64,000 bases of DNA from an archaeon. GTDB lineage: Archaea; Nanobdellota; Nanobdellia; SCGC-AAA011-G17; GW2011-AR17. The position numbers were made by a program, and so were the translations under genes. Below, piece after piece: positions 1-64,000 of the stretch; the stretch's first letter is position 1; the number at the start of each line of letters is the position of its first letter. The notes under the pieces are model-generated. The model was given only the letters and a program-made list of their open reading frames with translations. It searched no databases and had not been told where the DNA came from. The DNA is taken from positions 6,463-70,462 of the forward strand of contig JBDRRK010000013.1 in NCBI GenBank assembly GCA_043825775.1, in the 5' to 3' direction.

Positions 1-1023
1 ACAGTTCAAGTTGAATTAAATACAAAACTGAATGTTGATGTATATTTTCATGGAACTGGTGAAACAAAAGATGTAAAAGTTAGAATGTGGCTAGGTGGCT
101 ATGAATATGACTTACTTGAAGACTATACAGAGATGTTTGATGTTGAAAATGGTGTAAACTATAAGAAAACATTGACCATTGAGATTCCTGAAGATATGGA
201 TTTGATGGAAGATAATTATTACAATCTTTATGTTGAAATTTATGATTCAACAGATTATGAGATGTTCACAAGTACAGTTTACTTTGAAGAACCAAGACAT
301 AAAATAGCTGTAAAAGATATTTACTTGTCAAATGCAGTTTCAGATTCATATGTAGGAGTTAAAGTTAGACTAACTAATTTAGGTGAAAATCAAGAAGAAG
401 ATATTAGAGTTACTGTTTCAATTCCAGAATTAAGTATTTCAGCTAGAACTTATGTTGATGAAATGGCTGCAAGAGGTTATGATACAGCTGATATGGATGA
501 TGAATTGACTGCAAATACAATCTATTTAAAATTACCTTATTACGCGAGTGGTGATTATGAAGTTAAAGTGCAAGTTGATTATAACAATGATCATTCAACG
601 ACTGAAGAAATTGCTTACTTGAGAATTGGTGGAAATAGTTCATATGATGAATCTGCTTTGGTTTCAATTTCAACTTTGAATGATTTGAAAGTTGGCAAAG
701 AAGATGAATTTAAGATTCAAATTACCAATTTAGAGGATACCAAAAACTTTAACATTGAAGTTGATGGTGACTTTGAGTTTGAATATACAGAAAAAGTTAC
801 TGTATCAGGTAATACTGAATTAATTGTAAAAGTTACACCTTTGGAAGCTGGTATGCAATCAATGAGAGTTAAAGTTTATACTGATGAAGGTATTGTTGCA
901 GAAAATATATATAGCTATGATGTTAAAGAAAAAACAGATGTATGGCCAGCAATAATTGGAGTTATTCTGTCAGCTTTTATTGTTGTTTTGGCTTTTTTCA
1001 TTATAGGAAGGTTGAGAGAATAA
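1..1023 (+). CDS. Cell-surface protein with Ig/CARDB-like beta domains and C-terminal TM anchor (5'-partial)
   Basis: Frame is open from base 1 to the ORF-track Met at 85; acidic, beta-rich sequence; C-terminal hydrophobic helix followed by GRLRE. Confidence 0.6.
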   Translation, partial: TVQVELNTKLNVDVYFHGTGETKDVKVRMWLGGYEYDLLEDYTEMFDVENGVNYKKTLTIEIPEDMDLMEDNYYNLYVEIYDSTDYEMFTSTVYFEEPRHKIAVKDIYLSNAVSDSYVGVKVRLTNLGENQEEDIRVTVSIPELSISARTYVDEMAARGYDTADMDDELTANTIYLKLPYYASGDYEVKVQVDYNNDHSTTEEIAYLRIGGNSSYDESALVSISTLNDLKVGKEDEFKIQITNLEDTKNFNIEVDGDFEFEYTEKVTVSGNTELIVKVTPLEAGMQSMRVKVYTDEGIVAENIYSYDVKEKTDVWPAIIGVILSAFIVVLAFFIIGRLRE

Positions 1024-1027
1024 CCTT

Positions 1028-2017
1028 TTATTTTTCTTTTATTAATTCTATTAAATCATTAAATTCTTTTATGTCTAGTGTGAACCCACCTGCTTTTTCG
1101 TGTCCACCACCTAAATAAGATGGAAGTTTACCATTAAAAGAGTCTAAGAACTTACCTGCATTGAAATCTAAGTTATCAGGAACTCTCATACTTCCAATCA
1201 TTTCATTATTTAATTGGTTTACAACTAAGATGGGTTTATTTTTAATGTTTCGAGCCGCTATAACTCCCTGAATATTTTTATCTGAACTTAATATTACAAT
1301 ATCAATACCATTTATTTCTTTTATTTCATGTTTTTTTGAATAGAGATCTCTTAATTCTTTTTTATAATCTTGAAGTTGTTGGGCTATTGGATGTAGATTG
1401 TATATCATTGGTTCATATGTTTCTATACATTTTAATAATTCTAATGGAATGTCTCCACTCCAGTTTTTTCTCTTTCCAGTATTGAGCATTGAAACATACT
1501 TTTCAATTTCTAAGTAATTCCCATCATCATAATAGCTTTGCTTTTTAACCATTAGATCTGGAATAAAATTATTTGCATTAATCTTTAGCTCTTTTGGAAT
1601 GTTTTCTTTTTTTCCTTGATCACCAAAATAGCCTAGCAAAGTTAAGAAAATAAAATAAGGATTTGTTTTGTCTGTGATTAGTTTTTGATAGATTAATAAG
1701 GAACAGGATTGTGATTGCTCATCATGTAATAAAAAAGAATATTTTTTTGTTAAATCGGATGGATGGTGGTCAATGTAAATTATTTGTCGGTCAAATATAT
1801 CTCCTGGTTGTATATCTACACAGATTATTACCTCTTCATCTCCAATATCTTCTTTTTCTATTATGAATTTCTTTCCTTTTGATATTGTTGTTATAGATTC
1901 TACTTCATCTTTGATAATATGGTAGATTAGTGCTCCAGAACTTACTCCATCTGCATCCCAATGGCAACAGAGTTTTACTCTTTTATTTCTAACTATCTCT
2001 TTTAGTTTTTCTTCCAT
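1028..2017 (-). CDS. DHH/DHHA1 family phosphoesterase (RecJ/NrnA-like)
   Basis: Motifs HWDADG, VD, IDHHP, GGGHEKAGG. Confidence 0.85.
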   Translation of the reverse strand: MEEKLKEIVRNKRVKLCCHWDADGVSSGALIYHIIKDEVESITTISKGKKFIIEKEDIGDEEVIICVDIQPGDIFDRQIIYIDHHPSDLTKKYSFLLHDEQSQSCSLLIYQKLITDKTNPYFIFLTLLGYFGDQGKKENIPKELKINANNFIPDLMVKKQSYYDDGNYLEIEKYVSMLNTGKRKNWSGDIPLELLKCIETYEPMIYNLHPIAQQLQDYKKELRDLYSKKHEIKEINGIDIVILSSDKNIQGVIAARNIKNKPILVVNQLNNEMIGSMRVPDNLDFNAGKFLDSFNGKLPSYLGGGHEKAGGFTLDIKEFNDLIELIKEK

Positions 2018-2049
2018 TTTTATTTTTAGAAAATAATAGTTTATAAATT

Positions 2050-2904
2050 CTATTGAAGTGCATCAAATGATTTCATTGCAACTTCTATTTGTTTTTCATC
2101 TGGTTCTCTTGTTGTTATTTTTTGTAATAATAGTCCAGGAGATATTAAAGCTAGTAGAAATTTACTTTTTCTATACTTCCCAGAAAGTTTAATTAATTCG
2201 TATGCTACTCCAGCTATAATTGGTAATAATGCTATTCTAATACCAAATTTTATCCAGAAGGAGTATTCTAATGGGATAAATATGTAAGCAATTATACTTA
2301 AAAATATTACAAAGATAATAAAACTTGAACCACATCTTGGATGTAATGTACTGTATGTTTTTATTCTATTCATATTATCTTTTGTTATCCTTTGTTCATC
2401 TTCATAGGCATTAACAATCTTGTGTTCTGCTCCATGGTATTGGAATACACGTTTTACATCTGGCATCAAGGATATAACATAGATATATCCAGTTAGAATT
2501 ATAAGTTTGATTAAACCTTCTGTTGCATTATACAAATATTTGTTTTCAAAATTTATTAAATCTGCTAAAAAGAAGGGTAGAAACTTGAATAATAATAATG
2601 CTAAACCAATTGAAAAAATAAAAGTAAATAATATACTCCAAAAACCAAGAACTTGTTCTCCATCTTCTGAAACTGATATATTTGCAGAGTAATTCAAAGC
2701 TTTCATTCCTTGAATTAAAGTTTCAAAAAGAATTACTATTCCTCTAATGAAAGGTAAACCTAATAGTTTGTTTTTAGTTAAAGATTTATAACTCTCAACT
2801 TTTGTAATTATTTTATCCTTGGGATCTCTTACTGCAACAGCAATTTTATTTTTTCCCTTGAACATTACCCCTTCTATTACTGCCTGTCCGCCTATATTCT
2901 GCAT
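2050..2904 (-). CDS. DUF1385 (YqhQ-like) membrane protein, putative metalloprotease
   Basis: IGGQAVIEGVM, YHGAEHK, HPRCGSSF, TTREPD motifs. Confidence 0.85.
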   Translation of the reverse strand: MQNIGGQAVIEGVMFKGKNKIAVAVRDPKDKIITKVESYKSLTKNKLLGLPFIRGIVILFETLIQGMKALNYSANISVSEDGEQVLGFWSILFTFIFSIGLALLLFKFLPFFLADLINFENKYLYNATEGLIKLIILTGYIYVISLMPDVKRVFQYHGAEHKIVNAYEDEQRITKDNMNRIKTYSTLHPRCGSSFIIFVIFLSIIAYIFIPLEYSFWIKFGIRIALLPIIAGVAYELIKLSGKYRKSKFLLALISPGLLLQKITTREPDEKQIEVAMKSFDALQ

Positions 2905-5776
2905 TTTTGTTTAATAATCTCCATACTAAAAGTACTATTAATAGTGCTAAAATTAATGAAAGTGATACAATACTTATTAATTTTGTCTTTTCTTTGAAGA
3001 AACCAGGTTCTCTTTCTTCTTCTTCAAGAATTTCAACAATCATATCCTCTTCTGGAGGGTATTCACTTGGTGTTTCCTCAATTACTGATTCTTCTGTTAT
3101 TGCTGTTATTGCGAAGTATGAGAATCCAGGTGTTGTTGCTGCATAGACATATGAATCATTTTCAACTCTTATGTATCTTGTTGACAATTCTTCCCATGAT
3201 GTTGTATATCTTTGTAATACTATATCTTCTTTGGTTACATCATTATCTCTAATCCAAGTTTTTAAAACTTTAAATTCTAGTTCTCCATTTGAAATATCTT
3301 CATTATCAAAGTTTGTTGTTGTTATTTCTAGATATTGATATAATATTCCTTTAGGACTTAATACTATTGTTTCTTCTAAGGCTTCAACTTTTACTTTTAT
3401 ATTTGCTAACTCCTTATTTACATCTATATCTACATGAGTAATAGGTATTAATAGATTATTTATTGAAAAGGAAATAGGGTTTTCTGCTGATGCTGATTCA
3501 ATGATTTGGGTTACTGATGTACTTGTTCCACTTCCTCCGCCACCTCCACCACTAGAACCTCCACCAGAACCTCCAGGACTTCCACTATTTGGTGATACTG
3601 GTGTTGGTGTTGAAATGTTAAAAGTTCTTTGTTCAGACATGTTTTGATTGTTTGCTGAGTCTGTACAATTAGTATACCAAGTATAATTTTCAATAGGATA
3701 AGATTTTGTAAAAGAGCCTGTAGCTGAAGCATCAGTTGCATTTATTGTAGAATCAATAATTAATGAACAATTATCTATACTATTTGTATCTGTAACTCCA
3801 TATTGGAATGTTATCTCTTGTAGACTTGAAGAATAAATTTGTTTGTCTGCTGGAGATGTTAATGTTATTGCTGGTTTTATTGTATCATAGATTCTAGTGT
3901 AGTTTGCAGAGGCGTATACTGATTGTGTTTTATTATTAGTAGATAAACAGTTCCAAGAATAAGTTCCATCAGTTGGGATTATATAGGAGAAAGAGGATGA
4001 ATTAGTTGCCCCTTGTTTATCTGTTGTTTCATTGTAAACTAAAGATGTTGAATTCCAAATACTAAATGTTACATTTGCTAACTCTGCTGTTTCATTAGCT
4101 ATGCTTGAACATGCGAAGGAAGTTGGATTTGTATTTGTTATTGAGTTGTCTGCTGGTGAAGTTAATGTTGTTTGCATTGCTTGGGCTATAATTAAGGTAA
4201 AGTTTTCAGTTGCATAAGCTTCATTGTTGTTGTAATCTTTTGCTAAACAATTCCAGTAATATGTTCCAGTTGTTAAACCAGTTACATCAAAATCACTAGA
4301 GTTTGTTGTTCCTGTTGTTGTGTTTGTTTGATTATTGAATAAATATGTTGAGTTCCAAATTTTTAGTGTTATGTTTGAAACATAAAAATCAGATACATTA
4401 CATGAAAAGGTTTGATTTGCACTTCCATCATTTGTGTTATTTGCTGGGGATGTAAGTGTTACATTTGGTTGATCTATATCTAATGCGGCTATTGCTTTGT
4501 AAATATCAATTCTTGGGAAAATCCTTCCAGAATTTGCAGAGTCATCTATTGCTAATCCTGTTTTATTAAGAGTACTTTCAATTTGTTGGGTTGTTTTTGT
4601 TTGTCCAGAAAGGTTTAGGTATTGGTTCATTAAAATTATTGCTCCTGCTGCATGTGGAGCTGCCATTGAAGTTCCATACTTTCCAGTTGTTCCTCCTAGA
4701 TAATTTAATGAGGTTACTGTATTTCCTGCTGTACCACCTGGTGCAAGTAAATCAGTAAGAGAATTTCTTTCTACATATGATGGAATTGTATCTGCTCCTT
4801 TATCTACTGAACCAATTGCTGTTGCATTTTCAATACAAGCTGGAGTTCCAATTGTAGTTGTTGTTCCAGAATTTCCAGTTGCTATTGTGATTACAACATT
4901 TTGATCTATTGCATCTTGTATTGCAGCTGCCATTGTTGGATAGGCTGAATCACAGTAACTTGAAAATGCTCCTCCTCCTAAAGAAATGGTTATTACAGAG
5001 ATATTATATGTTGCTGCATTATCTGAGCACCATTGTATTCCTTCTGTTATATCACTAATTAATGCTGAACCAGAAGAATTTGTTACTTTCATCGCGATGA
5101 AATTAACTTCAGGAGCCATACCTAATGCTGATGTTCCATTTGCACCAACAATTCCAGCTACATGTGTTCCATGACCTTGGTCATCTTCTGCATTGTTAAG
5201 TTCATTAGTGTTATCAGAGCAACATCCTCCTGAACCTAAATCAGTTACATCACAATAACAGTATTCTGCAACTATTCTTCCTTGTAAAGATTCATGAGTT
5301 GAATTTATTCCAGTATCAATAACACATACTGTTTGGCCTAGTCCAGTAAGATTTATGTTGTATAATTGTAAAGCATGTACTGTATCTGTTTCAATTTGAG
5401 GCAAGGTTGTTGCTAGTTGAATGTTTAATACTTCATCTTCTCTAATAGAAGTTATATCTTCTTGTAAAATATCTTTAAGTTCTTGTTCATTAATTGTTGC
5501 AGAGTAAAAATCTTCTGATATTTCATCTAATTCAATGTTTAAATCTTCAGGAGAATCTGTTTCAATTATTACTTGTACATCTTTTTCTTCAATTTGATCT
5601 ACCACTTCAATATCAATAAAAATTTGTCCTTCATCAATATTTTCTGGGATCTCTTCAGCTATTACAAAAATTGTAATTTTATCTGATTTACTATAAAATA
5701 GTTTATCTTGAAAAACACCCAAAGTGGAGACTAATAAAAAAATAACTATAATTAATATTATAATCTTCCCCCTCAT
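2846..5776 (-). CDS. Membrane-anchored subtilisin (S8) protease with Ig-like repeats and PGF-pre-PGF domain
   Basis: Signal peptide; triad VIDTG, HGTHVAG, GTSMAAP; three LTSPA(N/D) repeats; Gly/Ser linker; TTPGFSYFAI; C-terminal TM. Confidence 0.9.
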   Translation of the reverse strand: MRGKIIILIIVIFLLVSTLGVFQDKLFYSKSDKITIFVIAEEIPENIDEGQIFIDIEVVDQIEEKDVQVIIETDSPEDLNIELDEISEDFYSATINEQELKDILQEDITSIREDEVLNIQLATTLPQIETDTVHALQLYNINLTGLGQTVCVIDTGINSTHESLQGRIVAEYCYCDVTDLGSGGCCSDNTNELNNAEDDQGHGTHVAGIVGANGTSALGMAPEVNFIAMKVTNSSGSALISDITEGIQWCSDNAATYNISVITISLGGGAFSSYCDSAYPTMAAAIQDAIDQNVVITIATGNSGTTTTIGTPACIENATAIGSVDKGADTIPSYVERNSLTDLLAPGGTAGNTVTSLNYLGGTTGKYGTSMAAPHAAGAIILMNQYLNLSGQTKTTQQIESTLNKTGLAIDDSANSGRIFPRIDIYKAIAALDIDQPNVTLTSPANNTNDGSANQTFSCNVSDFYVSNITLKIWNSTYLFNNQTNTTTGTTNSSDFDVTGLTTGTYYWNCLAKDYNNNEAYATENFTLIIAQAMQTTLTSPADNSITNTNPTSFACSSIANETAELANVTFSIWNSTSLVYNETTDKQGATNSSSFSYIIPTDGTYSWNCLSTNNKTQSVYASANYTRIYDTIKPAITLTSPADKQIYSSSLQEITFQYGVTDTNSIDNCSLIIDSTINATDASATGSFTKSYPIENYTWYTNCTDSANNQNMSEQRTFNISTPTPVSPNSGSPGGSGGGSSGGGGGGSGTSTSVTQIIESASAENPISFSINNLLIPITHVDIDVNKELANIKVKVEALEETIVLSPKGILYQYLEITTTNFDNEDISNGELEFKVLKTWIRDNDVTKEDIVLQRYTTSWEELSTRYIRVENDSYVYAATTPGFSYFAITAITEESVIEETPSEYPPEEDMIVEILEEEEREPGFFKEKTKLISIVSLSLILALLIVLLVWRLLNKNAEYRRTGSNRRGNVQGKK

Positions 5777-5811
5777 GTATTTAACTTAAGTAAATTGATA
5801 TTTAATTGTTT

Positions 5812-6165
5812 CTATTTTATAAAATTAAAACCATCAAAATGAATTTCTGTATCATCAGAACCATAAACTCTTTGAACTTCATATAATCCTTTTGTCCAAA
5901 TTGTTCCACTAGGTCCTACGTAATGAGTTGCTTCTAGAATTATTATTGCTGCTAAAGGTCTTGATAAGTTTCCATTTCCTTTTGTTTCTAATAAAGGAAT
6001 TACACCTTCTAGCCAATAATTTCTTTGACCTTGTTTTAGAAATTTATATACTCTTGCAGGCCTTAAATCTTTTGGGATACATTCTTCTAAACCTCTTCTT
6101 CCTTCATTAAATTCTCTAATGTTTCTTAATGCTAGATCTGGATTAAATTCAACTTGTATTCCCAT
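5812..6165 (-). CDS. Hypothetical protein
   Basis: 117-aa ORF filling the gap between flanking genes; no recognised motif. Confidence 0.6.
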   Translation of the reverse strand: MGIQVEFNPDLALRNIREFNEGRRGLEECIPKDLRPARVYKFLKQGQRNYWLEGVIPLLETKGNGNLSRPLAAIIILEATHYVGPSGTIWTKGLYEVQRVYGSDDTEIHFDGFNFIK

Positions 6166-6170
6166 AGAGA

Positions 6171-6782
6171 TTAGAATCTACTTGATTTATTTATATGTTT
6201 TTTGTTAGAAAATCCTATATGTTTCTTCCATTTATTTAGTTCTTTTAAACCATTCATCTGAATTCTTACTTTACCCTTACCAATATTATGAGTTCCATAA
6301 TTAAAATCATAAAAATTTAATAGTTCTTGAAATTGTTTCTGCATAGGTGAAGGAGATATTTTCATTTCGAGTCTAGGATATAATTTATTTCCATTTTTAG
6401 TGATAACAACACTTCTATCTGTGTCAAAATATCCTCTTAAAACATACTTTCCGTATTTTTTGTTTATGAGAGAATCTGGAATTATTGCTCTTTCCCATTT
6501 TGGTGCTTTTTTTAACCCAAAATCTAATAAGTTTAAAATAATATTTTTCTTAAAAACAAATATATCTATTGCTTTTTCTTTTTTTCTAGGTTTAATAATT
6601 GGTTTTTCATTTAGAACCTCACAAATTAATTTAGAAACATAATTAATATATTCTTTTTCCTCAGAACTTAATGTAATCTTTAACGCATAATATGTTGAAT
6701 ACTTTTCTGATTTATAAATAGCAATTGAACCATCTCCTAAAATGATTCCTACTAATTCAGCTGATTTTTTATTAATTATCAT
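6171..6782 (-). CDS. Stand-alone two-motif LAGLIDADG endonuclease-like protein
   Basis: Motif 1 AELVGIILGDGS; motif 2 LRGYFDTDRS (Gly replaced by Arg). Confidence 0.8.
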   Translation of the reverse strand: MIINKKSAELVGIILGDGSIAIYKSEKYSTYYALKITLSSEEKEYINYVSKLICEVLNEKPIIKPRKKEKAIDIFVFKKNIILNLLDFGLKKAPKWERAIIPDSLINKKYGKYVLRGYFDTDRSVVITKNGNKLYPRLEMKISPSPMQKQFQELLNFYDFNYGTHNIGKGKVRIQMNGLKELNKWKKHIGFSNKKHINKSSRF

Positions 6783-6854
6783 TATTTATTGAATATTTTG
6801 TTATTATATAAGTTCTGCGCGCATTTGTCATGTCAATGAGAAATATAAAAAATA

Positions 6855-6990
6855 TAGCGAGGGAAAGATTTGAACTTTCGACCTCCGGGTTATGAGCCTT
6901 CCGCAGTACTTTACGATTGTACTTCGACGGGCACTCCTGATTGGGTACCAGATCAATAAACCTTTGATTCCAGTTCTGCCCCACCTCGCT
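6855..6990 (-). tRNA. Initiator tRNA-Met(CAT) with two introns (6941-6975 and 6899-6924)
   Basis: After removing both inserts: AGCGAGG/CCTCGCT acceptor (A1-U72), GGGC/GCCC D-stem, TCGGG-CTCATAA-CCCGG anticodon arm with three G-C pairs, GAAAG-TTCAAAT-CTTTC T arm; 75 nt. Confidence 0.93.
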
Positions 6991-7065
6991 ATAGACTACA
7001 TTAAAAAACCCCCATTTAAAAACCTTTCCCAAACCTTTTTATAATGAAAATAACCTTTTTTTAGT

Positions 7066-7671
7066 ATGAAAAAGTTATTTATCCCTGCAAAGAGTGATGT
7101 AAAAATTGAACCTTTGTTAAAAAAAGTAAAATTAAAAGGAAAGATTGGAGTCCTTACTACTGTACAGCACCTGGATGAAGTAAAAAAAATAAAAGATAAG
7201 AGATTTGTTATTGGTGGTCAGATTTTGGGATGTAATGCAAGTAATGCAATGAAATTAAAAGTTGATTATTTACTCTATATTGGTTCAGGTAGGTTTCATC
7301 CTATTCAAATTGCTTTGGAAACTAATAAGGAAGTGTATATATTAAATCCATTTACAAAAGAATTTTCCAAATTAGAAAAGAAAAATGTAGATAGAATAAA
7401 AAAGAAAATTAAAGGGGCTTATTTGAAGTATTTGAATGCTAAAAAAGTTGGAGTTATTGTTTCTACAAAACCTGGGCAAAATAAGAAATTTGATATAAAA
7501 ACAGATAAGGAAATTTACTATTTTATGTGTGATAATGTTACTAATCAGATTGAGAATTTTCCTGACATTGATATTTGGATTAATACTGCTTGTCCTAGAT
7601 TAGCATATGAAAATGAGTTTAATGTTTCTATGATAAATATTGATGATTTGAAGGCTGCAGAAAACTTATAA
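7066..7671 (+). CDS. dph2: Diphthamide biosynthesis protein Dph2-like (short form)
   Basis: GQILGC, GSGRFHP, VSTKPGQ, NTACPR motifs. Confidence 0.8.
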   Translation: MKKLFIPAKSDVKIEPLLKKVKLKGKIGVLTTVQHLDEVKKIKDKRFVIGGQILGCNASNAMKLKVDYLLYIGSGRFHPIQIALETNKEVYILNPFTKEFSKLEKKNVDRIKKKIKGAYLKYLNAKKVGVIVSTKPGQNKKFDIKTDKEIYYFMCDNVTNQIENFPDIDIWINTACPRLAYENEFNVSMINIDDLKAAENL

Positions 7672-7722
7672 ATATTTATTTGAAGAGAAAAGTTTAAAAG
7701 AGTATAATCCATTCTAAATTTT

Positions 7723-9210
7723 ATGATTTCAATTGAAGAAATGGCTATATTTTGTAAGAAAAAGGGTTTTGTCTATCCTAGTGCAGAAATGTATGGAGGG
7801 TTGGCTGGTTTTTTTGACTATGGTCCATTAGGAGTTGAACTAAAAAATAATATGAAAAGTTCTTGGTGGAAGTTTCATGTGCAGAATAGAGATGATGTTG
7901 TTGGAATTGATGGTTCTATAATTACTAATCCTAGGGTTTGGAAAGCTTCTGGACATGTTGAAAATTTTATTGATGTTATGGTTGAATGTAAAAAATGTAA
8001 TACTCGATATAGAGCTGATCATTTAATTGAAGAGATGTTAGGAATTTCTATTGAAGGTGCGCCTATAGAAGAGATTGAAAAACAATTAGATAAAATTAAA
8101 TGTCAAAATTGTAAAGGAGATTTAGGTAAGGCTGAAAAATTTCATTCAATGTTTGAAACAAATGTTGGCCCAATTCAAAATGAAAAATCAAGAGCTTATT
8201 TAAGACCAGAAACTGCACAATTAATATTTACAAATTTCAAAGCTGTTGTTGAGAATTCAAGGTTGAAGTTGCCGTTTGGAATTGCACAGATTGGAAAAGC
8301 ATTCAGGAATGAGATTTCTCCTAGAAACTTCTTGTTTAGATGTAGAGAGTTTGAACAGATGGAAATGGAATATTTTATTCATCCAAATAATAAAAAATGT
8401 CCTTATATGAAAGAAGTTGAAGAACACGAAATTCAAATTTTAACTGCTGAAATGCAACATGATAAAAAGAAAGAGAAAAAAATGAAAATAAAGAATGCTA
8501 TAAAATTGTTTAAGAGTCCTTGGCATGCTTATTGGTTGGCAAAAGAACATTGGTGGTTTATGTCTTTAGGATGTAAAGCTGATAATTTTAGAATTAGGCA
8601 ACATTTGCCAGATGAAAAAGCCCATTATTCAGAAGATTGTTGGGATTTAGAATATAATTATCCTTTTGGTTACAAAGAATTGCAAGGGATTGCTGATAGA
8701 GGAGATTATGATTTGAAACAGCATATGAAGGAGTCTAAAAAAGATTTAATGTTGTTTGATGAGGAAAGTGGGGAAAAAATTTTGCCAATAGTTATTGCTG
8801 AACCTTCATTAGGGGTTGACAGGGCATTCTTAGTTTTTATGTATGATGCTTATGAAGATGATAAAAAAAGAGGGAATATTGTTTTGAAATTAAATCCCAA
8901 ATTAGCACCAATAAAAGTTGGAGTTTTTCCTTTGGTTAATAAGGTTGGAGACAAGGCCATGAAAATCTATTCTGAATTGAAGAATGAAATAGTTTGTACA
9001 TATGATAAAGGAGGAAGTGTTGGTAGGAGGTATGCTAGAGCTGATGAACAAGGAATACCTTACTGTGTGACTATTGATTTTGATGATGGAGTTACAATTA
9101 GAGATAGGGATAGTACAAAACAGATTAGAGTTGAAGAAAAGGAGTTGGTTAGTGTATTAAAAAGATTATTAGATGGTGAAGAGTTTTCTAAAGTTGGAAA
9201 ATTGATATAG
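7723..9210 (+). CDS. glyS: Glycine--tRNA ligase (homodimeric alpha2 type)
   Basis: DYGPLG, LRPETAQ, FRNEISPR, REFEQME, EPSLGVDR, anticodon-binding domain GRRYARADE. Confidence 0.97.
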   Translation: MISIEEMAIFCKKKGFVYPSAEMYGGLAGFFDYGPLGVELKNNMKSSWWKFHVQNRDDVVGIDGSIITNPRVWKASGHVENFIDVMVECKKCNTRYRADHLIEEMLGISIEGAPIEEIEKQLDKIKCQNCKGDLGKAEKFHSMFETNVGPIQNEKSRAYLRPETAQLIFTNFKAVVENSRLKLPFGIAQIGKAFRNEISPRNFLFRCREFEQMEMEYFIHPNNKKCPYMKEVEEHEIQILTAEMQHDKKKEKKMKIKNAIKLFKSPWHAYWLAKEHWWFMSLGCKADNFRIRQHLPDEKAHYSEDCWDLEYNYPFGYKELQGIADRGDYDLKQHMKESKKDLMLFDEESGEKILPIVIAEPSLGVDRAFLVFMYDAYEDDKKRGNIVLKLNPKLAPIKVGVFPLVNKVGDKAMKIYSELKNEIVCTYDKGGSVGRRYARADEQGIPYCVTIDFDDGVTIRDRDSTKQIRVEEKELVSVLKRLLDGEEFSKVGKLI

Positions 9211-9248
9211 AAAGTTTTAAAAGATAGGAGTTTTTCTAGATGATTATT

Positions 9249-9322
9249 GGGACCTTAGCTCAGCCTGGGAGAGCACTAGACTGAAGATCTAGGTGTCGTG
9301 GGTTCAAATCCCACAGGTCTCA
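9249..9322 (+). tRNA. tRNA-Phe(GAA)
   Basis: GGGACCT/AGGTCTC acceptor, CTAGA-CTGAAGA-TCTAG anticodon arm, GTGGG-TTCAAAT-CCCAC T arm. Confidence 0.96.
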
Positions 9323-9325
9323 TTT

Positions 9326-9628
9326 TTATTCAATTTTACAATAGTTAAATCTCTCCATTGGATTCACATTATCTTCTAAACTTTTTCTAAACGAATGGAA
9401 AAAAGCTCTTGCTCCATGTCTTTTTGCTGTTTCTGCTACATCAATTCCATCAATTTCTGCAAATAGATTTGCTCTTGTGAAAACAGCAGAATATCTACGA
9501 TCTTGCAATTTCAATAATGCAGACTCACCTGAATAAGCAGTGTCTACTATACAACCTTGCATTTCTATATACCTTTCTAAAGCCCTTGCATATTCTGGCA
9601 TAGGTTCTACTACTAAAATTCTTTTCAT
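9326..9628 (-). CDS. Degenerate receiver (REC) domain protein
   Basis: ILVVE...VDTAYSGESAL pattern; the acidic pair and the phospho-acceptor Asp are missing. Confidence 0.65.
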   Translation of the reverse strand: MKRILVVEPMPEYARALERYIEMQGCIVDTAYSGESALLKLQDRRYSAVFTRANLFAEIDGIDVAETAKRHGARAFFHSFRKSLEDNVNPMERFNYCKIE

Positions 9629-9630
9629 TT

Positions 9631-10032
9631 TTATAACTCCATTAAAAATTTTCTAAAATTTTTTAAAAAATCTCTTTTAGAACTTACAAAATCAACAATT
9701 CCTCTTTCTTGAATTGCCCTTAAATATTCATTTACTCCTGGTGATGCAGTATGTGCATATATTCTTGGAGTTCTCCATTGTTCTTGTCTAGCTATATGTT
9801 TTAGGGCTTCTGCTAATTCTATTCCATCTCTTATTGGCATTTGAACATCAGTAACAACGATACCATAATCTCTGCCATGTTCGAAATATGTTGTTATTGC
9901 ATTTGGACTATAATGTTCCAAATCTACTTGAAATCCTAAATCTCTTATGTTTGATGCAAATAATCTTCCAGCTATTTGTTCATCATCTACGACTAACACT
10001 TTTTTTCCGATATATGTTTTGTCACTATTCAT
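9631..10032 (-). CDS. Single-domain response regulator (REC)
   Basis: VLVVDD, TDVQMP, DGIEL, HTA and SK motifs. Confidence 0.88.
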   Translation of the reverse strand: MNSDKTYIGKKVLVVDDEQIAGRLFASNIRDLGFQVDLEHYSPNAITTYFEHGRDYGIVVTDVQMPIRDGIELAEALKHIARQEQWRTPRIYAHTASPGVNEYLRAIQERGIVDFVSSKRDFLKNFRKFLMEL

Positions 10033-10152
10033 TTTTTCACTTCACCTCGAATTTAAAAATTTATTTTTGGTGCCAGAGGAGGTATATAAATCTTTGCCTT
10101 ATAGAAAATTATTTAAAGTTCCTAGTTAGTATTTAGAGATAGAGGTGATCTA

Positions 10153-10686
10153 ATGAATAAAAAAGGTGCTATTGAACTTTCAATGACAACCATCATTATA
10201 ATTATTTTGGGTGTTATTTTATTGGTTTTTGGAATTGGGTTTATTACAAATATAATGACTGGTGCTAGTGGTATAGCTGATAAGGCTATCGAAGGCGGAC
10301 AACAACAAGTTATTAATATTTTGGGTTCAACAAAAGATCCATTGACATTATATTCTACAAATCTTGATTTAGAGCAAGGTGGATATACTTATGTTGGTGT
10401 TGTTATCCTAAATGATCAAGGAAATACAGGTGAATATAAACTTGAAACTGTAATGACTTCTTCTGATGATAATGATTTGGATTGTTATATAGCTGAAGTA
10501 AGGGATTTATCTGAAGAATTTTCATTAGCTTCAGGAAGAGATAGTTCAAGAACAATTGTTATTGAAGATGCTGGAAATACTGCACTTGGATTATATGGAT
10601 GTACAGTTAAATTAACTAGAAATAGTGAAGAGATAGCTAAAGAGTCTATATTGGTTAATGTTGTTGAGTCTGGAGGACTCTTCTAA
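10153..10686 (+). CDS. Class III signal peptide (pilin-like) surface protein
   Basis: MNKKG/AIELS followed by a long hydrophobic helix; GAGGTGA RBS upstream. Confidence 0.7.
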   Translation: MNKKGAIELSMTTIIIIILGVILLVFGIGFITNIMTGASGIADKAIEGGQQQVINILGSTKDPLTLYSTNLDLEQGGYTYVGVVILNDQGNTGEYKLETVMTSSDDNDLDCYIAEVRDLSEEFSLASGRDSSRTIVIEDAGNTALGLYGCTVKLTRNSEEIAKESILVNVVESGGLF

Positions 10687-10697
10687 ACCTTTATAAA
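10685..10697 (+). promoter_or_regulatory. BRE-TATA promoter AAACCTTTATAAA
   Basis: Same or near-identical motif at 25635, 26705, 50483 and 56181, each 23-27 nt before an ATG. Confidence 0.75.
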
Positions 10698-10719
10698 CCC
10701 CTCTTTTTTCTTATTTTAT

Positions 10720-11571
10720 ATGAATATATTCGCAGAAAGGTATAAGAAGCTAGGTGAGCCAGCTAAAACTGTTGATGTAAAACAGACTATTAGAGTGAAT
10801 ACTTTAAAAACTTCTAAAAAAAAGCTTATTGAAAGGTTAGAAAAGAGAGGTATTGAACTTGAGGAGATACCTTTTGTTAAAAATGGTTTATATATTTTAA
10901 ACTCAAGATTTAACGTTGTTTCAACTCCTGAATATGCACTAGGTTTATTTTACATTCAAGAGGCTGCTTCTCAGCTGCCTGTAGAGGTTTTAAACCCTAA
11001 AAAACTGTGTTTGGATGCTTGTGCTGCACCAGGTGGTAAAACTACCCAGATTGCTGAACAATGTGATGTTATTGCTGTTGATATTAGAGAAGATAGACTA
11101 AAAGCCTTACAGAATAATGTTGAAAGATTGGGAGTAAAAAATTGTAGTGCTTATGCAATGGATTTTAGAGGTGTTACTGACAAATTTGATTATATTTTAT
11201 TGGATTCTCCTTGTTCTGGTAACTTTGTTTTGGATGGGAAGATGTGGTTTAGGAATCAAACCTTAAAAAGAATTAATGAAAGATCTGAGTTGCAAAAAAC
11301 TTTGATTTCTCACGCTATTGAATTATTGAATAAGGATGGAACTTTAGTATATTCTACTTGTTCATTAGAGCCTGAAGAGGATGAGATGGTGATTCAATAT
11401 GCTCTTGATAATCATAAAATTAAGTTAGAAAAAGTGGATTGTATTGGTAGTGAAGGTCTAACTGAAGTTTTTGGTGTTAAATTGAATAAAGAGATTAAAA
11501 AATGTAGGAGATTGTGGCCTTGGAAAACAAATACACAAGGTTTTTTCATTGCAAAGATTAGAAAATGTTAG
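10720..11571 (+). CDS. RsmB/NOP2 family RNA m5C methyltransferase
   Basis: IRVNTLK, YIQEAAS, DACAAPGGKT, DSPCSG, YSTCS. Confidence 0.93.
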   Translation: MNIFAERYKKLGEPAKTVDVKQTIRVNTLKTSKKKLIERLEKRGIELEEIPFVKNGLYILNSRFNVVSTPEYALGLFYIQEAASQLPVEVLNPKKLCLDACAAPGGKTTQIAEQCDVIAVDIREDRLKALQNNVERLGVKNCSAYAMDFRGVTDKFDYILLDSPCSGNFVLDGKMWFRNQTLKRINERSELQKTLISHAIELLNKDGTLVYSTCSLEPEEDEMVIQYALDNHKIKLEKVDCIGSEGLTEVFGVKLNKEIKKCRRLWPWKTNTQGFFIAKIRKC

Positions 11572-11984
11572 AATTTATAAAAAAGTTTACGGATAAGAAA
11601 ATAGATTATGTTAAATTAAAAGGTAAATATTATTTAAAAAATGATTTAGAATTAACTTCTAAAAAGGTGTTTATGCCTGGTTTTATTTTAGGAGAAGATA
11701 AAGATGGAAAGTTTTTACCTTCCTTGGGTTTGTTAGATATTTTATCTGGAATGACTAAAGAGAAGATTTTTTTAAAGGATATTGGTGAGATTGACTTTAT
11801 TTTTAAGAAAAATTTAAGACCAAGACATATTGAAAGAATTGAAGGTGAAGATAAGATTGGATATTTAAAATTGGTTCAAAATGAACATGATGAAAATCTT
11901 GGTTATGCAAAGCTTAAAAAAGATAAAAGGGCTAAAAACATATTTGATAGGGGTAGTTTTGTTAGAAGGGAGAAACACTTATAA
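11565..11984 (+). CDS. NIP7/PUA-like ribosome biogenesis protein
   Basis: Coupled to the m5C methyltransferase; FLPSL, ENLGYA, DRGSFVRRE resemble archaeal NIP7-like proteins. Confidence 0.55.
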   Translation: MLEFIKKFTDKKIDYVKLKGKYYLKNDLELTSKKVFMPGFILGEDKDGKFLPSLGLLDILSGMTKEKIFLKDIGEIDFIFKKNLRPRHIERIEGEDKIGYLKLVQNEHDENLGYAKLKKDKRAKNIFDRGSFVRREKHL

Positions 11985-12007
11985 GTTTCTTTATTATTTA
12001 ATTCTAT

Positions 12008-13405
12008 ATGAAATTATATAATACTTTAAGTAGGAAGAAAGAGACTTTTTCTCCTTTGAAAAAACTAGTTGGAATATATAGTTGTGGGCCTACAGTTTAT
12101 AATTTTGCACATATTGGTAATTTGAGAACGTATATATTTTCTGATTTATTGAAAAGAACTATTGAATTTAATGGTAATAAAGTAAAACATGTTATGAATA
12201 TTACTGATGTTGGGCATTTGGTTTCAGATGCTGATGCTGGTGAAGATAAGATGATGAAAGCATTGGAAAGGGAAGGGTTGAAGCCAACAAAGGCATCAAT
12301 GTTAAAATTGGCTAATATGTATACTAAAGCATTTCATAAAGATTTGAAAGAATTGAATATTATTGAGCCAAAAGAATGGCCAAAGGCTACTGAGCATATT
12401 GAAGAAATGATAAGGCTGGTTAAGTTATTGTTAAAAAATGGTTATGCTTATGAAACTTCAACTGCTGTTTATTATGATATCTCTAAATTTAAAGATTATA
12501 ATAAATTGGCTCAGTTGTCATTAAATCAACTAGAAGCTGGCGCAAGAGTTGAAGTTGATAAAGAGAAGAAGAATCCTTTGGACTTTGTTTTATGGTTTAA
12601 AGCAGTTGGTAAACATTCAAAACATTTAATGCAATGGGACTCACCTTGGGGAAAGGGTTTTCCTGGTTGGCATATTGAGTGTTCTGCAATGGCTTCAAAA
12701 TATCTTGGAAAGCAGTTTGATATTCATACTGGTGGAATTGATCATATTCCTATACACCATACTAATGAAATTGCACAATCAGAAGGAGCATTTAATGTAA
12801 ATCCTTGGGTTAAGTATTGGGTTCATGGTGAATTCTTAGTTTTACAGAAAGAAAAGATGGCTAAATCAGGAGATAATTTTATTACATTAGATACATTGAA
12901 GAAAAAAGGTTATGATGCATTAGATTATAGATATTTTTGTTTAGGTACACATTATAGAAAACCTTTGATGTTTTCTTATGAAGGGTTGGATGCAGCTAGA
13001 AATGGTTATGATAGATTAAAGAATAAAGTTTTGGAAATGTTAGAAGAGCCTGATATTGGTGAAGAAGATGTTGAAGAATTTATTGAAAGTTTTCAAGAGG
13101 CTATAAATGATGATTTGAACACACCTAAGGCTTTAGCTGTTGTTTGGGATATGGTTAAGGATGAAAAAGTTATTAATAAGAAAAAATATAAAGTTCTTAT
13201 GGAGTTTGATAGAGTTTTAGGTTTAAGATTAGATGAAATTAAAGTTGAAAAATTACCAAAAGAAATTACTCTTTTGATTGAAAAGAGAGAACATTCAAGA
13301 TTGCAAAAACATTGGGATGATGCTGATAAATTGAGAGATGAACTGAAGAAAAAAGGATATTTAATTGAAGATACCTCTAATGGTGCAAGGTGGAAAAGAG
13401 TTTGA
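12008..13405 (+). CDS. cysS: Cysteine--tRNA ligase
   Basis: CGPTVY, HIGN, GWHIECS, KMAKS. Confidence 0.97.
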   Translation: MKLYNTLSRKKETFSPLKKLVGIYSCGPTVYNFAHIGNLRTYIFSDLLKRTIEFNGNKVKHVMNITDVGHLVSDADAGEDKMMKALEREGLKPTKASMLKLANMYTKAFHKDLKELNIIEPKEWPKATEHIEEMIRLVKLLLKNGYAYETSTAVYYDISKFKDYNKLAQLSLNQLEAGARVEVDKEKKNPLDFVLWFKAVGKHSKHLMQWDSPWGKGFPGWHIECSAMASKYLGKQFDIHTGGIDHIPIHHTNEIAQSEGAFNVNPWVKYWVHGEFLVLQKEKMAKSGDNFITLDTLKKKGYDALDYRYFCLGTHYRKPLMFSYEGLDAARNGYDRLKNKVLEMLEEPDIGEEDVEEFIESFQEAINDDLNTPKALAVVWDMVKDEKVINKKKYKVLMEFDRVLGLRLDEIKVEKLPKEITLLIEKREHSRLQKHWDDADKLRDELKKKGYLIEDTSNGARWKRV

Positions 13406-14505
13406 TGGAAAAAACAAAATATTTCTCATATAAAAACAATAAACTTGCAAAAGGTTGTGAATTGTGTTTAAAGGGAAAAAAGATGGTTCTTTTTGTTACA
13501 GGGGTTTGTTCTAATAATTGTTATTTTTGTCCAGTATCTGAAGAGAAATTTAAAAAAGATGTTATTTTTGCAAATGAAATGCCTATTGAAAAAATAACTG
13601 ATATAATAAAAGAAGCTAAACTTTGTTCTTCTTCAGGTTGTGGGATTACTGGTGGTGATCCTTTAGCTAGACTTGATAGAACACTTAAGACTATTGAAAT
13701 TTTAAAAGAAGAGTTTGGTACTAATTTTCATATCCATTTGTATACTCCCTTAGCCAATGTTAGTAATGAAGTTATTGAAACTTTAGAAAGAGCTGGTTTA
13801 GATGAAATAAGATTCCATCCTGATTTAGATGATAGCTCTTTATGGAATAAGATAAAAATTCCTACAAAAATGTCAAAAGGTGTTGAGATTCCTGTAATTC
13901 CTAATAAGAAAAAAGAAACAATAAAATTAATTGAATTTATTTCTGGAGTTGTTGACTTTTTGAATTTGAATGAATTAGAAATTGCTGATGCAAAACATAA
14001 TAAGTTAGCTGAATTAGGATTTGAACCTAAGTCTGATTTAAGTTATGCTGTTAAAGGTTCCGAAGAACTTGCATTGGAATTGTTGAATAAATATCCTAAA
14101 ATGAATATACATTATTGTACCACTAAATTAAAAGATTCTGTGCAGTTAATGAATAGGATTGAATTAAGAGCTAAAAATGTTAAGAAACCTTATGATAAAC
14201 TAAATGGAGCTACTCTGATTAGGGGGGCTATTTATTTGAAAGAGTTAACTCCAGATTTTGGTTTTCAGAAAAAATTATTGAATGTTAATAAAGAAAAGAC
14301 TATTGAAAAATTAAAGGAAGCTAAAGAGAAACTTTCAAAACATTTTAAGAATCTAGATATTGATGGTAATAAAATGAGAATTCTTACTTCTAAACAAGAG
14401 ATTAAACAGAAAGCAAAAGTTGTTAGAAAACTAGGTTTTATTCCTTATGTTACTGAGGAATTAGCTACTTTTGATCAGTTTGAGATTGAGAGTGAAGAAC
14501 TTTAA
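13390..14505 (+). CDS. Radical SAM protein (archaeal uncharacterised, PFL-activating-enzyme-related)
   Basis: CSNNCYFC, TGGDP, LDEIRFHP. Confidence 0.85.
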   Translation: MEKSLMEKTKYFSYKNNKLAKGCELCLKGKKMVLFVTGVCSNNCYFCPVSEEKFKKDVIFANEMPIEKITDIIKEAKLCSSSGCGITGGDPLARLDRTLKTIEILKEEFGTNFHIHLYTPLANVSNEVIETLERAGLDEIRFHPDLDDSSLWNKIKIPTKMSKGVEIPVIPNKKKETIKLIEFISGVVDFLNLNELEIADAKHNKLAELGFEPKSDLSYAVKGSEELALELLNKYPKMNIHYCTTKLKDSVQLMNRIELRAKNVKKPYDKLNGATLIRGAIYLKELTPDFGFQKKLLNVNKEKTIEKLKEAKEKLSKHFKNLDIDGNKMRILTSKQEIKQKAKVVRKLGFIPYVTEELATFDQFEIESEEL

Positions 14506-15006
14506 TTATCTGCTTCTTCTTCCTTTAACAATAAAATTATATGCTATCATTGCAACATAAGATACATCTGTTCTTATTGGATTTCTTTCTTTTTTATCTA
14601 AATATTCAGATTGGATTTCTACCAGTCTATCTAAATCTCCTGTTGGTTCATGAGCATATATTGGAGAGCATAATCCTGGTTTGAATTGTTTTATCCTTTC
14701 CCTAAATTCTTGAGGATATTTTTCCCATTCTTCTTCTCTTGAAGGTCTTATACCTACAAGAGTCATTTCTCCCTTTAGAATATTTATTAATTGAGGAATT
14801 TCATCTATCCAGTATCTTCTTAAATATTTTCCAACTGGAGTAATTCTTGGATCTTCATTAATTTTTCCTGATTCATCTAAACCATTTGAATCAAAAAGAG
14901 TACTAAACTCTCTTTCTGCTCCAACTCTCATTGTTCTTAATTTATACTCTATAAATGGAATCCCATCTTTTCCTACTGCTTTTTTACAATATAAGAGATC
15001 AAACAT
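14506..15006 (-). CDS. Sugar transferase (Bac_transf, monotopic phosphoglycosyl transferase)
   Basis: KLRTM, DPRITPVGKYLRR, DEIPQL, GEMTLVGIRP. Confidence 0.85.
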   Translation of the reverse strand: MFDLLYCKKAVGKDGIPFIEYKLRTMRVGAEREFSTLFDSNGLDESGKINEDPRITPVGKYLRRYWIDEIPQLINILKGEMTLVGIRPSREEEWEKYPQEFRERIKQFKPGLCSPIYAHEPTGDLDRLVEIQSEYLDKKERNPIRTDVSYVAMIAYNFIVKGRRSR

Positions 15007-15037
15007 ATTTTTAAAATTATTTTTTTATTTATAAAAA

Positions 15038-15538
15038 TTATGTATACTCCTTAATATTATGTTGCCAATATTCATAGACTAACCATAGGACTAAAAGAAT
15101 TGCATCTATTCCTGCATAAACTGTTCCTGAAAATATTGTTGCTGATAAAAGGTTTAATCCAAAAGGGATATTCCATATAGGATAGAAAGGATATACTATT
15201 CCCGAAAAAATGGCGTCAAGGAGGACATGAATTACCCATCCGAAACCTACCACCATGAATATCTTTCCAATTTTATCTTTATATTTTAATAAAATTAATC
15301 CAATTAAGAAAATCCCCATTCCAATTACAAAATTATGTGTGAATAATCTATGTACTTCCCCATATGCTGTAAATCCAGATGTAATCCAATAAAATAATAC
15401 ATCAATATCTGGAAGTAATCCAGCTATTCCTCCTATTAATACTAGATATAATGGAAAATTCTTTCTTTTGAAAATGTGATGTCTTGCAAAACTTAGCAAG
15501 ATTAATGGAATTAAAATATGTGTTACTGCATTTGGCAT
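15038..15538 (-). CDS. Membrane metal-dependent hydrolase (YdjM-like)
   Basis: TH...LLPDID...HRLFTH...HVLLD. Confidence 0.8.
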   Translation of the reverse strand: MPNAVTHILIPLILLSFARHHIFKRKNFPLYLVLIGGIAGLLPDIDVLFYWITSGFTAYGEVHRLFTHNFVIGMGIFLIGLILLKYKDKIGKIFMVVGFGWVIHVLLDAIFSGIVYPFYPIWNIPFGLNLLSATIFSGTVYAGIDAILLVLWLVYEYWQHNIKEYT

Positions 15539-15610
15539 ACTATAATGAAGAGGAAATAGTATAAAAACATTACCAAAAAGCTTATTAAATTTGTAGATTT
15601 GGATTTTTAG

Positions 15611-15952
15611 ATGGATATTTTTAAGGGAGATACTTTAATTGCTAAAGATGTAAAGATTTGTAAATCTTTATTTTCAAGAATGCAAGGGCTTATGTTTGCT
15701 AAACATATAACTCCTGTTTTATTAGAACAAGAAAGAGAATCTGTAATTGCTATTCATATGTTCTTTGTATTTAGGAGAATTGATGCTATTTGGTTAAATA
15801 GAAAAAATGTAATTGTTGATATAAAAAGGGGTTTGATTCCTTTTTCACCAATTGAATTATCAACAGAACATGCTAAATCAGTCTTAGAATTGCCTAGATA
15901 TGGGGCGAAGAAATTAAGAATTGGAGATATGTTAGAATTCTTGTATGATTAG
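15611..15952 (+). CDS. DUF192 family protein
   Basis: RMQGLMF, IHMFFV, VLELP. Confidence 0.85.
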   Translation: MDIFKGDTLIAKDVKICKSLFSRMQGLMFAKHITPVLLEQERESVIAIHMFFVFRRIDAIWLNRKNVIVDIKRGLIPFSPIELSTEHAKSVLELPRYGAKKLRIGDMLEFLYD

Positions 15953-15987
15953 AAAACTATATATACTTTTTAGTATAATGATTTATT

Positions 15988-17325
15988 ATGATTGAAATTT
16001 GTGCAGTAGGAGGATATTCTGAAGTTGGAAAGAATATGACAGCAATTAGAGTTGATGATGAAGTCATAATCTGTGATATGGGCTTTTATTTGCCTGAGAT
16101 TATTAAATTGCAAGATGAAGATGAAGAGGTTATGGAAAAGTTGGATAGAAAAACTCTGATTCAATATGGAGCTATACCTAATGATAATGTGATTAAAAAA
16201 TGGAAGAATGATGTTAAAGCTATTTTTGTTACTCATTGTCATTTAGATCATGTTGGGGCTATTGCTTATATGGCTGAGGAGTATAAAGCTCCTGTTTATG
16301 GAACTCCTTTTTCTATTGAAGTTGTAAAACAAATTTTAAAAGATGAAAAGATTAAAATTAAAAATAAATTAAAAACATTAAATAGTAATGCTTCTGTAAA
16401 GATTTCTGATAATATTACCGTTGAATTTATTAATATGACTCATTCAACACCTCAGACTGTTATGATTGCTATTCATACAAAGTATGGGGCTATTATTTAT
16501 GCAAATGATTTCAAGTTTGATAATACTCCAGTTCTAGGGAAGAAACCGAACTATAAAAGATTGAAAGAGATTGGAAAAAAAGGATGTATTGCTTTAATTG
16601 CTGATGCTTTATATTCAAATGCTGATATGAAAACTCCTTCTGAAAAAGTAGCAAGAGAATTATTGAAAGATGTTTTATTGGGTACTAATAATAAAGGACA
16701 TTTAATTGTTGTTACAACTTTTGCTTCACATATTGCAAGATTGAAATCAATAATTGAATTTGGTAAGAAATTAAATAGAAAGATTGTTTTTATGGGAAGA
16801 AGTATGCACAAATATATTACTGCTGCTGAAAACATCCATCTTGTTAACTTTTCTAAAGATGCTGAAATTATTGGTATGGGTGGACAGATTAAGAGAAAAT
16901 TAAAACAGATTCAGAAAAATCCTGATAAATATATGATTGTTTGTACTGGTAATCAAGGAGAGCCTAGAGCTGTATTGACAAGATTGGCTTTAGGAGAGTT
17001 ACCTTATAAATTAATATCTGGGGATCATATTATTTATTCTTGTAGAGTTATTCCTGCTCCGATTAATGTTGCAAATAGAGCAATGCAAGAAGAGAAATTA
17101 AAACAAAAGGGAGTAAGAATTTTTAAAGACATTCATACTTCTGGACATGCAGCGAGAGAAGACCATAGAGATTTGATAGGTTTAATAAAACCTAAACATT
17201 TAATACCTGCACATGGAGATATTACTAAACTGACCCCTATGGCAGAGCTTGCTATGGAATTAGGCTATGCTATGGGCAAGAATGTTCACCTTCTTAGAGA
17301 TGGACAATTCTTGAAAATAGAGTAA
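15988..17325 (+). CDS. rnj: Ribonuclease J (beta-CASP metallo-beta-lactamase)
   Basis: GGYSEVGKNM, THCHLDH, HS, TGNQGEP, HTSGH, PAHG. Confidence 0.93.
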   Translation: MIEICAVGGYSEVGKNMTAIRVDDEVIICDMGFYLPEIIKLQDEDEEVMEKLDRKTLIQYGAIPNDNVIKKWKNDVKAIFVTHCHLDHVGAIAYMAEEYKAPVYGTPFSIEVVKQILKDEKIKIKNKLKTLNSNASVKISDNITVEFINMTHSTPQTVMIAIHTKYGAIIYANDFKFDNTPVLGKKPNYKRLKEIGKKGCIALIADALYSNADMKTPSEKVARELLKDVLLGTNNKGHLIVVTTFASHIARLKSIIEFGKKLNRKIVFMGRSMHKYITAAENIHLVNFSKDAEIIGMGGQIKRKLKQIQKNPDKYMIVCTGNQGEPRAVLTRLALGELPYKLISGDHIIYSCRVIPAPINVANRAMQEEKLKQKGVRIFKDIHTSGHAAREDHRDLIGLIKPKHLIPAHGDITKLTPMAELAMELGYAMGKNVHLLRDGQFLKIE

Positions 17326-17468
17326 AAACCAAAACATTTATAAACACAGAATTTTTTTGATTACCCTTATGAATAGAGCTTTCTATAACTTCAAAAGTGA
17401 AAATAAAGATAATTTTGCAGTTATTTCAACTATTAACAGATTAAATTTTGAAGTATAGAGAGATTCAT

Positions 17469-17576
17469 GCCCTGATAGTGTAGTCCGGTCTATCATGTTG
17501 CCCTGTCGAGGCAACGACCCGGGTTCGAAAAAGGGTTGCCAGGTTGAGGTGCCCCACGAAAGTCCCGGTTAGGGCG
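17469..17576 (+). tRNA. tRNA-Asp(GTC) with a 33-nt T-loop intron (17530-17562, position 59/60)
   Basis: GCCCTGA/TTAGGGC acceptor, TTGCC-CTGTCGA-GGCAA anticodon arm, CCGGG-TTCGAA/T-CCCGG T arm after splicing. Confidence 0.93.
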
Positions 17577-17579
17577 TGT

Positions 17580-17653
17580 GGACCAGTAGCTCAGTCTGGT
17601 AGAGCACTTCACTTTTAATGAAGTGGTCGCGGGTTCAAATCCCGTCTGGTCCT
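17580..17653 (+). tRNA. tRNA-Lys(TTT)
   Basis: GGACCAG/CTGGTCC acceptor, CTTCA-CTTTTAA-TGAAG anticodon arm, GCGGG-TTCAAAT-CCCGT T arm. Confidence 0.95.
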
Positions 17654-17684
17654 TTCCATAAGGAAAGTGAAGGAGTTTCACAAT

Positions 17685-17930
17685 ATGACAGAAGAAAAAT
17701 TTGACGTTTCAACACATTATTTTGTACCAAAACATGAGAAACTCTCTGAGGAAGATAAGCTTGCCTTATTAGAACAGTATAATATTTCTGAAATTCAATT
17801 ACCTAAAATAATGAAATCAGACCCTGCTATTCAAAAGTTTAATCCTAAAAGTGGTGATGTTATTAAAATTACAAGAATAAGTCCAACAATAGGAGAAGCT
17901 GTATATTACAGATTAGTATCAAATGCCTAG
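17685..17930 (+). CDS. rpoH: RNA polymerase subunit H (Rpo5)
   Basis: HYFVPKH, LPKI, DP, GDVIKITR, YYRLV; ATG at 17685 preferred (AAGGAG upstream). Confidence 0.95.
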   Translation: MTEEKFDVSTHYFVPKHEKLSEEDKLALLEQYNISEIQLPKIMKSDPAIQKFNPKSGDVIKITRISPTIGEAVYYRLVSNA

Positions 17931-19407
17931 AAAAATTTTAATAAAAAAATACTTTGAAGAACATTCATTTATTCAAGCAAGCATTGAGAGTTATAACAAG
18001 TTTATAGATAATGAGCTACAAAAAACAATTGATGAAATTGGTGATATTATTCCTACAATTCTTCCTCCAGATGTACAAGAGTTTAAGATTAAGTTAAATA
18101 AAATTTGGATTGAAAAACCTCAAATTGTAGAGGCTGATGGTTCTAAAAGGAATATTTTTCCAGTTGAAGCAAGATTAAGAAAATTAACTTATGCTGCACC
18201 AATCTTTTTAGAGGTTTCTGCTTTTGTTGATGGAATACAAAGAGAAAACTTTGTTTCTAATATTGGAAGAATTCCAGTTATGATTAGATCTAAATATTGT
18301 CACCTTGATAAATTATCTGAAGATGAATTAATTGAACATGGTGAAGATCCAAATGATACTGGAGGTTACTTTATTGTTAATGGTAATGAGAGAGTTATTA
18401 TTACTGTTGAAGATTTACTACCTAATAGAATCTTTTTCCAAGAGAATAAAATTGGACCAAGTAAGTTTACTGCAAAAATATTTTCACAAAGAGGGGCTTA
18501 CTCTATTCCTCATGTAATTGAACAGATGAAAGATGGAATTATCTATCTATCTTTTACCAAATTCAAAAGAATTCCTATTGTTCAAGTGATTAAAGCATTA
18601 GGATTAACAAAAGATGAAGAAATTATGAAAGCAATTTCTGCAGATAAAGAGTATGATGATATTTATATTAATCTATATAATTCAGTAGATATAAAAACTG
18701 ATGAAGATGCAATGGAGATTATTGCAAAGAAAACAGGATTGACTCAACCTAGAGAGATTAAATTAGAGAAAACTGCTGAACAGTTAGATCATTATTTAAT
18801 GCCACATGTTGGGATTAGTGCTAAAGATAGAATTCCTAAAGCTCATCACATTTGTAAATTAGTTAAAAAGTTTTTACAGATTTCAAAGGATGGAATGACT
18901 TTAACTGATAAAGATCATTATAAGAATAAAAAATTAAAACTGCCTGGTGATTTACTTGCTGACTTGTTTAAAGTAAATATGAGAGTTTTGGTTAATGATA
19001 TTTTATATAACTTCCAAAGATTAGTTAAAAGAGGAAAATTCCAATCAGTAAAAATTATTATTAGAGATAAATTATTGACATCAAGATTACAGAGTGCAAT
19101 TGCAACTGGGTCATGGGTTGGTGGAAGAAAAGGAATTTCACAAAACATTGATAGAATTAATAATTTAGCTTCATTATCTCACTTAGGTAGAGTTGTTTCA
19201 TTACTTTCTGCTACACAAGAAAACTTTGAAGCTAGAGAGATACATTGTACACATTGGGGTAGATTATGTCCAATTGAAACTCCAGAAGGAACCCCCATTG
19301 GTTTAAGAAAGAATATGGCTTTATTATGTGATGTTACTAGAGATGATATCTCTGAAGAGAAAATAAGAAAGATTGTAGAAAATTTAGGAGTTGAACTAAT
19401 CAAATGA
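17923..19407 (+). CDS. rpoB2: RNA polymerase subunit B''
   Basis: GGYFIVNG, GRLCPIETPEG. Confidence 0.97.
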   Translation: MPRKILIKKYFEEHSFIQASIESYNKFIDNELQKTIDEIGDIIPTILPPDVQEFKIKLNKIWIEKPQIVEADGSKRNIFPVEARLRKLTYAAPIFLEVSAFVDGIQRENFVSNIGRIPVMIRSKYCHLDKLSEDELIEHGEDPNDTGGYFIVNGNERVIITVEDLLPNRIFFQENKIGPSKFTAKIFSQRGAYSIPHVIEQMKDGIIYLSFTKFKRIPIVQVIKALGLTKDEEIMKAISADKEYDDIYINLYNSVDIKTDEDAMEIIAKKTGLTQPREIKLEKTAEQLDHYLMPHVGISAKDRIPKAHHICKLVKKFLQISKDGMTLTDKDHYKNKKLKLPGDLLADLFKVNMRVLVNDILYNFQRLVKRGKFQSVKIIIRDKLLTSRLQSAIATGSWVGGRKGISQNIDRINNLASLSHLGRVVSLLSATQENFEAREIHCTHWGRLCPIETPEGTPIGLRKNMALLCDVTRDDISEEKIRKIVENLGVELIK

Positions 19408-21206
19408 GTGATGTATACATAGATGAAAAATATGTAGGAACTATAGATAATCCTAAAGAGTTTGCTAAAACACTTAGAGGGGAGAGAAGGAAACAAAAAT
19501 TATCTGGTTCTATTAATGTTGCTTATGATGCTGAATATGATGAGATTAATGTTCATACTTGTTCTGGTAGAGCTAGAAGACCTTTGATACTTGTTGAGAA
19601 TGGAAAACCATTACTTACTGAAGAACATCTTAAAAAAATTGGAAATAATGAAATGTCTTGGAATGATTTAGTTGAGCAAGGAATAATTGAATATCTTGAT
19701 GCTGATGAAGAAGAGAATACATTAGTTGCTTTAACTGAAAGACAATTAAATAAAGAAACTACTCATATGGAAATAGATCCAATTGCAATTTTAGGTTTGA
19801 CAACTTCATTAGTTCCTTATGCTAATTTTGGTCAGTCTTCAAGATTGAATAGAGGTTCTAAAACACAGAAACAATCTTTAGGAATGTACGCAACAAATTA
19901 TTTATTAAGACTTGATACTGATATTTCTATTTTACAATATCCTCAAAGACCAATTGTACAAAGTTTTATGCATGAGGTTATTAAATTTGACAAACATCCT
20001 ACAGGACAAAATATTACAATTGCGATTATGAGTTTTGATGGATATAACATGCAGGATGCTTTAATTATTAACAAAGGTTCTATACAGAGAGGATTAGCAA
20101 GATCATTTTATTTTAGGCCTTACAAGGCTGATGAATTAAGATATCAAGGTGGATTGATTGATGAGATTGGAATTCCTGATAAAGAAGTTAAAGGTTATAA
20201 AAGCGAAGAAGATTATAGATATTTAGAAGATGATGGTATAATCTATCCAGAAGCTAAAGTTCATGAGGGTGATGTTGTTATTGGTAAAACCTCTCCACCT
20301 AGATTTTTAGGAGAGATGGAAGAGTTTTCAATTGCAGCTAATACTAGAAGAGAAAGTTCTGTTACAATCAGAGCTGGAGAACAGGGCGTTGTTGATATGA
20401 TTCTTTTAACTGAAAATGAAGAAGGAAATAAATTAGTTCAAATGAGAATGAGGCATCAAAGGATTCCAGAACCAGGAGATAAATTTGCTTCAAGATATGG
20501 ACAGAAAGGAGTTATTGGAAGAATTGTTCCTGAAACTGATATGCCTTTTACCGTATCTGGAATTGTTCCAGATCTTATTTTTTCCCCACATTCAATTCCA
20601 TCAAGGATGACTATTTCACACTTAATTGAAGTTATTGGTGGTAAGGTTGGTGCAATGGGTGGAAGATATATTAATGGTACAACATTTTCAGCCGAAGCTG
20701 AAGCTGATTTAAGAAAAGAATTACTAACTGTGGGTTTTAGAGAGAATGGAACTGAAAAGATGTATAATGGTATTACTGGAGAAGAATTTAAAGCTCAAAT
20801 TTTTGTTGGAAATATGTATTATCAGAAACTGAAATATATGGTTGCTAACAAAATGCACGCAAGAGCTAGTGGAAGAATCCAGTTATTAACAAGACAGCCT
20901 ATTGAAGGAAGAAGTAAGGGTGGAGGATTGAGACTTGGAGAGATGGAGAAAGACTGTTTAGTTGCTCATGGAGCTTCATTATTATTAAAAGAAAGATTTG
21001 ATTCAGATAAAACTACATTACATGTTTGTGAAAGTTGTGGAATGATTGCAATTTTTGATAATATTAGGAAGAGAGGAACTTGTCCTAAGTGTGGAGTAAA
21101 CGCTGAAGTTAATGCAGTTGAGATAAGTTATGCTTTCAAATTGTTGTTAGACGAATTAAAATCATTAGGGATATATCCTAAATTAGGATTAAAAAACAAG
21201 TACTAA
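19404..21206 (+). CDS. rpoB1: RNA polymerase subunit B'
   Basis: GDKFASRYGQKG, GGLRLGEME, C-terminal Zn finger. Confidence 0.97.
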   Translation: MSDVYIDEKYVGTIDNPKEFAKTLRGERRKQKLSGSINVAYDAEYDEINVHTCSGRARRPLILVENGKPLLTEEHLKKIGNNEMSWNDLVEQGIIEYLDADEEENTLVALTERQLNKETTHMEIDPIAILGLTTSLVPYANFGQSSRLNRGSKTQKQSLGMYATNYLLRLDTDISILQYPQRPIVQSFMHEVIKFDKHPTGQNITIAIMSFDGYNMQDALIINKGSIQRGLARSFYFRPYKADELRYQGGLIDEIGIPDKEVKGYKSEEDYRYLEDDGIIYPEAKVHEGDVVIGKTSPPRFLGEMEEFSIAANTRRESSVTIRAGEQGVVDMILLTENEEGNKLVQMRMRHQRIPEPGDKFASRYGQKGVIGRIVPETDMPFTVSGIVPDLIFSPHSIPSRMTISHLIEVIGGKVGAMGGRYINGTTFSAEAEADLRKELLTVGFRENGTEKMYNGITGEEFKAQIFVGNMYYQKLKYMVANKMHARASGRIQLLTRQPIEGRSKGGGLRLGEMEKDCLVAHGASLLLKERFDSDKTTLHVCESCGMIAIFDNIRKRGTCPKCGVNAEVNAVEISYAFKLLLDELKSLGIYPKLGLKNKY

Positions 21207-21207
21207 A

Positions 21208-23829
21208 ATGGACAGAACAGTATACAAAAAAATAAAGAACATTTCATTTAGTCTATTGTCACCTCAACAGATTAAGAAAATGGCTCATGCTAAAATAGTA
21301 ACTGCTGAGCTTTATGATAAAGAGGGTTATCCTGTTGATGGTGGATTGATGGATGTTAGACTAGGAGTTATTGATCCTGGATTAAGATGTAGAACTTGTT
21401 CTGGAAAATTGAAAGAATGTTTAGGCCACTTTGGTTACATTGAACTAGCTAGACCTGTTATTCATATTAAATTTATTAAAGTGTTGCATGTTGCATTACA
21501 ATCAACTTGTAAAGATTGTGGTAGAATATTACTAGATGATGAAGATATTGCTAAATACAAGACAAAATTAGAAACTTTGGAAAGCCAAGGAAAGTTAAAA
21601 GAAGCAGATAGGATTAATAGAATTGTAAGAACTAATGCTAAAGGAATTAAAAAATGTCCTCATTGTAAGGCAAAACAGATGCCTGTCAAATTAGAAAAGC
21701 CTACAAGTTTTATGGAGGATAATAAAAGGGTTAGTCCAATTGAGGTTAGATCAAGAGTAGAAAAAATTACTGATGAAGATTTACATCTAATAGGTGTTAA
21801 TCCTAAAGTTGCAAGACCTGAATGGATGATTGTAACTATCTTTCCAATTCCACCTGTAACAATCAGACCTTCTATTACTTTAGAATCTGGAGAAAGATCT
21901 GAAGATGATTTAACACACAAGTTAAGTGATATTGTTAGAATTAACCAAAGATTGTTTGAAAATATTAATGCAGGTGCTCCTGAAATTATTGTAGAAGACC
22001 TTTGGGATTTATTACAATATCATATTACAACCTTCTTTGATAATAATATTGCACAGGTTCCTCCAGCTAGACATAGATCTGGACAGCCTTTGAAAACAAT
22101 TACTGAAAGAATTAAGAGTAAAGAAGGAAGATTTAGACATAATCTTGCTGGTAAAAGAGTTAACTTTGCTGCAAGAACTGTTATATCCCCTGATCCTAAG
22201 ATTGAATTTAACGAGGTGGGAGTTCCAATAGAAATTGCAATGGAATTAAGTGTTCCTGAAAGAGTTACTGAGTGGAATATTGAATGGTTAAAAGAATTTG
22301 TTAAAAATGGTCCTAAAAAATATCCTGGAGCAAATATTGTTATTGTTGATAATGTGAAGAAAAAAAGAATTACTCCTGAAACTCAAGAGGTAATATTAGA
22401 TGAATTAGCTCCTGGACAAATTGTTGAAAGACATTTGATTGATGGGGATATTTCTATATTTAACAGGCAGCCTTCTTTGCACAGAATGTCTATTATGTGT
22501 CATAAAGTTAAAGTTCTTCCAGGAAAATCATTTAGATTAAATCCAGCTGTTTGTAATCCTTATAACGCTGACTTTGATGGAGATGAGATGAACTTACATA
22601 TTCCTCAAACAGAAGAGGCTAGAGCTGAAGCTGAGATATTAATGGAAGTTGAAACTCAAATTATTAGTCCAAAGCATGGATTAAATGTTATTGGATGTAT
22701 TGAAGATTCTATTACTGGTAATTACTTGCTAACAAAGAAAGTAAATACCCTGAGCAAAGAAGAGGCTGTTAGTCTTTTGATGAGTGTAGGTGTTCAAAAT
22801 ACAGAAAAGATGAGTAAATTCAAAAAAGAAGTTACTGGTAAAGAAATATTTTCTGCATTGTTACCTAATGATTTTAGTTCAATTGGAAATTCCAAAGCAT
22901 GTAAAAAATGTGCTACTTGTGATAGAAAGAAATGTAAAGATGATTGTTATATTGTTATCGAAAAAGGAGATTTAGTTTGTGGAACAATTGATACTAATAC
23001 AATTGGTGAAGGAAAAGGCACTGTATTAAGAGATATTCATAGATTATACAATGAAAAACAATGTGTTGATTTATTTGGTAAGATCTTCAAGTTAGGTATT
23101 GCATATCTAATGAAGAGAGGATTTACAATTACAACTTCCGATGCTGATATTCCTGAAAATGTGAGAGTTAAAGCTAAAGTATTGCTAAAAGATACAATAA
23201 AAAGTGTTGATTCTTTAATTAGTAAATATTACCAAGGAAACTTAAAAGCATTTTCTTCAAAAACAGAAAAAGAAACATTAGAATTAATGATTTTACAAAA
23301 ATTGAACGAAGCAAGAAATAAAATTGGAGAGATGATTTCTCACAGTTCAAGTGATACTAATAATGCAATTATCATGGCTACTGCTGGTGCAAAGGGTAAT
23401 ATCTTAAACATTGCTCAGACTGCAGTTGTTGTTGGTCAACAGTCCTTGAGAGGGAAAAGGATTGAAAAAGGATACAAAGACAGAACCCTATCTTTATTTG
23501 ATAAAACTGATTTAGGTCCTGAAGCTCATGGATTTGTAAGACATTCATATAAAAAAGGATTGAATCCTGTTGAGTTTTTCTTCCACGCTATGACTGGAAG
23601 AGATTCACTTATGGATACTGCTCTAAGAACTCCTAAATCAGGATATTTATATAGAAGATTGGCTAATGCATTACAAGACTTAAGAGTTGAATATGATTAT
23701 ACTGTTAGAGATGCAAATAGAACAATTGTACAGTTTACTTATGGAGATGATAATATTGATGTTTCAAGATCAGAAAATGGAACTATTAATGTTAAAAAAA
23801 TAATTGCAGAGGTAATTGAAGAAAAATGA
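21208..23829 (+). CDS. rpoA1: RNA polymerase subunit A'
   Basis: Catalytic NADFDGDEMN, FNRQPSLH. Confidence 0.98.
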   Translation: MDRTVYKKIKNISFSLLSPQQIKKMAHAKIVTAELYDKEGYPVDGGLMDVRLGVIDPGLRCRTCSGKLKECLGHFGYIELARPVIHIKFIKVLHVALQSTCKDCGRILLDDEDIAKYKTKLETLESQGKLKEADRINRIVRTNAKGIKKCPHCKAKQMPVKLEKPTSFMEDNKRVSPIEVRSRVEKITDEDLHLIGVNPKVARPEWMIVTIFPIPPVTIRPSITLESGERSEDDLTHKLSDIVRINQRLFENINAGAPEIIVEDLWDLLQYHITTFFDNNIAQVPPARHRSGQPLKTITERIKSKEGRFRHNLAGKRVNFAARTVISPDPKIEFNEVGVPIEIAMELSVPERVTEWNIEWLKEFVKNGPKKYPGANIVIVDNVKKKRITPETQEVILDELAPGQIVERHLIDGDISIFNRQPSLHRMSIMCHKVKVLPGKSFRLNPAVCNPYNADFDGDEMNLHIPQTEEARAEAEILMEVETQIISPKHGLNVIGCIEDSITGNYLLTKKVNTLSKEEAVSLLMSVGVQNTEKMSKFKKEVTGKEIFSALLPNDFSSIGNSKACKKCATCDRKKCKDDCYIVIEKGDLVCGTIDTNTIGEGKGTVLRDIHRLYNEKQCVDLFGKIFKLGIAYLMKRGFTITTSDADIPENVRVKAKVLLKDTIKSVDSLISKYYQGNLKAFSSKTEKETLELMILQKLNEARNKIGEMISHSSSDTNNAIIMATAGAKGNILNIAQTAVVVGQQSLRGKRIEKGYKDRTLSLFDKTDLGPEAHGFVRHSYKKGLNPVEFFFHAMTGRDSLMDTALRTPKSGYLYRRLANALQDLRVEYDYTVRDANRTIVQFTYGDDNIDVSRSENGTINVKKIIAEVIEEK

Positions 23830-24980
23830 TTGATGATTTAATTAAAAAGTATAAAGAAATAGGATTACCAATTACTTTACTTAACCAAATTAAAGAAGAA
23901 ACTAAAGATAAAAATTTAACTAAAAAACAGTTAGAAAGAGTTTTCGAAAAATTAGAAGAAAAATATAAATATGCAAAAATCCAACCTGGAGAGGCTATTG
24001 GTGTTGTTACTGCAGAATCTTTTGGGGAACCAGGTACACAGATGACATTGAGAACTTTTCATTTTGCAGGTGTTTCTGAAGTAAATGTTACTCTTGGTTT
24101 ACCAAGGCTTATTGAATTGTTTGATGCTAGGAAAAATCCTTCAACTCCATTAATGGAAATTTATTTGAATAAACCTTATAATAAAGATGAAAAATATCTA
24201 GAAAAAATAATTGGAAAGATTGCAGAGATTAAATTAGAAGAAATAATGTCTGAAATATCAATTAATTTATTAAAATCAACAATTGAATTTAAAGTTAATA
24301 AAAAAAGATTGAAAGATTTAGGAATTAAAGAAGAAGAAGTATTGAAAGCTGTTAAGGATCATTCAAAAACAATTGAAGTTTCACAAAGAGATGATTCTTA
24401 TATTATTTCTCCAAAGAATAAAGAGGGAGGATTACCAGTTGTTTATCTATTAAAAGAAAAAATTAAAGCTATTAACATAAGAGGTACTTTGGGTGTTTTA
24501 CAAGTTCTTCCTAAAAAAGTAGGAAATGAAATTATGTTGCTTGCTTCAGGTACAAATTTGAAAGATGTTTTTAATATTGAAGAAGTTGATGCTTCAAGAA
24601 CAATATCAAATCATATTTTTGAAGTTGAAAAAGTTTTAGGTATTGAAGCTGCAAGACGTGCTATAATTGAAGAAAGTTCTAGGGTTATTAAGGAACAAGG
24701 TTTAGATATTGATAAAAGACATATTATGTTTATCTCTGATTTAATGACTGTAAGTGGATCAATTAAAGGAATTACAAGAAGTGGGATTACAAGTGAAAAA
24801 GACTCTGTTTTAGCAAGAGCCTCTTTTGAAACTCCTATTAAGCATTTAATTAATGCTTGTTTGAAAGGAGAAACAGATAATTTAACTTCTGTAGTTGAAA
24901 ATGTTATGTTGAATCAACCAGTTCCATTAGGTACAGGACTTCCTGGTCTGATTACAAAAGTTAAGGGTGAAAAGAAATGA
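23826..24980 (+). CDS. rpoA2: RNA polymerase subunit A''
   Basis: GEPGTQMTLRTFH, GLPRL, ARASFET. Confidence 0.97.
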   Translation: MIDDLIKKYKEIGLPITLLNQIKEETKDKNLTKKQLERVFEKLEEKYKYAKIQPGEAIGVVTAESFGEPGTQMTLRTFHFAGVSEVNVTLGLPRLIELFDARKNPSTPLMEIYLNKPYNKDEKYLEKIIGKIAEIKLEEIMSEISINLLKSTIEFKVNKKRLKDLGIKEEEVLKAVKDHSKTIEVSQRDDSYIISPKNKEGGLPVVYLLKEKIKAINIRGTLGVLQVLPKKVGNEIMLLASGTNLKDVFNIEEVDASRTISNHIFEVEKVLGIEAARRAIIEESSRVIKEQGLDIDKRHIMFISDLMTVSGSIKGITRSGITSEKDSVLARASFETPIKHLINACLKGETDNLTSVVENVMLNQPVPLGTGLPGLITKVKGEKK

Positions 24981-25225
24981 ACGATTTAAAAAAAGCAGTT
25001 AAAGAAAAAGAGTTAACTTTGGGTAGCAAGAAAACTCTAGACAAAATCAAACAAGGAAAAGTAAAAGTGGTGTACTTGGCAAATGATTGTAAAGCTGATG
25101 TTAAAAGGGATATCATGCAATTAGCAAAAGTTTCAGATATAAAGATTAAAGAACTAGATATCAATGGGATAGAATTGGGCACACTTGTTAAGAAACAATT
25201 TTCAGTTTCTGTTTTGAGCTATTAA
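24977..25225 (+). CDS. rpl30e: 50S ribosomal protein L30e
   Basis: L7Ae/L30e fold pattern at its canonical operon position. Confidence 0.85.
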   Translation: MNDLKKAVKEKELTLGSKKTLDKIKQGKVKVVYLANDCKADVKRDIMQLAKVSDIKIKELDINGIELGTLVKKQFSVSVLSY

Positions 25226-25226
25226 A

Positions 25227-25634
25227 ATGATAACATTAGATCAAGAAATAATCGGTTTTATTAATGTTTTTGAGAGAACTACAAATGCTTCTGTAAAAGA
25301 TTGTTTTAAAGAGGAAGAAGGTTTGGTTTTTGTTGTTCAACCAGGTCAAGTTGGAAAAGCAATTGGTAAACAAGGTTCAAATATTAGAAAATTGGGCGCT
25401 TTGTTTAAGAAAAGAATAAGAATAATTGAATTTAATCCAATTCCTGAAAAGTTTTTTCTTAGTTTAATTTATCCTAATAGACCAAAAAAAGTTAATGTTG
25501 AAGAAGATATTTTGAAAGTTGTTTGTGAGGATAATAAACAAAAAGGACAAATTTTTGGTAGGGATAGAAGTAATTTAAAGAAGGTACAGGATATTTTTAA
25601 TAAGTACTTTAAGTTAAAGATTGTTCTTGAATAG
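25227..25634 (+). CDS. nusA: Archaeal NusA (KH domains)
   Basis: GKAIGKQGSN, GRDRSN; canonical operon position. Confidence 0.9.
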   Translation: MITLDQEIIGFINVFERTTNASVKDCFKEEEGLVFVVQPGQVGKAIGKQGSNIRKLGALFKKRIRIIEFNPIPEKFFLSLIYPNRPKKVNVEEDILKVVCEDNKQKGQIFGRDRSNLKKVQDIFNKYFKLKIVLE

Positions 25635-25670
25635 AAACCTTTAAAAAGCCCGAAATTTCCCCAAATAGAA

Positions 25671-26108
25671 ATGGCTAAGAAAAGTAAAGGATTGAATGCA
25701 GGTAAAAAATTACAAGATAGAAGAAATGCTGCAAGATGGAAAAAGAATGTTTACAAAAGAAGAAAACTTGGTCTAAAAGCTAAGGCTGATCCGTTGAAGG
25801 GAGCTTCTCAAGCTAAAGCTATTGTTTTAGAAAAGATTCAATTGGAAGCTAAACAGCCAAACTCAGCTATGAGAAAGTGTGTTAGATGTCAATTGATTAA
25901 AAATGGAAAAAAAGTTACTGCTTTTGTTCCTGGTTATAATGCTATTAAACTTATTGATGAACATGATGAGATTATGATTGAGTGTATTGGTGGTAAGATG
26001 GGAAGGGCTAAAGGAGATATTCCTTGTGTTAGATGGCACATAATTAAAGTTAATGATCAATCTTTGAATGCATTAGTTAGAGGAAAAATAGAAAAAGGTA
26101 GAAGATGA
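25671..26108 (+). CDS. rps12: 30S ribosomal protein S12 (uS12)
   Basis: [17 protein letters not shown]. Confidence 0.97.
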
Positions 26109-26704
26109 GTGAGATAAAATTATTCAATAGATGGGAAACTGGACATATTGTTGTAGGTGATCCTGGTTTGAAGAGATATATAAATCTTAGACCTATTATT
26201 GTTCCTAAAACTGGTGGAAGAAATGTTAAAACTCAATTTTGGAAATCAAAAAATCATGTGGTTGAAAGATTAATTAATAAAGTTATGATTCCTGGACATA
26301 AAGGGAAGAAACATAAAATTAGTTCTGGACATAATACTGGTAAAGGTGTGAAAGCTTATCAGATTATTGAAACAACATTTACAATTATTGAAACTAAAAT
26401 GAAAAAAAATCCAGTTGAAGTTTTTGTTAAGGCTCTTGAAAATGCAGCTCCAAGAGAAGAGATTACTACAATTGAATATGGGGGAGCTAGATATCCTAAG
26501 GCTGTTGAGTGTGCCCCACAAAGAAGAATTGATTATGCTTTAAGACTAATGACTCAGGGTGCTTATGCAAAGTCATTTGGAAAAAAGATTGCTATTGAAA
26601 ATGCACTTGCTGATGAGATAATGAAAGCTTACCAAGAGGATCAAAGTTCAAATGCTATTGGTAAAAAGCTAGAATTAGAAAGACAGTCTGATGCTTCTAG
26701 GTAG
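26105..26704 (+). CDS. rps7: 30S ribosomal protein S7 (uS7)
   Basis: NAAPREE, APQRRID, LADEI. Confidence 0.97.
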
Positions 26705-26743
26705 AAACCTTTATAAAGCCTAAATTATCCATTTCTATTAAAT

Positions 26744-28549
26744 ATGGCTAAAAAATCCTTAAAAAAACCAGTAAAGGTAGAGAGTCCTTTAAATCTTCCA
26801 AATTTACCCAAATTAACTCCTGAAGTGCAGGAAAAAATGGATAAATTAAAGGTTAAATTGGACAAATATAAAGACGAAGTTCTGAAAAAATTTGATAAGT
26901 ATATTATTGGAATTTCACTATTACCTCCACAAATTCCTAAGCAAGGACAAAAACCAGTTGATACTAAAGAGGTTCATATCTTTACTCTTGTTGATGATGG
27001 TGATGTTAAGAAGATGGGCAAGGGTGAATTGATTATGAGGATGACTGATATTACCAATAAAATTGCTAGTGATATTGATAAGGATTTTAAACCTCAGGTT
27101 ATGCTTATTTCTGAAGTAAAGGAGGCTTGTTTTGATGGAAAATGGGATTTACTTAAGATGATTGCAACTTCTGGGATTATTTATGATAGAGGTTTTTTAG
27201 GAGCTATTAAAGTTTCAGATGTTCACAAGGATATGGCTGTAAAGAAATTTGAAAAGTATGTTATTAGTTATATTGCTGTAGGATCTTTATTTAGAGGAGA
27301 TGCAAATCCAAATGATATTGATGTTGCAATTGTTATTGATGATACTGATGTTAAGAAAATGTCAAGATTGGAATTAAGAGATAAATTAAGAGCTATTATT
27401 CAAAATATGGGCTTTGAAGCTTCACAAGTTACTGGAGTTAAAGCACAGTTTCATATACAAACATATATTCTAACTGATTTCTGGGATTCATTAAAGGATG
27501 CTAATCCTGTTATTTTTACAATGCTTAGAGATGGTGTACCTCTTTATGATAGAGGTGTATTTATGCCTTGGAAATTATTATTACAGATGGGTAAAATTAA
27601 ACCTAGTCCAGAAGCAATTGATATGAATATGGAAATTGGAGATAAATTACTTGCAAGAACTAGACAGAAATTATTATCTGTTGTTGGAGAGGATATGTAT
27701 TATGCAATGTTGAATCCTGCACAAGCAGCTTTAATGTTGTATGGAGTTCCACCACCAACTCATAAAGAAACTGCTCCTTTGATGGAAGAAATTTTTGTTA
27801 AGAAAGAAAAGTTGTTGGAACAAAAATATGTTGATTTTGTTGCAAGAGCTGTGAAATCATTTAAAGATATTGAACATGGCAGAGTTAAATCTGTAAGTGG
27901 TGCTGATATTGATAATTTATTGAAAGATGCTGAAGATTACTTGAAAAGAATTAAAAAATTATTTGAAGAAATTGAGAAAAGAAGAGAGAGAGAAAGTATT
28001 GTAGAAATACATGATACTTGTATGGGGTTAGCAAAGGATTTAATTGGAAAGAATGTTGCTGAATCAAAAGTATTGAGTGAATTCAAAAAAGTTTGTGAAA
28101 AAGAAAAGATTCCAAACTCTTATGTTAAAGTTATTAAAGATGTTATACAAGCAAAGAAAGATTATGTTTCAGGAAAAATGTCAAAACAAGAAATGAATAA
28201 GATTAAGAAAGAGGCTAGAAATTTTATTAGAATAATTGTTGAACATTTACAACGGAAAAAAATGCATGATATTGAAAGAGTTAGATTTAGATTCAAATAT
28301 GGTAAGAAATTTGGAGAGATTGTTCTATTGAATGGAAATGCTTATATTGTTAAAGATTTGGAGAAGAAAGATCAGCTGTTTAAGGCTAAGATTAATAAGG
28401 ATGGGAGCCTAGAAATGGCTAAAAAGAGCTCTTTAGAGGAAATGGAGAAGGAAATAGCTAAAGGATTTGGACAGAAAATCTTTATAAATGATAAGATTTT
28501 TCAAAGTCTGAACCAAATCGTTGGTAAAGATGTGGAGATCATGATTTAA
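26744..28549 (+). CDS. Tandem nucleotidyltransferase-domain and HEPN-domain protein
   Basis: VGSLFRG...DIDVAIVIDD NTase motif; an earlier degenerate copy (LVDDGDVKKM vs VIDDTDVKKM); YYAMLNPAQAALMLYG HEPN-like helix. Confidence 0.75.
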   Translation: MAKKSLKKPVKVESPLNLPNLPKLTPEVQEKMDKLKVKLDKYKDEVLKKFDKYIIGISLLPPQIPKQGQKPVDTKEVHIFTLVDDGDVKKMGKGELIMRMTDITNKIASDIDKDFKPQVMLISEVKEACFDGKWDLLKMIATSGIIYDRGFLGAIKVSDVHKDMAVKKFEKYVISYIAVGSLFRGDANPNDIDVAIVIDDTDVKKMSRLELRDKLRAIIQNMGFEASQVTGVKAQFHIQTYILTDFWDSLKDANPVIFTMLRDGVPLYDRGVFMPWKLLLQMGKIKPSPEAIDMNMEIGDKLLARTRQKLLSVVGEDMYYAMLNPAQAALMLYGVPPPTHKETAPLMEEIFVKKEKLLEQKYVDFVARAVKSFKDIEHGRVKSVSGADIDNLLKDAEDYLKRIKKLFEEIEKRRERESIVEIHDTCMGLAKDLIGKNVAESKVLSEFKKVCEKEKIPNSYVKVIKDVIQAKKDYVSGKMSKQEMNKIKKEARNFIRIIVEHLQRKKMHDIERVRFRFKYGKKFGEIVLLNGNAYIVKDLEKKDQLFKAKINKDGSLEMAKKSSLEEMEKEIAKGFGQKIFINDKIFQSLNQIVGKDVEIMI

Positions 28550-28550
28550 G

Positions 28551-28808
28551 ATGGAAGGTTTAGTAAATAACTTCAGACAAGGGAGACATACCGTCTACCA
28601 TAACCATATTATAATTAGTGTAAAATCTATTGATAGTAGAGATAAAGCTGAAAAATTAGTTGGTAAGGAAGTCGTGTTTAAAACACAAACTGGAAAGGAA
28701 ATTAAAGGTAAAGTTGCTTCAGCCCATGGAAATGGGGGTTGTCTTAGAGTTATTTTTGAAAGAGGTCTACCTGGTCAATCTATTGGTCAGAAGGTGGAGG
28801 TTAACTAA
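28551..28808 (+). CDS. rpl35ae: 50S ribosomal protein L35Ae
   Basis: GKV...HGNGG...RVIFERGLPGQ. Confidence 0.92.
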   Translation: MEGLVNNFRQGRHTVYHNHIIISVKSIDSRDKAEKLVGKEVVFKTQTGKEIKGKVASAHGNGGCLRVIFERGLPGQSIGQKVEVN

Positions 28809-29320
28809 TGGTAGGGCTGAGACCTTTTTGTTGTTATAGAAAAGTTAAAAGAGCTTATACTAGAAAGTCTAAGTATAAATCTAAAGGTTTTATAAAATCT
28901 GTTCCTGTTAGTAAAATTGTTAAGTTTAATTTTGGTGATCTTAAGAGAGATTTTTCAAAAAAGGTTAATTTATTGTCTAAACAAAGAATTCAAATAAGAC
29001 ACAATGCAATTGAATCAGCTAGGGTTATGGTTGTTCGACAATTAAACAAGACAATTGGAAAAAATTATCATTTTCAAATTAGAATCTATCCACATCATGT
29101 TTTAAGAGAGAACAAGATGATTACAGGAGCTGGAGCAGATAGGATGCAGACTGGAATGCAGCATGCATTTGGTAAGGCTATGGGTCTTGCTGCACAGGTT
29201 AAACCTAAACAAGCATTGTTTACTGTTTATGTTGATAAAGAAGGTGTTGATGCTGCTAGAAAAGCTTTACAGGCTTGTGCTTCTAAACTTCCTTGTAAAT
29301 GTGGTGTAGAAATAGTTTAG
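28808..29320 (+). CDS. rpl10e: 50S ribosomal protein L10e/uL16
   Basis: RIYPHHVLRENKM, GAGADRMQTGM. Confidence 0.96.
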   Translation: MVGLRPFCCYRKVKRAYTRKSKYKSKGFIKSVPVSKIVKFNFGDLKRDFSKKVNLLSKQRIQIRHNAIESARVMVVRQLNKTIGKNYHFQIRIYPHHVLRENKMITGAGADRMQTGMQHAFGKAMGLAAQVKPKQALFTVYVDKEGVDAARKALQACASKLPCKCGVEIV

Positions 29321-29384
29321 TTGTTATTTTGTAGTAATTATAAAAAGGAAGTTTTATAAACTACAGATTAATTCTAAAAATAAA

Positions 29385-29678
29385 ATGAAGAGAATATCTA
29401 CAACAATAAGTCTTGGAGCTTTAGTATTATCTTTAACTGGCTGTAGCACTAAAATAGATCCAGAAGTCACAAATTCAGAAGAAATTATTGTAAAAATATC
29501 TGATGGTTTTGTATATCAAGGAATTATACATCATCAAGAAGGATTAACTCAGTATTATAGTGTGGCTTTAGGAGATATGGATGGTGATGGTGACTTAGAT
29601 ATTATAGCTGTTACTACTAATAATATCCACTATATAGAAAACAATCTTCCTCAAAAAACTAATAATATTCTTAAGTAA
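29385..29678 (+). CDS. Small lipoprotein with one FG-GAP/VCBS Ca-binding repeat
   Basis: Lipobox LTGC; GDMDGDGDLDI. Confidence 0.7.
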   Translation: MKRISTTISLGALVLSLTGCSTKIDPEVTNSEEIIVKISDGFVYQGIIHHQEGLTQYYSVALGDMDGDGDLDIIAVTTNNIHYIENNLPQKTNNILK

Positions 29679-30111
29679 AAAAAGAAAAGAATTTTGTTGT
29701 CATTGTTATTGCTTTTAATTTCATTTTCTTACCAAAACTATCTGTTTCATATGAAATATCTTCATTCTTTAATGCTTGTTGTAATGCATCAATAGGACTT
29801 TCAGAGTTTTGAATGTTATCTATTGTTTCTTTTGAAGTGTATACAGATATTGTTGGTTCTGTTGCTGTTCCTTGATCAACTTCTGTTACTTCACCTTTTT
29901 CTGTAATAACATGTAAGGTTAGAACTGTATCTTGATCAGTTGTAATGTAAAGGTTTATTCTTTCATCATGGAACATTGCATTTGCTAATCCTGTTAGCTT
30001 TTGTCCTTCAAGTTCTTGGAACTCTTGGATTTGAGTTATATCTTCTTCTGTTATTGCCATTACAGTTGGTAAAATTAGCAATATTGTTAGTATAATCAGT
30101 AGTTTTTTCAT
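29671..30111 (-). CDS. Secreted hypothetical protein (possible SCP2-like fold)
   Basis: Signal peptide followed by an acidic domain; fold is a guess. Confidence 0.55.
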   Translation of the reverse strand: MKKLLIILTILLILPTVMAITEEDITQIQEFQELEGQKLTGLANAMFHDERINLYITTDQDTVLTLHVITEKGEVTEVDQGTATEPTISVYTSKETIDNIQNSESPIDALQQALKNEDISYETDSFGKKMKLKAITMTTKFFSFFT

Positions 30112-30313
30112 TTTAATGAGTAGAAGGGATAATTGTTTATATAGTTTTTTGTTGATTTTAAAAGGAAGTCATTTTTGGCTTATTTTCAGAAAAAGTATAG
30201 TAAACTGTTGTTCTTTGATTTATATGATTGAGAATATAGGTTTTATTTTAAATTAGAAAGGTTTTTATATAACTAGTTTTCATTAGCAAATTGTTCTTTA
30301 AAAAATTATAGAG

Positions 30314-31120
30314 ATGGTAAAAAAACAGAAAACAATAGGGATATTGGGAGGACTTGGACCTGAAGCTTCTAATTGGTTAGCCCAAGAAATAACTAGAATT
30401 ACTCCTGCAACTAAAGATCAAGATCATTTAAGAGTAATTCATTATAATAATCCAAAGATTCCAGATAGAACAGAAGCAATTGTTAAAGGTGGACAAAGTC
30501 CGGTTTTAAATCTTGTACAAAGTGCTGAAGTTTTAGAACAAGCTGGAGCTGATTTTATTATTATCCCCTGTAACACTTCTCATTATTATCTTAATGATAT
30601 TCAAAAGTATATTGATATTCCTATTATTAATATGATTGAAGAGACTGCAAAATATATTGTAAATAATTATCCAAATGTTAAAGTTGTTGGTTTGTTAGCT
30701 ACTGCTGGAACTGTAGAGTCTGGAGTTTATGATGAAATTTTTACAAAATATAATATTGATATTATAACTCCAACACAAGAAGATCAAGAAGAATTTGTAA
30801 CTGAAGGAATTTATGGAGAAAAAGGTGTTAAAGCAGGGTATATAGAGTATCCTCAATTATTATTTGAACATATGGCAAAAAGTTTAGTTGATGATGGTGC
30901 TCAAGTTGTAATTACTGGTTGTACTGAAATTGGTTTAGCAATGGATCAACAAAAAGTTAATTACAAATTAATTGATCCTGCAAAAATTTTAGCACACGTT
31001 GCTGTAGAAAAAGCAATTAATGAACAGATTAAAAGTGAGATTACTACTTTTGTAGGGGAGTTATTTGTTCAACCTTATTATTTTTTTAGAAGAAAAGCTT
31101 TGGAGATATTTGAAAGATGA
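30314..31120 (+). CDS. PLP-independent aspartate/glutamate racemase
   Basis: GILGGLGP, IPDRT, IPCNTSH and TGCTEI (both catalytic Cys present). Confidence 0.92.
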   Translation: MVKKQKTIGILGGLGPEASNWLAQEITRITPATKDQDHLRVIHYNNPKIPDRTEAIVKGGQSPVLNLVQSAEVLEQAGADFIIIPCNTSHYYLNDIQKYIDIPIINMIEETAKYIVNNYPNVKVVGLLATAGTVESGVYDEIFTKYNIDIITPTQEDQEEFVTEGIYGEKGVKAGYIEYPQLLFEHMAKSLVDDGAQVVITGCTEIGLAMDQQKVNYKLIDPAKILAHVAVEKAINEQIKSEITTFVGELFVQPYYFFRRKALEIFER

Positions 31121-32013
31121 GAATAGCAATTTTACATCAAGATTTAGAATGGGCTGAAGAAGAATTACAAAGACAATTTCAATCAAGAGACGTGCAAACT
31201 AATTTGTATGATGTTAGAAAGACCTTAGTTAGTGATTTAGTTGATTATGATTTAGTATTGAATAGAGTTTATGCATCTGTTGCAAATAGAAATTGGAGAG
31301 ATAATCTTACTACATTAGAATTGTTACAAAGTTTAGAAAACCAAGGTATTCCTTGTTTGAACTCATTACAAACAACTAGAGTAGATTATAGCAAATCTTA
31401 TTCAGCAGAAGTTATGAGAGATGCAGGAATTTTAACACCGAGAACAATGCTTTTAAATGGGGAAGATAAAGAATCTGCTTTAGAATTTGGTTTAAGGTTA
31501 GGTTATCCTTTAATTGTAAAACGAGATATGGGTGGAAGAGGAAAAGATTTAGTTAGGGTAAATAATGAAACAGAATTAAAACAAACTTTAGATCATATGT
31601 TGAGTCCAGAATATAGAGCTCAGTATGATGCAGGTATTGCAATTCAAGAATTTCTTCATAGTGTTGGAAATCATGATTGTAGAATTGCTATTATTAATGG
31701 TAAATTAGCTTTTGCATATACAAGAACTTTAATTCCTGCAGGTTCAACAAATGATAGTTGGTTAGCTTCAGTTTCAAGAGGCTCTGAAATGTTTGATTAT
31801 GATCCAAAACCTGAAGAAGTTGCAGTTGCATTAAAAGCTACCAAATCTATTGGTGCTTTATTCAATGAAGTGGATATGGCTTTTACAGAAGATGGAATTG
31901 CAATTATTGAGAATAATCCTACTCCTAATTATGATGAAACTGAGTTACATAGAACTACTGCTGTTGCTAAATTAATTACTGAAAAATATAGAAAGGGAGA
32001 ACTTAAGATCTAA
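31117..32013 (+). CDS. RimK/LysX-like ATP-grasp ligase
   Basis: LNRV, PLIVKRDMGGRG, QEFL, DCR, ASVSRG, EVD, IENN. Confidence 0.88.
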   Translation: MRIAILHQDLEWAEEELQRQFQSRDVQTNLYDVRKTLVSDLVDYDLVLNRVYASVANRNWRDNLTTLELLQSLENQGIPCLNSLQTTRVDYSKSYSAEVMRDAGILTPRTMLLNGEDKESALEFGLRLGYPLIVKRDMGGRGKDLVRVNNETELKQTLDHMLSPEYRAQYDAGIAIQEFLHSVGNHDCRIAIINGKLAFAYTRTLIPAGSTNDSWLASVSRGSEMFDYDPKPEEVAVALKATKSIGALFNEVDMAFTEDGIAIIENNPTPNYDETELHRTTAVAKLITEKYRKGELKI

Positions 32014-32025
32014 GTTGGGAATAAA

Positions 32026-32949
32026 ATGGATGTATGTGTAAGTATAAATTCAAATGTTGGTGACAGTTTTACTAAAAATAATTATTATTATGGCTCTTCT
32101 TCTCAATTAGCTGATGAATTTCTTAATAGGGGTCACAATCTTACTATTGTTCATCCTCAAGATTTAATAATGCTTCCAGGTGGATTACACACAAAGAAAT
32201 TCTTAAAAAAAGTAGATGGAGAATTAATTGCTACAAGAGGAGGTTATGTAAGACCTGAAGTATTTTTTATTAGATCCCTAGGGGAAAATTCTGAAGATCC
32301 AAGAAAAGCAGCACATAATCTTCTTTCTCGGTTATCATATTTAGAAGAACAAGGAATACTAGTTCTTAATTCCACAGAATCAACTCAATACGAGGATAAA
32401 GTTACTCAAAAAAATATTCAGGCTCCATTTATTCCAAATTTTAGTATTGAGAGTATAGGAGAATTGGAAGCACTTGTCAGAGATGAAAAAGAAGGTATAA
32501 TCGCAAAACCTATTGTTAGTTTTAGAAGAATTGGTGTTGTTTATTTAAGTTCATCTGAAGATGTAAAGGCGTATTTTAAGAGTGATGATAAAGTAAGAGA
32601 TTATGTTTTTGAGAGATTTATTCCTGATCAACTAGAGAGAAGATTTATATTTTTAAATGGTGAAATTATTGCTACTAGAGAAGTAAGGTTAAAAGGCCTT
32701 CCTGGAAAAGAAGTTTCTGATGTAGTTGATTGTTGTATGGATTTAACTTCCAGTGATAAAAAAATAGTTCAAAGTGTTATTGAGCAGACTGGAATGTTTT
32801 ATGGTTGTGTTGATTTTAGAGGAGATTATGTCTTAGAAATTAATGGTTCTGGAACTGGAACATTATGTACTTCTTTTGATGGATTAAGAGAATATGCTTT
32901 AGAGAATCAAATTGTAAAAGCAGTAGAGGAAAAAGTTTATGGAAAATGA
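32026..32949 (+). CDS. Glutathione-synthetase-like ATP-grasp protein
   Basis: FIR, VLN, EDK, IAKP, ERFI, ERR, VDFRGDYVLEIN. Confidence 0.75.
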   Translation: MDVCVSINSNVGDSFTKNNYYYGSSSQLADEFLNRGHNLTIVHPQDLIMLPGGLHTKKFLKKVDGELIATRGGYVRPEVFFIRSLGENSEDPRKAAHNLLSRLSYLEEQGILVLNSTESTQYEDKVTQKNIQAPFIPNFSIESIGELEALVRDEKEGIIAKPIVSFRRIGVVYLSSSEDVKAYFKSDDKVRDYVFERFIPDQLERRFIFLNGEIIATREVRLKGLPGKEVSDVVDCCMDLTSSDKKIVQSVIEQTGMFYGCVDFRGDYVLEINGSGTGTLCTSFDGLREYALENQIVKAVEEKVYGK

Positions 32950-33803
32950 AAACTGCTTTTTTAATTTCACCTTCAGGACATAGTAGTAAAAAAGAACTAA
33001 AAAATTCTTTAATTTTATTAAAAAAATTGGATTGGAAAGTTAAATATTTGCAATCAATTAATGATAAATTCTATTATTATGCTGGAGATTACAAAAGAAG
33101 AGCAAATGAAATAAATACTGCATATAAAGACAAAGAATCAGAGATAATATTTTGTATTAGAGGTGGAATGGGTGCTGTTCATACTCTTGATTTTTTAGAT
33201 TATGAAACAATTAAAAGATCTGGAAAAATCTTAGTGGGTATGAGTGATATTACTATCTTATTAAATACAATATATCAAAAAACAGGTCAAAGATGTCTTC
33301 ATGGTCCAAATTTAAAAAAATCTCTAGGTACATTTAATAAAAAAACAATTAGTTGTTTGTTTGATAATATAAACAAAAGAAATTTTACTGTTAAATATAA
33401 AAATAAAGATATCTTTAAAGAAGGATATGTAAAAGGAGATATTATTGGAGGAAATATTAGTCTTTTAGAAAGATCTTTAGGAACAAAATATGAAATAAAT
33501 ACTGATAATAAAATTTTATTCTTAGAAGAATATGATATGAGAGATAGATTAATTTATGATATTCTCTGGCAATTAAAATTAGCAGGTAAATTTAATAATG
33601 TTAAGGGAATAATTTTAGGATACTTTACAAAATGTGGAAAAGATATAACTCCTTATATTCATGATTTTTTTAAAAACTTCAATTGTCCAATAATCCAAAA
33701 TCAACCAATTGGTCATGAAGAACCCAATCTAACTATTCCTTTGGGAGAAATATGTATTATTGATACAAGTAAAAAAGAATGGAAAATAATATTTAAAAAA
33801 TGA
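32946..33803 (+). CDS. LD-carboxypeptidase (S66, LdcA/MccF family)
   Basis: ISPSG, RGGMG, GMSDIT (Ser), GGN, LFLEE (Glu), GHE (His). Confidence 0.92.
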   Translation: MKTAFLISPSGHSSKKELKNSLILLKKLDWKVKYLQSINDKFYYYAGDYKRRANEINTAYKDKESEIIFCIRGGMGAVHTLDFLDYETIKRSGKILVGMSDITILLNTIYQKTGQRCLHGPNLKKSLGTFNKKTISCLFDNINKRNFTVKYKNKDIFKEGYVKGDIIGGNISLLERSLGTKYEINTDNKILFLEEYDMRDRLIYDILWQLKLAGKFNNVKGIILGYFTKCGKDITPYIHDFFKNFNCPIIQNQPIGHEEPNLTIPLGEICIIDTSKKEWKIIFKK

Positions 33804-34393
33804 AACCCTACAAACAGACAACTGAATACACTACTGCAGCATCTTCCATATTAACAATTCTATCACATTTCAATAAACTAAAACCTACAGAAGAAAATGA
33901 ATTAAAGATTTGGAGGGCAAGTGTTACCTTACCAACAAGGGCTTCTTCAATATATTCTCTAGCACTTATTGCAAAGGAGCTTAACCCTATTATAATTGTA
34001 GAAATAAAAGAATATGATTTTCCAGATTATAGGTTTTATAGATATTCTAAAGAAGATATTGAAATAGCTACAAAGTCCTCAGATATACATTTACAGCAAG
34101 CTATAAATCATAATATAGAAATTAAAGAAGAAGAAATAACAATAAAACAAATTAAACAATTACTAAAAGAAAACATACTTCTCTTAAGATTAAACACAAA
34201 ACCAATTAGAAATTCAAATAGAAATAATTCTAATTTTCTCGTCGTATATGACTTTAATAATAATTATAAAATAATAGATCCTTTACAAGGAGATTTAGAA
34301 GTAACAGAACAAATTTTCAATGAAGCTTTCAAAACTCTTGCAACAAAAAAACATAGAGCTCACAAAATGATTGTTTTTAAAAAGACTCTTTAA
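33800..34393 (+). CDS. Peptidase C39-like (papain-fold) protein lacking the catalytic Cys
   Basis: YKQTTEYTTAAS versus the usual Q-x4-T-C-G; NFLVV...IIDP. Confidence 0.65.
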   Translation: MKPYKQTTEYTTAASSILTILSHFNKLKPTEENELKIWRASVTLPTRASSIYSLALIAKELNPIIIVEIKEYDFPDYRFYRYSKEDIEIATKSSDIHLQQAINHNIEIKEEEITIKQIKQLLKENILLLRLNTKPIRNSNRNNSNFLVVYDFNNNYKIIDPLQGDLEVTEQIFNEAFKTLATKKHRAHKMIVFKKTL

Positions 34394-34436
34394 AAGAAAC
34401 AAATCTTTAAAAAGCACTTTCTTATTAAAAAGACCA

Positions 34437-34532
34437 ATGAAAAAGAAGTTGATTAAGCTTCTACAAAATCCAGAAGCTAAAGAAGAGGTGAACATAGAGG
34501 AATATGAGGACCTGTTGCATGTTGCAATGTAG
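34437..34532 (+). CDS. Unannotated 31-aa ORF upstream of ftsZ
   Basis: MKKKLIKLLQNPEAKEEVNIEEYEDLLHVAM; TTTAAAAA box about 25 nt upstream. Confidence 0.4.
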   Translation: MKKKLIKLLQNPEAKEEVNIEEYEDLLHVAM

Positions 34533-34597
34533 CAAAATCCTTAAATATTAGTATAGAGTAATTATAATTAATTATTCTTATAACCGGAGGGAAAAAA

Positions 34598-35671
34598 ATG
34601 AACGTGTTCGGATCTCTAATTGAAGACGCATTAAAAAATGTAGATACTCAGAAAGAGGAAATTGTTGTTGGTCAAGCTAACATAAAAGTTATTGGTTGTG
34701 GTGGTGGAGGAACTAATGCAACAAATTGGCTTTTCAAAAAAGGTATACAGGGTGCTCAAGTTATTGCACTTAACACTGATAAACAGCATCTAGATTTAGT
34801 TGAAGCTGATAGAAAAATTCTAATTGGAAGAGATTTAACACGTGGATTGGGTTGCGGTGGATTTCCTGAAAAAGGTAGAGAAGCTGCTAGAGAGCAAGTT
34901 GGTGAATTAAAAGAGATGCTTAGAAATACTGATATGGTTTTTGTTACTGCTGGAATGGGTGGTGGAACTGGTACCGGTTCAGCTCCTGTTGTAGCTCAAA
35001 TGGCTAAGGAAACTGGTGCTATTGTTATTGGTGCAGTTACAATGCCTTTTGATATTGAAAGAGCTAGAATTGAAAAGGCTGAATATGGTTTACAACAATT
35101 AAGAGATGTTTGTGATACTGTTATTGTTATTGATAACAACAGACTTGTTCAAATTGCAGGTAATTTGCCAATTCAACAAGCATTTGCAGTAGCTAATGAA
35201 TTGATTTCTACTATGATTAAAGGTATTGTAGAGATTATTGCAGTTCCTTCTCTAGTTAACCTAGACTATGCAGATGTAAAGGCAATTATGGCCAATGGTG
35301 ATGTCTCTGTTATTGGTATTGGTGAATCAGATTCTCAGAATAGGGTTGATGAAGCTGTAAAGAGAGCATTGAGTAATCCTCTTTTAGAAGTTAGTTATGA
35401 GGGTGCTACAGGCGCTTTAATTCATGTTTGTGGAGGAGATGATTTAACTCTTGATGAAGTTAATCAAGTTGGTGATATGATCACAGAAGCTCTTGATGCA
35501 GATGCAAATGTTATCTGGGGGGCTAGGATTGTTGGAAATATGAAAGGCAAGTTGAGAGTTATGACAATCATTACTGGAGTTAGCTCACCTTATATCCTTG
35601 GGAAGGGTAAAAAAAATATTGCTAAAGAACAAGGAAAGATGTCAAGAGATTTTGGCATTGATTTTCTTTAA
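34598..35671 (+). CDS. ftsZ: Cell division protein FtsZ (copy A)
   Basis: GGGTGTG tubulin signature, NLDYAD T7 loop; GGAGG RBS. Confidence 0.97.
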
Positions 35672-35682
35672 TTATTTTTTCT

Positions 35683-36881
35683 TTAATATTCTATACCTAA
35701 ATTATATAATGAAAGTATTAGAAACATTACTGCACCCATTAAAAAGATTATATTAATTCCCCATAAATCAGCTAATATTCCTGCTGTTAATGGGCCTAGA
35801 CCAAGAGCAAGATGACTAGTTGAATAAAGAATTGAATTCATTTCTGTTATTTTCTTTTTAGGCATTAATTGGGTTATTCGTCCTTGAAATATAGGATAGA
35901 TTAATGAAAAAGGAATTGCAACTAAAACAGTTAATAAAAATAATATATATACTGATTTAATCAAAAACATAGCAACAAAAAGGAAGACTATTATTATTAA
36001 AGCTAGATTTACTGCCCTTTTCTTGTTTTTAATTAAACCATAATAAGGTTCGAATATTGCTGGCAAGAATAATAGGGCATAAATCAATCCTATTAAAAAG
36101 TATCCAGCATGAATCTCTCTAAAAAAAAGAGGAATCATTAATACCAAAAATCCATATGAGAATCTATAAAGAAAAATATTAACATACATTTTCATTAATT
36201 CTTTATTTTTGTAGAAGGTTCTAAATTCATTTCTATATGCTGTTAGTCTTAATGTATTTCTTAAACCAGATTGTAATGACGCTCCTTTTTTCTTATCTGG
36301 TAGAAAATTTAAAACAAATATTGCAATAAATGACGTTATTGTTATAGCATAAAAAATATTGAATCCTATCTTGTAGATTAATAAACCTGAAGCTAAAGCT
36401 CCCAATATGAATGCAGCTATTATCCCTGCATCATACATTCCAAAGGCAAGGGCTTCTTTGTTTTTTGGAGAATGTTTACGTACATATGATTCAAATGCTA
36501 TCCATATTGTAATTGATGCTATTGCATGAAATAGTGAAAAGAGAATAAAATGCCACATTAATGTTGAGTTTAATAGTATTAATGGAATTAGCATCATTAA
36601 TAAAAATCCTACAATCATTATTTTCTTTGGACGAACTTTTTCTAAAAAAACACCCATTGGAAAATCTAATAAAAATGCAAATATATAGAATAAAAACATA
36701 ATAATCCCAAAGTTAGTATAAGAACCTAATTTTTCTTGGATAAATAAAGGAAGAAATGGATTTGTAACACCCCAACCTATAACATATACAAAAGCTAAAA
36801 AAGTGGAGAGTTTAATGCTTCTTGGTAATTGCTTTAATTCTTTTAAAAAACCAATTTCTCCTCTTTTTATGTTATTTACCA

Positions 36882-36882
<1 letters not shown>
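35683..36882 (-). CDS. MFS transporter
   Basis: About 12 hydrophobic helices in a two-repeat pattern. Confidence 0.8.
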
Positions 36883-39741
<2,859 letters not shown>

Positions 39742-39773
39742 AGGTTTTTTGAGAAAATTTCTATTTATAAAGG

Positions 39774-41066
39774 TTACGGGGTCAATCTATCCGGGTCTCT
39801 TGGTAAGAAAACAGCTTCTCGTACATTGTCCAAATTTAGAAATCTTTGGGTTATTCTATCTAATCCAAGGCCACATCCGCCATGAGGAGGAGCTCCAAAG
39901 TGAAATAACATGCTATAATCTTTCATTTCTTCAAGATTTACTCCTTTCTCCTTTGCTTGTTCTAATAATTTTTCGTAATGGTGTTCTCTCATAGACCCTG
40001 TTGCTATTTCCACTCCCTTGAATAACAAATCAAAACTTTTTGTTCCATTACCACTTTTTAAGTGGTAGAAAGGTCTTTTCTTCCAAGGATAATTTGTTAT
40101 GAATACGAAATCAGAGTTATATTTTTCTTTTACTATCTTTCCAAGAATTTCTTCTGCTTCTGGATCTAGTTCATCTGAAATTTCTTTTTTATTTTCTTCT
40201 AATAATTTTTTTATCTCTTCCATTGGTATTCTTGGTATTTTATGTGGAAGTTGTATTTCTATGTTGTATTCCTTTAGAACTTCATTGCAATTTTTATTTA
40301 ATGATTCAACTAATTCTTTTATGTACTGCTCTGTAAAATCCATTAGTTCGTTTTCGTCCTTAACAAATGCCATTTCAAAATCTATTCCTGTGAATTCTGT
40401 TTGATGTCTTGTTGTGTTTGATTTTTCTGCTCTGAATACTGGAGCTATTTCAAAAACTCTTTCAAATCCTGAACAGACTAACATTTGTTTGTAAATTTGA
40501 GGACTTTGTGATAAGTATGCTGTTTTATCAAAGTATTTCAATGAGAACATTTCAGCTCCGGACTCTACTCCTGCTGAAGTTAGTTTTGGAGTTGCAACAT
40601 TCATAAAACCATTTTTTGTAAAAAAGTTTACTGTTGTTTTGTATATTTCATTTCTTACTTTGAATATTTGAGCTATTTTAGGTCTTCTTAAATCTAAAAA
40701 TCTGTAATCTAATCTTGTTGATAGATCTGTGTTAATATCTCCTTTATCAACAACTTGTACTGGAAGTATTTGATTTACTTCACCTAAAACAATTATACCT
40801 GAAACATCCACTTCATAGCCTAGTTTTGCTATTTTGTTTTCAACTACTTTTCCATTGATTTGAACTGCTGTTTCTTGTTTTAATCTTGGGACTAGATTGA
40901 ACATATCTTCTTTATCTTTTGTTACAACACATTGGATTATTCCAGTTCTATCTCTTAATAGTAGAAATTTTACTTTTGCAAGGTCTCTTATTTCATGTAA
41001 CCAGCCATATAACTTTACATCCTTGCCTATTTCTAAGTCCTTGATTAATGTCCTCATAAGTCTCAT
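39774..41066 (-). CDS. aspS: Aspartate--tRNA ligase (archaeal type)
   Basis: LSQSPQIYKQ, FRAEKS...RH, GAPPHGG. Confidence 0.95.
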   Translation of the reverse strand: MRLMRTLIKDLEIGKDVKLYGWLHEIRDLAKVKFLLLRDRTGIIQCVVTKDKEDMFNLVPRLKQETAVQINGKVVENKIAKLGYEVDVSGIIVLGEVNQILPVQVVDKGDINTDLSTRLDYRFLDLRRPKIAQIFKVRNEIYKTTVNFFTKNGFMNVATPKLTSAGVESGAEMFSLKYFDKTAYLSQSPQIYKQMLVCSGFERVFEIAPVFRAEKSNTTRHQTEFTGIDFEMAFVKDENELMDFTEQYIKELVESLNKNCNEVLKEYNIEIQLPHKIPRIPMEEIKKLLEENKKEISDELDPEAEEILGKIVKEKYNSDFVFITNYPWKKRPFYHLKSGNGTKSFDLLFKGVEIATGSMREHHYEKLLEQAKEKGVNLEEMKDYSMLFHFGAPPHGGCGLGLDRITQRFLNLDNVREAVFLPRDPDRLTP

Positions 41067-41137
41067 AGAAATTGTTGGTTTATTTAAATATTTCTAATAT
41101 ATAAAAGTTTAAAAAGTAAATATTATTTCTAAATCTG

Positions 41138-41821
41138 ATGACAAGAAGGTTCAAGACTGATTTGTTGTTGGCTGTGTTCATAGCTGCATTAATATTAGCT
41201 AATATTCTAGGTACAAAGATTACAACTTTGTTTGGAGTTAGGGTTTCTGTTGGTATTTTCTTTGTTCCTTTGTTGTTCTTGATTACTGATGTAATATCAG
41301 AGGTTTATGGTAAGAAAAAGGCTAAACAGTTTGTTATTATTGCTATTGTTGTATTGCTTATGTTGTTTGTAATGACTTACATTTCAATATTACTGCCTGC
41401 TAATACTACCTGGGGCAATCAAGAGGCTTATCAATTAGTATTTGGCAGTTCATTAAGGATGATTATAGCTAGTATGATTGCTTTTGTTTTATCTCAGTTT
41501 CATGATGTATGGAGTTTCCATCTTTTGAAGAAGTTGACTAAGGATAGGTTCTTGTGGTTGAGAAATAATGTGTCAACAATTGTTTCTCAGTTCATTGATA
41601 CAACTGTTTTCATGTTCATTGCTTTCTATGCAATATCCCCAAAGTTTACAGTGCCATTTATCTTCTCGTTGATATTGCCGTACTGGTTGTTTAAGGTAGC
41701 TTTTGCAGCTTTAGATACTCCTCTAGTTTATGCAGGCGTTGCTTGGCTTAAAGGTAAACCTCACCAATCAAGTATATTGAACCAGAAACAAGAATTAAAT
41801 CCTCAGACTGTATTGACTTAG
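41138..41821 (+). CDS. yhhQ: Queuosine-precursor transporter (YhhQ/VUT family)
   Basis: LITDVISEVYG, ASMIAFVLSQFHD, LRNNVST, SQFIDT, DTP. Confidence 0.92.
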   Translation: MTRRFKTDLLLAVFIAALILANILGTKITTLFGVRVSVGIFFVPLLFLITDVISEVYGKKKAKQFVIIAIVVLLMLFVMTYISILLPANTTWGNQEAYQLVFGSSLRMIIASMIAFVLSQFHDVWSFHLLKKLTKDRFLWLRNNVSTIVSQFIDTTVFMFIAFYAISPKFTVPFIFSLILPYWLFKVAFAALDTPLVYAGVAWLKGKPHQSSILNQKQELNPQTVLT

Positions 41822-42848
41822 CATACTCTAAAGCCTCTTTTACATTATCTTTTATTACTGCATTTTCAAAGTATTGCATTAACTTGTTTGGATCTGCTGC
41901 CCTATTTACTTTTGACCTTGTAAGAATAACTATAGGTTTTAATTCCTTCAACTTTTTAGACATTTTAAGAACATCTTTATTATTACATACACCAAAAATT
42001 AGTATTATATTTCTGTTTAATTTCTTAACAGAGTCTACCATTGCATTTATCCCTTGTTCGTTATGTGCGCAATCTACAAGAATATTAGAGTCAATGTATT
42101 CAAATCTCCCTTTCCATTTTGTATTTTTTAATCCTCTTTTTATACTTTCTTCGTCGATATTTAACTCTTTTAACACTGTAAAAGCTAAGGCTGCATTCTC
42201 TTTTTGATAGTCTCCTTTTAATCCTATTTCTAAATCTATCTTTTGTGGTCTTATTCCATCAATAGATTCAACAGCTGTAACAACTTTTACTCCTGGCTTT
42301 ATTATTCCTGCTTTTTCTTTTGTTATTAGTTCTAAAGTGTTTCCTAGCATTTCCATGTGATCAAAACCAATTGATGTGATTACAGAGATAATTGGTTTAC
42401 AGGTGTTGGTTGCATCTAATCTTCCACCTAATCCTACTTCTAGAACTGCATAATCTACTTTTTTTTCATTGAAATACCAATAAGCTAGAACTGTTGCTGC
42501 TTCAAAGAAAGTTAATTGAACTCCTGTTTCTTTTTGTTTTATATCTAATTTTTTTGTTAATCTTTCTAAATCTTCATCTGAGATTTCTTTATTATTTACT
42601 CTAATTCTTTCATTAAATTTTATTAGATGTGGAGAAGAAAAGAATCCTACATTATATCCTGCTTCTATTAAGCTCTGGTTTATGAATGCACAAGTAGAAC
42701 CCTTGCCATTTGTTCCTGCTACATGTATTGCTTTTAATTTATTTTCTGGATTTCCTACTTTGTTTAGAAACTCTTGAATTGCATCTAAATTAAATTCTTT
42801 GTCTGTTCTTTCAAGGCTGTAAATGTATTCAACTGATTTGTTAAACAT
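41748..42848 (-). CDS. folC: Folylpolyglutamate/dihydrofolate synthase
   Basis: HVAGTNGKGST, SPHL, TFFE, EVGLGGRLDATN, DCAHN. Confidence 0.94.
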   Translation of the reverse strand: MFNKSVEYIYSLERTDKEFNLDAIQEFLNKVGNPENKLKAIHVAGTNGKGSTCAFINQSLIEAGYNVGFFSSPHLIKFNERIRVNNKEISDEDLERLTKKLDIKQKETGVQLTFFEAATVLAYWYFNEKKVDYAVLEVGLGGRLDATNTCKPIISVITSIGFDHMEMLGNTLELITKEKAGIIKPGVKVVTAVESIDGIRPQKIDLEIGLKGDYQKENAALAFTVLKELNIDEESIKRGLKNTKWKGRFEYIDSNILVDCAHNEQGINAMVDSVKKLNRNIILIFGVCNNKDVLKMSKKLKELKPIVILTRSKVNRAADPNKLMQYFENAVIKDNVKEALEYAKSIQSEDLILVSGSIYLIGEVYL

Positions 42849-42871
42849 AATAAAAAGTTTTTAGAATTACT

Positions 42872-43750
42872 TTAAATAGCTTTCTTACTTGTGAAAGCAT
42901 TTGAAAGCATATCTTTTGTGTATCCCATAGGGATTTTTCCTGAATTCGCATATTCATACAATGCAGTATTAAAGATTGAATTTGCAATTGTGAATATCAT
43001 GCCAACTATGATTATATATAACACAAGTAATACAATTAGAACTATTGCTGTTACAAATGCACCTAGGAAAAATGAGATAAAGATAATTACAGCTGTTGGA
43101 ATTAGAACAACTCCTATTACAAGTGATTGTGCCATTCCAAGTCCAAAGTGTCTAACTAATGATTCTCCCCAAGTCTTTCTTAATACTTGAACTGATTTCT
43201 TAATAGCATTAAATGGAGTTAAGTCATCGTAAACCATTGCAGGTACTACAAATATTGTAACAATACTCCAAGTTATTCCTAAAACACCTCTTATAATCAT
43301 TAAGAATATTTTTCCAATGCCTTTTGCATTTCTTGCCATTGATTCTAATACTTTTAGTAAAATTCCTACTGTTGCTGCTAGAAGACTCCACATGAATATT
43401 AAATGTATTTTTGAAAGTGCAAATTTTAATGTTTCCCAAAACTTAGCATCTCCACCTGCAAATCTTTTCTTTGCTGTGTATACTACACATACATTAAAGA
43501 AAGTTGCAATGAATGCTAGACCTAAATATGCTATAAATATTAATAAATATTGTAAGAATCCAAATACAGGTGTTACTGCTTTTGTTAAAAATCCAATGAT
43601 TATTGTTGGAAATAATAAAGCAACTACAAACATTACTGAAAAAGTTGCTGCTAAGATAGGATATAGAATTAATTCCTTATCTTCTTTCATTACATGAAAT
43701 GTAGTTTTTGTAATTTCCCATGAATTCTTAAAAACTGATGTAATTGACAT
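42872..43750 (-). CDS. Multi-pass membrane protein (DUF6159-like)
   Basis: Hydrophobic helices; AIKKS...KTWGE; ALYEYA. Confidence 0.65.
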   Translation of the reverse strand: MSITSVFKNSWEITKTTFHVMKEDKELILYPILAATFSVMFVVALLFPTIIIGFLTKAVTPVFGFLQYLLIFIAYLGLAFIATFFNVCVVYTAKKRFAGGDAKFWETLKFALSKIHLIFMWSLLAATVGILLKVLESMARNAKGIGKIFLMIIRGVLGITWSIVTIFVVPAMVYDDLTPFNAIKKSVQVLRKTWGESLVRHFGLGMAQSLVIGVVLIPTAVIIFISFFLGAFVTAIVLIVLLVLYIIIVGMIFTIANSIFNTALYEYANSGKIPMGYTKDMLSNAFTSKKAI

Positions 43751-43773
43751 AGAATATATGTTTTATTCTATAT

Positions 43774-44043
43774 TTATAAATGTTTTGTTAAGTCTAGACC
43801 AGGTAAAATTCTCCATCCTTCTGGAGCTCTTTCTTCTGATAGAATTGATTCTGTGGGATCTGTTAAGAATAGTTTTCCACCATCTCTATGATACATCTCC
43901 ATCAATACACCCTCTCCAGTAAAAAGATAATGTATTGTAGTTCCATTTTCTCCAACCTCTAGAATTGTTTTATGTGCTTCTAATTCACCACTTGCTAACA
44001 TTTCTTGAAATGGAGCAAATCCTTTATACCTCTCTTCTCCCAT
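43774..44043 (-). CDS. Hypothetical protein
   Basis: Likely start MGEERY at 44043; no motif. Confidence 0.5.
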   Translation of the reverse strand: MGEERYKGFAPFQEMLASGELEAHKTILEVGENGTTIHYLFTGEGVLMEMYHRDGGKLFLTDPTESILSEERAPEGWRILPGLDLTKHL

Positions 44044-44078
44044 TATTTTTCTGCTAATTCTTAAGTTTAAAAGGATTT

Positions 44079-45359
44079 CTAATAGAAAGTAAAATGAGTA
44101 CATATTTCTTTTACTTTTTTATTAATGAACTTTAACTTGGCCTCATTTTTATAATCTCTTATTACTTCTGCTATCCAGTGTCCAATTAAATCCATTTCAT
44201 CTTCCTTCATTCCTCTTGTAGTTAGTACTGGAGTTCCAAGCCTTAATCCAGATGGGTTAAAGGGAGATCCTGGTTCAAAAGGAATTGTATTTGCATTTAA
44301 TATAAGTCCAGCTTGTTCTAGTGCTAATGCCACTGGTTTTCCTAATGATGGTTGTTGCAATGTTTTTACAAGGTCAATTAAAATTAAGTGATTGTCAGTT
44401 CCACCTGAAACCATTTTTATCCCTTCTGTATCTAAGGATGCTGCCAATGCTTTTGCATTTTTTACTATTTGAGAAGCATATTCTTTGAATTCTGGTTGCA
44501 TTGCTTCTTGAAAGCAAACTGCTTTTGCAGCTATTGAATGTTCATGTGGACCACCTTGTAATCCAGGAAAGACTGCCTTGTCTATTTTTTGTGCAAGGTC
44601 TCTTTCTTTTGTTGCTTTTTTCTCTTCCATCCCTTCTGTATTTGCAAGTTTGTCTATTTTTTTTGAAAGTATTATTGCCCCTCTTGGTCCTCTTAATGTT
44701 TTATGAGTTGTTGTTGTAACAACATCTGTAAAGGGTAATGGAGAATCGTGAACTCCTCCAGCTATCAATCCAGCAATGTGTGAAATGTCAGCCATTGAAT
44801 ATGCGTTTACTTCTTCTGCTATTGCATGAAATTCTAAAAAATCAACTTTTCTTGGGTATGCTGTGAATCCAGATAGAATTAGTTTTGGTTTTTCTAGGTA
44901 AGCTAGTTTTCTTATTCTATCCATATCAATAAAACCATCTGGTTCAACTCCATAGTTTACAAAATTGTACATTTTTCCAGAGAAGTTTACTTTTGAACCA
45001 TGAGTTAAGTGGCCACCGTGAGTTAAATCCATTCCAATAATTTTATCTCCTGGGTTTAGCATTGCAAAATAGACAGCCATGTTTGCTGGTGAACCTGAAT
45101 TTACTTGGACGTTTGCATGTTCTGCTCCAAAAAGTTTTTTTGCTCTTTCAATGGCTAGAGTTTCTATCTCATCAATAAATTTATTACCCTGATAGTATCT
45201 TTTATTTGGATAACCTTCTGCATATTTGTTATTTAAAATAGAACCACAAGCCTTTAGAACATCTTCTGAACAGTAGTTTTCAGAGGGAATCATATTTAAT
45301 TCATATCTCTGTCTATATAATTCAGATTCAATTATCCGTTTTACCTCTTCGTCTTTCAT
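44079..45359 (-). CDS. glyA: Serine hydroxymethyltransferase (bacterial type)
   Basis: SEN, YAEGYP, HGGHL, TTTTHKTLRGPRG, GLRLGT. Confidence 0.97.
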   Translation of the reverse strand: MKDEEVKRIIESELYRQRYELNMIPSENYCSEDVLKACGSILNNKYAEGYPNKRYYQGNKFIDEIETLAIERAKKLFGAEHANVQVNSGSPANMAVYFAMLNPGDKIIGMDLTHGGHLTHGSKVNFSGKMYNFVNYGVEPDGFIDMDRIRKLAYLEKPKLILSGFTAYPRKVDFLEFHAIAEEVNAYSMADISHIAGLIAGGVHDSPLPFTDVVTTTTHKTLRGPRGAIILSKKIDKLANTEGMEEKKATKERDLAQKIDKAVFPGLQGGPHEHSIAAKAVCFQEAMQPEFKEYASQIVKNAKALAASLDTEGIKMVSGGTDNHLILIDLVKTLQQPSLGKPVALALEQAGLILNANTIPFEPGSPFNPSGLRLGTPVLTTRGMKEDEMDLIGHWIAEVIRDYKNEAKLKFINKKVKEICTHFTFY

Positions 45360-45804
45360 ATATTACAAACTCAAATTCTTCAAAATCTTTCTTTTCTAGA
45401 ACTATAAAATCCTCTAGATTAAACTCTGGAAAAAGAGAATTACCTTCATAATCTTTCTTAATCCAGGAAATATACATTCTATCCACATAAGGAAGGAATT
45501 GTTTGTAAATTGATGCTCCTCCAATAATAAAAGCATCTTCTTTTAGTTCTAAAATCTGTTGCATACTGCATACTTCTACTCCTTCTTGTGGTTGCATATT
45601 TCTACTTAGAACAATGTTTTTTCTGTTAGGTAATGGTTTTCCTAACATAGAAACAATGGAGTCAAAGGTTTTTCTTCCCATTACTACTGTTTTGTTTAAT
45701 GTTATTTCCTTAAAGTTTTTCAAGTCTTCTGGGATATTCCAAGGTAGGGTATTATCCTTTCCAATTACTCTATTTCTGGTCATTCCAACAATTAGGCTTA
45801 ACAT
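45328..45804 (-). CDS. folA: Dihydrofolate reductase
   Basis: VIG...LPW, DLKNFK, MGRKT, PLPNRKNIVLS, IIGG. Confidence 0.96.
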   Translation of the reverse strand: MLSLIVGMTRNRVIGKDNTLPWNIPEDLKNFKEITLNKTVVMGRKTFDSIVSMLGKPLPNRKNIVLSRNMQPQEGVEVCSMQQILELKEDAFIIGGASIYKQFLPYVDRMYISWIKKDYEGNSLFPEFNLEDFIVLEKKDFEEFEFVIYERRRGKTDN

Positions 45805-45805
45805 T

Positions 45806-47362
45806 TTATACCAAACTTGTCCTTTTTTCGGTTCTTTCTTCTGATTTTAATCTTCCTAATTCTTCATGAACTGTTTCCAATTCTAGATACTTTATCAATA
45901 AAGGATAATTATTTTTCAAAATATTATACATTTTTAGACCAATTCTTCTATAAGATGCATGTGCCATTGGCGTTGTTCTTAATTTGATTAAATAATATGC
46001 TTCTCTTAGATTAAAACTAATCAAAAATCTTTTTCTATAACCTAAAGGTAATAAATATTGTGCTTGTTGAGGATATCTATCTTTTAATTTCTCATATAAT
46101 TGGTTTGCTTTTTCCATAACTTGAGTATATTTTTCTTGAACTCCTGCATTTATAATATCTTCAGGAGTATCATAACTTAAATTGTTTGTAAATAACTGAT
46201 TTGTTTGAGTACAAATCCTATGCCTTTGTAAATCTCTAAATGCACCATAATCCATTACAATATCAAATGTAAAATTTGCATGTTCGAATTCTCTTAAAGG
46301 TGAATCAAATTTACCTCTATGTTTTAAGAAAGTATCTAATATTTTTTCTTTTGATTCTCTTGTTATTAATCTTACTCTTTCTAATATTCTACTATATGAT
46401 TCTTGTTTATACTTGTATAAAATTGCTGCAATAACTCTGTTGTCTGCATCTTCAGGACCATTTACCAAAACTACAGGATCAATATTTGAATTTTCAATTT
46501 CAAATGCTTTTGATAGTTCATTCATATCATTATTAGTATTAATAAAATAATCACTCTTATTAGCATATTTTAATAAGGAAGGTAGGACTTTTTTTCCTTC
46601 TTCTTTCAATGATTCACCAATATAATTCATTTCTTTTAATGGGTGGGAAAGTAATTTGCTAATACCATGGGATAGTTGTCTTGCGTTTACTGTCCATCCT
46701 AAACTTGTTTTTGTACAAGTGGGTAACAAGTATCTTATAGCATCAAATCTTCTAGCTGCACAGGCTCTTTCCCATGCAGGAATTGGAGTATCTTCATTTT
46801 TAGGAGATATTGTTTTTACATAATCTAAAACAGGATTATGCAATTCTAAATAAACCTTAAAAAGAAAATCTAAATATTCTTGTATCTCTGGATAGAACTC
46901 TGAATTCTTTAAATCTTCATCAATAAAAAATGAACTATTATCAAATGAAACATATCTTGTTGATTTTTCAATAAATGAACTTAACCTATTATCTTCAATA
47001 ACTTTTGTAGCTAGTATACTTACTCCTTCCAAACTAAATCCTACAACAGCTCCTTCAGAAACACTTGAATGTCCAAATCCTAAAACCCATTTCTCCATGA
47101 ATTGGATTGCTTTATTGATTGCATGTTGAGAATTTACTCCCCCTTCTGTTTTTTCAATCTCTTCTTTTAACTTTTGAAAATTTTCTGGTTCTTCTTTTAG
47201 TAGTTTTATAAAACTCTCTCTTACTCCTTCTCTAGTTCTACTATACCTAGCTTGCATTAATGCCCATACTTCTGGGTGCATGTTTTTTACAGCAAAAATA
47301 GGCTTGTCTAGATTAGTGAAAAAGAAATTTAATACTATTTTATCATCTTCTGAGTATTCCAT
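45806..47362 (-). CDS. thyX: FAD-dependent thymidylate synthase, tandem-domain form
   Basis: EKSTRY and RDLQRHR motifs in two fused ThyX-like domains; GHSSV. Confidence 0.88.
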   Translation of the reverse strand: MEYSEDDKIVLNFFFTNLDKPIFAVKNMHPEVWALMQARYSRTREGVRESFIKLLKEEPENFQKLKEEIEKTEGGVNSQHAINKAIQFMEKWVLGFGHSSVSEGAVVGFSLEGVSILATKVIEDNRLSSFIEKSTRYVSFDNSSFFIDEDLKNSEFYPEIQEYLDFLFKVYLELHNPVLDYVKTISPKNEDTPIPAWERACAARRFDAIRYLLPTCTKTSLGWTVNARQLSHGISKLLSHPLKEMNYIGESLKEEGKKVLPSLLKYANKSDYFINTNNDMNELSKAFEIENSNIDPVVLVNGPEDADNRVIAAILYKYKQESYSRILERVRLITRESKEKILDTFLKHRGKFDSPLREFEHANFTFDIVMDYGAFRDLQRHRICTQTNQLFTNNLSYDTPEDIINAGVQEKYTQVMEKANQLYEKLKDRYPQQAQYLLPLGYRKRFLISFNLREAYYLIKLRTTPMAHASYRRIGLKMYNILKNNYPLLIKYLELETVHEELGRLKSEERTEKRTSLV

Positions 47363-47441
47363 GCTGGTATTGTATAATATTTAATTTTTAAATATTTGTA
47401 TTATCAAAAGTTATTTAAATTAGAATTGCCCTAGGAGTTAT

Positions 47442-47807
47442 ATGAATTGGGATATAATTGTTGTAATAATAATATTTTTAGTGTATTATATCACTTTATT
47501 TATTGATAGAAAAACAATCATAACTCAACCAAAGGATATTATTATGAAATTTCTTGCAATTGTATTTTTGTTTGCAGGTGTTTCTTTGATTTATTATTCT
47601 ATAACTGGGCAACCTTTACTTGCTGATAATACCCAAAGTTATAATGTATATATCTTTGTAATTGGTTTTATTGCTGTTATGTGGTCATTTCCTTTCTTGA
47701 TGAAGGAGTATAGGTTTTTTAATAGGATTTTCATTAGAAATGAACAAGAGATTAAGTTAAAAAGAAATAATAAAAAGAAAAAAAAGGTTCATAATACTTT
47801 TAAATAG
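47442..47807 (+). CDS. Small membrane protein
   Basis: Three hydrophobic helices and a basic tail. Confidence 0.6.
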   Translation: MNWDIIVVIIIFLVYYITLFIDRKTIITQPKDIIMKFLAIVFLFAGVSLIYYSITGQPLLADNTQSYNVYIFVIGFIAVMWSFPFLMKEYRFFNRIFIRNEQEIKLKRNNKKKKKVHNTFK

Positions 47808-47826
47808 TTCATTCTAAAGCTTGTTG

Positions 47827-48318
47827 ATGGAACCAATATTTCACTTGTTTATTCCTGTATTAATGCTGTTAGCTATCTACCCAAAGTTAAGTAAGAAATA
47901 TATCTTTTGGTTGGCTCCTTTGACAGTAATTCTTGATTTGGATAGATTTATTCCTGGAACACATAGGATGTTTAGCCATAGTATTTTTGTTGCATTATTA
48001 ATTGCTTTAGTATTTTATATTGCATGGGATAAGAAAGCATTTTTTGTATCCTTGTTTTATTTAGGTTCACATTTATTGTTTGATATTGCATATCCTGGAG
48101 TTGCTTTGTTCTATCCTTTCTATAAACAGATGATTTATGTAACTTCAGAGATTATAATGAGAGGATATAAGTTTGATATTAATTTTGGTTTTGGAACTGT
48201 TAATCCTGCTGATTTTGTTCAGGTAGTTGGAGGAGAGAGTAGGGTTTTAACTCTAATAGGGATAGTGATATTAGTTTCTGTTTTAGTTTTATTGTTGTTT
48301 AAGAAGAAGAAAAATTAA
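47827..48318 (+). CDS. Membrane metal-dependent hydrolase (YdjM-like, second copy)
   Basis: FH...DLD...HRMFSHS...SHLLFD. Confidence 0.78.
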   Translation: MEPIFHLFIPVLMLLAIYPKLSKKYIFWLAPLTVILDLDRFIPGTHRMFSHSIFVALLIALVFYIAWDKKAFFVSLFYLGSHLLFDIAYPGVALFYPFYKQMIYVTSEIIMRGYKFDINFGFGTVNPADFVQVVGGESRVLTLIGIVILVSVLVLLLFKKKKN

Positions 48319-48602
48319 CAGTGATATCTTTCTATTTCATCAAAATAATCATTAAGTTCTCTAATTTTATTTGTGTATTCTCTAAGGCCTTCAAGTTCCA
48401 TTGTCAATGAAACATGATAAGCTGTAAGCAAAAGAAGACTTACTTCTCCCATTGCACAAGATATAACTGGAATATAATCCTGAGCCATAACACTTTCAAA
48501 ACCGATCAACCCCATAAATCCAGTGCCTAATCCAAAAATAAAAGGCATGGTGCAAGCATTTATTGTTTGTTCCAAAGGTCTTTTAATTTGTTCTCTTTTC
48601 AT
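48315..48602 (-). CDS. Hypothetical membrane protein
   Basis: Two hydrophobic segments; 4-nt overlap with the gatE stop. Confidence 0.5.
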   Translation of the reverse strand: MKREQIKRPLEQTINACTMPFIFGLGTGFMGLIGFESVMAQDYIPVISCAMGEVSLLLLTAYHVSLTMELEGLREYTNKIRELNDYFDEIERYHC

Positions 48603-50005
48603 TTTAATTTCTTTAATAACTCCATTGCTTTTTTTCCATCAATTTTTCCTTTAAATTTATGCATAACATCTCCCATCAGTCCACCAATAGGAACATTGGG
48701 ATTTTTTTCTATTATTTTCTTTATTTCTAGTTCTAGTTCTTTGTCGTCGATTTCTTGGTATTTATTGATGTTTATATCTTCTCCTTTTAGTCTACTTACA
48801 AGTATGTTTAAAACAGCATTTTTTGGTATTTTTTTCTCTTCAAATAGAGTTAAAACTTCTAAGAAATGTTCTTCTTGTAATTGTGTTGAATCTAGGTTAA
48901 ATCTTTTCTTTATCTCTTTTGGATAATTAACTATTACTTCAGCAATAAAGTTTTTATCTAATTTTATTTTTGTATACTTACTAAAGTCAATATCTTTTGT
49001 TACTAATTCTCTTGCTAATTCTGGTCTTAAGTTATATTTCTGTTCATATCTTAGAACTCTGTCGTCGATAAGTTCTGGAAGTTTTATCTTTAATAATTGT
49101 TCCTTTGTTATTGAAATTGAAGGAATGTCTGTTTCTGGATACATTCTTGCTGAGCCAGGCATTGGTCTAATGAATTCAGTTGTTCCATCTGAATTGAATT
49201 TACGTACATGACTCTTTCCTTCTTTTTCTTTTTGCTGTCTCTTTATTTCATTTTCAATAACTTTTGGCATTAATCTTAATTCTTGAAAACCTTTAATTTC
49301 CACTCGTGGATGACCTTTTATTGAAACATTTACATCTTGACGAATACTCCCTATTCCTCTTTTAACTTTTCCAGTACTTCTTAGAACCATTCCAATTAAT
49401 TGTGCTGTTTCCTTTGCATGTTCTGGATCTTTTATATCTGCTGCTGTTTGTATTTCTATTAAAGGAACTCCTAACCTATCTAGTCTCCAATGTACTGTTT
49501 CATCATCTTCTTTTATTTTCTGTGCTGCTTCTTCTTCTAAGTAGAGGTTTTCAATTCCCACTCTTCCTTTGCTTGTTTCTATGTAACCATCATATCCAAC
49601 TAAGGCTGTTCTTTGGAATCCTGAAACATTTGAACCATCTACTACTGTCTTTCTCATAAATTCTATTTCATCTACAACTTTCATATTAAATAATAAAGCT
49701 ACTTCTAAGGCAGTGTTTAGCGCTTTTATGCTTAGAGAATGTGGTGGTTCTGAATCTGTTTCAACTAAACAGCTTGATGTTGAACAACCTTCATAGAAAT
49801 AAATTCTATCTTTTTTCATTTCAGCTTTTGCAGCTAGATCTGTTTTCCCAAGTTCTCCAGCAATAGCTCTTAACTTTCTGTTAAAGATAATATCAGGTTT
49901 GTTATCATCATGTACAATTGTTGGGCAGTGGCAGAATAGTTTTCTTCCATCTAATTGTTGATGTGCTTCTAATCCTGCTTTGAATCCTAACTCCTTGAAA
50001 TCCAT
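48599..50005 (-). CDS. gatE: Glu-tRNA(Gln) amidotransferase subunit E
   Basis: GLEAHQQL, KLFC, RKTVVDGSNVSGFQRT, DRLGVPLIE, ARMYPETD. Confidence 0.95.
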   Translation of the reverse strand: MDFKELGFKAGLEAHQQLDGRKLFCHCPTIVHDDNKPDIIFNRKLRAIAGELGKTDLAAKAEMKKDRIYFYEGCSTSSCLVETDSEPPHSLSIKALNTALEVALLFNMKVVDEIEFMRKTVVDGSNVSGFQRTALVGYDGYIETSKGRVGIENLYLEEEAAQKIKEDDETVHWRLDRLGVPLIEIQTAADIKDPEHAKETAQLIGMVLRSTGKVKRGIGSIRQDVNVSIKGHPRVEIKGFQELRLMPKVIENEIKRQQKEKEGKSHVRKFNSDGTTEFIRPMPGSARMYPETDIPSISITKEQLLKIKLPELIDDRVLRYEQKYNLRPELARELVTKDIDFSKYTKIKLDKNFIAEVIVNYPKEIKKRFNLDSTQLQEEHFLEVLTLFEEKKIPKNAVLNILVSRLKGEDININKYQEIDDKELELEIKKIIEKNPNVPIGGLMGDVMHKFKGKIDGKKAMELLKKLK

Positions 50006-50077
50006 AAAAATAATATTATTTTTGAGTATTTAAATGTTAAGGAAATATTTATATAGTTGATAAGTTATGTAAGTTAT

Positions 50078-50482
50078 ATGATTAATGATGATATCTCCAA
50101 TAAAATTAGTTTTTTAGAACAAGAGAGAAAATTAATTGTTATTGTTCAAAAACAAATCCAACTTCTCATTTCTCAAGTACAAGAATTGCCAAGATTAGAG
50201 GACAAGCTTTCTGGTATTATAGTTATTGAAAAGGTGTTACTTATGTTTATAAGGGATAAAATTTTCTCATTGCATCCTGTATTTGATATGAGTAGAATGA
50301 GGACAGCTCTAACAATGGTTAGTACAGCAAAAAAACAAATTTTTCAACCAAACTTTGAGGTATATAACAAAAAAATATTTGTACAATTAAAATTTTTAGA
50401 AGTTAATTTGAATAGAAAATTAAAAAAGAATGAAAGTGATATATCTGCATTAAAAAATAGACTTAATATAAGGGTTGCTTAG
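50078..50482 (+). CDS. Hypothetical helical protein
   Basis: ORF between divergent promoters; ATG 50078 preferred. Confidence 0.5.
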   Translation: MINDDISNKISFLEQERKLIVIVQKQIQLLISQVQELPRLEDKLSGIIVIEKVLLMFIRDKIFSLHPVFDMSRMRTALTMVSTAKKQIFQPNFEVYNKKIFVQLKFLEVNLNRKLKKNESDISALKNRLNIRVA

Positions 50483-50517
50483 AAACCTTTATAAATAGTT
50501 TTTAAACTCGTTTTCTT

Positions 50518-51414
50518 ATGAAATGCAAGAAATGTGATAAAGAAGCTCTTGAATCAGGTTTTTGTAGAAATCACTTTGTTGATTATTTAGAAAATAAGAT
50601 TAGAAAGACCATTAGAAAGTATAAATTGTTCAGAAAAGATGATAAAATAGCTGTTGCTGTTTCAGGTGGGAAAGATTCTACTGTTCTACTTTATATTTTG
50701 CATAAATTAGGGTATAATGTTGAAGGGATTACTGTTGATGCAAAGATTGGAAATTATACTAAAGTAAACTTAGAGAATTTAAGATCTGTTTGTAAGAAAC
50801 AGGATATTCCTTTGAAAGAGATTTCATTTAGAGATGAATTTGGGTATAGCTTGTGTTACATTAGGGATGTTTTGAAATCAAAGGGTTATCCTTATAGTTC
50901 CTGTACTATTTGTGGTATTTTGAGAAGATATTTGTTAAATAAACATTCAAAAGGTTTTGATGTTATTGCCACTGGACATAACCTGGATGATGAAAGTCAA
51001 GCATTTTTAATGAATATATTTAGAAATGATTCTGTTGTTGTTAAAAGACAAGGCCCTATTTCAGGAATTGGTGTTAGTAAAGGTTTTGTAAGAAGAGTGA
51101 AACCTTTGTTTGAGGTTATGGAAAAAGAGGTTATTCAATATAGTAAACTGCATGACTTTCCTGTTAATTATGAAGATTGTCCTTGTTCTGTAAATGCTTA
51201 TAGAAAGAATTTTAGAAAGTTTTTAGATGAATTTGAAGAAAAACATCCTGATGTTAAGTATAATATTATGAATTTCTTTATGGAAAATTTTTATGTTTCT
51301 GAAAAGGAAGAAAATATGGATATAAATAAATGTTCTACTTGTGGTGAGCCTGCTTCTAATGAAAAATGTAAGGTTTGTGTTATTTTAGGTGAATTAAAAG
51401 ACCCAAAGCCTTAA
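50518..51414 (+). CDS. ttuA: tRNA 2-thiolation protein (TtuA/Ncs6 family)
   Basis: SGGKDS PP-loop, CTIC, GHNLDD, CPC, terminal Zn fingers. Confidence 0.92.
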   Translation: MKCKKCDKEALESGFCRNHFVDYLENKIRKTIRKYKLFRKDDKIAVAVSGGKDSTVLLYILHKLGYNVEGITVDAKIGNYTKVNLENLRSVCKKQDIPLKEISFRDEFGYSLCYIRDVLKSKGYPYSSCTICGILRRYLLNKHSKGFDVIATGHNLDDESQAFLMNIFRNDSVVVKRQGPISGIGVSKGFVRRVKPLFEVMEKEVIQYSKLHDFPVNYEDCPCSVNAYRKNFRKFLDEFEEKHPDVKYNIMNFFMENFYVSEKEENMDINKCSTCGEPASNEKCKVCVILGELKDPKP

Positions 51415-51438
51415 TAGGCTTAGAATCATACTAATATT

Positions 51439-51939
51439 ATGGCTAAATCAATTGTATGGCGTATACTTCTAAAGCTTATTGCATTGATTGTGTTCTTTGT
51501 TATTATCTTAGTTGCAAATATAGTAGCTATCTTTGTTAATAATCCTTTTTTCAATGTTATTATGAGTTCAATAAATAGTAGTTGGGGTTTGATTTTTATT
51601 ATTGTTTTATTGTTTTTCTTCAAAGAGGTATTTGAAATGTTGCCTTTCCCTTTGAATTTGCCTTATCCTCTGCTTAATGCAGTTGCTACCACAATTTTAA
51701 TCTCATTCCTATTTGATTTAATAGCTTATTCAAATATTATTCCTGATTGGAATAGCTTATTTCCTGTATTGCAATTGATTGTATACCCCTTAGTGATAAT
51801 ACTTATCATCTTTATTGGTTATTTGGATATATTTAGAAAGCAAAAAAGGAAAAAGAAATTACCTAAGTTTAAAAAGCATAGAAAAGTAAAAAGATCTGTA
51901 AAAAAGTCTAGAAAAAAAGTTAAAAAGAAATCAAAGTGA
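51439..51939 (+). CDS. Membrane protein with a very basic C-terminal tail
   Basis: Four hydrophobic helices followed by a K/R-rich tail. Confidence 0.6.
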   Translation: MAKSIVWRILLKLIALIVFFVIILVANIVAIFVNNPFFNVIMSSINSSWGLIFIIVLLFFFKEVFEMLPFPLNLPYPLLNAVATTILISFLFDLIAYSNIIPDWNSLFPVLQLIVYPLVIILIIFIGYLDIFRKQKRKKKLPKFKKHRKVKRSVKKSRKKVKKKSK

Positions 51940-52659
51940 ATAAATTAAACCGTCTTCTATTGGATTTACACAAGAGTCAATGAAATATCTTGTTCCTGTT
52001 TGTGATTGACACATATTGAATGTGTCATCAGGAAATATCCCTCCAATAGTATCAAGAATTAACCAGTTTCCGTTTTCATATTCAATCCAGTTTACTACTT
52101 CTACCCCTTCATACCTTTGTACAATTATTTGTACTTGTTCATCAATTGGTTCATCTAAAGAATTAACATAAGCCACTGTATAAGCATGATCACAAGTTAT
52201 ATCAACTAATATTTTTGAATTAATCCCTGATGATTTTAACATTGAAGCCAGAAGAACTGCTTGAGCTTTTGAATCTCCTTGTTTTGTTTCTAGTGTTACT
52301 GAAATAGATTGTATTGTTCCATTTAATGAATCAGATATTTCCCTAGGATATTCTATGTTATTTGTGACCCAATCAAATATATCTAATGTTTTTATGAAAT
52401 AATCTGTTGAATTTGATACTTAGGGAAGAAATTCATTTGTAAAATCTATTTCAGAGCAGTATTCATCCTTAAAATCTTCTTCTGTTTTTTCTGTTTCAAA
52501 TATTATTTTTTTTGATTCAAGTTCTTGTTTTAATTGAAGCATTTGTTCCAAAGGTTTAATATCTTCTGGTTTTTGAATTGCATCTGGTTTGAATAAAACC
52601 AAAAGAATTATTCCAATTAATGCTATAACAATAATTGCTGTAATTGTATATTTCTTCAT
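51931..52659 (-). pseudogene. Transglutaminase-like membrane-anchored protein interrupted by one in-frame TAA (52420-52422)
   Basis: Frame continues past the stop through DWVTNNIEY...GDSKAQAVLLASML...HAY...LD. Confidence 0.8.
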
Positions 52660-52660
52660 T

Positions 52661-53440
52661 TTATGTACTATAAACTAGCCCTTCTGTAGGTATTTCTACC
52701 TCTGGACAGTTATGAGTTAGTGTTTTTTCAACTCCTTGTTTTAAATTTATATTTCCTTCTTCATCTATGGTGTATTCTGATTTGATTAAATATACCTTAT
52801 CACATTGATTTTCTTCTTGTTTTAATTTTATTTCATAGATTGTTTGTGAATTTTCCCCAGTAATAGAGGATATTGCTTTTACATTATCATTTTTGTAGTT
52901 TTGAAATAAACCTGAATACCATAAAAATTCTACTAATTCTTTTATTTTTTCTTCAGTTCTTTCTCCAGTATAAACTCCAATTATGTTTTCAGCTCCTGAA
53001 TAGGAGCCATATTTCAAATCTCCTAAATAATTGCATTTGAAAACTCTATATAATATAACTGCTTCCTCACTTTCAGTTACTTTAAATTCAAAGAAATTTT
53101 CTTTTTCTTCTGAATTAACCAATTTTCTAACTCTTCCATCAGCAAGATTGTTTTGGTAGATTAAACCTTTTACTTTTGTTCTTTCTTCATTAAATTTGTC
53201 TCCACAATAGAATTCCCAATCAGATAGATTTGTAACACTTCTATAATCCACATCTTCTTCTGGAGATATATCATAATAAAAATTTTCAGGGATCTTACAA
53301 TCTGAATAAGTCAAGTTAATTATTTCATCATCTGTAAAATCTGTTGAATTCTCTGTAATACAAAATTCAGGAGTAAACATCTCTTTTTGCGCACACCCCA
53401 TTATAAATAATAATAGTAAAATTATTAATAACCTCTTCAT
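52661..53440 (-). CDS. Hypothetical lipoprotein
   Basis: Lipobox IMGC after a hydrophobic signal. Confidence 0.7.
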   Translation of the reverse strand: MKRLLIILLLLFIMGCAQKEMFTPEFCITENSTDFTDDEIINLTYSDCKIPENFYYDISPEEDVDYRSVTNLSDWEFYCGDKFNEERTKVKGLIYQNNLADGRVRKLVNSEEKENFFEFKVTESEEAVILYRVFKCNYLGDLKYGSYSGAENIIGVYTGERTEEKIKELVEFLWYSGLFQNYKNDNVKAISSITGENSQTIYEIKLKQEENQCDKVYLIKSEYTIDEEGNINLKQGVEKTLTHNCPEVEIPTEGLVYST

Positions 53441-53479
53441 ATAAATTTTTATTAGTTTAATTATTTAAAAAAGTTTGGA

Positions 53480-54742
53480 TTATAAAAACTCAGTTCCAGT
53501 TCTATTATTAAATTCGTCCCTTAGTTCTTCCATTAAAAGTTTTTTTACATCATTTTTATCAAAGTTGCTTAGTAACCAAGATAATTTAATGTAAGCAAGT
53601 TCTGGATGCATATCAGAGTAATTTCCTTGAATACCTATGTTTTGTAGTTCTCTTCCAGGGGAATATACATTTAGATTTACTCTTCCAAAAATACATTGGG
53701 TTGACATTAAAATGGGTATTTTTTTAGCTAATTTTGTTAATTTTTGTAGTATTTTTTCATTTTCTTTGTGATTTTCAATTGGCATATGACCTAGACCAGT
53801 TCCTTCAAGGATTAATCCATCATACTTATCATAGCAATCAAGTTCTTCTGCAAATAGATTAGGACGTGCCTTTAGAATGCCTACTTTTACATCTGGATTG
53901 AATTCTCTTAATGTTATTTTATTCTCTTTTTGTTCAAATGCTCTGAAAATATGAACTTTTCTTGTTTTATAGTCTACTTCTCCAATAACTGAATCATTTA
54001 TTACCTTGAAAGCATCTCTTCTTGATGAATGTAATTTTCTGCATTTTAATCCTGGAAGTATTTCACAAATATCATCATTCATTGATTTGTGCATGCATAC
54101 TCCAACTCCATTAAATTCAGTATTTGCAATAAACTCTACTGCACAGATTAGATTCATAGCTGCATCTGAAGAGCCTCTATCTGAAGATCTTTGTGCTCCT
54201 ACTAATAATACTGGTTTTGCTAATCCTTGTAGTATAAAACTTAATGCAGCTGAGGTATAATGTAATGTATCTGTTCCATGAGTTATAATAATACCAGCTA
54301 CATCTTCTAACTCTTCCTTAACTGTTTTTGCCATTTTATTATAGTCTTCGAATCTTAGATTTTCAGACATAAAATTTCCAATAAGCTTTGATTTTACATT
54401 AACTGCTTTCTCTATTTCAGGAAACATATCAATAAGCTCTTCTGGAGTAAATTTTGCTATAACCCCACCTGTTTCATAATCAACTTTAGAAGCTACTGTT
54501 CCCCCGGTATGTAGAATTGCTATTGTTTTTTTTGATTTAGATATTTTATGAGGCTTATGTTTTGTTTCTTTTTCTTTGTATTCTTTTAGAACTTTCTTTG
54601 ATTTTATGTTTTTTTTAAAAATTCCAACATTATAACCAGAGTCTAATTTTATAACTATTTTCTTATCATCTAAATTAGGCATTAATACTCCCTGAAGAGT
54701 TTTATCTCCTGTTTCTACCTCAATAAAGTCACCTGGTTTCAT
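53480..54742 (-). CDS. gatD: Glu-tRNA(Gln) amidotransferase subunit D
   Basis: KLDSGYNVG, TGGT, HGTDT, QRSSDRGSSD, HSSRRDAF; ATG 54742 preferred. Confidence 0.95.
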   Translation of the reverse strand: MKPGDFIEVETGDKTLQGVLMPNLDDKKIVIKLDSGYNVGIFKKNIKSKKVLKEYKEKETKHKPHKISKSKKTIAILHTGGTVASKVDYETGGVIAKFTPEELIDMFPEIEKAVNVKSKLIGNFMSENLRFEDYNKMAKTVKEELEDVAGIIITHGTDTLHYTSAALSFILQGLAKPVLLVGAQRSSDRGSSDAAMNLICAVEFIANTEFNGVGVCMHKSMNDDICEILPGLKCRKLHSSRRDAFKVINDSVIGEVDYKTRKVHIFRAFEQKENKITLREFNPDVKVGILKARPNLFAEELDCYDKYDGLILEGTGLGHMPIENHKENEKILQKLTKLAKKIPILMSTQCIFGRVNLNVYSPGRELQNIGIQGNYSDMHPELAYIKLSWLLSNFDKNDVKKLLMEELRDEFNNRTGTEFL

Positions 54743-54878
54743 TATATGGAAAAGTAACACCTTATGTTTATATATATTGCGCAAAAATAAGGAATTCATT
54801 TAAAAAAATATATTCTATAGAATGGAAATGTTTATATATTAGTTTTGGTCATTATAAAAATAAGAAATTTTGATTTTA

Positions 54879-54923
54879 TTTGGCGATAAAATCTAAGTTT
54901 GGCGATTTAAGTCTTTTTGGCGA
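54879..54923 (+). repeat. Three direct repeats of TTTGGCGA (54879, 54898, 54916)
   Basis: Exact 8-mers spaced 19 and 18 nt apart in the gatD/ftsZ divergent intergenic region. Confidence 0.8.
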
Positions 54924-55025
54924 AAGACGTTTTTTCTAAAGAGAGTATAGTATGTGATTATATATAAATATTTCGATAGTCCAGGCTATGCTTCAACAAG
55001 ACACCTACAAGGGGGATAAACAAAA

Positions 55026-56099
55026 ATGGATTTTTTAGTACAAAACGCAATGCAAAATGCAAACAATTTTCAGACACAAGAAACTAACATCGGACAAGCA
55101 AATATTAAGGTATTTGGCTGTGGTGGTGGTGGAACTAATGTTACTAATTGGTTATATAAAAAAGGTATCCAGGGTGCAGAGATAGTTGCATTGAATACTG
55201 ATAAACAACACTTAGATCTTGTTGAAGCAGATAAAAAACTTCTAATTGGTAAAAATTTGACTAGGGGACTTGGTTGTGGAGGATTTCCTCAAAAAGGAGC
55301 TGAAGCAGCTAAAGAACAAATGTCAGAAATAAGACATATGCTTGGAAATGCAGATATGGTATTTATTACTGCTGGAATGGGTGGAGGAACTGGAACAGGA
55401 TGTGCACCAGTTGTCGCGAAAGTTGCAAAAGAATTAGGGGCAATCGTTATTGGTAGTGTTACAATGCCTTTTTCAATCGAAAGAGCGAGAATTGATAAAG
55501 CAGAGTTTGGATTGCAACAACTGAGAGAGGAATGTGACACAGTCATAGTTATTGACAACAATAGATTAGTACAAATTGCTGGTAACTTACCAGTACAACA
55601 GGCATTTGCAGTTGCAAACGAATTGATTTCCACAATGATTAAAGGAATTGTAGAGATAATTGCAGTGCCATCGTTGGTTAACTTAGACTACGCAGATGTA
55701 AAAGCTATTATGGCTAATGGTGATGTATCTGTGATAGGAATTGGCGAAAGTGATTCAGAACAAAGAGTCGAGGAAGCAGTGAGAAGAGCATTGTCAAATC
55801 CATTGTTAGAAGTGTCATACGAAGGAGCCACAGGCGCTCTGATACATGTAGCAGGTGGAAATGATTTGACATTGGATGAAGTGAGTAAGGCTGGAAATAT
55901 GATAACTGAAGCATTAGATGCTGATGCGAATGTTATCTGGGGAGCAAGAGTTAACGAAAACATGAAGGGAAAGATTAGAGTAATGACAATAATAACAGGA
56001 GTTAATTCCCCATATATTTTGGGAAAAGGTGCTCATAAACAGAAAGCTGCTCAAGCAGTAGCTGTTTCAAGAGAACTAGGAATCGACTTAGTTAGATAG
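55026..56099 (+). CDS. ftsZ: Cell division protein FtsZ (copy B)
   Basis: GGGTGTG, NLDYAD; AGGGGG RBS. Confidence 0.97.
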
Positions 56100-56139
56100 T
56101 TATAGGGTTTACCCCCAAATTAACCCCCACGAAGACTGT

Positions 56140-56176
56140 GCTAGTATCCTCACGGGTACTAGCCTTTTTCTTTTTT
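56140..56176 (+). terminator. Hairpin plus U-tract intrinsic terminator after ftsZ copy B
   Basis: GCTAGTATCC-TCAC-GGGTACTAGC (10 bp with one G-U pair, valid on the + strand) followed by TTTTTCTTTTTT. Confidence 0.7.
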
Positions 56177-56215
56177 CTAAAAACCTTTATAAATAAATTA
56201 TTATTTTTCTATAAT

Positions 56216-57319
56216 ATGCTAGAAGAAGGAGTTATGTATTATGTTAATGATAGGAAGAGTAGACTTTTTGGTAGAATGGTCTATAGTTCATATTTAAAAG
56301 AAGAAAAGTGGAGAGCAGATTATGATTATATTGAACCTGATTTTGATTTTGATAAGCTTGAAATAAGAAGAGAACTACAACCAATGATAAGAAAAGCTGG
56401 ATGGGAAGGTATTGAAAAAATTCTTAAAGAAAGTTTATGTGAAGGGTTTTTTCACTTTACTGATTTAATGCATTTACCAAGAATTTTCAGAGAAGGATAT
56501 ATTGCTTCAAGAGCTCTTGCTATTAAAAATGGGCTTGTAAAAGTTGACTGTATTTCTGAAATTGGTAAAAACAACCATGTGGTAGAAGAGGAGAAGAAGG
56601 TTCAAGATTATGCAAGATTTACTATTCAAGCAGCTAATCCTATACAGTACAACTACCTTGGATTTAGAGAAGGAAATTGTGTTCCTCAACCATGTGTTAT
56701 TTGTGTTGATCCAAGTATAGCCTTTGCTTGGAGAGTTATGTTTTCTAAAACAAATGCAAATACAGGTGGACAAAAATATGGTAAGTCTTCTGATTTCTTA
56801 AGTGATATTCCAATAGCAAATTTGCAACATTGTTCTTGCAATAGTATTGAAGATAGATGTGCTGAATTATTATACCCTCATGGTGCCCCCATAAATTTTA
56901 TTAAAGGAATATATTTCAGAACAAAAGGTGAAATGAAACATGCAATTAACCTAACACCTGGATGGTTTTGGCATGATTTGATGGTAGAGGATTCAAGAAT
57001 GTTTGGAGAAAGGAAAGATGTTTGTTTTTTAGAAGATGTAAGTTTGGGTTCTAAAGGAAAAGAAGACCAAAGTGAATTTTCTTTGGGTAGTAATATAAGA
57101 TTTAGATTTTCCCTAAATAATCCAGATAATTCTTATGTTTGTGCTAAAGTTCTTCACGATGGAGAAAAAGCAGGGCTTTTAACTAGAAATTCCCAATCCA
57201 CACAAACCTTTGATCTTAATAAAATTGTTAGAAAAAAGGGAGATTATAAGATAAAACTTTTCTTGATTAAAGGAAAGTATAAAAGAAGGATTTATACAAC
57301 TAACTTTGTAGTTGAATAA
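56216..57319 (+). CDS. DarT-like (DUF4433) DNA ADP-ribosyltransferase domain protein
   Basis: FHFTD..HLPRIF..G.IASR, YARF, FSKTNA, AELL.P..IKGIY; promoter at 56181. Confidence 0.75.
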   Translation: MLEEGVMYYVNDRKSRLFGRMVYSSYLKEEKWRADYDYIEPDFDFDKLEIRRELQPMIRKAGWEGIEKILKESLCEGFFHFTDLMHLPRIFREGYIASRALAIKNGLVKVDCISEIGKNNHVVEEEKKVQDYARFTIQAANPIQYNYLGFREGNCVPQPCVICVDPSIAFAWRVMFSKTNANTGGQKYGKSSDFLSDIPIANLQHCSCNSIEDRCAELLYPHGAPINFIKGIYFRTKGEMKHAINLTPGWFWHDLMVEDSRMFGERKDVCFLEDVSLGSKGKEDQSEFSLGSNIRFRFSLNNPDNSYVCAKVLHDGEKAGLLTRNSQSTQTFDLNKIVRKKGDYKIKLFLIKGKYKRRIYTTNFVVE

Positions 57320-57693
57320 TTTTGTTTAAACATTCATTTATTAGAATTAGTTTCTTTAAATGAAAAGCCAGTCCCATTTCTAACAAAGTATTTGCCCCAA
57401 CATATCCTGAAATTCCTTTTTTATCATGATTTAAGATAAGAACAGCATCGCTCTATTCAACTTTATCAAAATGTTTTCTCATTGCTTTTTCTTTTTCATG
57501 CCAAATCCAGGAGTCATTGGTTGCCTCTGCTTTTCTTAGTTGATAATATTCCCTTACATCTAATAAGTTTCCTGAATTATCTTCTATTTGGGTAGGAGGC
57601 ATCTTAACTTCATGGCCTAAAAATTCTAATTTCTCCTTTGCCTGTAACATCTCATCAAAGAATGCAATACTCCCACATATAACATATTTTCAT
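57320..57693 (-). pseudogene. Nucleoside 2-deoxyribosyltransferase-like pseudogene
   Basis: Extra A after the ATG (ATG AAAA TAT GTT ATA TGT GGG AGT); TAG at a probable Trp codon (57453-55); frame continues SDAVLILN...YVGANTLLEMGLAF. Confidence 0.85.
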
Positions 57694-58100
57694 TTTACTA
57701 AGTTAAGATCTCCATTAATTACTAGGGGATTAATTGCTGTTAGTTCATCTTTAAAAATATTATCTGGAATTTCATTATAAAGATATATCTTCTTTCCTAA
57801 CTCAAATGCTTTAAATATTTCTAGAAAAGTAGCACCCCCAATATAATTTTGTTGGCCATGTTTTTCCATATTTAATATTAGAACTGCATCATTTTCTCGA
57901 ACTTTTGGTTCTTGAAGTTTCATCATGTTTTGTTTCCATTCAATATGTTCACTTTTTCCTACTTTTTTCATATCTTCTTCCTTAAATGGTTCATCAAAGG
58001 AGTTTGGAACTGTAATTATATGTCCATTTTTCTCTAATTCCTCCTTAATAGGTAGAACCCTATCATATATGTGTTTGCTACAACAAATAAATATTTTCAT
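57690..58100 (-). CDS. Nucleoside 2-deoxyribosyltransferase-like protein
   Basis: KIFICCS, DAVLILN, YIGGATFLE, GKKIYL. Confidence 0.75.
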   Translation of the reverse strand: MKIFICCSKHIYDRVLPIKEELEKNGHIITVPNSFDEPFKEEDMKKVGKSEHIEWKQNMMKLQEPKVRENDAVLILNMEKHGQQNYIGGATFLEIFKAFELGKKIYLYNEIPDNIFKDELTAINPLVINGDLNLVK

Positions 58101-58195
58101 AAGCTTTTTTAGAGCTATTTTATATTTAAAAATTTGTATTGTTTATAAACCAGAACCACAACCCTTATAAAAAAACTCACCTTTTCTTTTGTTTA

Positions 58196-58303
58196 ATGAA
58201 AGTAGTAAATTGTCATGACTGTGGGAAGAAGTTAAATGTTCACGATTCTGAATTTGTAATTATTCCTAAATACAGATGTGATGATTGTCTTAAAAAAAGA
58301 TGA
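58196..58303 (+). CDS. Unannotated 35-aa zinc-finger microprotein
   Basis: MKVVNCHDCGKK...RCDDCLKKR (two CxxC); TTATAAAA box about 25 nt upstream. Confidence 0.7.
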   Translation: MKVVNCHDCGKKLNVHDSEFVIIPKYRCDDCLKKR

Positions 58304-58413
58304 AAAACTTTTTATTAGTATACTTAAGTATAATTTCTGGTTTAACAATATTGTATTTAGTTGGATGGATGTTAAAGAAAAAAAATGATAGTGGAACTAA
58401 AGGTAAAAACTGA
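58300..58413 (+). CDS. Unannotated 37-aa single-TM microprotein
   Basis: ATGA overlap with the Zn-finger ORF; MKNFLLVYLSIISGLTILYLVGWMLKKK. Confidence 0.5.
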   Translation: MKNFLLVYLSIISGLTILYLVGWMLKKKNDSGTKGKN

Positions 58414-58774
58414 AAACCAATTTGAGATGGTTGATTTGACTGCAAAGTTAAGAGACCTTGTTAAAGATGTAAAGGAAGGAATTGTTACTTTGTATACTCC
58501 TCATTCTACTGCTGCAATTGTTGTTAATGAGAATTATGATGCAAATATCCCCAAAGATATTTTTAAATGTCTTGGATGTTTAATTCCAGAGGGCGGTTGG
58601 TTGCATGATGAGGTTGATAAGAATGCTACTGCACATATTAAGGCTGCAATATTAGGGCCTTCAGAATCAATACCCATTGAGAATGGCAAATTGTTGTTAG
58701 GTACTTGGCAAAGTCCAATGCTAGTTGACTTTGATGGGCCTAAAGAGAGAAAGGTTATTGTTCATATTCATTAG
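58385..58774 (+). CDS. yjbQ: YjbQ/UPF0047 family protein
   Basis: HSTAAI..NE, NATAHIKA, LGTWQ, DFDGP..R. Confidence 0.92.
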   Translation: MIVELKVKTENQFEMVDLTAKLRDLVKDVKEGIVTLYTPHSTAAIVVNENYDANIPKDIFKCLGCLIPEGGWLHDEVDKNATAHIKAAILGPSESIPIENGKLLLGTWQSPMLVDFDGPKERKVIVHIH

Positions 58775-58841
58775 AATATTTCCGGAAATTCTTGGTAAAT
58801 CTTTTTTAAAAAAACTTGCGTAATTGTAATTGGTGATACAA

Positions 58842-59009
58842 ATGAATGACAAAGTTGAATTAACTGACAAAAAAATAGAAGAGTTGCAAAGGCAACCAAT
58901 TATTGAGAGTAGTATGTTTAAAAGTATGGATGGCAAATGGTTCATTCATAAAACAACTACTACTTCAATTAAACCAGTAAGCTATGTAGAAAAAGTTATG
59001 GAGAGTTAA
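58842..59009 (+). CDS. Unannotated 55-aa protein
   Basis: GGTGA RBS; MNDKVELTDKKIEELQRQPII...KWFIHKTTTTSIKPVSYVEKVMES. Confidence 0.65.
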   Translation: MNDKVELTDKKIEELQRQPIIESSMFKSMDGKWFIHKTTTTSIKPVSYVEKVMES

Positions 59010-59056
59010 TTCTCTCCAAAAACCTTTTAAAGTATAAAATTTTTGAGAAACTTACA

Positions 59057-59335
59057 ATGAAAGTAAATGAACTCAAAGACAAAACAAAAGTAGATGTAAT
59101 AACCTTAAAGGTAAAATCAAAAGAAGAGCCTAGAGAGGTTAGAAATGGATTAAGATTGTGTAATCTAATTGGTGAAGATGATACTGGTAAGGTTACTGTA
59201 ACTTTATGGAACGATGATGTTGATAAAGTTAAGGCTGGAGATACTATTAAGATTACTGGTGGATGGTGTGCAGTTTACCAAGATAATATGCAAGTATCTG
59301 CTGGAAAATTTGGAACAATAGAAGTAGTAGAATAA
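59057..59335 (+). CDS. Single OB-fold ssDNA-binding protein (SSB/RPA-like)
   Basis: GEDDTGKVTVTLWND, GDTIKI, QVSAGKFG. Confidence 0.85.
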   Translation: MKVNELKDKTKVDVITLKVKSKEEPREVRNGLRLCNLIGEDDTGKVTVTLWNDDVDKVKAGDTIKITGGWCAVYQDNMQVSAGKFGTIEVVE

Positions 59336-59339
59336 AAAA

Positions 59340-59630
59340 TTAATATTGGTTTTGCGACCATTTATTATGTATTATTTCCGCTCTTTTCCCTAATTTTTGT
59401 GAGAAATATCCTTCAAGATTATTTCCAATTCTTGATACCAATTTAATTGGAGCAAGTCTTACTTGATACGGAAGAGGAATTTCTTGAGATATTGCTAATG
59501 GTTCAACTACTAGAAGGGTTTCTATTGCTCTTGCTATCCCTTCTCTAAAAGTATCTTGGGTAAATTGTCCATTTTGTGGAGCATGTGCGTCTAAAAATAC
59601 TTTATATGCTTGTTCTAAATGTTTTGTCAT
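59340..59630 (-). CDS. Hypothetical protein
   Basis: 96-aa ORF; no motif. Confidence 0.5.
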   Translation of the reverse strand: MTKHLEQAYKVFLDAHAPQNGQFTQDTFREGIARAIETLLVVEPLAISQEIPLPYQVRLAPIKLVSRIGNNLEGYFSQKLGKRAEIIHNKWSQNQY

Positions 59631-59684
59631 TGTGTCTGATTTAGAAAATTAACTTATTTAAAAACTTTTTTAAAATAAAAAAAA

Positions 59685-59897
59685 TTAGCAAGTGCAATCT
59701 TTATCATCGCACTCACAGTCATCATCATCATCTTCCATTTCTTCAACAAGCTTATCTATTTGCTCTTCAAATTCATCTTCAGTAATAACTCCTTTTTTTA
59801 CTAATAGATCTAATAATGCATCTATTTTGTGATGAGCTTCATATGCTACGTCTTCTACATCCATATCCTCTTCAACATCAAATTTTTCTTCTTTCAT
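59685..59897 (-). CDS. Small acidic protein
   Basis: AGGAGG RBS; IDALLDLLVKKGVITEDEF. Confidence 0.7.
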   Translation of the reverse strand: MKEEKFDVEEDMDVEDVAYEAHHKIDALLDLLVKKGVITEDEFEEQIDKLVEEMEDDDDDCECDDKDCTC

Positions 59898-60021
59898 TGT
59901 AAATCCTCCTAGATTTAAGTTTGAGAAAAATTAGCTGTTTATAAAAGTATTGATTTAAAACAATGGTTAGATTGTAATTAACTATATAAATTTAATTTCT
60001 AAAATAAAGAGAGGTGGTAAA

Positions 60022-60735
60022 ATGGTTGATCCAAATATACTAAGTAAAGTTCCAGGGCTAGTTGAAGAATACAACAAAGCAGATGATACATATAGCAGAA
60101 TGGTCCCAATTATCTTAAAGAAAGGATTGGAAAATGTTAATTTGAATATGTTCCCTGAACATATGCAATCAGGTCTGTTGAATGCTGTTGCTGTTGAGTT
60201 AGTTAAGAAAGGAAGAACTCAGGAAGCTATTGAAGCTTTTCTTAGAGCAAAAAACAGGCCTAAAATTATTGAAATTGGTGATAATTTCAGAAATATGAAT
60301 ATGTTTTCTCAAGCAATTGATTGTTATGAACATGCTAAAGCAAATGAAAAGTTGTTGGCTGTTGGTGAGGTTTGTTTGAGAGAGGGACAGATGATTGATG
60401 CAATCCGAGCTTTTCAATTGGTTGAGGATAAGGCCAAACTATTGTTGGTTGGGGATGAGTGTGTTAAAAGGGAGAAATTTGAGCCTGCAATTGAAGTTTT
60501 CAGATTCTTGGAGAATAGAGATAAGTTAAATATGGTTGGAGATATGTGTATTAAACATGATCAACTAATCCAAGCTGCAAAAGCATATGAACTTTCTGGA
60601 AATATGGACAAAATGAATACAGTTGGGGATATATTTATGCAAAAAGAGCAATTAAATAATGCTTATGAAGTGTATAAGATTGCCAACAATCAAGTAATGA
60701 TTGAATTCTTAAGAGAAAATTTTAAGATGGCTTAA
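60022..60735 (+). CDS. TPR-like alpha-solenoid repeat protein
   Basis: About 26-aa repeats with a VGD/E..A..AY pattern; GAGGTGG RBS. Confidence 0.75.
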   Translation: MVDPNILSKVPGLVEEYNKADDTYSRMVPIILKKGLENVNLNMFPEHMQSGLLNAVAVELVKKGRTQEAIEAFLRAKNRPKIIEIGDNFRNMNMFSQAIDCYEHAKANEKLLAVGEVCLREGQMIDAIRAFQLVEDKAKLLLVGDECVKREKFEPAIEVFRFLENRDKLNMVGDMCIKHDQLIQAAKAYELSGNMDKMNTVGDIFMQKEQLNNAYEVYKIANNQVMIEFLRENFKMA

Positions 60736-61691
60736 CCAGCTATATAAACTTTTTCTGTTTCTTTTTTTCCATTAACCCATCTAATATTTGTTCTGTTTGA
60801 ATCCATCCATCTAAAAGAATGACTATTAATAATTATTTCATCAGAATTTAAATTATATGTTGCATTTACTCTACATTTTAATTTATCATCTGGATCAATT
60901 CCAGTTAAATCTCCACAATATTGGAAACCAGTTCTACCTTGCATCCCTACTAAGTCAGATCCCCAAGGTGTTACAGTTGTTCTATAAGTTATTGCACCAT
61001 TAGTATTATCTTCTAAATCTTGATTTAATACTCCAATAACAACTTCATAAGCCCAGTTTACTCTTTCTGAAACTTCCTGTCTTTGTTTTTGATTTACTGC
61101 ATCTTTTAATTTTAATCTTTGAGGGGTCATTACATCACCATCATTAAGGGCTTTATCTAAACTCCAATTTGAAAAATAAAATTTATTATCTTCAATTGCA
61201 TTCCATTCCCTTTTATGATCAATAACTACACTTATTAAAGTTCCATCACCAAATCTTTTTTCATGTGTACAATTAAATCTTGTAAATCTGCCTTGAGATA
61301 AATCAAAATCATTTCTGTTTTTGATTACATTCATTATTCCTTGGTAACCTTCTTTTACTTTTTCTTCTGAATATTTTCTATCTACAATAGTTTTTGGATC
61401 ACTGCCCGCTTCAAAATAAAGTAATCTTGAAAGATAGATTAAATCTTTAGCTGTTAAATTGTATCCATACACTCTGTTTATTGTTTCTGCTGCTTCTTCT
61501 AATGGCATTTCTAATATTTCCTCAGTAGAAACTTTTCTTGGAACACTTTCTGGAGTCCATTTTGCTTTTTGAATTTCTTCTGGAAGACTTTCTTCTACCA
61601 TTCCATGAGGATGTAATTCAGGAATTCCTAACTTACCAGTATTTGCAACTGACAATAATGCTACAAGTCCGAGTGATGTAAATCTTTTCAT
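60732..61691 (-). CDS. SleB/CwlJ-like cell wall hydrolase (Hydrolase_2)
   Basis: LSRLLYFEAG (catalytic Glu), NVIKNR, D.TNGAITY, I.SHSF; N-terminal signal-like segment; ATG 61691 preferred. Confidence 0.8.
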   Translation of the reverse strand: MKRFTSLGLVALLSVANTGKLGIPELHPHGMVEESLPEEIQKAKWTPESVPRKVSTEEILEMPLEEAAETINRVYGYNLTAKDLIYLSRLLYFEAGSDPKTIVDRKYSEEKVKEGYQGIMNVIKNRNDFDLSQGRFTRFNCTHEKRFGDGTLISVVIDHKREWNAIEDNKFYFSNWSLDKALNDGDVMTPQRLKLKDAVNQKQRQEVSERVNWAYEVVIGVLNQDLEDNTNGAITYRTTVTPWGSDLVGMQGRTGFQYCGDLTGIDPDDKLKCRVNATYNLNSDEIIINSHSFRWMDSNRTNIRWVNGKKETEKVYIAG

Positions 61692-61692
61692 T

Positions 61693-62259
61693 TTAGTTAC
61701 ACTTATGATATCCTTCTGGAGCACTTACACTAATATGTACATGCCCTTCATGATACCCATCTCCTTGAAAGAATGATTGTGGTAAGTTACATTTTGATAC
61801 TGCACTTCTTGGACCAAATGCTTTTCTTGCTCTACATTCATATGCAACTGTTGCTAATTCACAAGCATTTCCTTCATTTTTAAAATCTACTGCTAAAGAA
61901 CCTTCATAATGGTCTTTACATCCATAGTGTGCTGAATTCTTTGTATGTGCACAGGATTTATCATAATTATCTTGACAGTGTTCGAATCCTGCAGAATCAC
62001 TTATACTTAGGATTGTTGCTTCTGTTGAAAGTTTGGATTGCATACAGTTTAGTAAATCTGTTAATTTTGGAGAGGCATCTTTTCTTTGTTTTTCAATTCC
62101 AGGTGCATAGTTCCAATCCTTTAAAGAAGGAGTTGATTCTCTTGGAGTACATTGACAAGATATTTCATTTGCATTTAAGTAAGAACCAAGACTAATAAAT
62201 GAGCCTAGAGCTACTAAAGTTATAATTCCTTTCTTTGCCCTTTGTAATATGTCTGTCAT
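61693..62259 (-). CDS. Secreted M15/LAS-family Zn peptidase-like protein
   Basis: SAH...LAVD...HVH Zn ligands; N-terminal hydrophobic signal; many Cys. Confidence 0.65.
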   Translation of the reverse strand: MTDILQRAKKGIITLVALGSFISLGSYLNANEISCQCTPRESTPSLKDWNYAPGIEKQRKDASPKLTDLLNCMQSKLSTEATILSISDSAGFEHCQDNYDKSCAHTKNSAHYGCKDHYEGSLAVDFKNEGNACELATVAYECRARKAFGPRSAVSKCNLPQSFFQGDGYHEGHVHISVSAPEGYHKCN

Positions 62260-63296
62260 TTTAATTTCACTCCTGAAATAAAACCTTCATTTTCCATTGA
62301 TTTAAGTATTGCAGCTGTACCTACTTGTTTGTCTACAACATCACAACTAAATTTATGGTCCCCATAAAACTTCCCAGTCTCATACCACTGTGATCCACTC
62401 CATACATATGGAGAATTTACTTGTTTTCCATCACAAGATTTATTTCTGTACCCATTTCCATTGAATCTTTCTAATGCCTCAAGTGTTCCATGTTTTTGAT
62501 TTGGTTTGTAATGTTTGTCTATTGCATCTGTAGCTGCATCAACCCAATTATCAAAATAAATTCCTTTTGGAACTTGTTTTGTTGGTGCTCCTAATTTTTC
62601 TCCATTATGTAAATAGGTTGAAAAATCTCCTGCTGATTCTCTCATATGTATTGCTCCAACAACATACCAAGGTACTCCAGTTCTAGATTCAACTTTCTTG
62701 TATGCTTTTTTGTTTTTATTGATTAATCTAGCCTCATAAGTTGCCCTACTTTTCCAATCAGAATTTTTAAATTCAATATTTTCATACATTTCATTGTAAT
62801 CATTTGGTTCTGTTGGACTTGGTTGTATGGTTTCAGTATCTCTAAAAAGATCAACACCTTGCTCAACTCTACTTGCTAGAGAATCAGTTGCTCCATTTGC
62901 TAACAAACCTACTAATCCTGCACCCATGGCTGCTGATTTTAGGTGTCTTCTTATAGGCTGTTTCCATTTATTTCTTCTGGATTTAGTTTTTCTTCTGGTA
63001 TCATAAGGTAAAAGATTTGCTCTTCTTTTTGTAATTTTTTTGTGTGCGAGGTTTACAATACCTTTTCCAAAGTTAACTAACCCTTCTTCATAAACTGGCC
63101 TTAAGACATAGTTTCCAAATGTTGCTAAACCACCCCAAAAAAGACCCTGTTCGACAACCTCTGGCATTTGTACTAGTTGTTCTAATCCATCTATAGCATA
63201 GTCTAAACCCATAGCTGTAGCTACTGTAGCTAGGGCATAAGGGGCAACAGAATTTACCCCTTTTTGAATGTCAGTAAAAGCACTATTTTTTGCCAT
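62256..63296 (-). CDS. Membrane-anchored lysozyme-like (COG5526-type) protein
   Basis: TGVPWYVVGAIHMRES, LHNG, LERFNG.GY, SPYVWSGS, GKFYGD, Q.G.AAILK. Confidence 0.82.
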   Translation of the reverse strand: MAKNSAFTDIQKGVNSVAPYALATVATAMGLDYAIDGLEQLVQMPEVVEQGLFWGGLATFGNYVLRPVYEEGLVNFGKGIVNLAHKKITKRRANLLPYDTRRKTKSRRNKWKQPIRRHLKSAAMGAGLVGLLANGATDSLASRVEQGVDLFRDTETIQPSPTEPNDYNEMYENIEFKNSDWKSRATYEARLINKNKKAYKKVESRTGVPWYVVGAIHMRESAGDFSTYLHNGEKLGAPTKQVPKGIYFDNWVDAATDAIDKHYKPNQKHGTLEALERFNGNGYRNKSCDGKQVNSPYVWSGSQWYETGKFYGDHKFSCDVVDKQVGTAAILKSMENEGFISGVKLK

Positions 63297-63324
63297 TTTC
63301 TTACTAAAATAGCTGATTTTTAGG

Positions 63325-63332
63325 TTTATAAA
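63325..63332 (-). promoter_or_regulatory. TATA box of the hydrolase operon
   Basis: TTTATAAA preceded on the - strand by GAAAGA, 29 nt upstream of ATG 63296. Confidence 0.6.
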
Positions 63333-63362
63333 TCTTTCGTTTTTGTTATTACTTTAAAGTGA

Positions 63363-63740
63363 TTAAAAAGAGCCTAGAGCTAGAATTATTATTCCTATTA
63401 TTATTGTAAATATACTAAGCCATCTTTTCCAAGTTACTTGATCATGGAAATAGAATTTAGAGATTAATGCTACAAAGAAATAATTAGAGCTTATTACAGG
63501 ATATGCAAAGGAAAGGTCTAATTTTGTTAAAATTACTATCCATAATAATGTACTTAAAGCATATAGAAAACCACCAATCCAAATATGCTTAGATAGAATA
63601 AACTTTGTTGCCAAAGAAAATAAAGTTTCTTCTTTAAAATGTAAAATTCCTGCTTTGTTTACTCCCATTTTAAGAAATATTTGCGCAACTATACCTAACA
63701 AAACAACTGCAAGTAATAGTAGTAAATATATCCATATCAT
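63363..63740 (-). CDS. SMR/EamA family (ArnE/ArnF-like) membrane protein
   Basis: AQIFLK.G, LDLSFAYP, four TM helices. Confidence 0.82.
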   Translation of the reverse strand: MIWIYLLLLLAVVLLGIVAQIFLKMGVNKAGILHFKEETLFSLATKFILSKHIWIGGFLYALSTLLWIVILTKLDLSFAYPVISSNYFFVALISKFYFHDQVTWKRWLSIFTIIIGIIILALGSF

Positions 63741-64000
63741 GTGTTTGACAGCATTGTTACTCCTGCTGCTATTACTATCAAGCCTATTATTTTTGTAGTT
63801 GTCATGACTTCATTAAAAAATATCCAAGATAAAATTGAAACTATTACATACCCAAAGCTAAGAATTGGATAAGCATAACTTAATTCCGATTTTGATAGTG
63901 CAATTAACCAAGTGAATGCTGAAGAAGCCATTAGAATAACTCCAATCCATATAAATGGATTTAATATTACTATTGATAGAGTTGCTAATAAACTGCTTAA
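63737..64000 (-). CDS. Second SMR/EamA (ArnE/ArnF-like) protein, 5'-partial
   Basis: Frame is open to base 64000; ELSYAYPILS, IGL...G. Confidence 0.8.
   Translation of the reverse strand, partial: LSSLLATLSIVILNPFIWIGVILMASSAFTWLIALSKSELSYAYPILSFGYVIVSILSWIFFNEVMTTTKIIGLIVIAAGVTMLSNT

Follow-up and report, generated by a model that had tools for sequence, protein, structure and literature searches.

The Thermoproteales encode multi-intron tRNAs with non-canonical BHB introns, for which the published maximum is three introns per gene (PMC3239211, PMC4390854); the pre-tRNA-Glu(UUC) of Pyrobaculum calidifontis is one with three (PMC4390854, PMC4033280). Multi-intron tRNAs are also established in ARMAN-2. 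Asgard archaea are reported to have up to five introns per tRNA gene, D-arm introns being often missed, and the route by which tRNA introns arrive has been described as open (bioRxiv 10.64898/2026.10.13.758758). Classically, alpha4 EndAs are regarded as able to cut strict BHBs and no others (PMC3239211). Non-canonical introns are associated with EndAs bearing specificity loops, and alpha4-type EndAs with an L3 loop have been noted in DPANN (PMC5829648).

Homing endonucleases form the other relevant group of described systems. F-CphI is free-standing beside the intron-containing psbA gene of cyanophage S-PM2, an arrangement known as collaborative homing, in which the intron prevents self-cleavage and the nuclease lends the intron mobility (PMC6083498); T4 mobE / I-TevIII is a comparable case (PMC2790892). 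The LAGLIDADG enzymes I-DmoI and I-Tsp061I are encoded inside archaeal rRNA BHB introns.

Taken alone, the initiator tRNA-Met (iMet) gene analyzed here is a further case of the known multi-intron archaeal tRNAs. The unexpected part is its nuclease neighbour, and the combination of a nuclease gene with a BHB-intron-bearing iMet gene joins two known kinds in a new form. Our literature search turned up no paper that connects free-standing LAGLIDADG genes with the tRNA genes of archaea or with their BHB introns.

The initiator tRNA-Met gene and its two introns

The window, a stretch of 64,000 nucleotides (C13:6463-70462), belongs to genome G000 (941,988 bp, 30% G+C, 96.4% complete), the DNA of which is present in groundwater metagenomes. 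We are highly confident that the locus described below provides this groundwater Woesearchaeota (DPANN) archaeon with its only initiator tRNA-Met gene, which is functional and predicted to be spliced. It occupies a 283-nt gap separating two protein genes, and its features are the following (window coordinates):

7014..7028, minus strand: archaeal promoter-like element, GAAAGG (BRE-like) then UUUUUAAAU (TATA-like), at -38 to -24 of iMet
6855..6990, minus strand: initiator tRNA-Met gene, 136-nt precursor, 75-nt mature tRNA, CCA not encoded
6976..6990, minus strand: exon 1, tRNA positions 1-15, from in-silico splicing and orthologue alignment
6941..6975, minus strand: intron 1, 35 nt, at 15/16 in the D-loop, relaxed BHB; site occupied in 8 species of the family
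6925..6940, minus strand: exon 2, positions 16-29, from in-silico splicing and orthologue alignment
6899..6924, minus strand: intron 2, 26 nt, at 29/30 in the anticodon stem, canonical hBHBh'; absent in the congener G002
6855..6898, minus strand: exon 3, positions 30-73, from in-silico splicing and orthologue alignment
6847..6852, minus strand: oligo-T run (U6), 2 nt past discriminator A73, a likely terminator by inferred function
5812..6165, minus strand: 117-aa ORF without Pfam match, a syntenic anchor common to G000, G001 and G002

Read on the minus strand from A1 (6990) to the discriminator A73 (6855), the locus consists of AGCGAGGUGGGGCAG, 35 nt of intron, UCAGGAGUGCCCGUCG, 26 nt of intron and GGCUCAUAACCCGGAGGUCGAAAGUUCAAAUCUUUCCCUCGCUA. 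In-silico removal of precursor nucleotides 16-50 (35 nt) and 67-92 (26 nt) leaves a 75-nt tRNA-Met(CAT) cloverleaf in ARAGORN, with the anticodon CAU in a 7-nt loop, CUCAUAA. The spliced molecule has the A1-U72 pair and the three G-C pairs G29-31/C39-41, both of which are found in all orthologues, together with U8, A14, G18G19 and the T-loop UUCAAAU as further tRNA hallmarks; these features bear out the initiator identity that had been assigned in the initial annotation. The numbering of the inserts (15/16, 29/30) follows Sprinzl and counts two additional D-loop residues, 17a and 20a. A promoter box (AAAG-N-TTTWTAAA) lies at equal distance upstream of the iMet orthologues. As the sole iMet candidate in the genome, the gene is predicted to function in initiation (MetRS charging, a/eIF2 binding).

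We compared the precursor and mature iMet sequences by BLAST with 37 species of the family and, after splice-aware alignment, obtained 31 iMet genes. Ten of these are intronless 75-mers (G015, G019, G010, G013, G016, G008, G007, G022, G014 and G017), several of which share one and the same D-loop, AGUCAGGAGU. This D-loop is uninterrupted in G010, G016 and G018, and the intron-less orthologues read CAG-UCAGGAGU, matching the predicted 15/16 junction. Two genomes of the same genus carry iMet genes with one or both introns: G001 has both, and G002, the locus of which is syntenic with ours through the 117-aa ORF, keeps the 15/16 intron and has exon 2 fused directly to exon 3 at the predicted 29/30 junction. 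The uninterrupted junctions of intron-less orthologues thus settle both intron positions, which fall exactly, with lengths of 35 and 26 nt, where they had originally been placed.

The 15/16 site had seemed rare in the initial annotation. The intron there is not confined to this gene: within the family it is carried by eight species, belonging to two genera, and it recurs in other families of the order. The 29/30 intron is present within the family in six species of four genera, and other iMet introns of the family lie at 8/9, 37/38, 43/44, 53/54 and 59/60, with four introns each in G011 and G029. Four-intron iMet genes were seen among the relatives' loci L127 (G112), L042 (G011), L008 (G029), L134 (G097), L125 (G212) and L136 (G049), some junctions of multi-intron relatives being placed approximately. 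The iMet gene of the one-contig genome G112 apparently has five introns (15/16, 29/30, 37/38, 44/45 and 59/60), more than the published maximum of three in Thermoproteales. We also observed that C33 replaces the near-universal U33 (anticodon loop CCCAUAA) in the initiator tRNAs of L032-L034 and L036-L039 (g13, g16) and of L123 (G234).

Both introns are framed by BHB elements as first described. That of intron 2 has the central helix CCGT/GCGG with four of four pairs, the bulges CG|A and AA|G and the stem AGTAC/GTACT. That of intron 1 has the helix GGGC/ACCC (G10-C13) with three of four pairs and the bulges AG|A and AA|U; its C13.A mismatch, also noted in the initial annotation, makes it a relaxed substrate in G000. 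In both elements two 3-nt bulges on opposite strands flank the helix, and cuts after the second nucleotide of each bulge would give the correct mature sequence. Nucleotides 10-13 are held by the first element and 22-27 by the second, in agreement with the earlier claim that the two do not overlap, so the motifs can coexist and neither excision needs the other.

The helices are kept across species. All six family carriers of the 29/30 intron have four of four helix pairs, the central helix being nearly invariant and the distal stems varying between carriers. The carriers of the 15/16 intron share a uniform geometry, in which the 5' strand of the D-stem (10-13) pairs with the four intron nucleotides before the terminal AA. 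Three or four of the four pairs are present in the seven carriers other than G000, and in the eight-species alignment the helix is 90.6% paired; two species have A-U where the others have G12-C, both strands having changed. For covariation the helix scores 0.337, whereas shuffled alignments average 0.198 (one of 500 shuffles reaches the observed value) and slid-partner controls score 0.04-0.17.

The unconstrained MFE fold of the G000 precursor reproduces the second BHB exactly. In the D-arm, free folding pairs nucleotides 8-11 with 46-49 and not 10-13 with 45-48, a one-pair register shift. This raises the alternative that the shifted helix (U8-G11/C46-A49) excises a different D-loop segment, a reading we consider very unlikely. 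Such an excision would delete A14 and G15, which are universally conserved in tRNA, and the resulting D-loop is found in no orthologue, while the CAG-UCAGGAGU of intron-less orthologues and the pairing and compensatory changes of the seven other species fit the canonical register. The canonical double-BHB fold is, moreover, only 0.4 kcal/mol costlier in G000 (-37.9 vs -38.3 kcal/mol) and is itself the MFE fold in the congener G001 (-46.3 kcal/mol).

Detection and processing of the gene

The initial annotation had suggested that standard scanners may miss this gene, and they do: the unspliced sequence is called neither by ARAGORN, with intron mode on or off, nor by the Rfam tRNA model RF00005, for which the top partial match reaches 19.7 bits (cut-off 29 bits). 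In a blind scan of the entire non-coding DNA of the genome, 137,206 candidate BHB pairs were spliced out, and four pairs gave a tRNA call: iMet at the exact predicted junctions and three calls on two real genes (Asn and Cys), each of which included a spurious second excision. This recovery shows that the combination of a BHB pair and a tRNA fold at the locus is not due to chance. In the blind double-splice scan of the genome, iMet was the only tRNA needing two non-canonical excisions.

The BHB-first scan also recovered non-canonical introns in Ser(GGA), Asn(GUU), Cys(GCA) and Gly(UCC), and no further 15/16 intron was found in G000 by its single- and double-splice versions, which are insensitive to relaxed motifs. 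Several other tRNA genes attracted our attention. Only about 24 tRNAs score above the Rfam cut-off in G000. At window positions 17470-17578 (plus strand), just upstream of tRNA-Lys(UUU), there is a hidden tRNA-Asp(GUC) with an intron of about 33 nt at 59/60 in the T-loop, which escapes both ARAGORN and Rfam (partial Rfam match of 18.8 bits). The tRNA-Ser(GGA) at C12:33974-34104 combines an anticodon-stem intron with a canonical one, and on inspection a non-canonical intron was seen in tRNA-Ile(GAU).

An intact initiator gene elsewhere, which would reduce this copy to a pseudogene, was looked for, and no second iMet gene was found in the 96.4%-complete assembly by BLAST, regular expression or BHB-splice scan; the gene is accordingly not refuted. 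Three metatranscriptome runs from the same study contained no contig over the iMet locus. One DNA run, reported to contain all sampled words of the window, likewise gave no contig over window positions 6700-7150; it yielded only the iMet 3' exons of relatives, the loose ends of which show intron-less iMet alleles from other populations of the same sample.

For processing, we detected a single EndA gene in G000 (C2:145386-145952; 184 aa, with both N- and C-terminal Pfam domains). Among solved enzymes, NEQ205 of N. equitans and the alpha4 EndA of M. jannaschii are its best relatives. Its Y120, H130 and K161 align with the catalytic triad of the M. jannaschii enzyme. The two proteins are collinear, with no insertion in the G000 enzyme over residues 44-184, and the 6-residue insert of NEQ205 is absent. 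A search of G000 for a second EndA subunit found none, the only marginal match being noise upstream of an unrelated start codon, so we infer that the enzyme is an alpha4-type homotetramer. An RtcB gene is also present.

Processing of the iMet transcript would follow the established archaeal tRNA splicing pathway by analogy. Transcription would start from the BRE/TATA-like promoter about 25-38 nt upstream. The precursor would then fold with acceptor stem and T-arm intact, while two independent BHBs occupy the sites of the later D-stem and upper anticodon stem. EndA may cut in all four bulges, RtcB may ligate the three exons, and the D-stem and anticodon stem would form only once both introns have been excised; CCA would be added post-transcriptionally. 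A loop-less-looking alpha4 EndA set against relaxed motifs at many positions makes this locus an enzymology question in its own right.

A decaying pseudogene, broken by two insertions while another tRNA initiates, would agree with the silence of the standard scanners and of the metatranscriptomes, and we give this idea next to no credence. The locus holds the only iMet-like sequence of a 96%-complete genome, all of its exon nucleotides fit the family consensus, and its promoter box and T-run are conserved. Both insertions, furthermore, sit in BHB motifs with helices kept across species, and EndA and RtcB are present in the genome.

Removal by EndA and a ligase, predicted here, and intron presence that varies between close relatives are shared with the Thermoproteales. 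The two differ in the enzyme, an (alpha-beta)2 EndA with a Crenarchaea-specific loop there versus a single alpha4-like EndA in a mesophilic DPANN host. They also differ in intron transposition, which occurs in Thermoproteales, whereas a search for paralogues of either iMet intron elsewhere in G000 found none; transposition of that type, of which these missing copies leave no sign, was set aside. C/D-box guide RNAs within the introns were likewise rejected, the introns being too short and free of C or D boxes by eye. Our locus resembles those of the Asgard preprint and of PMC5829648 in its annotator-missed D-arm intron, in the number of introns per gene, up to five, and in repeated gains at BHB-compatible sites, and those of PMC5829648 in the association of DPANN alpha4-type EndAs with tRNA gene disruption. 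It differs in that the preprint reports no arrival route and no mobile-element enrichment near gains, whereas in G000 the tRNA gene has a homing-endonuclease gene right beside it, the presence of which correlates with an intron at one of the positions.

The 15/16 site lies next to G15, and the initial annotation had drawn attention to archaeosine at that position. This is probably moot, because the only TGT-family gene of G000 is not an ArcTGT:

38155..39321, plus strand: bacterial-type Tgt(34), 388 aa

The protein scores 398.6 bits against TIGR00430 (cut-off 306.75) and 173.7 bits against TgtA (cut-off 350), which makes archaeosine at G15 unlikely; judging from the gene content, it is probably absent in G000.

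LAGLIDADG genes beside tRNA genes

Downstream of the iMet gene, at a distance of 73 nt and in the same direction, we detected a nuclease gene that the initial annotation had passed over:

6171..6782, minus strand: free-standing two-domain LAGLIDADG homing-endonuclease gene (P0002), 203 aa, from Pfam, AlphaFold2 and Foldseek

P0002 scores above the cut-offs of PF03161, PF14528 and PF00961, and its AlphaFold2 model (pLDDT 92.5) has a two-domain LAGLIDADG fold, with alpha-beta-beta-alpha-beta-beta-alpha in each domain. The top PDB matches in Foldseek are I-AniI, I-Tsp061I (TM-score 0.71) and I-DmoI (0.6-0.7), with less than 20% identity to solved enzymes. D17 and D122, the catalytic acidic residues of the two LAGLIDADG motifs, are conserved. 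Adjoining the latter, G123R sets P0002 apart in a set of 15 relatives; the G156 homologue has the consensus DTDG in motif 2. P0002 is an I-DmoI-like LAGLIDADG endonuclease with predicted site-specific cleavage. Like I-DmoI and I-Tsp061I, it would be a monomeric two-domain enzyme of about 200 aa linked to BHB introns of a stable-RNA gene. Unlike these, which are encoded within rRNA introns, it is free-standing and lies 73 nt outside a tRNA gene, the introns of which are only 26-35 nt long.

No nuclease remnants were detected beside the iMet genes of G001 and G002. In G002, the slot of the G000 nuclease holds an unrelated 181-aa ORF (L007, 886-1431, minus strand). By eye, one stretch of it, LAYALGFIKGEGA, resembles LAGLIDADG, but it matches no Pfam model and has no homologue among the compared loci; the equivalent slot of G001 holds a different small ORF on the opposite strand. 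A second LAGLIDADG gene of G000 (C2:114575-115159) lies 73 nt downstream of tRNA-Arg(UCU) and 74 nt upstream of tRNA-Cys(GCA). The latter tRNA has a 30/31 intron and is miscalled by ARAGORN as a tRNA-Gln with intron.

Adjacency to tRNA genes is common in the family. We found 44 LAGLIDADG copies across 25 of the 37 genomes, and about 28 of the 36 copies examined lie within 260 nt of a tRNA gene, where chance adjacency would be about 3% per copy. Almost all of the adjoining tRNA genes are intron-bearing and 95-195 nt long. In a maximum-likelihood tree, the nuclease clades of the family follow the identity of the neighbouring tRNA (UFBoot/SH-aLRT support):

iMet neighbours: clade of 5 members, 100/100
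Val(UAC) neighbours: clade of 4 members, 100/100
Arg(CCU) neighbours: clade of 3 members, 100/99
Thr neighbours: clade of 2 members, 100/99
Leu neighbours: two clades of 2 members, 99/99 and 100/100
Ile(GAU)/Asn neighbours: clade of 3 members, 100/100

The iMet clade includes one exception, a nuclease of G016 beside an intron-less iMet gene (L017, G016:C112). In the variable loop of this iMet (GGAAGUC) we noted that an A replaces the G, adjoining the 43/44 site; that this substitution gives target-site immunity is speculative. Separately, six LAGLIDADG genes (L093, L099 and L110-L113) form a clade (100/100) and have, like L090, no detectable tRNA neighbour. Either their tRNA is too disrupted to be seen or they have another target.

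P0002 falls outside the family's own iMet clade. Its close relatives (clade B; 42-58% identity) are found in 17 genomes from nine other families of the order. For 16 of them an iMet gene is no more than 218 nt away; the remaining one is at a contig end. The iMet gene beside these nucleases has a 29/30 intron in 11 cases (12 with G000) and a 28/29 intron in five, which makes an intron in all 17 iMet genes adjacent to a clade-B nuclease when G000 is counted, the adjacency expected under collaborative homing. Across the order, about 96 genomes have an uninterrupted 28-30 junction and about 16 have a break at 28-31 with no clade-B nuclease nearby. The resulting table (17/0 vs 16/96) gives a Fisher p of 1.6e-12, uncorrected for phylogeny. 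The carriers belong to ten families, that of G000 included, and are a minority in each. The nuclease tree tracks cassette layout and intron set, not host family: the nucleases of G000 (f1) and G156 (f8) are sisters (99/96), and both cassettes combine the 15/16 and 29/30 introns, a 73-75-nt gap and a co-directional nuclease gene. The 15/16 intron is not linked to a nuclease; seven species of the family have it without a nuclease beside the gene.

Collaborative homing as a possible reading of the locus

From this pattern, and with less certainty than for the gene itself, it seems probable that the 29/30 intron and the LAGLIDADG gene 73 nt downstream belong together. A tentative reading, for which the chances seem to us a little short of even, is collaborative homing by free-standing Woesearchaeales LAGLIDADG nucleases, each aimed at one tRNA gene, for which short BHB introns would be the sole way to alter the target DNA with the tRNA unchanged. 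The clade-B nuclease would recognize anticodon-arm DNA around positions 28-30 and cut intron-less iMet genes near 29/30. An intron at 28/29 or 29/30 would shield the carrier's own iMet gene, and double-strand-break repair would copy intron and nuclease together into intron-less genomes. The exons of a tRNA gene are not free to change in sequence, so an intron would be the natural escape from a nuclease that recognizes tRNA DNA. The patchy occurrence of clade B over ten families and the disagreement of its tree with the hosts are circumstantial signs that it may indeed home.

We also considered that the BHB introns are neutral and vertically inherited and that the nuclease merely uses the tRNA flank as a landing site or safe harbour, with no functional link. 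Tying intron to nuclease is harder in several genomes: G001 carries both iMet introns with no adjacent nuclease, about 16 genomes of the order are broken at 28-31 without a clade-B nuclease nearby, and the 15/16 intron occurs in seven family species with no nuclease beside the gene. The G123R change in motif 2 of P0002 points the same way, and tRNA genes are classic integration targets of mobile elements. Neutral introns sit poorly, however, with a 28/29 or 29/30 intron in 17 of 17 iMet genes adjacent to clade B against about 96 uninterrupted genomes, with carriers spread as minorities over ten families, and with a nuclease tree ordered by cassette layout, in which G000 and G156 are sisters despite their different families (f1 vs f8). 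Introns left behind after nuclease loss are, besides, predicted by the homing cycle, and an intron without a nuclease, as in G001, fits its loss phase. The neutral reading therefore strikes us as rather doubtful, though it is one to be taken seriously.

Under collaborative homing, the locus shares with F-CphI and mobE a free-standing nuclease that adjoins an intron-bearing gene, an intron wherever the nuclease is found, and a patchy, horizontal-looking distribution. It differs in combining a protein-spliced BHB intron with a LAGLIDADG enzyme, versus a self-splicing group I intron with an Endo VII or HNH nuclease, and cleavage and protection are here predicted.

Neither ARAGORN nor the Rfam tRNA model sees the sole initiator tRNA of G000, and the same is expected for many DPANN genomes. 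With iMet genes hidden from scanners, tRNA complements and statements of a "missing iMet" are unreliable for DPANN lineages.

For the question of homing, the order offers a convenient system, in which a clade of nucleases of about 200 aa faces a 22-bp-scale target in a universally conserved gene, and natural iMet alleles with the intron, without it and with the intron shifted by one nucleotide are at hand. If true, collaborative homing would account, by a route at the level of DNA and by selection, for how non-canonical introns are gained and pile up in archaeal tRNA genes. It would extend from self-splicing to protein-spliced introns, and it would explain the build-up of as many as five introns in certain tRNA genes, most of all in iMet.

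What the first reader, a model, noticed from the sequence alone, without database searches (positions are those of the whole stretch)
30314..34393. Racemase + two ATP-grasp ligases + LD-carboxypeptidase + Cys-less C39-like protein: candidate D-amino-acid peptide system
Seen: five co-oriented genes, three junctions with ATGA overlaps (31117, 32946, 33800) and one 12-nt gap. The racemase keeps both catalytic Cys, and the S66 enzyme keeps its Ser/Glu/His triad. Established: Asp racemase plus an ATP-grasp ligase adds D-Asp to peptidoglycan cross-bridges in enterococci and lactococci; RimK/GshB-type enzymes make (iso)peptide bonds; S66 enzymes cleave L-D bonds or detoxify microcin C. Inference: a non-ribosomal pathway that makes a D-Asp/D-Glu peptide, tag or polymer with a dedicated recycling or immunity enzyme. 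That is unexpected in a lineage with minimal biosynthesis.
Basis: partly seen in the sequence, partly recalled or inferred. Interest (0 to 1): 0.85.

Follow-up and report, generated by a model that had tools for sequence, protein, structure and literature searches.

The report
DPANN D-aspartate peptide-ligase operon
A tiny groundwater archaeon carries a tightly packed operon, shared by related archaea but not characterised, that most likely builds and trims a short acidic peptide containing D-aspartate without the ribosome; here it has also picked up a catalytically disabled protease-like protein.

Summary
Five co-oriented genes lie at 30314-34393, with three ATGA overlaps and one 12-nt gap. 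They encode:
- an aspartate racemase with both catalytic Cys;
- a RimK-family ATP-grasp ligase;
- a GshB-like ATP-grasp ligase;
- an S66 peptidase with an intact Ser/Glu/His triad;
- a DUF3335 (C39-like) protein.

The conserved unit is smaller than five genes. Across 23 distinct Woese-/Pacearchaeota loci:

| Feature next to the GshB-like ligase | Loci |
|---|---|
| Second ATP-grasp gene directly upstream | 20 of 20 |
| S66 gene directly downstream | 18 of 22 |
| Racemase in front | 7 of 15 |
| DUF3335 gene | this lineage only |

The racemase-less loci form one derived clade.

The DUF3335 protein has lost both the catalytic Cys (now Thr) and the catalytic His (now Asn). Bacterial relatives keep both residues. 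They are fused or coupled to GNAT and RimK ligases. In sister archaea the same disabled form sits beside GCS2-type ligases.

Best reading: a cytoplasmic ligase cascade makes a short acidic peptide that probably ends in D-Asp, and the S66 enzyme removes that residue. The fifth protein is a non-catalytic binding partner. The product is unknown. No paper describing this cassette was found.

The parts
30254..30271 (+). Putative archaeal promoter: a purine-rich BRE-like stretch followed by TTTATATA, about 45 nt upstream of the racemase ATG, inside the 202-nt intergenic region 30112-30313.
   Evidence: Read directly from the sequence. Not tested further.
30314..31120 (+). g1: aspartate racemase (PLP-independent, two-Cys type), 268 aa, with a C-terminal extension of about 35 aa relative to the Pyrococcus enzyme.
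   Evidence: TIGR00035 225 bits against a cut-off of 93; NF052483 CuyB 221 bits against a cut-off of 190. 1JFL 215 bits, about 50% identity. C86, C203, R52 and K173 are invariant in 8 aligned racemases.
31117..32013 (+). g2: RimK-family ATP-grasp ligase, 298 aa. It is the first ligase of the cassette.
   Evidence: PF08443 59 bits. TIGR00768 102 bits, below the cut-off of 143. Best PDB relatives are LysX 3VPD/5K2M and RimK 7QYS, with the ATP-binding Lys, the RG(S/G) motif and the D...E-N Mg ligands aligned. Homologues occur in Woese-/Pacearchaeota, Patescibacteria and a gammaproteobacterium.
32026..32949 (+). g3: GshB-like ATP-grasp ligase, 307 aa. It is the universal component of the cassette.
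   Evidence: Only 22 clusters in 5.8 billion proteins. Invariant K161, E196, E204, R206, D263, R265, E271 and N273. AF2 pLDDT 92.8. Foldseek gives RimK 5ZK6 and GshB 1GSA at TM 0.63-0.68. A profile search gives a full-length but weak hit to E. coli GshB, E = 0.06.
32946..33803 (+). g4: S66 serine peptidase (LdcA/MccF family), 285 aa, with triad S100/E194/H257.
   Evidence: PF02016 106 bits and PF17676 102 bits. PDB hits to 5USD/4E5S and MccF, 88-91 bits, with the triad aligned. In most of the diverged loci it scores higher than the ligases: 310-458 bits against 129-238 bits.
33800..34393 (+). g5: DUF3335 papain-fold (C39-like) protein, 197 aa, with Cys replaced by Thr12 and His replaced by Asn145. 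It is an accessory found only in this lineage.
   Evidence: PF11814 39 bits. AF2 pLDDT 96.4. Foldseek hits 6MPZ and PCAT1 peptidase domains and 2BU3. The catalytic positions were read from the profile alignment to 6MPZ. Position 12 is T in 36 and C in 6 of 42 homologues; position 145 is N in 37 and never His.

Best explanation
This is one version of a conserved cytoplasmic cassette of Woese-/Pacearchaeota that makes and turns over a short acidic peptide without the ribosome.

Proposed steps:
1. The aspartate racemase converts L-Asp to D-Asp.
2. The first ATP-grasp ligase (RimK-type here, a second GshB-like enzyme in sister lineages) makes an amide bond through an acyl-phosphate intermediate. 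This gives a dipeptide-type intermediate.
3. The universal GshB-like ligase then adds the C-terminal residue, as GshB does. That residue is most likely D-Asp.
4. The S66 Ser/Glu/His peptidase, whose family cuts L-D bonds at a C-terminus, removes that residue again. This gives turnover, recycling or level control.

The fifth gene is not part of the core. It is a DUF3335 papain-fold protein that has lost its Cys and His, so it is probably not a Cys peptidase. It keeps an invariant set of Arg/Lys residues. It most likely binds the acidic peptide or a ligase, acting as a carrier, sensor or regulator.

Shown: gene order, family membership, intact catalytic residues in g1-g4, lost catalytic residues in g5, and co-occurrence across genomes. 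Inferred: the order of steps, D-Asp as the residue added by g3, the small-molecule nature of the acceptor, and a binding role for g5.
For: The operon is tightly packed, with three 4-nt overlaps.

The racemase scores 215 bits against the characterised P. horikoshii Asp racemase, and both Cys plus R52 and K173 are invariant.

Both ligases keep the ATP-grasp Lys and the Mg ligands. The g3 fold matches GshB and RimK.

The S66 triad is intact.

Co-occurrence across 23 distinct loci with different flanking genes: second ATP-grasp 20 of 20, S66 18 of 22, racemase 7 of 15.

On the g3 tree the racemase-less loci form one clade (99/95 support). Racemase-linked loci occupy most of the other deep branches. 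They carry either type of first ligase. The racemase therefore tracks g3 and S66 rather than the first ligase.

None of the five proteins has a hydrophobic segment (maximum KD19 below 1.5). The ligases are acidic (pI about 5), while S66 and g5 are basic (pI 9.4 and 9.2).

g5 lies next to an amide-ligase-type gene in 6 of 8 distinct archaeal contexts. Bacterial DUF3335 proteins with an intact Cys/His are fused to GNAT. In Azospirillum one overlaps a downstream RLAN-RimK ligase gene.
Against: No product, substrate or phenotype is known for any member of the cassette.

g2 scores below the RimK subfamily cut-off and g3 far below the GshB cut-offs, so substrate inference from family names is weak.

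The racemase is not adjacent in 8 of 15 informative loci. Whether it lies elsewhere in those genomes could not be checked, because the genome search was shut.

The racemase also passes the CuyB (cysteate racemase) model, so the D-amino acid might not be Asp.

S66 enzymes also hydrolyse non-peptide substrates (MccF). RimK, LysX and MptN relatives modify proteins or cofactors rather than free amino acids.

Thr12 in g5 could in principle act as a nucleophile.
Confidence: 0.5

Rival explanations
1. Reversible C-terminal tagging of a protein. The RimK-type and GshB-like ligases would add acidic residues, including D-Asp, to the C-terminus of a target protein. Candidates are a ribosomal protein, FtsZ, or the small acidic ORF downstream. 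The model is RimK on S6, or TTL/TTLL enzymes on tubulin. S66 would be the carboxypeptidase that removes the tag, and g5 the reader of the tag.
For: g2's closest solved relatives, LysX and RimK, modify protein C-termini. g3 also matches RimK-RpsF and graspetide ligases by fold. In 4 loci the cassette is followed by a conserved 31-33-aa acidic ORF and then ftsZ. It lies next to rpl35ae-rpl10e in 3 loci, and in L016 within about 3 kb of them. g5 has an invariant basic patch.
Against: ftsZ and the small ORF follow the cassette only in one set of loci that share synteny (4 of 22). Other loci have unrelated neighbours. No conserved precursor or carrier gene recurs across loci in the all-against-all comparison. 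The racemase points to a free amino-acid substrate, which fits either reading.
Confidence: 0.15
2. Salvage or detoxification of bacterial murein peptides. The archaeon lyses bacteria and imports stem peptides. S66 trims L-D tetrapeptides as LdcA does. The racemase converts released D-Asp to L-Asp for nutrition. The ligases re-use or modify the fragments.
For: The best NCBIfam hit for S66 is LdcA (118 bits). B. subtilis ykfABCD is a precedent for an S66 enzyme, an epimerase and a papain-fold peptidase in murein-peptide catabolism (from my own knowledge).
Against: Two ATP-consuming ligases are the invariant core, and a catabolic route does not need them. No transporter or amidase recurs next to the cassette. 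The LdcA score is far below the cut-off of 378. g5 lacks its catalytic residues.
Confidence: 0.1
3. Synthesis of a toxic peptide antimetabolite, with the S66 enzyme as MccF-like self-immunity.
For: The best PDB sequence hits for g4 are MccF-like proteins (88-91 bits). ATP-grasp L-amino-acid ligases do make antibiotic dipeptides (from my own knowledge).
Against: No MccB-type adenylating enzyme, precursor peptide or exporter is present in the operon or in any related locus whose flanks were annotated. g4 is short at 285 aa, and the alignment shows gaps across the MccF inter-domain region. PADLOC gave no hits. The cassette sits among housekeeping genes and appears to be vertically inherited.
Confidence: 0.05
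4. Tailing of a cofactor or another non-amino-acid carboxylate, as with the MptN/CofF glutamate tails or a NAAG or beta-citrylglutamate-like compound. S66 would trim the tail.
For: g2 matches MptN (86 bits) and CofF (42 bits) at sub-threshold level. RimK-family enzymes of this type are archaeal.
Against: The scores are far below the cut-offs of 350 and 300. No cofactor biosynthesis genes recur nearby. These DPANN lineages are thought to lack methanopterin and F420 pathways (from my own knowledge; not tested here).
Confidence: 0.05

Closest known systems
racD-aslA / Rac-Aslfm of Lactococcus and Enterococcus (aspartate racemase plus ATP-grasp D-aspartate ligase; PMC4155827)
   Same: An aspartate racemase gene shares an operon with an ATP-grasp ligase that uses D-Asp through an acyl-phosphate intermediate.
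   Different: There the acceptor is the L-Lys of a peptidoglycan precursor, and a single ligase acts. Here there are two unrelated ligases (RimK-type and GshB-like) and an S66 hydrolase. The hosts are archaea, which are not known to make murein.
Glutathione synthetase GshB (E. coli, PDB 1GSA) and two-step GshA/GshB tripeptide synthesis
   Same: g3 has the full-length GshB/RimK ATP-grasp fold (TM 0.67) and the Mg/ATP residues. It follows another amide ligase in the operon, which suggests stepwise dipeptide-to-tripeptide synthesis.
   Different: Sequence scores are far below the GshB cut-offs: 31-35 bits against 272-408. The first enzyme is an ATP-grasp, not GshA. A racemase and a carboxypeptidase are attached.
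RimK / LysX / MptN family ligases
   Same: g2 carries the RimK domain and aligns over the catalytic core with LysX and RimK.
   Different: It scores below the subfamily cut-off (102 against 143). No S6 or LysW-type target, and no RimA/RimB partners, were found.
S66 peptidases LdcA (murein tetrapeptide L,D-carboxypeptidase) and MccF (microcin C immunity)
   Same: Both Pfam domains and the Ser/Glu/His triad are present.
   Different: It is not an equivalog of LdcA (118 bits against 378). It is shorter than MccF. It sits in an archaeal ligase operon rather than in a murein-recycling or microcin context.
Bacterial DUF3335 (PF11814) peptidases coupled to GNAT and RimK-type ligases (predicted amidoligase systems of Iyer et al. 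2009, cited in PMC10318531); C39-like domains without Cys in ABC transporters
   Same: The same papain-like fold and Pfam family, and the same habit of sitting beside amide ligases (Azospirillum GNAT-DUF3335 followed by RLAN-RimK).
   Different: The archaeal clade has replaced Cys with Thr and His with Asn. It has gained invariant motifs (LPTRASS, FPDYRFYRY.K.D), so it is probably a binding protein rather than a Cys peptidase.
NAGGN osmoprotectant operon asnO-ngg-peptidase of Pseudomonas and Sinorhizobium (PMC8070244)
   Same: A small operon in which a non-ribosomal peptide ligase makes a dipeptide metabolite and a dedicated peptidase gene is co-transcribed.
   Different: The enzymes and product differ, and there is no racemase. 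The analogy is in logic only.

Membership tests
Aspartate racemase (Asp/Glu racemase superfamily, TIGR00035) | The family models score above their curated cut-offs. | tested here: met
   PF01177 140 bits against 31; TIGR00035 225 bits against 93.
Aspartate racemase (Asp/Glu racemase superfamily, TIGR00035) | Two catalytic Cys residues (Cys82 and Cys194 of the P. horikoshii enzyme). | tested here: met
   C86 and C203 align to the two Cys of 1JFL and are invariant in 8 sequences.
Aspartate racemase (Asp/Glu racemase superfamily, TIGR00035) | Substrate is aspartate rather than another acidic amino acid. | tested here: inconclusive
   About 50% identical to a characterised Asp racemase, but it also passes the cysteate racemase model NF052483 (221 bits against 190).
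RimK family alpha-L-glutamate ligases (TIGR00768) | The subfamily model scores above its cut-off. | tested here: not met
   g2 scores 102 bits against a cut-off of 143. Only the Pfam RimK domain passes (59 bits against 21).
RimK family alpha-L-glutamate ligases (TIGR00768) | ATP-grasp catalytic residues: the ATP-binding Lys and the Asp/Glu/Asn Mg ligands. | tested here: met
   These residues align with LysX 3VPD and 5K2M.
Glutathione synthetase GshB | The equivalog models score above their cut-offs. | tested here: not met
   g3 scores 31-35 bits against cut-offs of 272-408. PF02955 scores 20 bits against 23.
Glutathione synthetase GshB | Three-domain ATP-grasp fold of GshB. | tested here: met
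   AF2 model with pLDDT 92.8. 1GSA and 1GLV match at TM 0.67-0.68, and RimK matches equally well.
Peptidase family S66 (LdcA/MccF) | N- and C-terminal S66 domains and the Ser/Glu/His triad. | tested here: met
   PF02016 106 bits and PF17676 102 bits. S100, E194 and H257 align to 5USD.
Peptidase family S66 (LdcA/MccF) | Equivalog of the murein tetrapeptide carboxypeptidase LdcA. | tested here: not met
   NF008424 scores 118 bits against a cut-off of 378.
C39 / DUF3335 papain-like cysteine peptidases | The Pfam DUF3335 model scores above its cut-off, and the fold is papain-like. | tested here: met
   PF11814 39 bits against 25. Foldseek hits 6MPZ, PCAT1 and 2BU3.
C39 / DUF3335 papain-like cysteine peptidases | Catalytic Cys and His. 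| tested here: not met
   Thr12 and Asn145 occupy the aligned positions. In 42 archaeal homologues Cys is present in 6 and His in none. Distant family members keep TCGP...PHWVV.
Peptidoglycan D-Asp cross-bridge system (racD-aslA) | Murein precursor synthesis genes (Mur ligases, MraY) are present in the genome to supply the acceptor. | not testable with these tools
   The genome search was shut. None of these genes is in or beside the operon or in the related loci whose flanks were annotated.
Microcin C-type system | An MccB-type adenylating enzyme, a precursor peptide and an exporter lie next to the S66 gene. | tested here: not met
   Absent from the operon and from the related loci whose flanks were annotated.
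Graspetide (RiPP) ATP-grasp systems | A conserved precursor peptide gene lies next to the ligase. | tested here: not met
   The all-against-all comparison of ORFs of 30 aa or more across 22 loci finds no recurrent small ORF apart from antisense shadows. The exception is the ftsZ-linked 31-33-aa ORF, found in 4 loci.

The most novel reading that the evidence does not exclude
Woese-/Pacearchaeota make a lineage-specific low-molecular-weight peptide cofactor, a glutathione-like tripeptide capped by D-Asp. Modular ligase cascades build it: RimK-type, GshB-like or GCS2-type first steps, followed by a common GshB-like last step. The S66 enzyme sets its level. The Cys/His-less DUF3335 protein is shared between the ATP-grasp cassette here and GCS2/GATase_4/glutaredoxin clusters in sister lineages. 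It would be the dedicated binding or handling protein for this family of peptides, which makes it a pseudo-enzyme turned receptor.
Probability: 0.12. Interest if true: 0.8.

Novelty: new variant of a known kind. Interest (0 to 1): 0.55.

Why it matters
DPANN archaea have very small genomes and little biosynthesis. A conserved, ATP-costly three-to-five-gene pathway for a non-ribosomal peptide is therefore likely to be important to them. It could serve as a compatible solute, a redox or metal cofactor, a signal to the host, or a protein tag.

Free D-aspartate and aspartate racemases have long been known in archaea without a clear purpose (from my own knowledge). This cassette offers a directly testable use for D-Asp.

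The disabled C39-like protein is a clean example of a peptidase turned into a probable binding protein that still keeps company with amide ligases.

All five proteins are small and soluble, so they should be easy to express.

Tried and rejected
- **Expression.** The only metatranscriptome of the same groundwater study does not contain this organism, so there is no expression evidence either way.
- **Defence system.** No PADLOC hit for any of the five proteins.
- **Foreign island.** GC content and skew across 30-34 kb match the rest of the window, so the cassette looks native.
- **Carrier or precursor peptide.** No small ORF recurs across loci. The acidic 31-33-aa ORF after the cassette occurs only where ftsZ follows, so it cannot be tied to the cassette.
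- **Recent paralogy of the ligases.** g2, g3 and the alternative first ligase are not detectably similar to each other by BLASTP, so they are not recent duplicates.
- **Bacterial context of g2.** In a Solemya symbiont the g2 homologue stands alone, with no cassette.
- **Literature.** Searches for DPANN or Woesearchaeota together with aspartate racemase, S66 or ATP-grasp found no description of this cassette. The key comparative paper (Iyer et al. 2009, PMC3268129) is not held.
- **The 434-aa protein upstream of g5 in L037/L038.** It gave only weak hits to circularly permuted ATP-grasp and eukaryotic GSH synthase models (E = 0.002-0.008) and no PDB profile hit. I treat its ligase nature as unproven.

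Full report
**1. Observation**

The window is 30% GC. Its gene content is that of a DPANN archaeon: rpl35ae, rpl10e, two ftsZ genes and archaeal-type neighbours. Close homologues come from Woesearchaeota and Pacearchaeota MAGs. The DNA is found in a groundwater metagenome.

Five ORFs lie on the + strand at 30314-31120, 31117-32013, 32026-32949, 32946-33803 and 33800-34393. ATGA overlaps sit at 31117, 32946 and 33800, and a 12-nt gap spans 32014-32025. A 202-nt intergenic region precedes the first gene. It contains a TATA-like TTTATATA at 30264-30271 (sequence reading only). GC content and skew do not differ from the rest of the window.

**2. The five proteins**

- **g1** is an aspartate racemase.
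  - It scores 225 bits on TIGR00035, and 215 bits against the P. horikoshii enzyme 1JFL. Identity to 1JFL is about 50%.
  - Both catalytic Cys (C86, C203) are invariant in seven cassette-linked racemases. So are R52 and K173, the counterparts of the residues I recall as binding the substrate side chain in that enzyme.
  - It also passes NCBI's cysteate racemase model (221 bits against a cut-off of 190). The safe statement is therefore 'acidic amino acid, most likely Asp'.
  - Most cassette-linked racemases carry a C-terminal extension of 30-50 aa that the Pyrococcus enzyme lacks.
- **g2** is a RimK-domain ATP-grasp.
  - PF08443 scores 59 bits. It falls below the RimK subfamily cut-off (102 bits against 143).
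  - Its core aligns with LysX and RimK, including the ATP-binding Lys and the Mg ligands.
- **g3** belongs to a rare family.
  - Only 22 clusters exist among 5.8 billion proteins. Known models detect it only weakly.
  - The family keeps K161, E196, D263, R265, E271 and N273.
  - The AF2 model is confident (pLDDT 92.8). It matches RimK and E. coli GshB over the full length (TM 0.63-0.68).
- **g4** has both S66 domains and the Ser100/Glu194/His257 triad. It is not an LdcA equivalog (118 bits against 378).
- **g5** is a DUF3335 protein with a confident papain-like model (pLDDT 96.4).
  - Its nearest structures are C39 double-glycine peptidase domains and a phytochelatin-synthase-like enzyme.
  - In the profile alignment to 6MPZ, the catalytic Cys aligns with Thr12 and the catalytic His with Asn145.

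None of the five has a hydrophobic segment. g1-g3 are acidic (pI about 5), while g4 and g5 are basic (pI 9.4 and 9.2).

**3. What is conserved elsewhere**

I fetched the neighbourhoods of homologues of g5 and g3. I then scanned genome and metagenome collections with the g3 profile. Finally I searched all ORFs of all loci with the five window proteins.

Results for 23 distinct loci that carry g3:

| Feature | Count |
|---|---|
| Second ATP-grasp gene directly upstream | 20 of 20 loci with upstream sequence |
| S66 gene directly downstream | 18 of 22 |
| Asp racemase directly in front | 7 of 15 |
| g5 present | the window and its 70%-identical relative L001 only |

- The upstream ligase is either the g2 type or a third, GshB-like type. 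The three ligase types are not detectably similar to each other by BLASTP.
- Flanking genes differ between loci (RNase J, Asn synthase, S3Ae, GatB, a GTPase and others), so the cassette travels as a unit.
- An all-against-all comparison of every ORF of 30 aa or more found no further recurrent partner.
- In most of the diverged loci the S66 protein scores higher than the ligases (310-458 bits against 129-238 bits).
- On a maximum-likelihood tree of g3, the ten racemase-less loci form one clade (support 99/95). Racemase-linked loci fill most of the other deep branches and carry either type of first ligase. The racemase therefore tracks g3 and S66, not the first ligase. The racemase-linked form may be the older one.

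**4. The fifth gene**

The archaeal g5 clade has 108 clusters and is strongly conserved, with 55% mean column identity.

- Position 12 is Thr in 36 and Cys in 6 of 42 aligned members.
- Position 145 is Asn in 37 of 42 and never His.
- R47 and K84 are invariant, and R78, R81 and R186 nearly so, within motifs such as LPTRASS and FPDYRFYRY.K.D. R130, K134, R137, K183 and K184 are also invariant or nearly so.

A search of 1.84 billion representative proteins finds only 259 relatives. The distant ones keep the catalytic Cys and His (TCGP...PHWVV). Many of them are fused to GNAT, AstE/AspA or methyltransferase domains.

- In Azospirillum a GNAT-DUF3335 gene overlaps the start of an RLAN-RimK ATP-grasp gene.
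- On a Sinorhizobium plasmid a DUF3335 gene closes a peptide ABC-importer operon.
- In other Woesearchaeota the disabled form sits directly after a GCS2-like ligase gene (L003, L005) or before one (L038). In L037 and L038 it follows a 434-aa protein with weak similarity to circularly permuted ATP-grasp and GSH synthase models. GATase_4 and glutaredoxin genes are often nearby.
- In two contexts no ligase is adjacent.

The family is therefore a companion of amide ligases in both domains of life. The archaeal clade has given up cysteine-peptidase chemistry but remains under strong constraint. A ligand- or partner-binding role is the simplest reading. The invariant basic residues fit an acidic ligand.

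**5. Mechanism proposed**

*Shown:* gene order, families, intact catalytic residues in g1-g4, lost catalytic residues in g5, and co-occurrence.

*Inferred:*
1. The racemase supplies D-Asp.
2. The first ligase makes a dipeptide-type intermediate.
3. The universal GshB-like ligase adds the C-terminal residue as GshB does. Because the racemase tracks this enzyme, that residue is most likely D-Asp.
4. The S66 enzyme removes a C-terminal D-residue from an L-D bond, which gives turnover or level control.
5. g5 binds the product or a ligase.

I put about 0.5 on this reading. The identity and purpose of the peptide are unknown.

**6. Rivals**

| Reading | Odds | Main points |
|---|---|---|
| Protein C-terminal tagging | 0.15 | Supported by g2's relatives and by the position of the cassette in front of a conserved acidic 31-33-aa ORF and ftsZ in four loci. 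That arrangement is confined to loci sharing wider synteny. The second ftsZ of the window lacks the small ORF. |
| Murein-peptide salvage | 0.1 | Fits the S66 family and the peptidoglycan hydrolase homologues noted elsewhere in the window. It does not explain two invariant ATP-consuming ligases. |
| Antimetabolite with MccF-type immunity | 0.05 | No supporting neighbours. |
| Cofactor tailing | 0.05 | No supporting neighbours or scores. |

**7. Comparison with the known, and novelty**

- The nearest characterised system by logic is racD-aslA of lactic acid bacteria (PMC4155827). There a single ligase puts D-Asp on a peptidoglycan precursor.
- GshA/GshB and the NAGGN operon (PMC8070244) are analogies for stepwise non-ribosomal peptide synthesis with a dedicated peptidase.
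- Contextual links between ATP-grasp, GCS2 and GNAT ligases and peptidases were predicted in general terms by Iyer et al. 2009 (cited in PMC10318531). I could not read that paper.
- I found no paper describing this cassette.
- Earlier notes of this scan describe the same cassette in at least eight other DPANN genomes, with the same tentative reading. They are not independent evidence.

This window adds four points:
- the Cys/His-less DUF3335 partner;
- its separate link to GCS2-type ligases;
- the active bacterial counterparts of DUF3335 coupled to RimK-type ligases;
- the tree result that racemase-less cassettes form one derived clade.

I class it as a new variant of a known kind, namely amidoligase-plus-peptidase operons.

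**8. Limits**

- No transcript data cover this organism.
- The P. horikoshii sequence used was copied from the alignment printed. I supplied its first residue and last two residues myself.

Noticed in passing
window 34437-34532 (+); also L001 8665-8763, L010 8852-8953, L036 about 1290-1390: A conserved 31-33-aa micro-ORF lies between the cassette and ftsZ in four loci. It has a basic N-terminus (M.KK[LF].K.L), an acidic middle and a conserved C-terminal [VIM]AM. The window copy reads MKKKLIKLLQNPEAKEEVNIEEYEDLLHVAM. It is absent upstream of the second ftsZ of the window (55026-56099). It could be an FtsZ-associated micro-protein or, less likely, a ligase substrate.
   Followed up: partly
L003 6756-10562; L038 3674-9578; L037 3638-8389: In other Woesearchaeota the disabled DUF3335 gene lies in a cluster with a GCS2-type carboxylate-amine ligase, a 434-aa protein with weak similarity to circularly permuted ATP-grasp and GSH synthase models, a GATase_4 Ntn-hydrolase and a glutaredoxin. 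This looks like a second, gamma-glutamyl or thiol-peptide-like module.
   Followed up: partly
L022 6909-8759: In a Pacearchaeota MAG the S66 peptidase of the cassette is fused to a C-terminal DUF1861 domain (PF08950, 128 bits).
   Followed up: no
L008 5187-5456 (-): In the one locus type that has only the two ligases (no racemase, no S66), a PP-binding carrier-protein gene and an amino-acid permease gene lie just upstream on the opposite strand.
   Followed up: no
L027 5048-5998: The RimK-type ligase gene of this metagenome contig is split into two ORFs (5048-5290 and 5294-5998). This may be a pseudogene or an assembly error.
   Followed up: no
L020 7815-9896: Directly after the cassette lies a 694-aa fusion of a glutamine-dependent asparagine synthase (GATase_7 plus Asn_synthase) with a diphthamide-synthase-like PP-loop domain. 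This is reminiscent of AsnO in the NAGGN pathway, but it was seen in one locus only.
   Followed up: no
window 26744-28549 and L001, L010, L016: The 600-aa nucleotidyltransferase-like protein next to rpl35ae-rpl10e is conserved in four loci that also carry the cassette. This gives a syntenic block NTase-rpl35ae-rpl10e close to the cassette.
   Followed up: no

Follow-up and report, generated by a model that had tools for sequence, protein, structure and literature searches.

Why should an archaeon of a presumably murein-free lineage carry, side by side, three genes that resemble enzymes for opening the bacterial cell wall? The question is raised by a locus in a 64,000-nucleotide stretch of DNA (hereafter the window), whose genes p1, p2 and p3 had been read from the sequence as a lysozyme-like protein, an M15/LAS zinc-peptidase-like protein and a SleB-like protein. 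Previous reports describe large GH23 lytic-transglycosylase proteins in Woese- and Pacearchaeota, and infer that murein-free archaea degrade bacterial walls and are possibly episymbionts or predators of bacteria (Castelle 2021, PMC8204110; Vigneron 2022, PMC9723730). Archaeal peptidoglycan hydrolases (PGHs) kill bacteria (PMC12352652). The general idea that DPANN archaea attack or attach to bacteria is thus in print (PMC8204110, PMC9723730, PMC12352652), and the p1-p3 operon plausibly fits it. That DPANN archaea live or prey on bacteria has so far been argued from few recognisable murein-hydrolase genes.

Layout of the operon and its host

The predicted arrangement of three co-oriented genes behind a single TATA box (63325) agrees with the open reading frames (ORFs) and with a BRE/TATA-like element, and an operon is supported in which p1, p2 and p3 are translationally coupled minus-strand genes downstream of one promoter. 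The features of the locus are:

63363-64000, minus strand: pair of small EamA/SMR-like membrane protein genes, the upstream flank, conserved in loci L017 and L024
63325-63337, minus strand: BRE/TATA-like promoter element AAAGATTTATAAA, read directly from the sequence, ~30 nt upstream of the p1 ATG
62256-63296, minus strand: p1, ORF of 346 aa
62817-63296, minus strand: p1 residues 1-160, conserved carrier module, from comparison with relatives carrying a different head
62259-62744, minus strand: p1 residues 185-346, COG5526-like "lysozyme family" head, from homology and the invariant Glu220 and Glu276
61693-62259, minus strand: p2, ORF of 188 aa
62164-62259, minus strand: p2 residues 1-32, conserved N-terminal anchor (..AKKG/IITLVALGSF..), from comparison with relatives; its start overlaps the p1 stop
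61696-62127, minus strand: p2 residues 45-188, cysteine-rich LAS-fold (MepA/M15-like) zinc-peptidase head, from predicted structure and alignment
60732-61691, minus strand: p3, ORF of 319 aa from the ATG, with a SleB/CwlJ-like Hydrolase_2 domain, from relatives, profile and predicted structure
60022-60735, plus strand: convergent gene for a 237-aa TPR protein, the downstream flank, 84-93% identical in L003, L017, L021 and L024

With the promoter element so close to the p1 start, the leader would be very short. Both predicted junctions were read in the sequence: p1 and p2 share a 4-nt ATGA overlap at 62256-62259 (...AAATGACAG, with GGAG ~10 nt upstream), and a 1-nt gap at 61692 separates p2 from p3 (TAA-A-ATG). 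The alternative GTG start of p3 gives 60732-61724; the ATG is the choice of the gene caller and the start that aligns with relatives. At its other end, p3 is overlapped by 4 nt by the 3' end of the TPR gene. The motifs named in the original prediction were all present, namely AIHMRES, LERFNG and SPYVWSG in p1, H111, D125 and H173-V-H175 in p2, and LYFEAG in p3.

The host is archaeal, since the 64-kb window encodes GatD/GatE, FtsZ, ThyX and split RpoB and RpoA. The DPANN-like host proposed earlier is upheld, and the assignment to a tiny groundwater DPANN archaeon of the Woese/Nanoarchaeota type is supported. Nothing of the p1-p3 region was found in metatranscriptomes from the same study.

Direct scans against Pfam, PHROGs and NCBIfam gave no meaningful match for p1, p2 or p3, nor did single-protein sequence searches of the PDB, and the Pfam scan detected no wall-binding domain in any of the three. 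Matches to adenylate kinase, MATH and holin in family scans were discarded as noise. In a word-indexed homologue search p2 and p3 seemed to be orphans because of the limited sensitivity of that search; exhaustive searching and locus scans then gave relatives.

The three proteins: anchors and heads

Each protein had been assigned an N-terminal signal or transmembrane segment. This is clear for p2 (residues 12-28) and p3 (7-23) and only partly true for p1, which has no simple signal peptide: its carrier module combines a strongly basic loop (86-120) with three Gly/Ala-rich segments of weak hydrophobicity (18-36, 50-66 and 121-137), which make the topology of p1 uncertain. The module is common to relatives with a different head, and it had no match in a species-representative genome collection.

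Over residues ~190-346, the C-terminal half of p1 aligns with more than 85 homologues at E-values from 1e-11 to 1e-28; JGI labels about 25 of these "lysozyme family protein", a name that we take to denote COG5526. Glu220 (HMRES) and Glu276 (ERFNG) are invariant in an alignment of 24 such domains. The head has no Pfam, NCBIfam or PHROG model, and its family profile matched no solved structure in the PDB. Among its relatives the partner domains are PG_binding_1 (three proteins), PG_binding_3 (one), CHAP (two) and, on a Rhizobium plasmid, Peptidase_M15_3; the phage collection contained a single relative, a Bradyrhizobium phage protein in which a p1-type head is fused to PG_binding_1. These peptidoglycan-related partners, all absent from p1 itself, support the lysozyme-like call made earlier, and homology supports placing the p1 head in the Pfam-less, COG5526-like group of "lysozyme family proteins". 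To our knowledge, the fold and activity of the COG5526 family are predictions only. The family was reportedly described by Pei and Grishin in 2005 (Protein Sci 14:2574), with members joined to PG_binding_1. The p1 head is homologous to proteins so named, but here a 160-aa archaeal membrane module takes the place of a peptidoglycan-binding domain.

The anchor of p2 could be either of the plain signal-anchor type or a class III (pilin-like) signal, and both fit its sequence equally. In the FlaFind-type class III pattern a hydrophobic helix comes after [KR]-G/A; of five proteins at the p2 position in related loci, four fit it (KG/IITL, RG/LITL, RG/LATL) and the fifth has NG/LMTL, and a plain signal anchor would suit them just as well. 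The 64-kb window showed neither pilus genes nor further class III-signal proteins. The protein has ten cysteines, which fits an extracytoplasmic location. Its structure model is of moderate overall confidence (pLDDT 67), with core blocks at 78-93. Searched against the PDB, the model matched only LAS-fold proteins at ranks 1-10 (MepA with probability 0.95-0.98, the hedgehog N-domain, ChiX, and the T5 and RB49 peptidases), and phage wall hydrolases and M15 peptidases headed the matches in a viral library (0.98-1.00); for p2 and p3 alike these high probabilities come with modest E-values (1e-2 to 5e-2). His111, Asp125, His170 and His175 are invariant in all seven aligned sequences (p2 and six relatives). 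The H-x-H of p2 is H173-V-H175; position 173 is Cys in L003, and the bacterial relatives have a plain H-x-H. No M15, VanY or M74 family model matched p2 or any of the six relatives at E<=0.1, and p2 is therefore best regarded as representing a LAS family without a name.

The predicted p2 structure accordingly supports a zinc peptidase of the LAS fold, MepA/M15-like and with its metal ligands conserved, and of the earlier M15/LAS call the fold and the H/D/H ligands stand while membership in Pfam M15 does not. The p2 head shares this fold and the His...Asp...His-x-His arrangement with MepA (M74; 1u10, 1tzp) and with phage and bacterial M15 enzymes (T5, RB49, ChiX, LysECD7), the latter being L-Ala-D-Glu or D,D-peptidases. 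It differs from the M15/M74 enzymes in being cysteine-rich, in lacking membership at the sequence level, and in an atypically long His-to-Asp spacing (13 residues against ~6) over a loop of low model confidence. As close relatives it has only the C-terminal domains of T4SS-pilin fusion proteins encoded on bacterial contigs; none occurred in the species-representative genome collection or in the phage collection.

p3 consists of a signal peptide (~1-24), a Hydrolase_2 domain with Glu94 (LYFEAG) and a C-terminal beta-sheet extension (~271-317). Exhaustive phmmer searching gave 34 relatives (E<=1e-3) and none in the phage collection. PF07486 (Hydrolase_2) matched 29 of the 35 family members (best E 5e-10), two of which also carry M23, whereas p3 alone did not match PF07486 even at E<=1. 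The family profile reached SleB chains in the PDB (4f55, E 1.4e-3; 4fet, E 9e-3). The AF2 model of p3 (pLDDT 82, pTM 0.78), searched against 350,542 PDB chains, had SleB as its top two matches (4fet_A and 4f55, probability 0.99 and 0.98, TM 0.59 and 0.53 on the target). The relatives and the best matches of the model bear out the SleB-like call, and p3 as a divergent SleB/CwlJ (Hydrolase_2) relative is supported; structural searching of the predicted models thus led p2 to LAS peptidases and p3 to SleB, in line with the family calls. Glu94, in the E-A-x-G motif, is invariant in 35/35 sequences and is presumably the catalytic Glu of SleB, judging from the motif alignment and the SleB structure papers. 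Common to p3 and the spore-cortex lytic enzymes SleB and CwlJ (4fet, 4f55) are the fold of the catalytic domain, the motifs E-A-x-G, NR and DPT..A..Y, and the invariant Glu; p3 lacks the N-terminal peptidoglycan-binding domain of SleB, and has large insertions and the C-terminal extension. Its subfamily sits on archaeal contigs, and p3 itself lies below Pfam detection.

A conserved slot with exchanged heads

The locus was compared with slot loci on related DPANN contigs (L003, L001, L015, L017/L019, L021 and L024). This check of synteny, suggested with the original prediction, showed that the same slot recurs with conserved flanks and changed cargo. The flanks are 60-93% identical among relatives and the carriers 34-50%, while the heads are unalignable. 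At position 1 one membrane module is kept and the head is COG5526-like or a GH73 glucosaminidase; between the window and L017 the N-terminal module is 50% identical under these two different heads. A detectable relation between the COG5526-like and GH73 heads was considered and rejected (hhalign probability 0.9%). At position 2 one N-terminal anchor is kept below a LAS, M23 or DUF2272 (papain-like) head. Across these comparisons at positions 1 and 2 the flanks are 81-93% identical. DUF2272 has been grouped among the NlpC/P60-CHAP amidases, to which Tse1 belongs (PMC10318531). A gene for a SleB-like protein is optional, and in all five two-gene loci a predicted glycan cutter is paired with a predicted peptide cutter. 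The gene ftsZ lies 4.6 kb from the operon in the window, adjoins the locus in L015 and is close in several genomes. Both the conservation of the slot and the exchange of heads had been missed in the original prediction.

This organisation resembles that of the polymorphic effector and toxin loci of bacteria in its constant N-terminal carriers and non-homologous C-terminal heads among close relatives, and the alternative DUF2272 head, grouped with Tse1-type amidases, recalls wall-targeting T6SS effectors such as Tse1. In contrast to such loci, the archaeal slot has two or three carriers instead of one, and neither a secretion apparatus nor an immunity gene adjoins it. Downstream of the heads there is no small conserved gene in the window, L003, L015 or L017, and none is to be expected if the producer lacks murein. 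The cassette-like organisation adds to the published idea, and we did not find it described in the literature. The p1 carrier was also sought on the long SleB-like proteins P0114, P0117, P0119 and P0125 and rejected there (hhalign probability ~1%); in these proteins the N-terminal membrane region is of another kind and, in L024, is also encoded by a free-standing gene of 179 aa.

Role of the operon and competing explanations

Could the locus be an artefact or foreign DNA, for instance a bacterial or phage fragment joined in by misassembly, or the lysis cassette of a mobile element? The heads do ultimately trace back to bacterial families, a phage encodes one p1-type head, and heads of the p2 type form part of bacterial T4SS pilin fusions. 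However, the GC and GC3 of p1-p3 fall inside the range of the housekeeping genes, the region is covered by a single 23.9-kb contig of even depth, and an independent groundwater study of 2019 contains identical fragments, one of them spanning the p1/p2 junction. The p1-p3 layout was also seen again in independent assemblies; together these results rule out the misassembled contig that had been named as a possible refutation. Moreover, the promoter is archaeal, housekeeping genes flank the same slot in seven loci (one on an 841-kb contig), and the four p1-type heads found in slot loci and L004 group together in a single clade. An artefact or foreign DNA is in our judgement scarcely credible.

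We consider it probable that the operon provides a DPANN archaeon with murein hydrolases tethered to the cell surface, and their most likely role, as predicted from sequence, would be to digest bacterial murein where cells touch. The carriers would hold the heads outside the cytoplasmic membrane, where the glycan cutters p1 and p3 and the peptide cutter p2 could jointly make a local opening, where the cells meet, in the murein of a bacterial host, prey or neighbour. Head exchange may tune the kit to wall chemotypes, or an arms race may drive it. The main argument for murein as the substrate is that a presumably murein-free lineage keeps the pair of glycan and peptide cutters through non-homologous replacement. 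Going further, the slot might be a polymorphic "wall-opener" locus near ftsZ, with two constant carriers, interchangeable glycan- and peptide-cutting heads and an optional SleB-like protein, which would determine the host or prey range of bacteria-dwelling episymbionts by matching heads to the wall chemotype of the partner and would include at least two enzyme families unrecognised by domain libraries; this extension is tentative, and we would sooner bet against it than for it.

The same enzymes might instead be released, acting on free wall debris or lysed neighbours for amino sugars and peptides, or killing competitors in the manner of bacteriocins. DPANN archaea lack many biosynthetic pathways, and their peptidoglycan degradation has been read as a "vampiristic" or recycling metabolism (PMC9723730); archaeal PGHs are secreted killers in haloarchaea (PMC12352652), and the Gly/Ala-rich third segment of p1 resembles releasable SAR anchors, which might allow release. 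Nevertheless, p1-p3 all have N-terminal anchors or signals and lack a wall-binding domain, unlike the secreted modular PGHs, and no genes for muropeptide transport or catabolism adjoin the operon. Conservation of the carriers while the heads change suggests that the tether matters, and we regard release as unlikely. A substrate other than bacterial murein, be it the cell's own envelope, for example during division, or pseudomurein or another wall polymer made by an archaeal host, seems less probable still. The proximity of ftsZ in several genomes would suit it, as would the archaeal identity of known DPANN hosts (PMC8204110), but the linkage to ftsZ simply belongs to a conserved backbone. Very few archaeal PGHs were found in pseudomurein producers in a published survey (PMC12352652). 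All five head families belong to murein-specific hydrolase classes, and the pairing of glycan and peptide cutter is kept. The pseudomurein-cutting enzymes that we know of are of types other than these. There is, finally, a very small chance that the heads have lost catalysis or taken on another function, such as that of adhesins binding glycan or peptide without cutting; divergence beyond the reach of Pfam and the unusual His-Asp ligand spacing of p2 in its low-confidence loop speak for this, the invariance within each family of the predicted catalytic residues (E220 and E276 in p1, H111/D125/H175 in p2, E94 in p3) against it.

If surface-tethered digestion of bacterial murein is the correct reading, these archaea may hold more wall-cutting enzymes than domain surveys show, p1-p3 all being invisible to Pfam. 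Selection would be keeping a pair of glycan and peptide cutters while the enzymes themselves are replaced, which is hard to explain unless the substrate is murein. The system is compact, with three small heads carrying predicted catalytic residues; the slot could serve as a survey marker across genomes, to be compared with co-occurring bacteria, and the heads are candidate new lysin families. The published DPANN SLT/GH23 proteins share with p1-p3 the kind of organism and the inference of wall degradation, but are single proteins of up to 3,000 aa that standard models detect, whereas p1-p3 are three small proteins of other classes, in one operon, with conserved anchors in a slot of exchanged heads. 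Modular archaeal PGHs such as Woldo and Danwoldo of Halogranum salarium (PLoS Biol 2025, PMC12352652) are likewise homologues of bacterial wall hydrolases (M23, glucosaminidase); their antibacterial activity was demonstrated, and their domain shuffling and patchy distribution were read as an arms race. That survey required a catalytic domain together with a recognised cell-wall-binding domain, and p1-p3, having no such binding domain, fall outside its definition. They differ further from these modular PGHs in being predicted to be membrane-tethered, in heads that Pfam does not detect, and in being chromosomal at a fixed slot rather than plasmid-enriched.

The operon and its three proteins

The three genes form a single transcription unit on the minus strand, and encode hydrolase-type proteins with conserved predicted catalytic residues, in which N-terminal membrane parts (carriers) are conserved and C-terminal catalytic-type domains (heads) are exchanged at a fixed chromosomal slot. 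In transcription order the features are:

63325-63337, promoter element AAAGATTTATAAA in a BRE/TATA arrangement, about 30 nt before the p1 ATG
62256-63296, minus strand, p1, ORF of 346 aa
61693-62259, minus strand, p2, ORF of 188 aa
60732-61691, minus strand, p3, 319 aa counted from the ATG

The shared orientation, the ATGA overlap joining the p1 stop to the p2 start (GGAG about 10 nt upstream), the 1-base gap between the p2 stop and the p3 start, and the single BRE/TATA element therefore confirm the co-oriented three-gene operon of the original prediction. Read from the sequence, the position of this element implies a nearly leaderless transcript. The ATG of p3 is that of the public gene call and aligns with relatives; an alternative open GTG start lies 33 nt upstream. 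The upstream EamA-like gene is separated from p1 by 66 bases, and the 3' end of p3 overlaps the convergent TPR gene by 4 nt.

All three proteins, p1, p2 and p3, went unrecognized by Pfam, PHROGs and NCBIfam, and PDB searches with the single sequences gave no match. Numerous relatives of p1 (more than 85) were found only for its C-terminal half, approximately residues 185-346, and about 25 of them are named “lysozyme family protein”. The head family itself has no model in Pfam, NCBIfam or PHROG. Fusion partners among its members are PG_binding_1 (one such fusion is a Bradyrhizobium phage protein), PG_binding_3 and CHAP, and Glu220 (HMRES) and Glu276 (ERFNG) are invariant. We take the family name to correspond to COG5526, which Pei and Grishin (2005) are said to have predicted to be lysozyme-like. 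The lysozyme-like character originally proposed for p1 is supported by this homology and by the two glutamates, but a PDB search with the head profile matched no solved structure; we infer a lysozyme-like fold for the head. A 513-aa protein on the Rhizobium leguminosarum conjugative plasmid pR132505 (L014:1458-2999) joins a p1-type “lysozyme family” domain to Peptidase_M15_3, and so unites two activities that the archaeal operon keeps as separate genes.

A syntenic archaeal contig (L003) encodes a protein 51% identical to p2. Seven aligned p2-type sequences share C103, H105, S109, H111, Y112, G113, A123-V-D125-F, E129, H170, H175 and C187 without exception. The structural model of p2 is of moderate overall confidence (pLDDT 67) and good in the core. 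All ten of its best PDB matches have the LAS fold, the zinc-peptidase group that includes MepA and M15 (MepA, hedgehog N-domain, ChiX, LysECD7, and the T5 and RB49 L-Ala-D-Glu peptidases), and in a viral library phage wall hydrolases and M15 peptidases ranked on top. These matches place p2 as an unnamed LAS-type zinc peptidase, nearest in fold to MepA. Thus, of the “M15/LAS-like” description the LAS part stands at the level of the model, but p2 matched no M15 model and membership of Pfam M15 was rejected. In a metagenome scan the p2-type domain also formed the C-terminal part of proteins with an N-terminal T4SS pilin (PF18895), on contigs that are bacterial because RuvA and FemAB lie nearby, and that are probably from Patescibacteria. 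These fusion genes adjoin a second pilin gene (L005-L012; e.g. L005:812-1654, L011:1474-2550), and the product would be a pilin-borne wall peptidase.

An exhaustive phmmer search gave 34 relatives of p3, and Pfam Hydrolase_2 (SleB/CwlJ) is matched by 29 of the 35 family sequences, two of which additionally carry an M23 domain. The family consensus (R..YFE.G ... VI.NR..FD ... DPT.GALFYKN ... IG.H.FY) follows the SleB signature and includes an invariant Glu94, and the family profile matches SleB chains in the PDB. In the PDB, the AlphaFold model of p3 (pLDDT 82) came closest to the two structures of the SleB catalytic domain (probability 0.98-0.99); p3 differs from SleB in extra insertions and a C-terminal beta-sheet extension. 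The predicted SleB-like nature of p3 is supported by family and model alike. Every member with an informative, readable context lies on an archaeal contig. One of the side findings is a 489-aa protein that joins an M23 peptidase to a SleB-like domain of the p3 subfamily (L027:4146-5615, GCA_016213985.1), on a contig that is archaeal, with aEF-1alpha and S10 nearby. A GNAT acetyltransferase gene directly adjoins a SleB-like gene in two unrelated contigs (L017:8484-8960, L023:40-579), which may be chance or a link to wall-sugar acetylation.

A chromosomal slot with exchanged cargo

Inspection of contigs that encode relatives revealed that the operon occupies a slot between a small EamA-like gene pair and a convergent 237-aa TPR gene, a few kb from YjbQ, FtsZ and GatD. 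In this synteny search, of the kind envisaged with the original prediction, the slot recurred in relatives with conserved flanks (identity to the window 84-93% for TPR, 60-81% for EamA and 80-91% for FtsZ) and with cargo differing between loci.

Cargo of the slot and of related loci
Window: COG5526-like, LAS, SleB-like
L003: COG5526-like, LAS
L017/L019: GH73 glucosaminidase, M23, SleB-like (43% to p3), GNAT
L015 (GCA_054040335.1): GH73, M23; DNA ligase/FtsZ context, no TPR flank
L001 (Nanoarchaeota MAG): COG5526-like, DUF2272; neighbours differ
L024 (841-kb contig): 179-aa membrane protein, then SleB-like protein with a different N-terminal membrane region
L021: SleB-like alone

Proteins at position 1, the place of p1, have a 160-aa N-module in common (window versus L017, 50% identity; versus L003, 38%), and their COG5526-like and GH73 heads are unalignable (hhalign probability 0.9%). 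At position 2, the place of p2, the anchor ..[KR]G-L/I-x-T-L-V.. is shared and the head is LAS, M23 or DUF2272, the last being grouped with NlpC/P60-CHAP amidases, beside the T6SS effector Tse1 (PMC10318531). From the head families at the two positions it follows that every two-gene version pairs a predicted glycan-strand cutter with a predicted stem-peptide cutter, the enzymes being non-homologous. In a tree with other, mostly unnamed metagenomic homologues, two of them bearing bacterial names, the four p1-type heads from L001, L003, L004 and the window group together as a single clade (support 97/92), which is consistent with one acquisition.

The 179-aa protein of L024 (L024:4483-5022) is paralogous to the N-terminal part of the 476-aa SleB-like protein encoded next to it (L024:5001-6431), and the pair looks like a headless carrier beside a carrier with a head. 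L003, otherwise archaeal and syntenic with the window, has an ECF-like sigma-factor gene (Sigma70_r2/r4, L003:3299-3841) that is absent from the window.

The original prediction placed a signal or membrane segment on each protein. This holds for p2, where a basic stretch precedes a 17-residue hydrophobic helix, and for p3, whose N-terminus is signal-peptide-like (its L017 relative has a lipobox-like LVAGC), but not in classical form for p1, whose three Gly/Ala-rich segments are weakly hydrophobic, the third being preceded by a very basic loop. Provided this loop is cytoplasmic, the p1 head would be outside. The ten cysteines of p2 fit an extracytoplasmic location. A class III signal motif is a candidate reading of the position-2 anchor, fitting four of five proteins; the 64-kb window contains no pilus genes, and an ordinary signal anchor would account for the anchor as well. 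A C-terminal Cys-Asn (..HKCN, ..YSCN, ..ISCN, ..GCN) was observed in p2 (window 61696-61701), L003:1158-1742, L001:4143-4787 and L005:812-1654; it is common to the position-2 LAS and DUF2272 proteins and the bacterial pilin-LAS fusions, is absent from the M23-headed proteins, and might serve as a signal for sorting or processing, or form a terminal disulfide.

Proposed role and relation to earlier work

We consider it probable that the heads are displayed outside the archaeal membrane, where they would jointly cut the glycan and peptide of bacterial murein at archaeon-bacterium contact, and that head exchange would adapt the kit to different walls or reflect an arms race. Use of the same proteins to scavenge wall debris, or to kill in the manner of bacteriocins, is a rather unlikely alternative, and a non-murein substrate or self-remodelling is less likely still. 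That the heads are non-catalytic adhesins appears very improbable given their conserved predicted catalytic residues.

The least credible reading, to which we give almost no weight, is an artefact or a mobile lysis cassette. The window (G+C 30%) includes GatD, GatE, two FtsZ, ThyX, and split RpoB'/B'' and RpoA'/A'', and is therefore archaeal, as was claimed; close p1 relatives are assigned to Nanoarchaeota in the databases. The three genes (GC 0.30-0.35, GC3 0.12-0.17) lie inside the housekeeping-gene range. Groundwater metagenomes contain the operon region, one 23.9-kb contig spans it at even depth, and fragments of identical sequence, one crossing the p1/p2 junction, occur in the data of an independent 2019 study. 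Consequently, chimeric assembly or contamination by bacterial or phage DNA, a concern attached to the original prediction, is very unlikely.

Murein lytic-transglycosylase proteins have been reported in Woese- and Pacearchaeota, with bacterial hosts suggested (PMC8204110), as have GH23 genes and pore-forming toxins in “vampiristic” Woesearchaeota (PMC9723730), and modular archaeal peptidoglycan hydrolases, notably in Nanoarchaeota and including one hydrolase that kills bacteria (PMC12352652). The latter survey demanded a wall-binding domain and recognizable catalytic domains, and p1, p2 and p3 therefore fall outside its definition. The interpretation first offered, a wall-breaching kit directed at bacteria, is largely right but less novel than supposed, since the general claim that DPANN archaea carry bacterial-wall hydrolases is already published in these three reports. 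In the literature covered, we found no account of such an operon, its carrier modules, the slot or SleB-like enzymes in DPANN archaea, an absence that is weak evidence. Our results add to the published idea insofar that the slot is cassette-like.

Other genes in the window

The two FtsZ paralogues lie at 34598-35671 and 55026-56099, and the single visible FtsZ of L003 is 91% identical to one and 79% to the other. Between FtsZ and YjbQ, a 393-aa protein (56138-57319, plus strand) carries a DarT domain (ssDNA thymidine ADP-ribosyltransferase, PF14487, E 2.9e-17). Its gene looks like an insertion, because L003 has just ~330 bp at this place. Together with a 136-aa neighbour that has no Pfam match (57690-58100, minus strand), it may form an archaeal DarTG-like toxin-antitoxin or defence module. 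Finally, a subtilase (Peptidase_S8) domain is present in a 976-aa protein (2846-5776, minus strand), which may be a further large hydrolase, secreted or on the surface.
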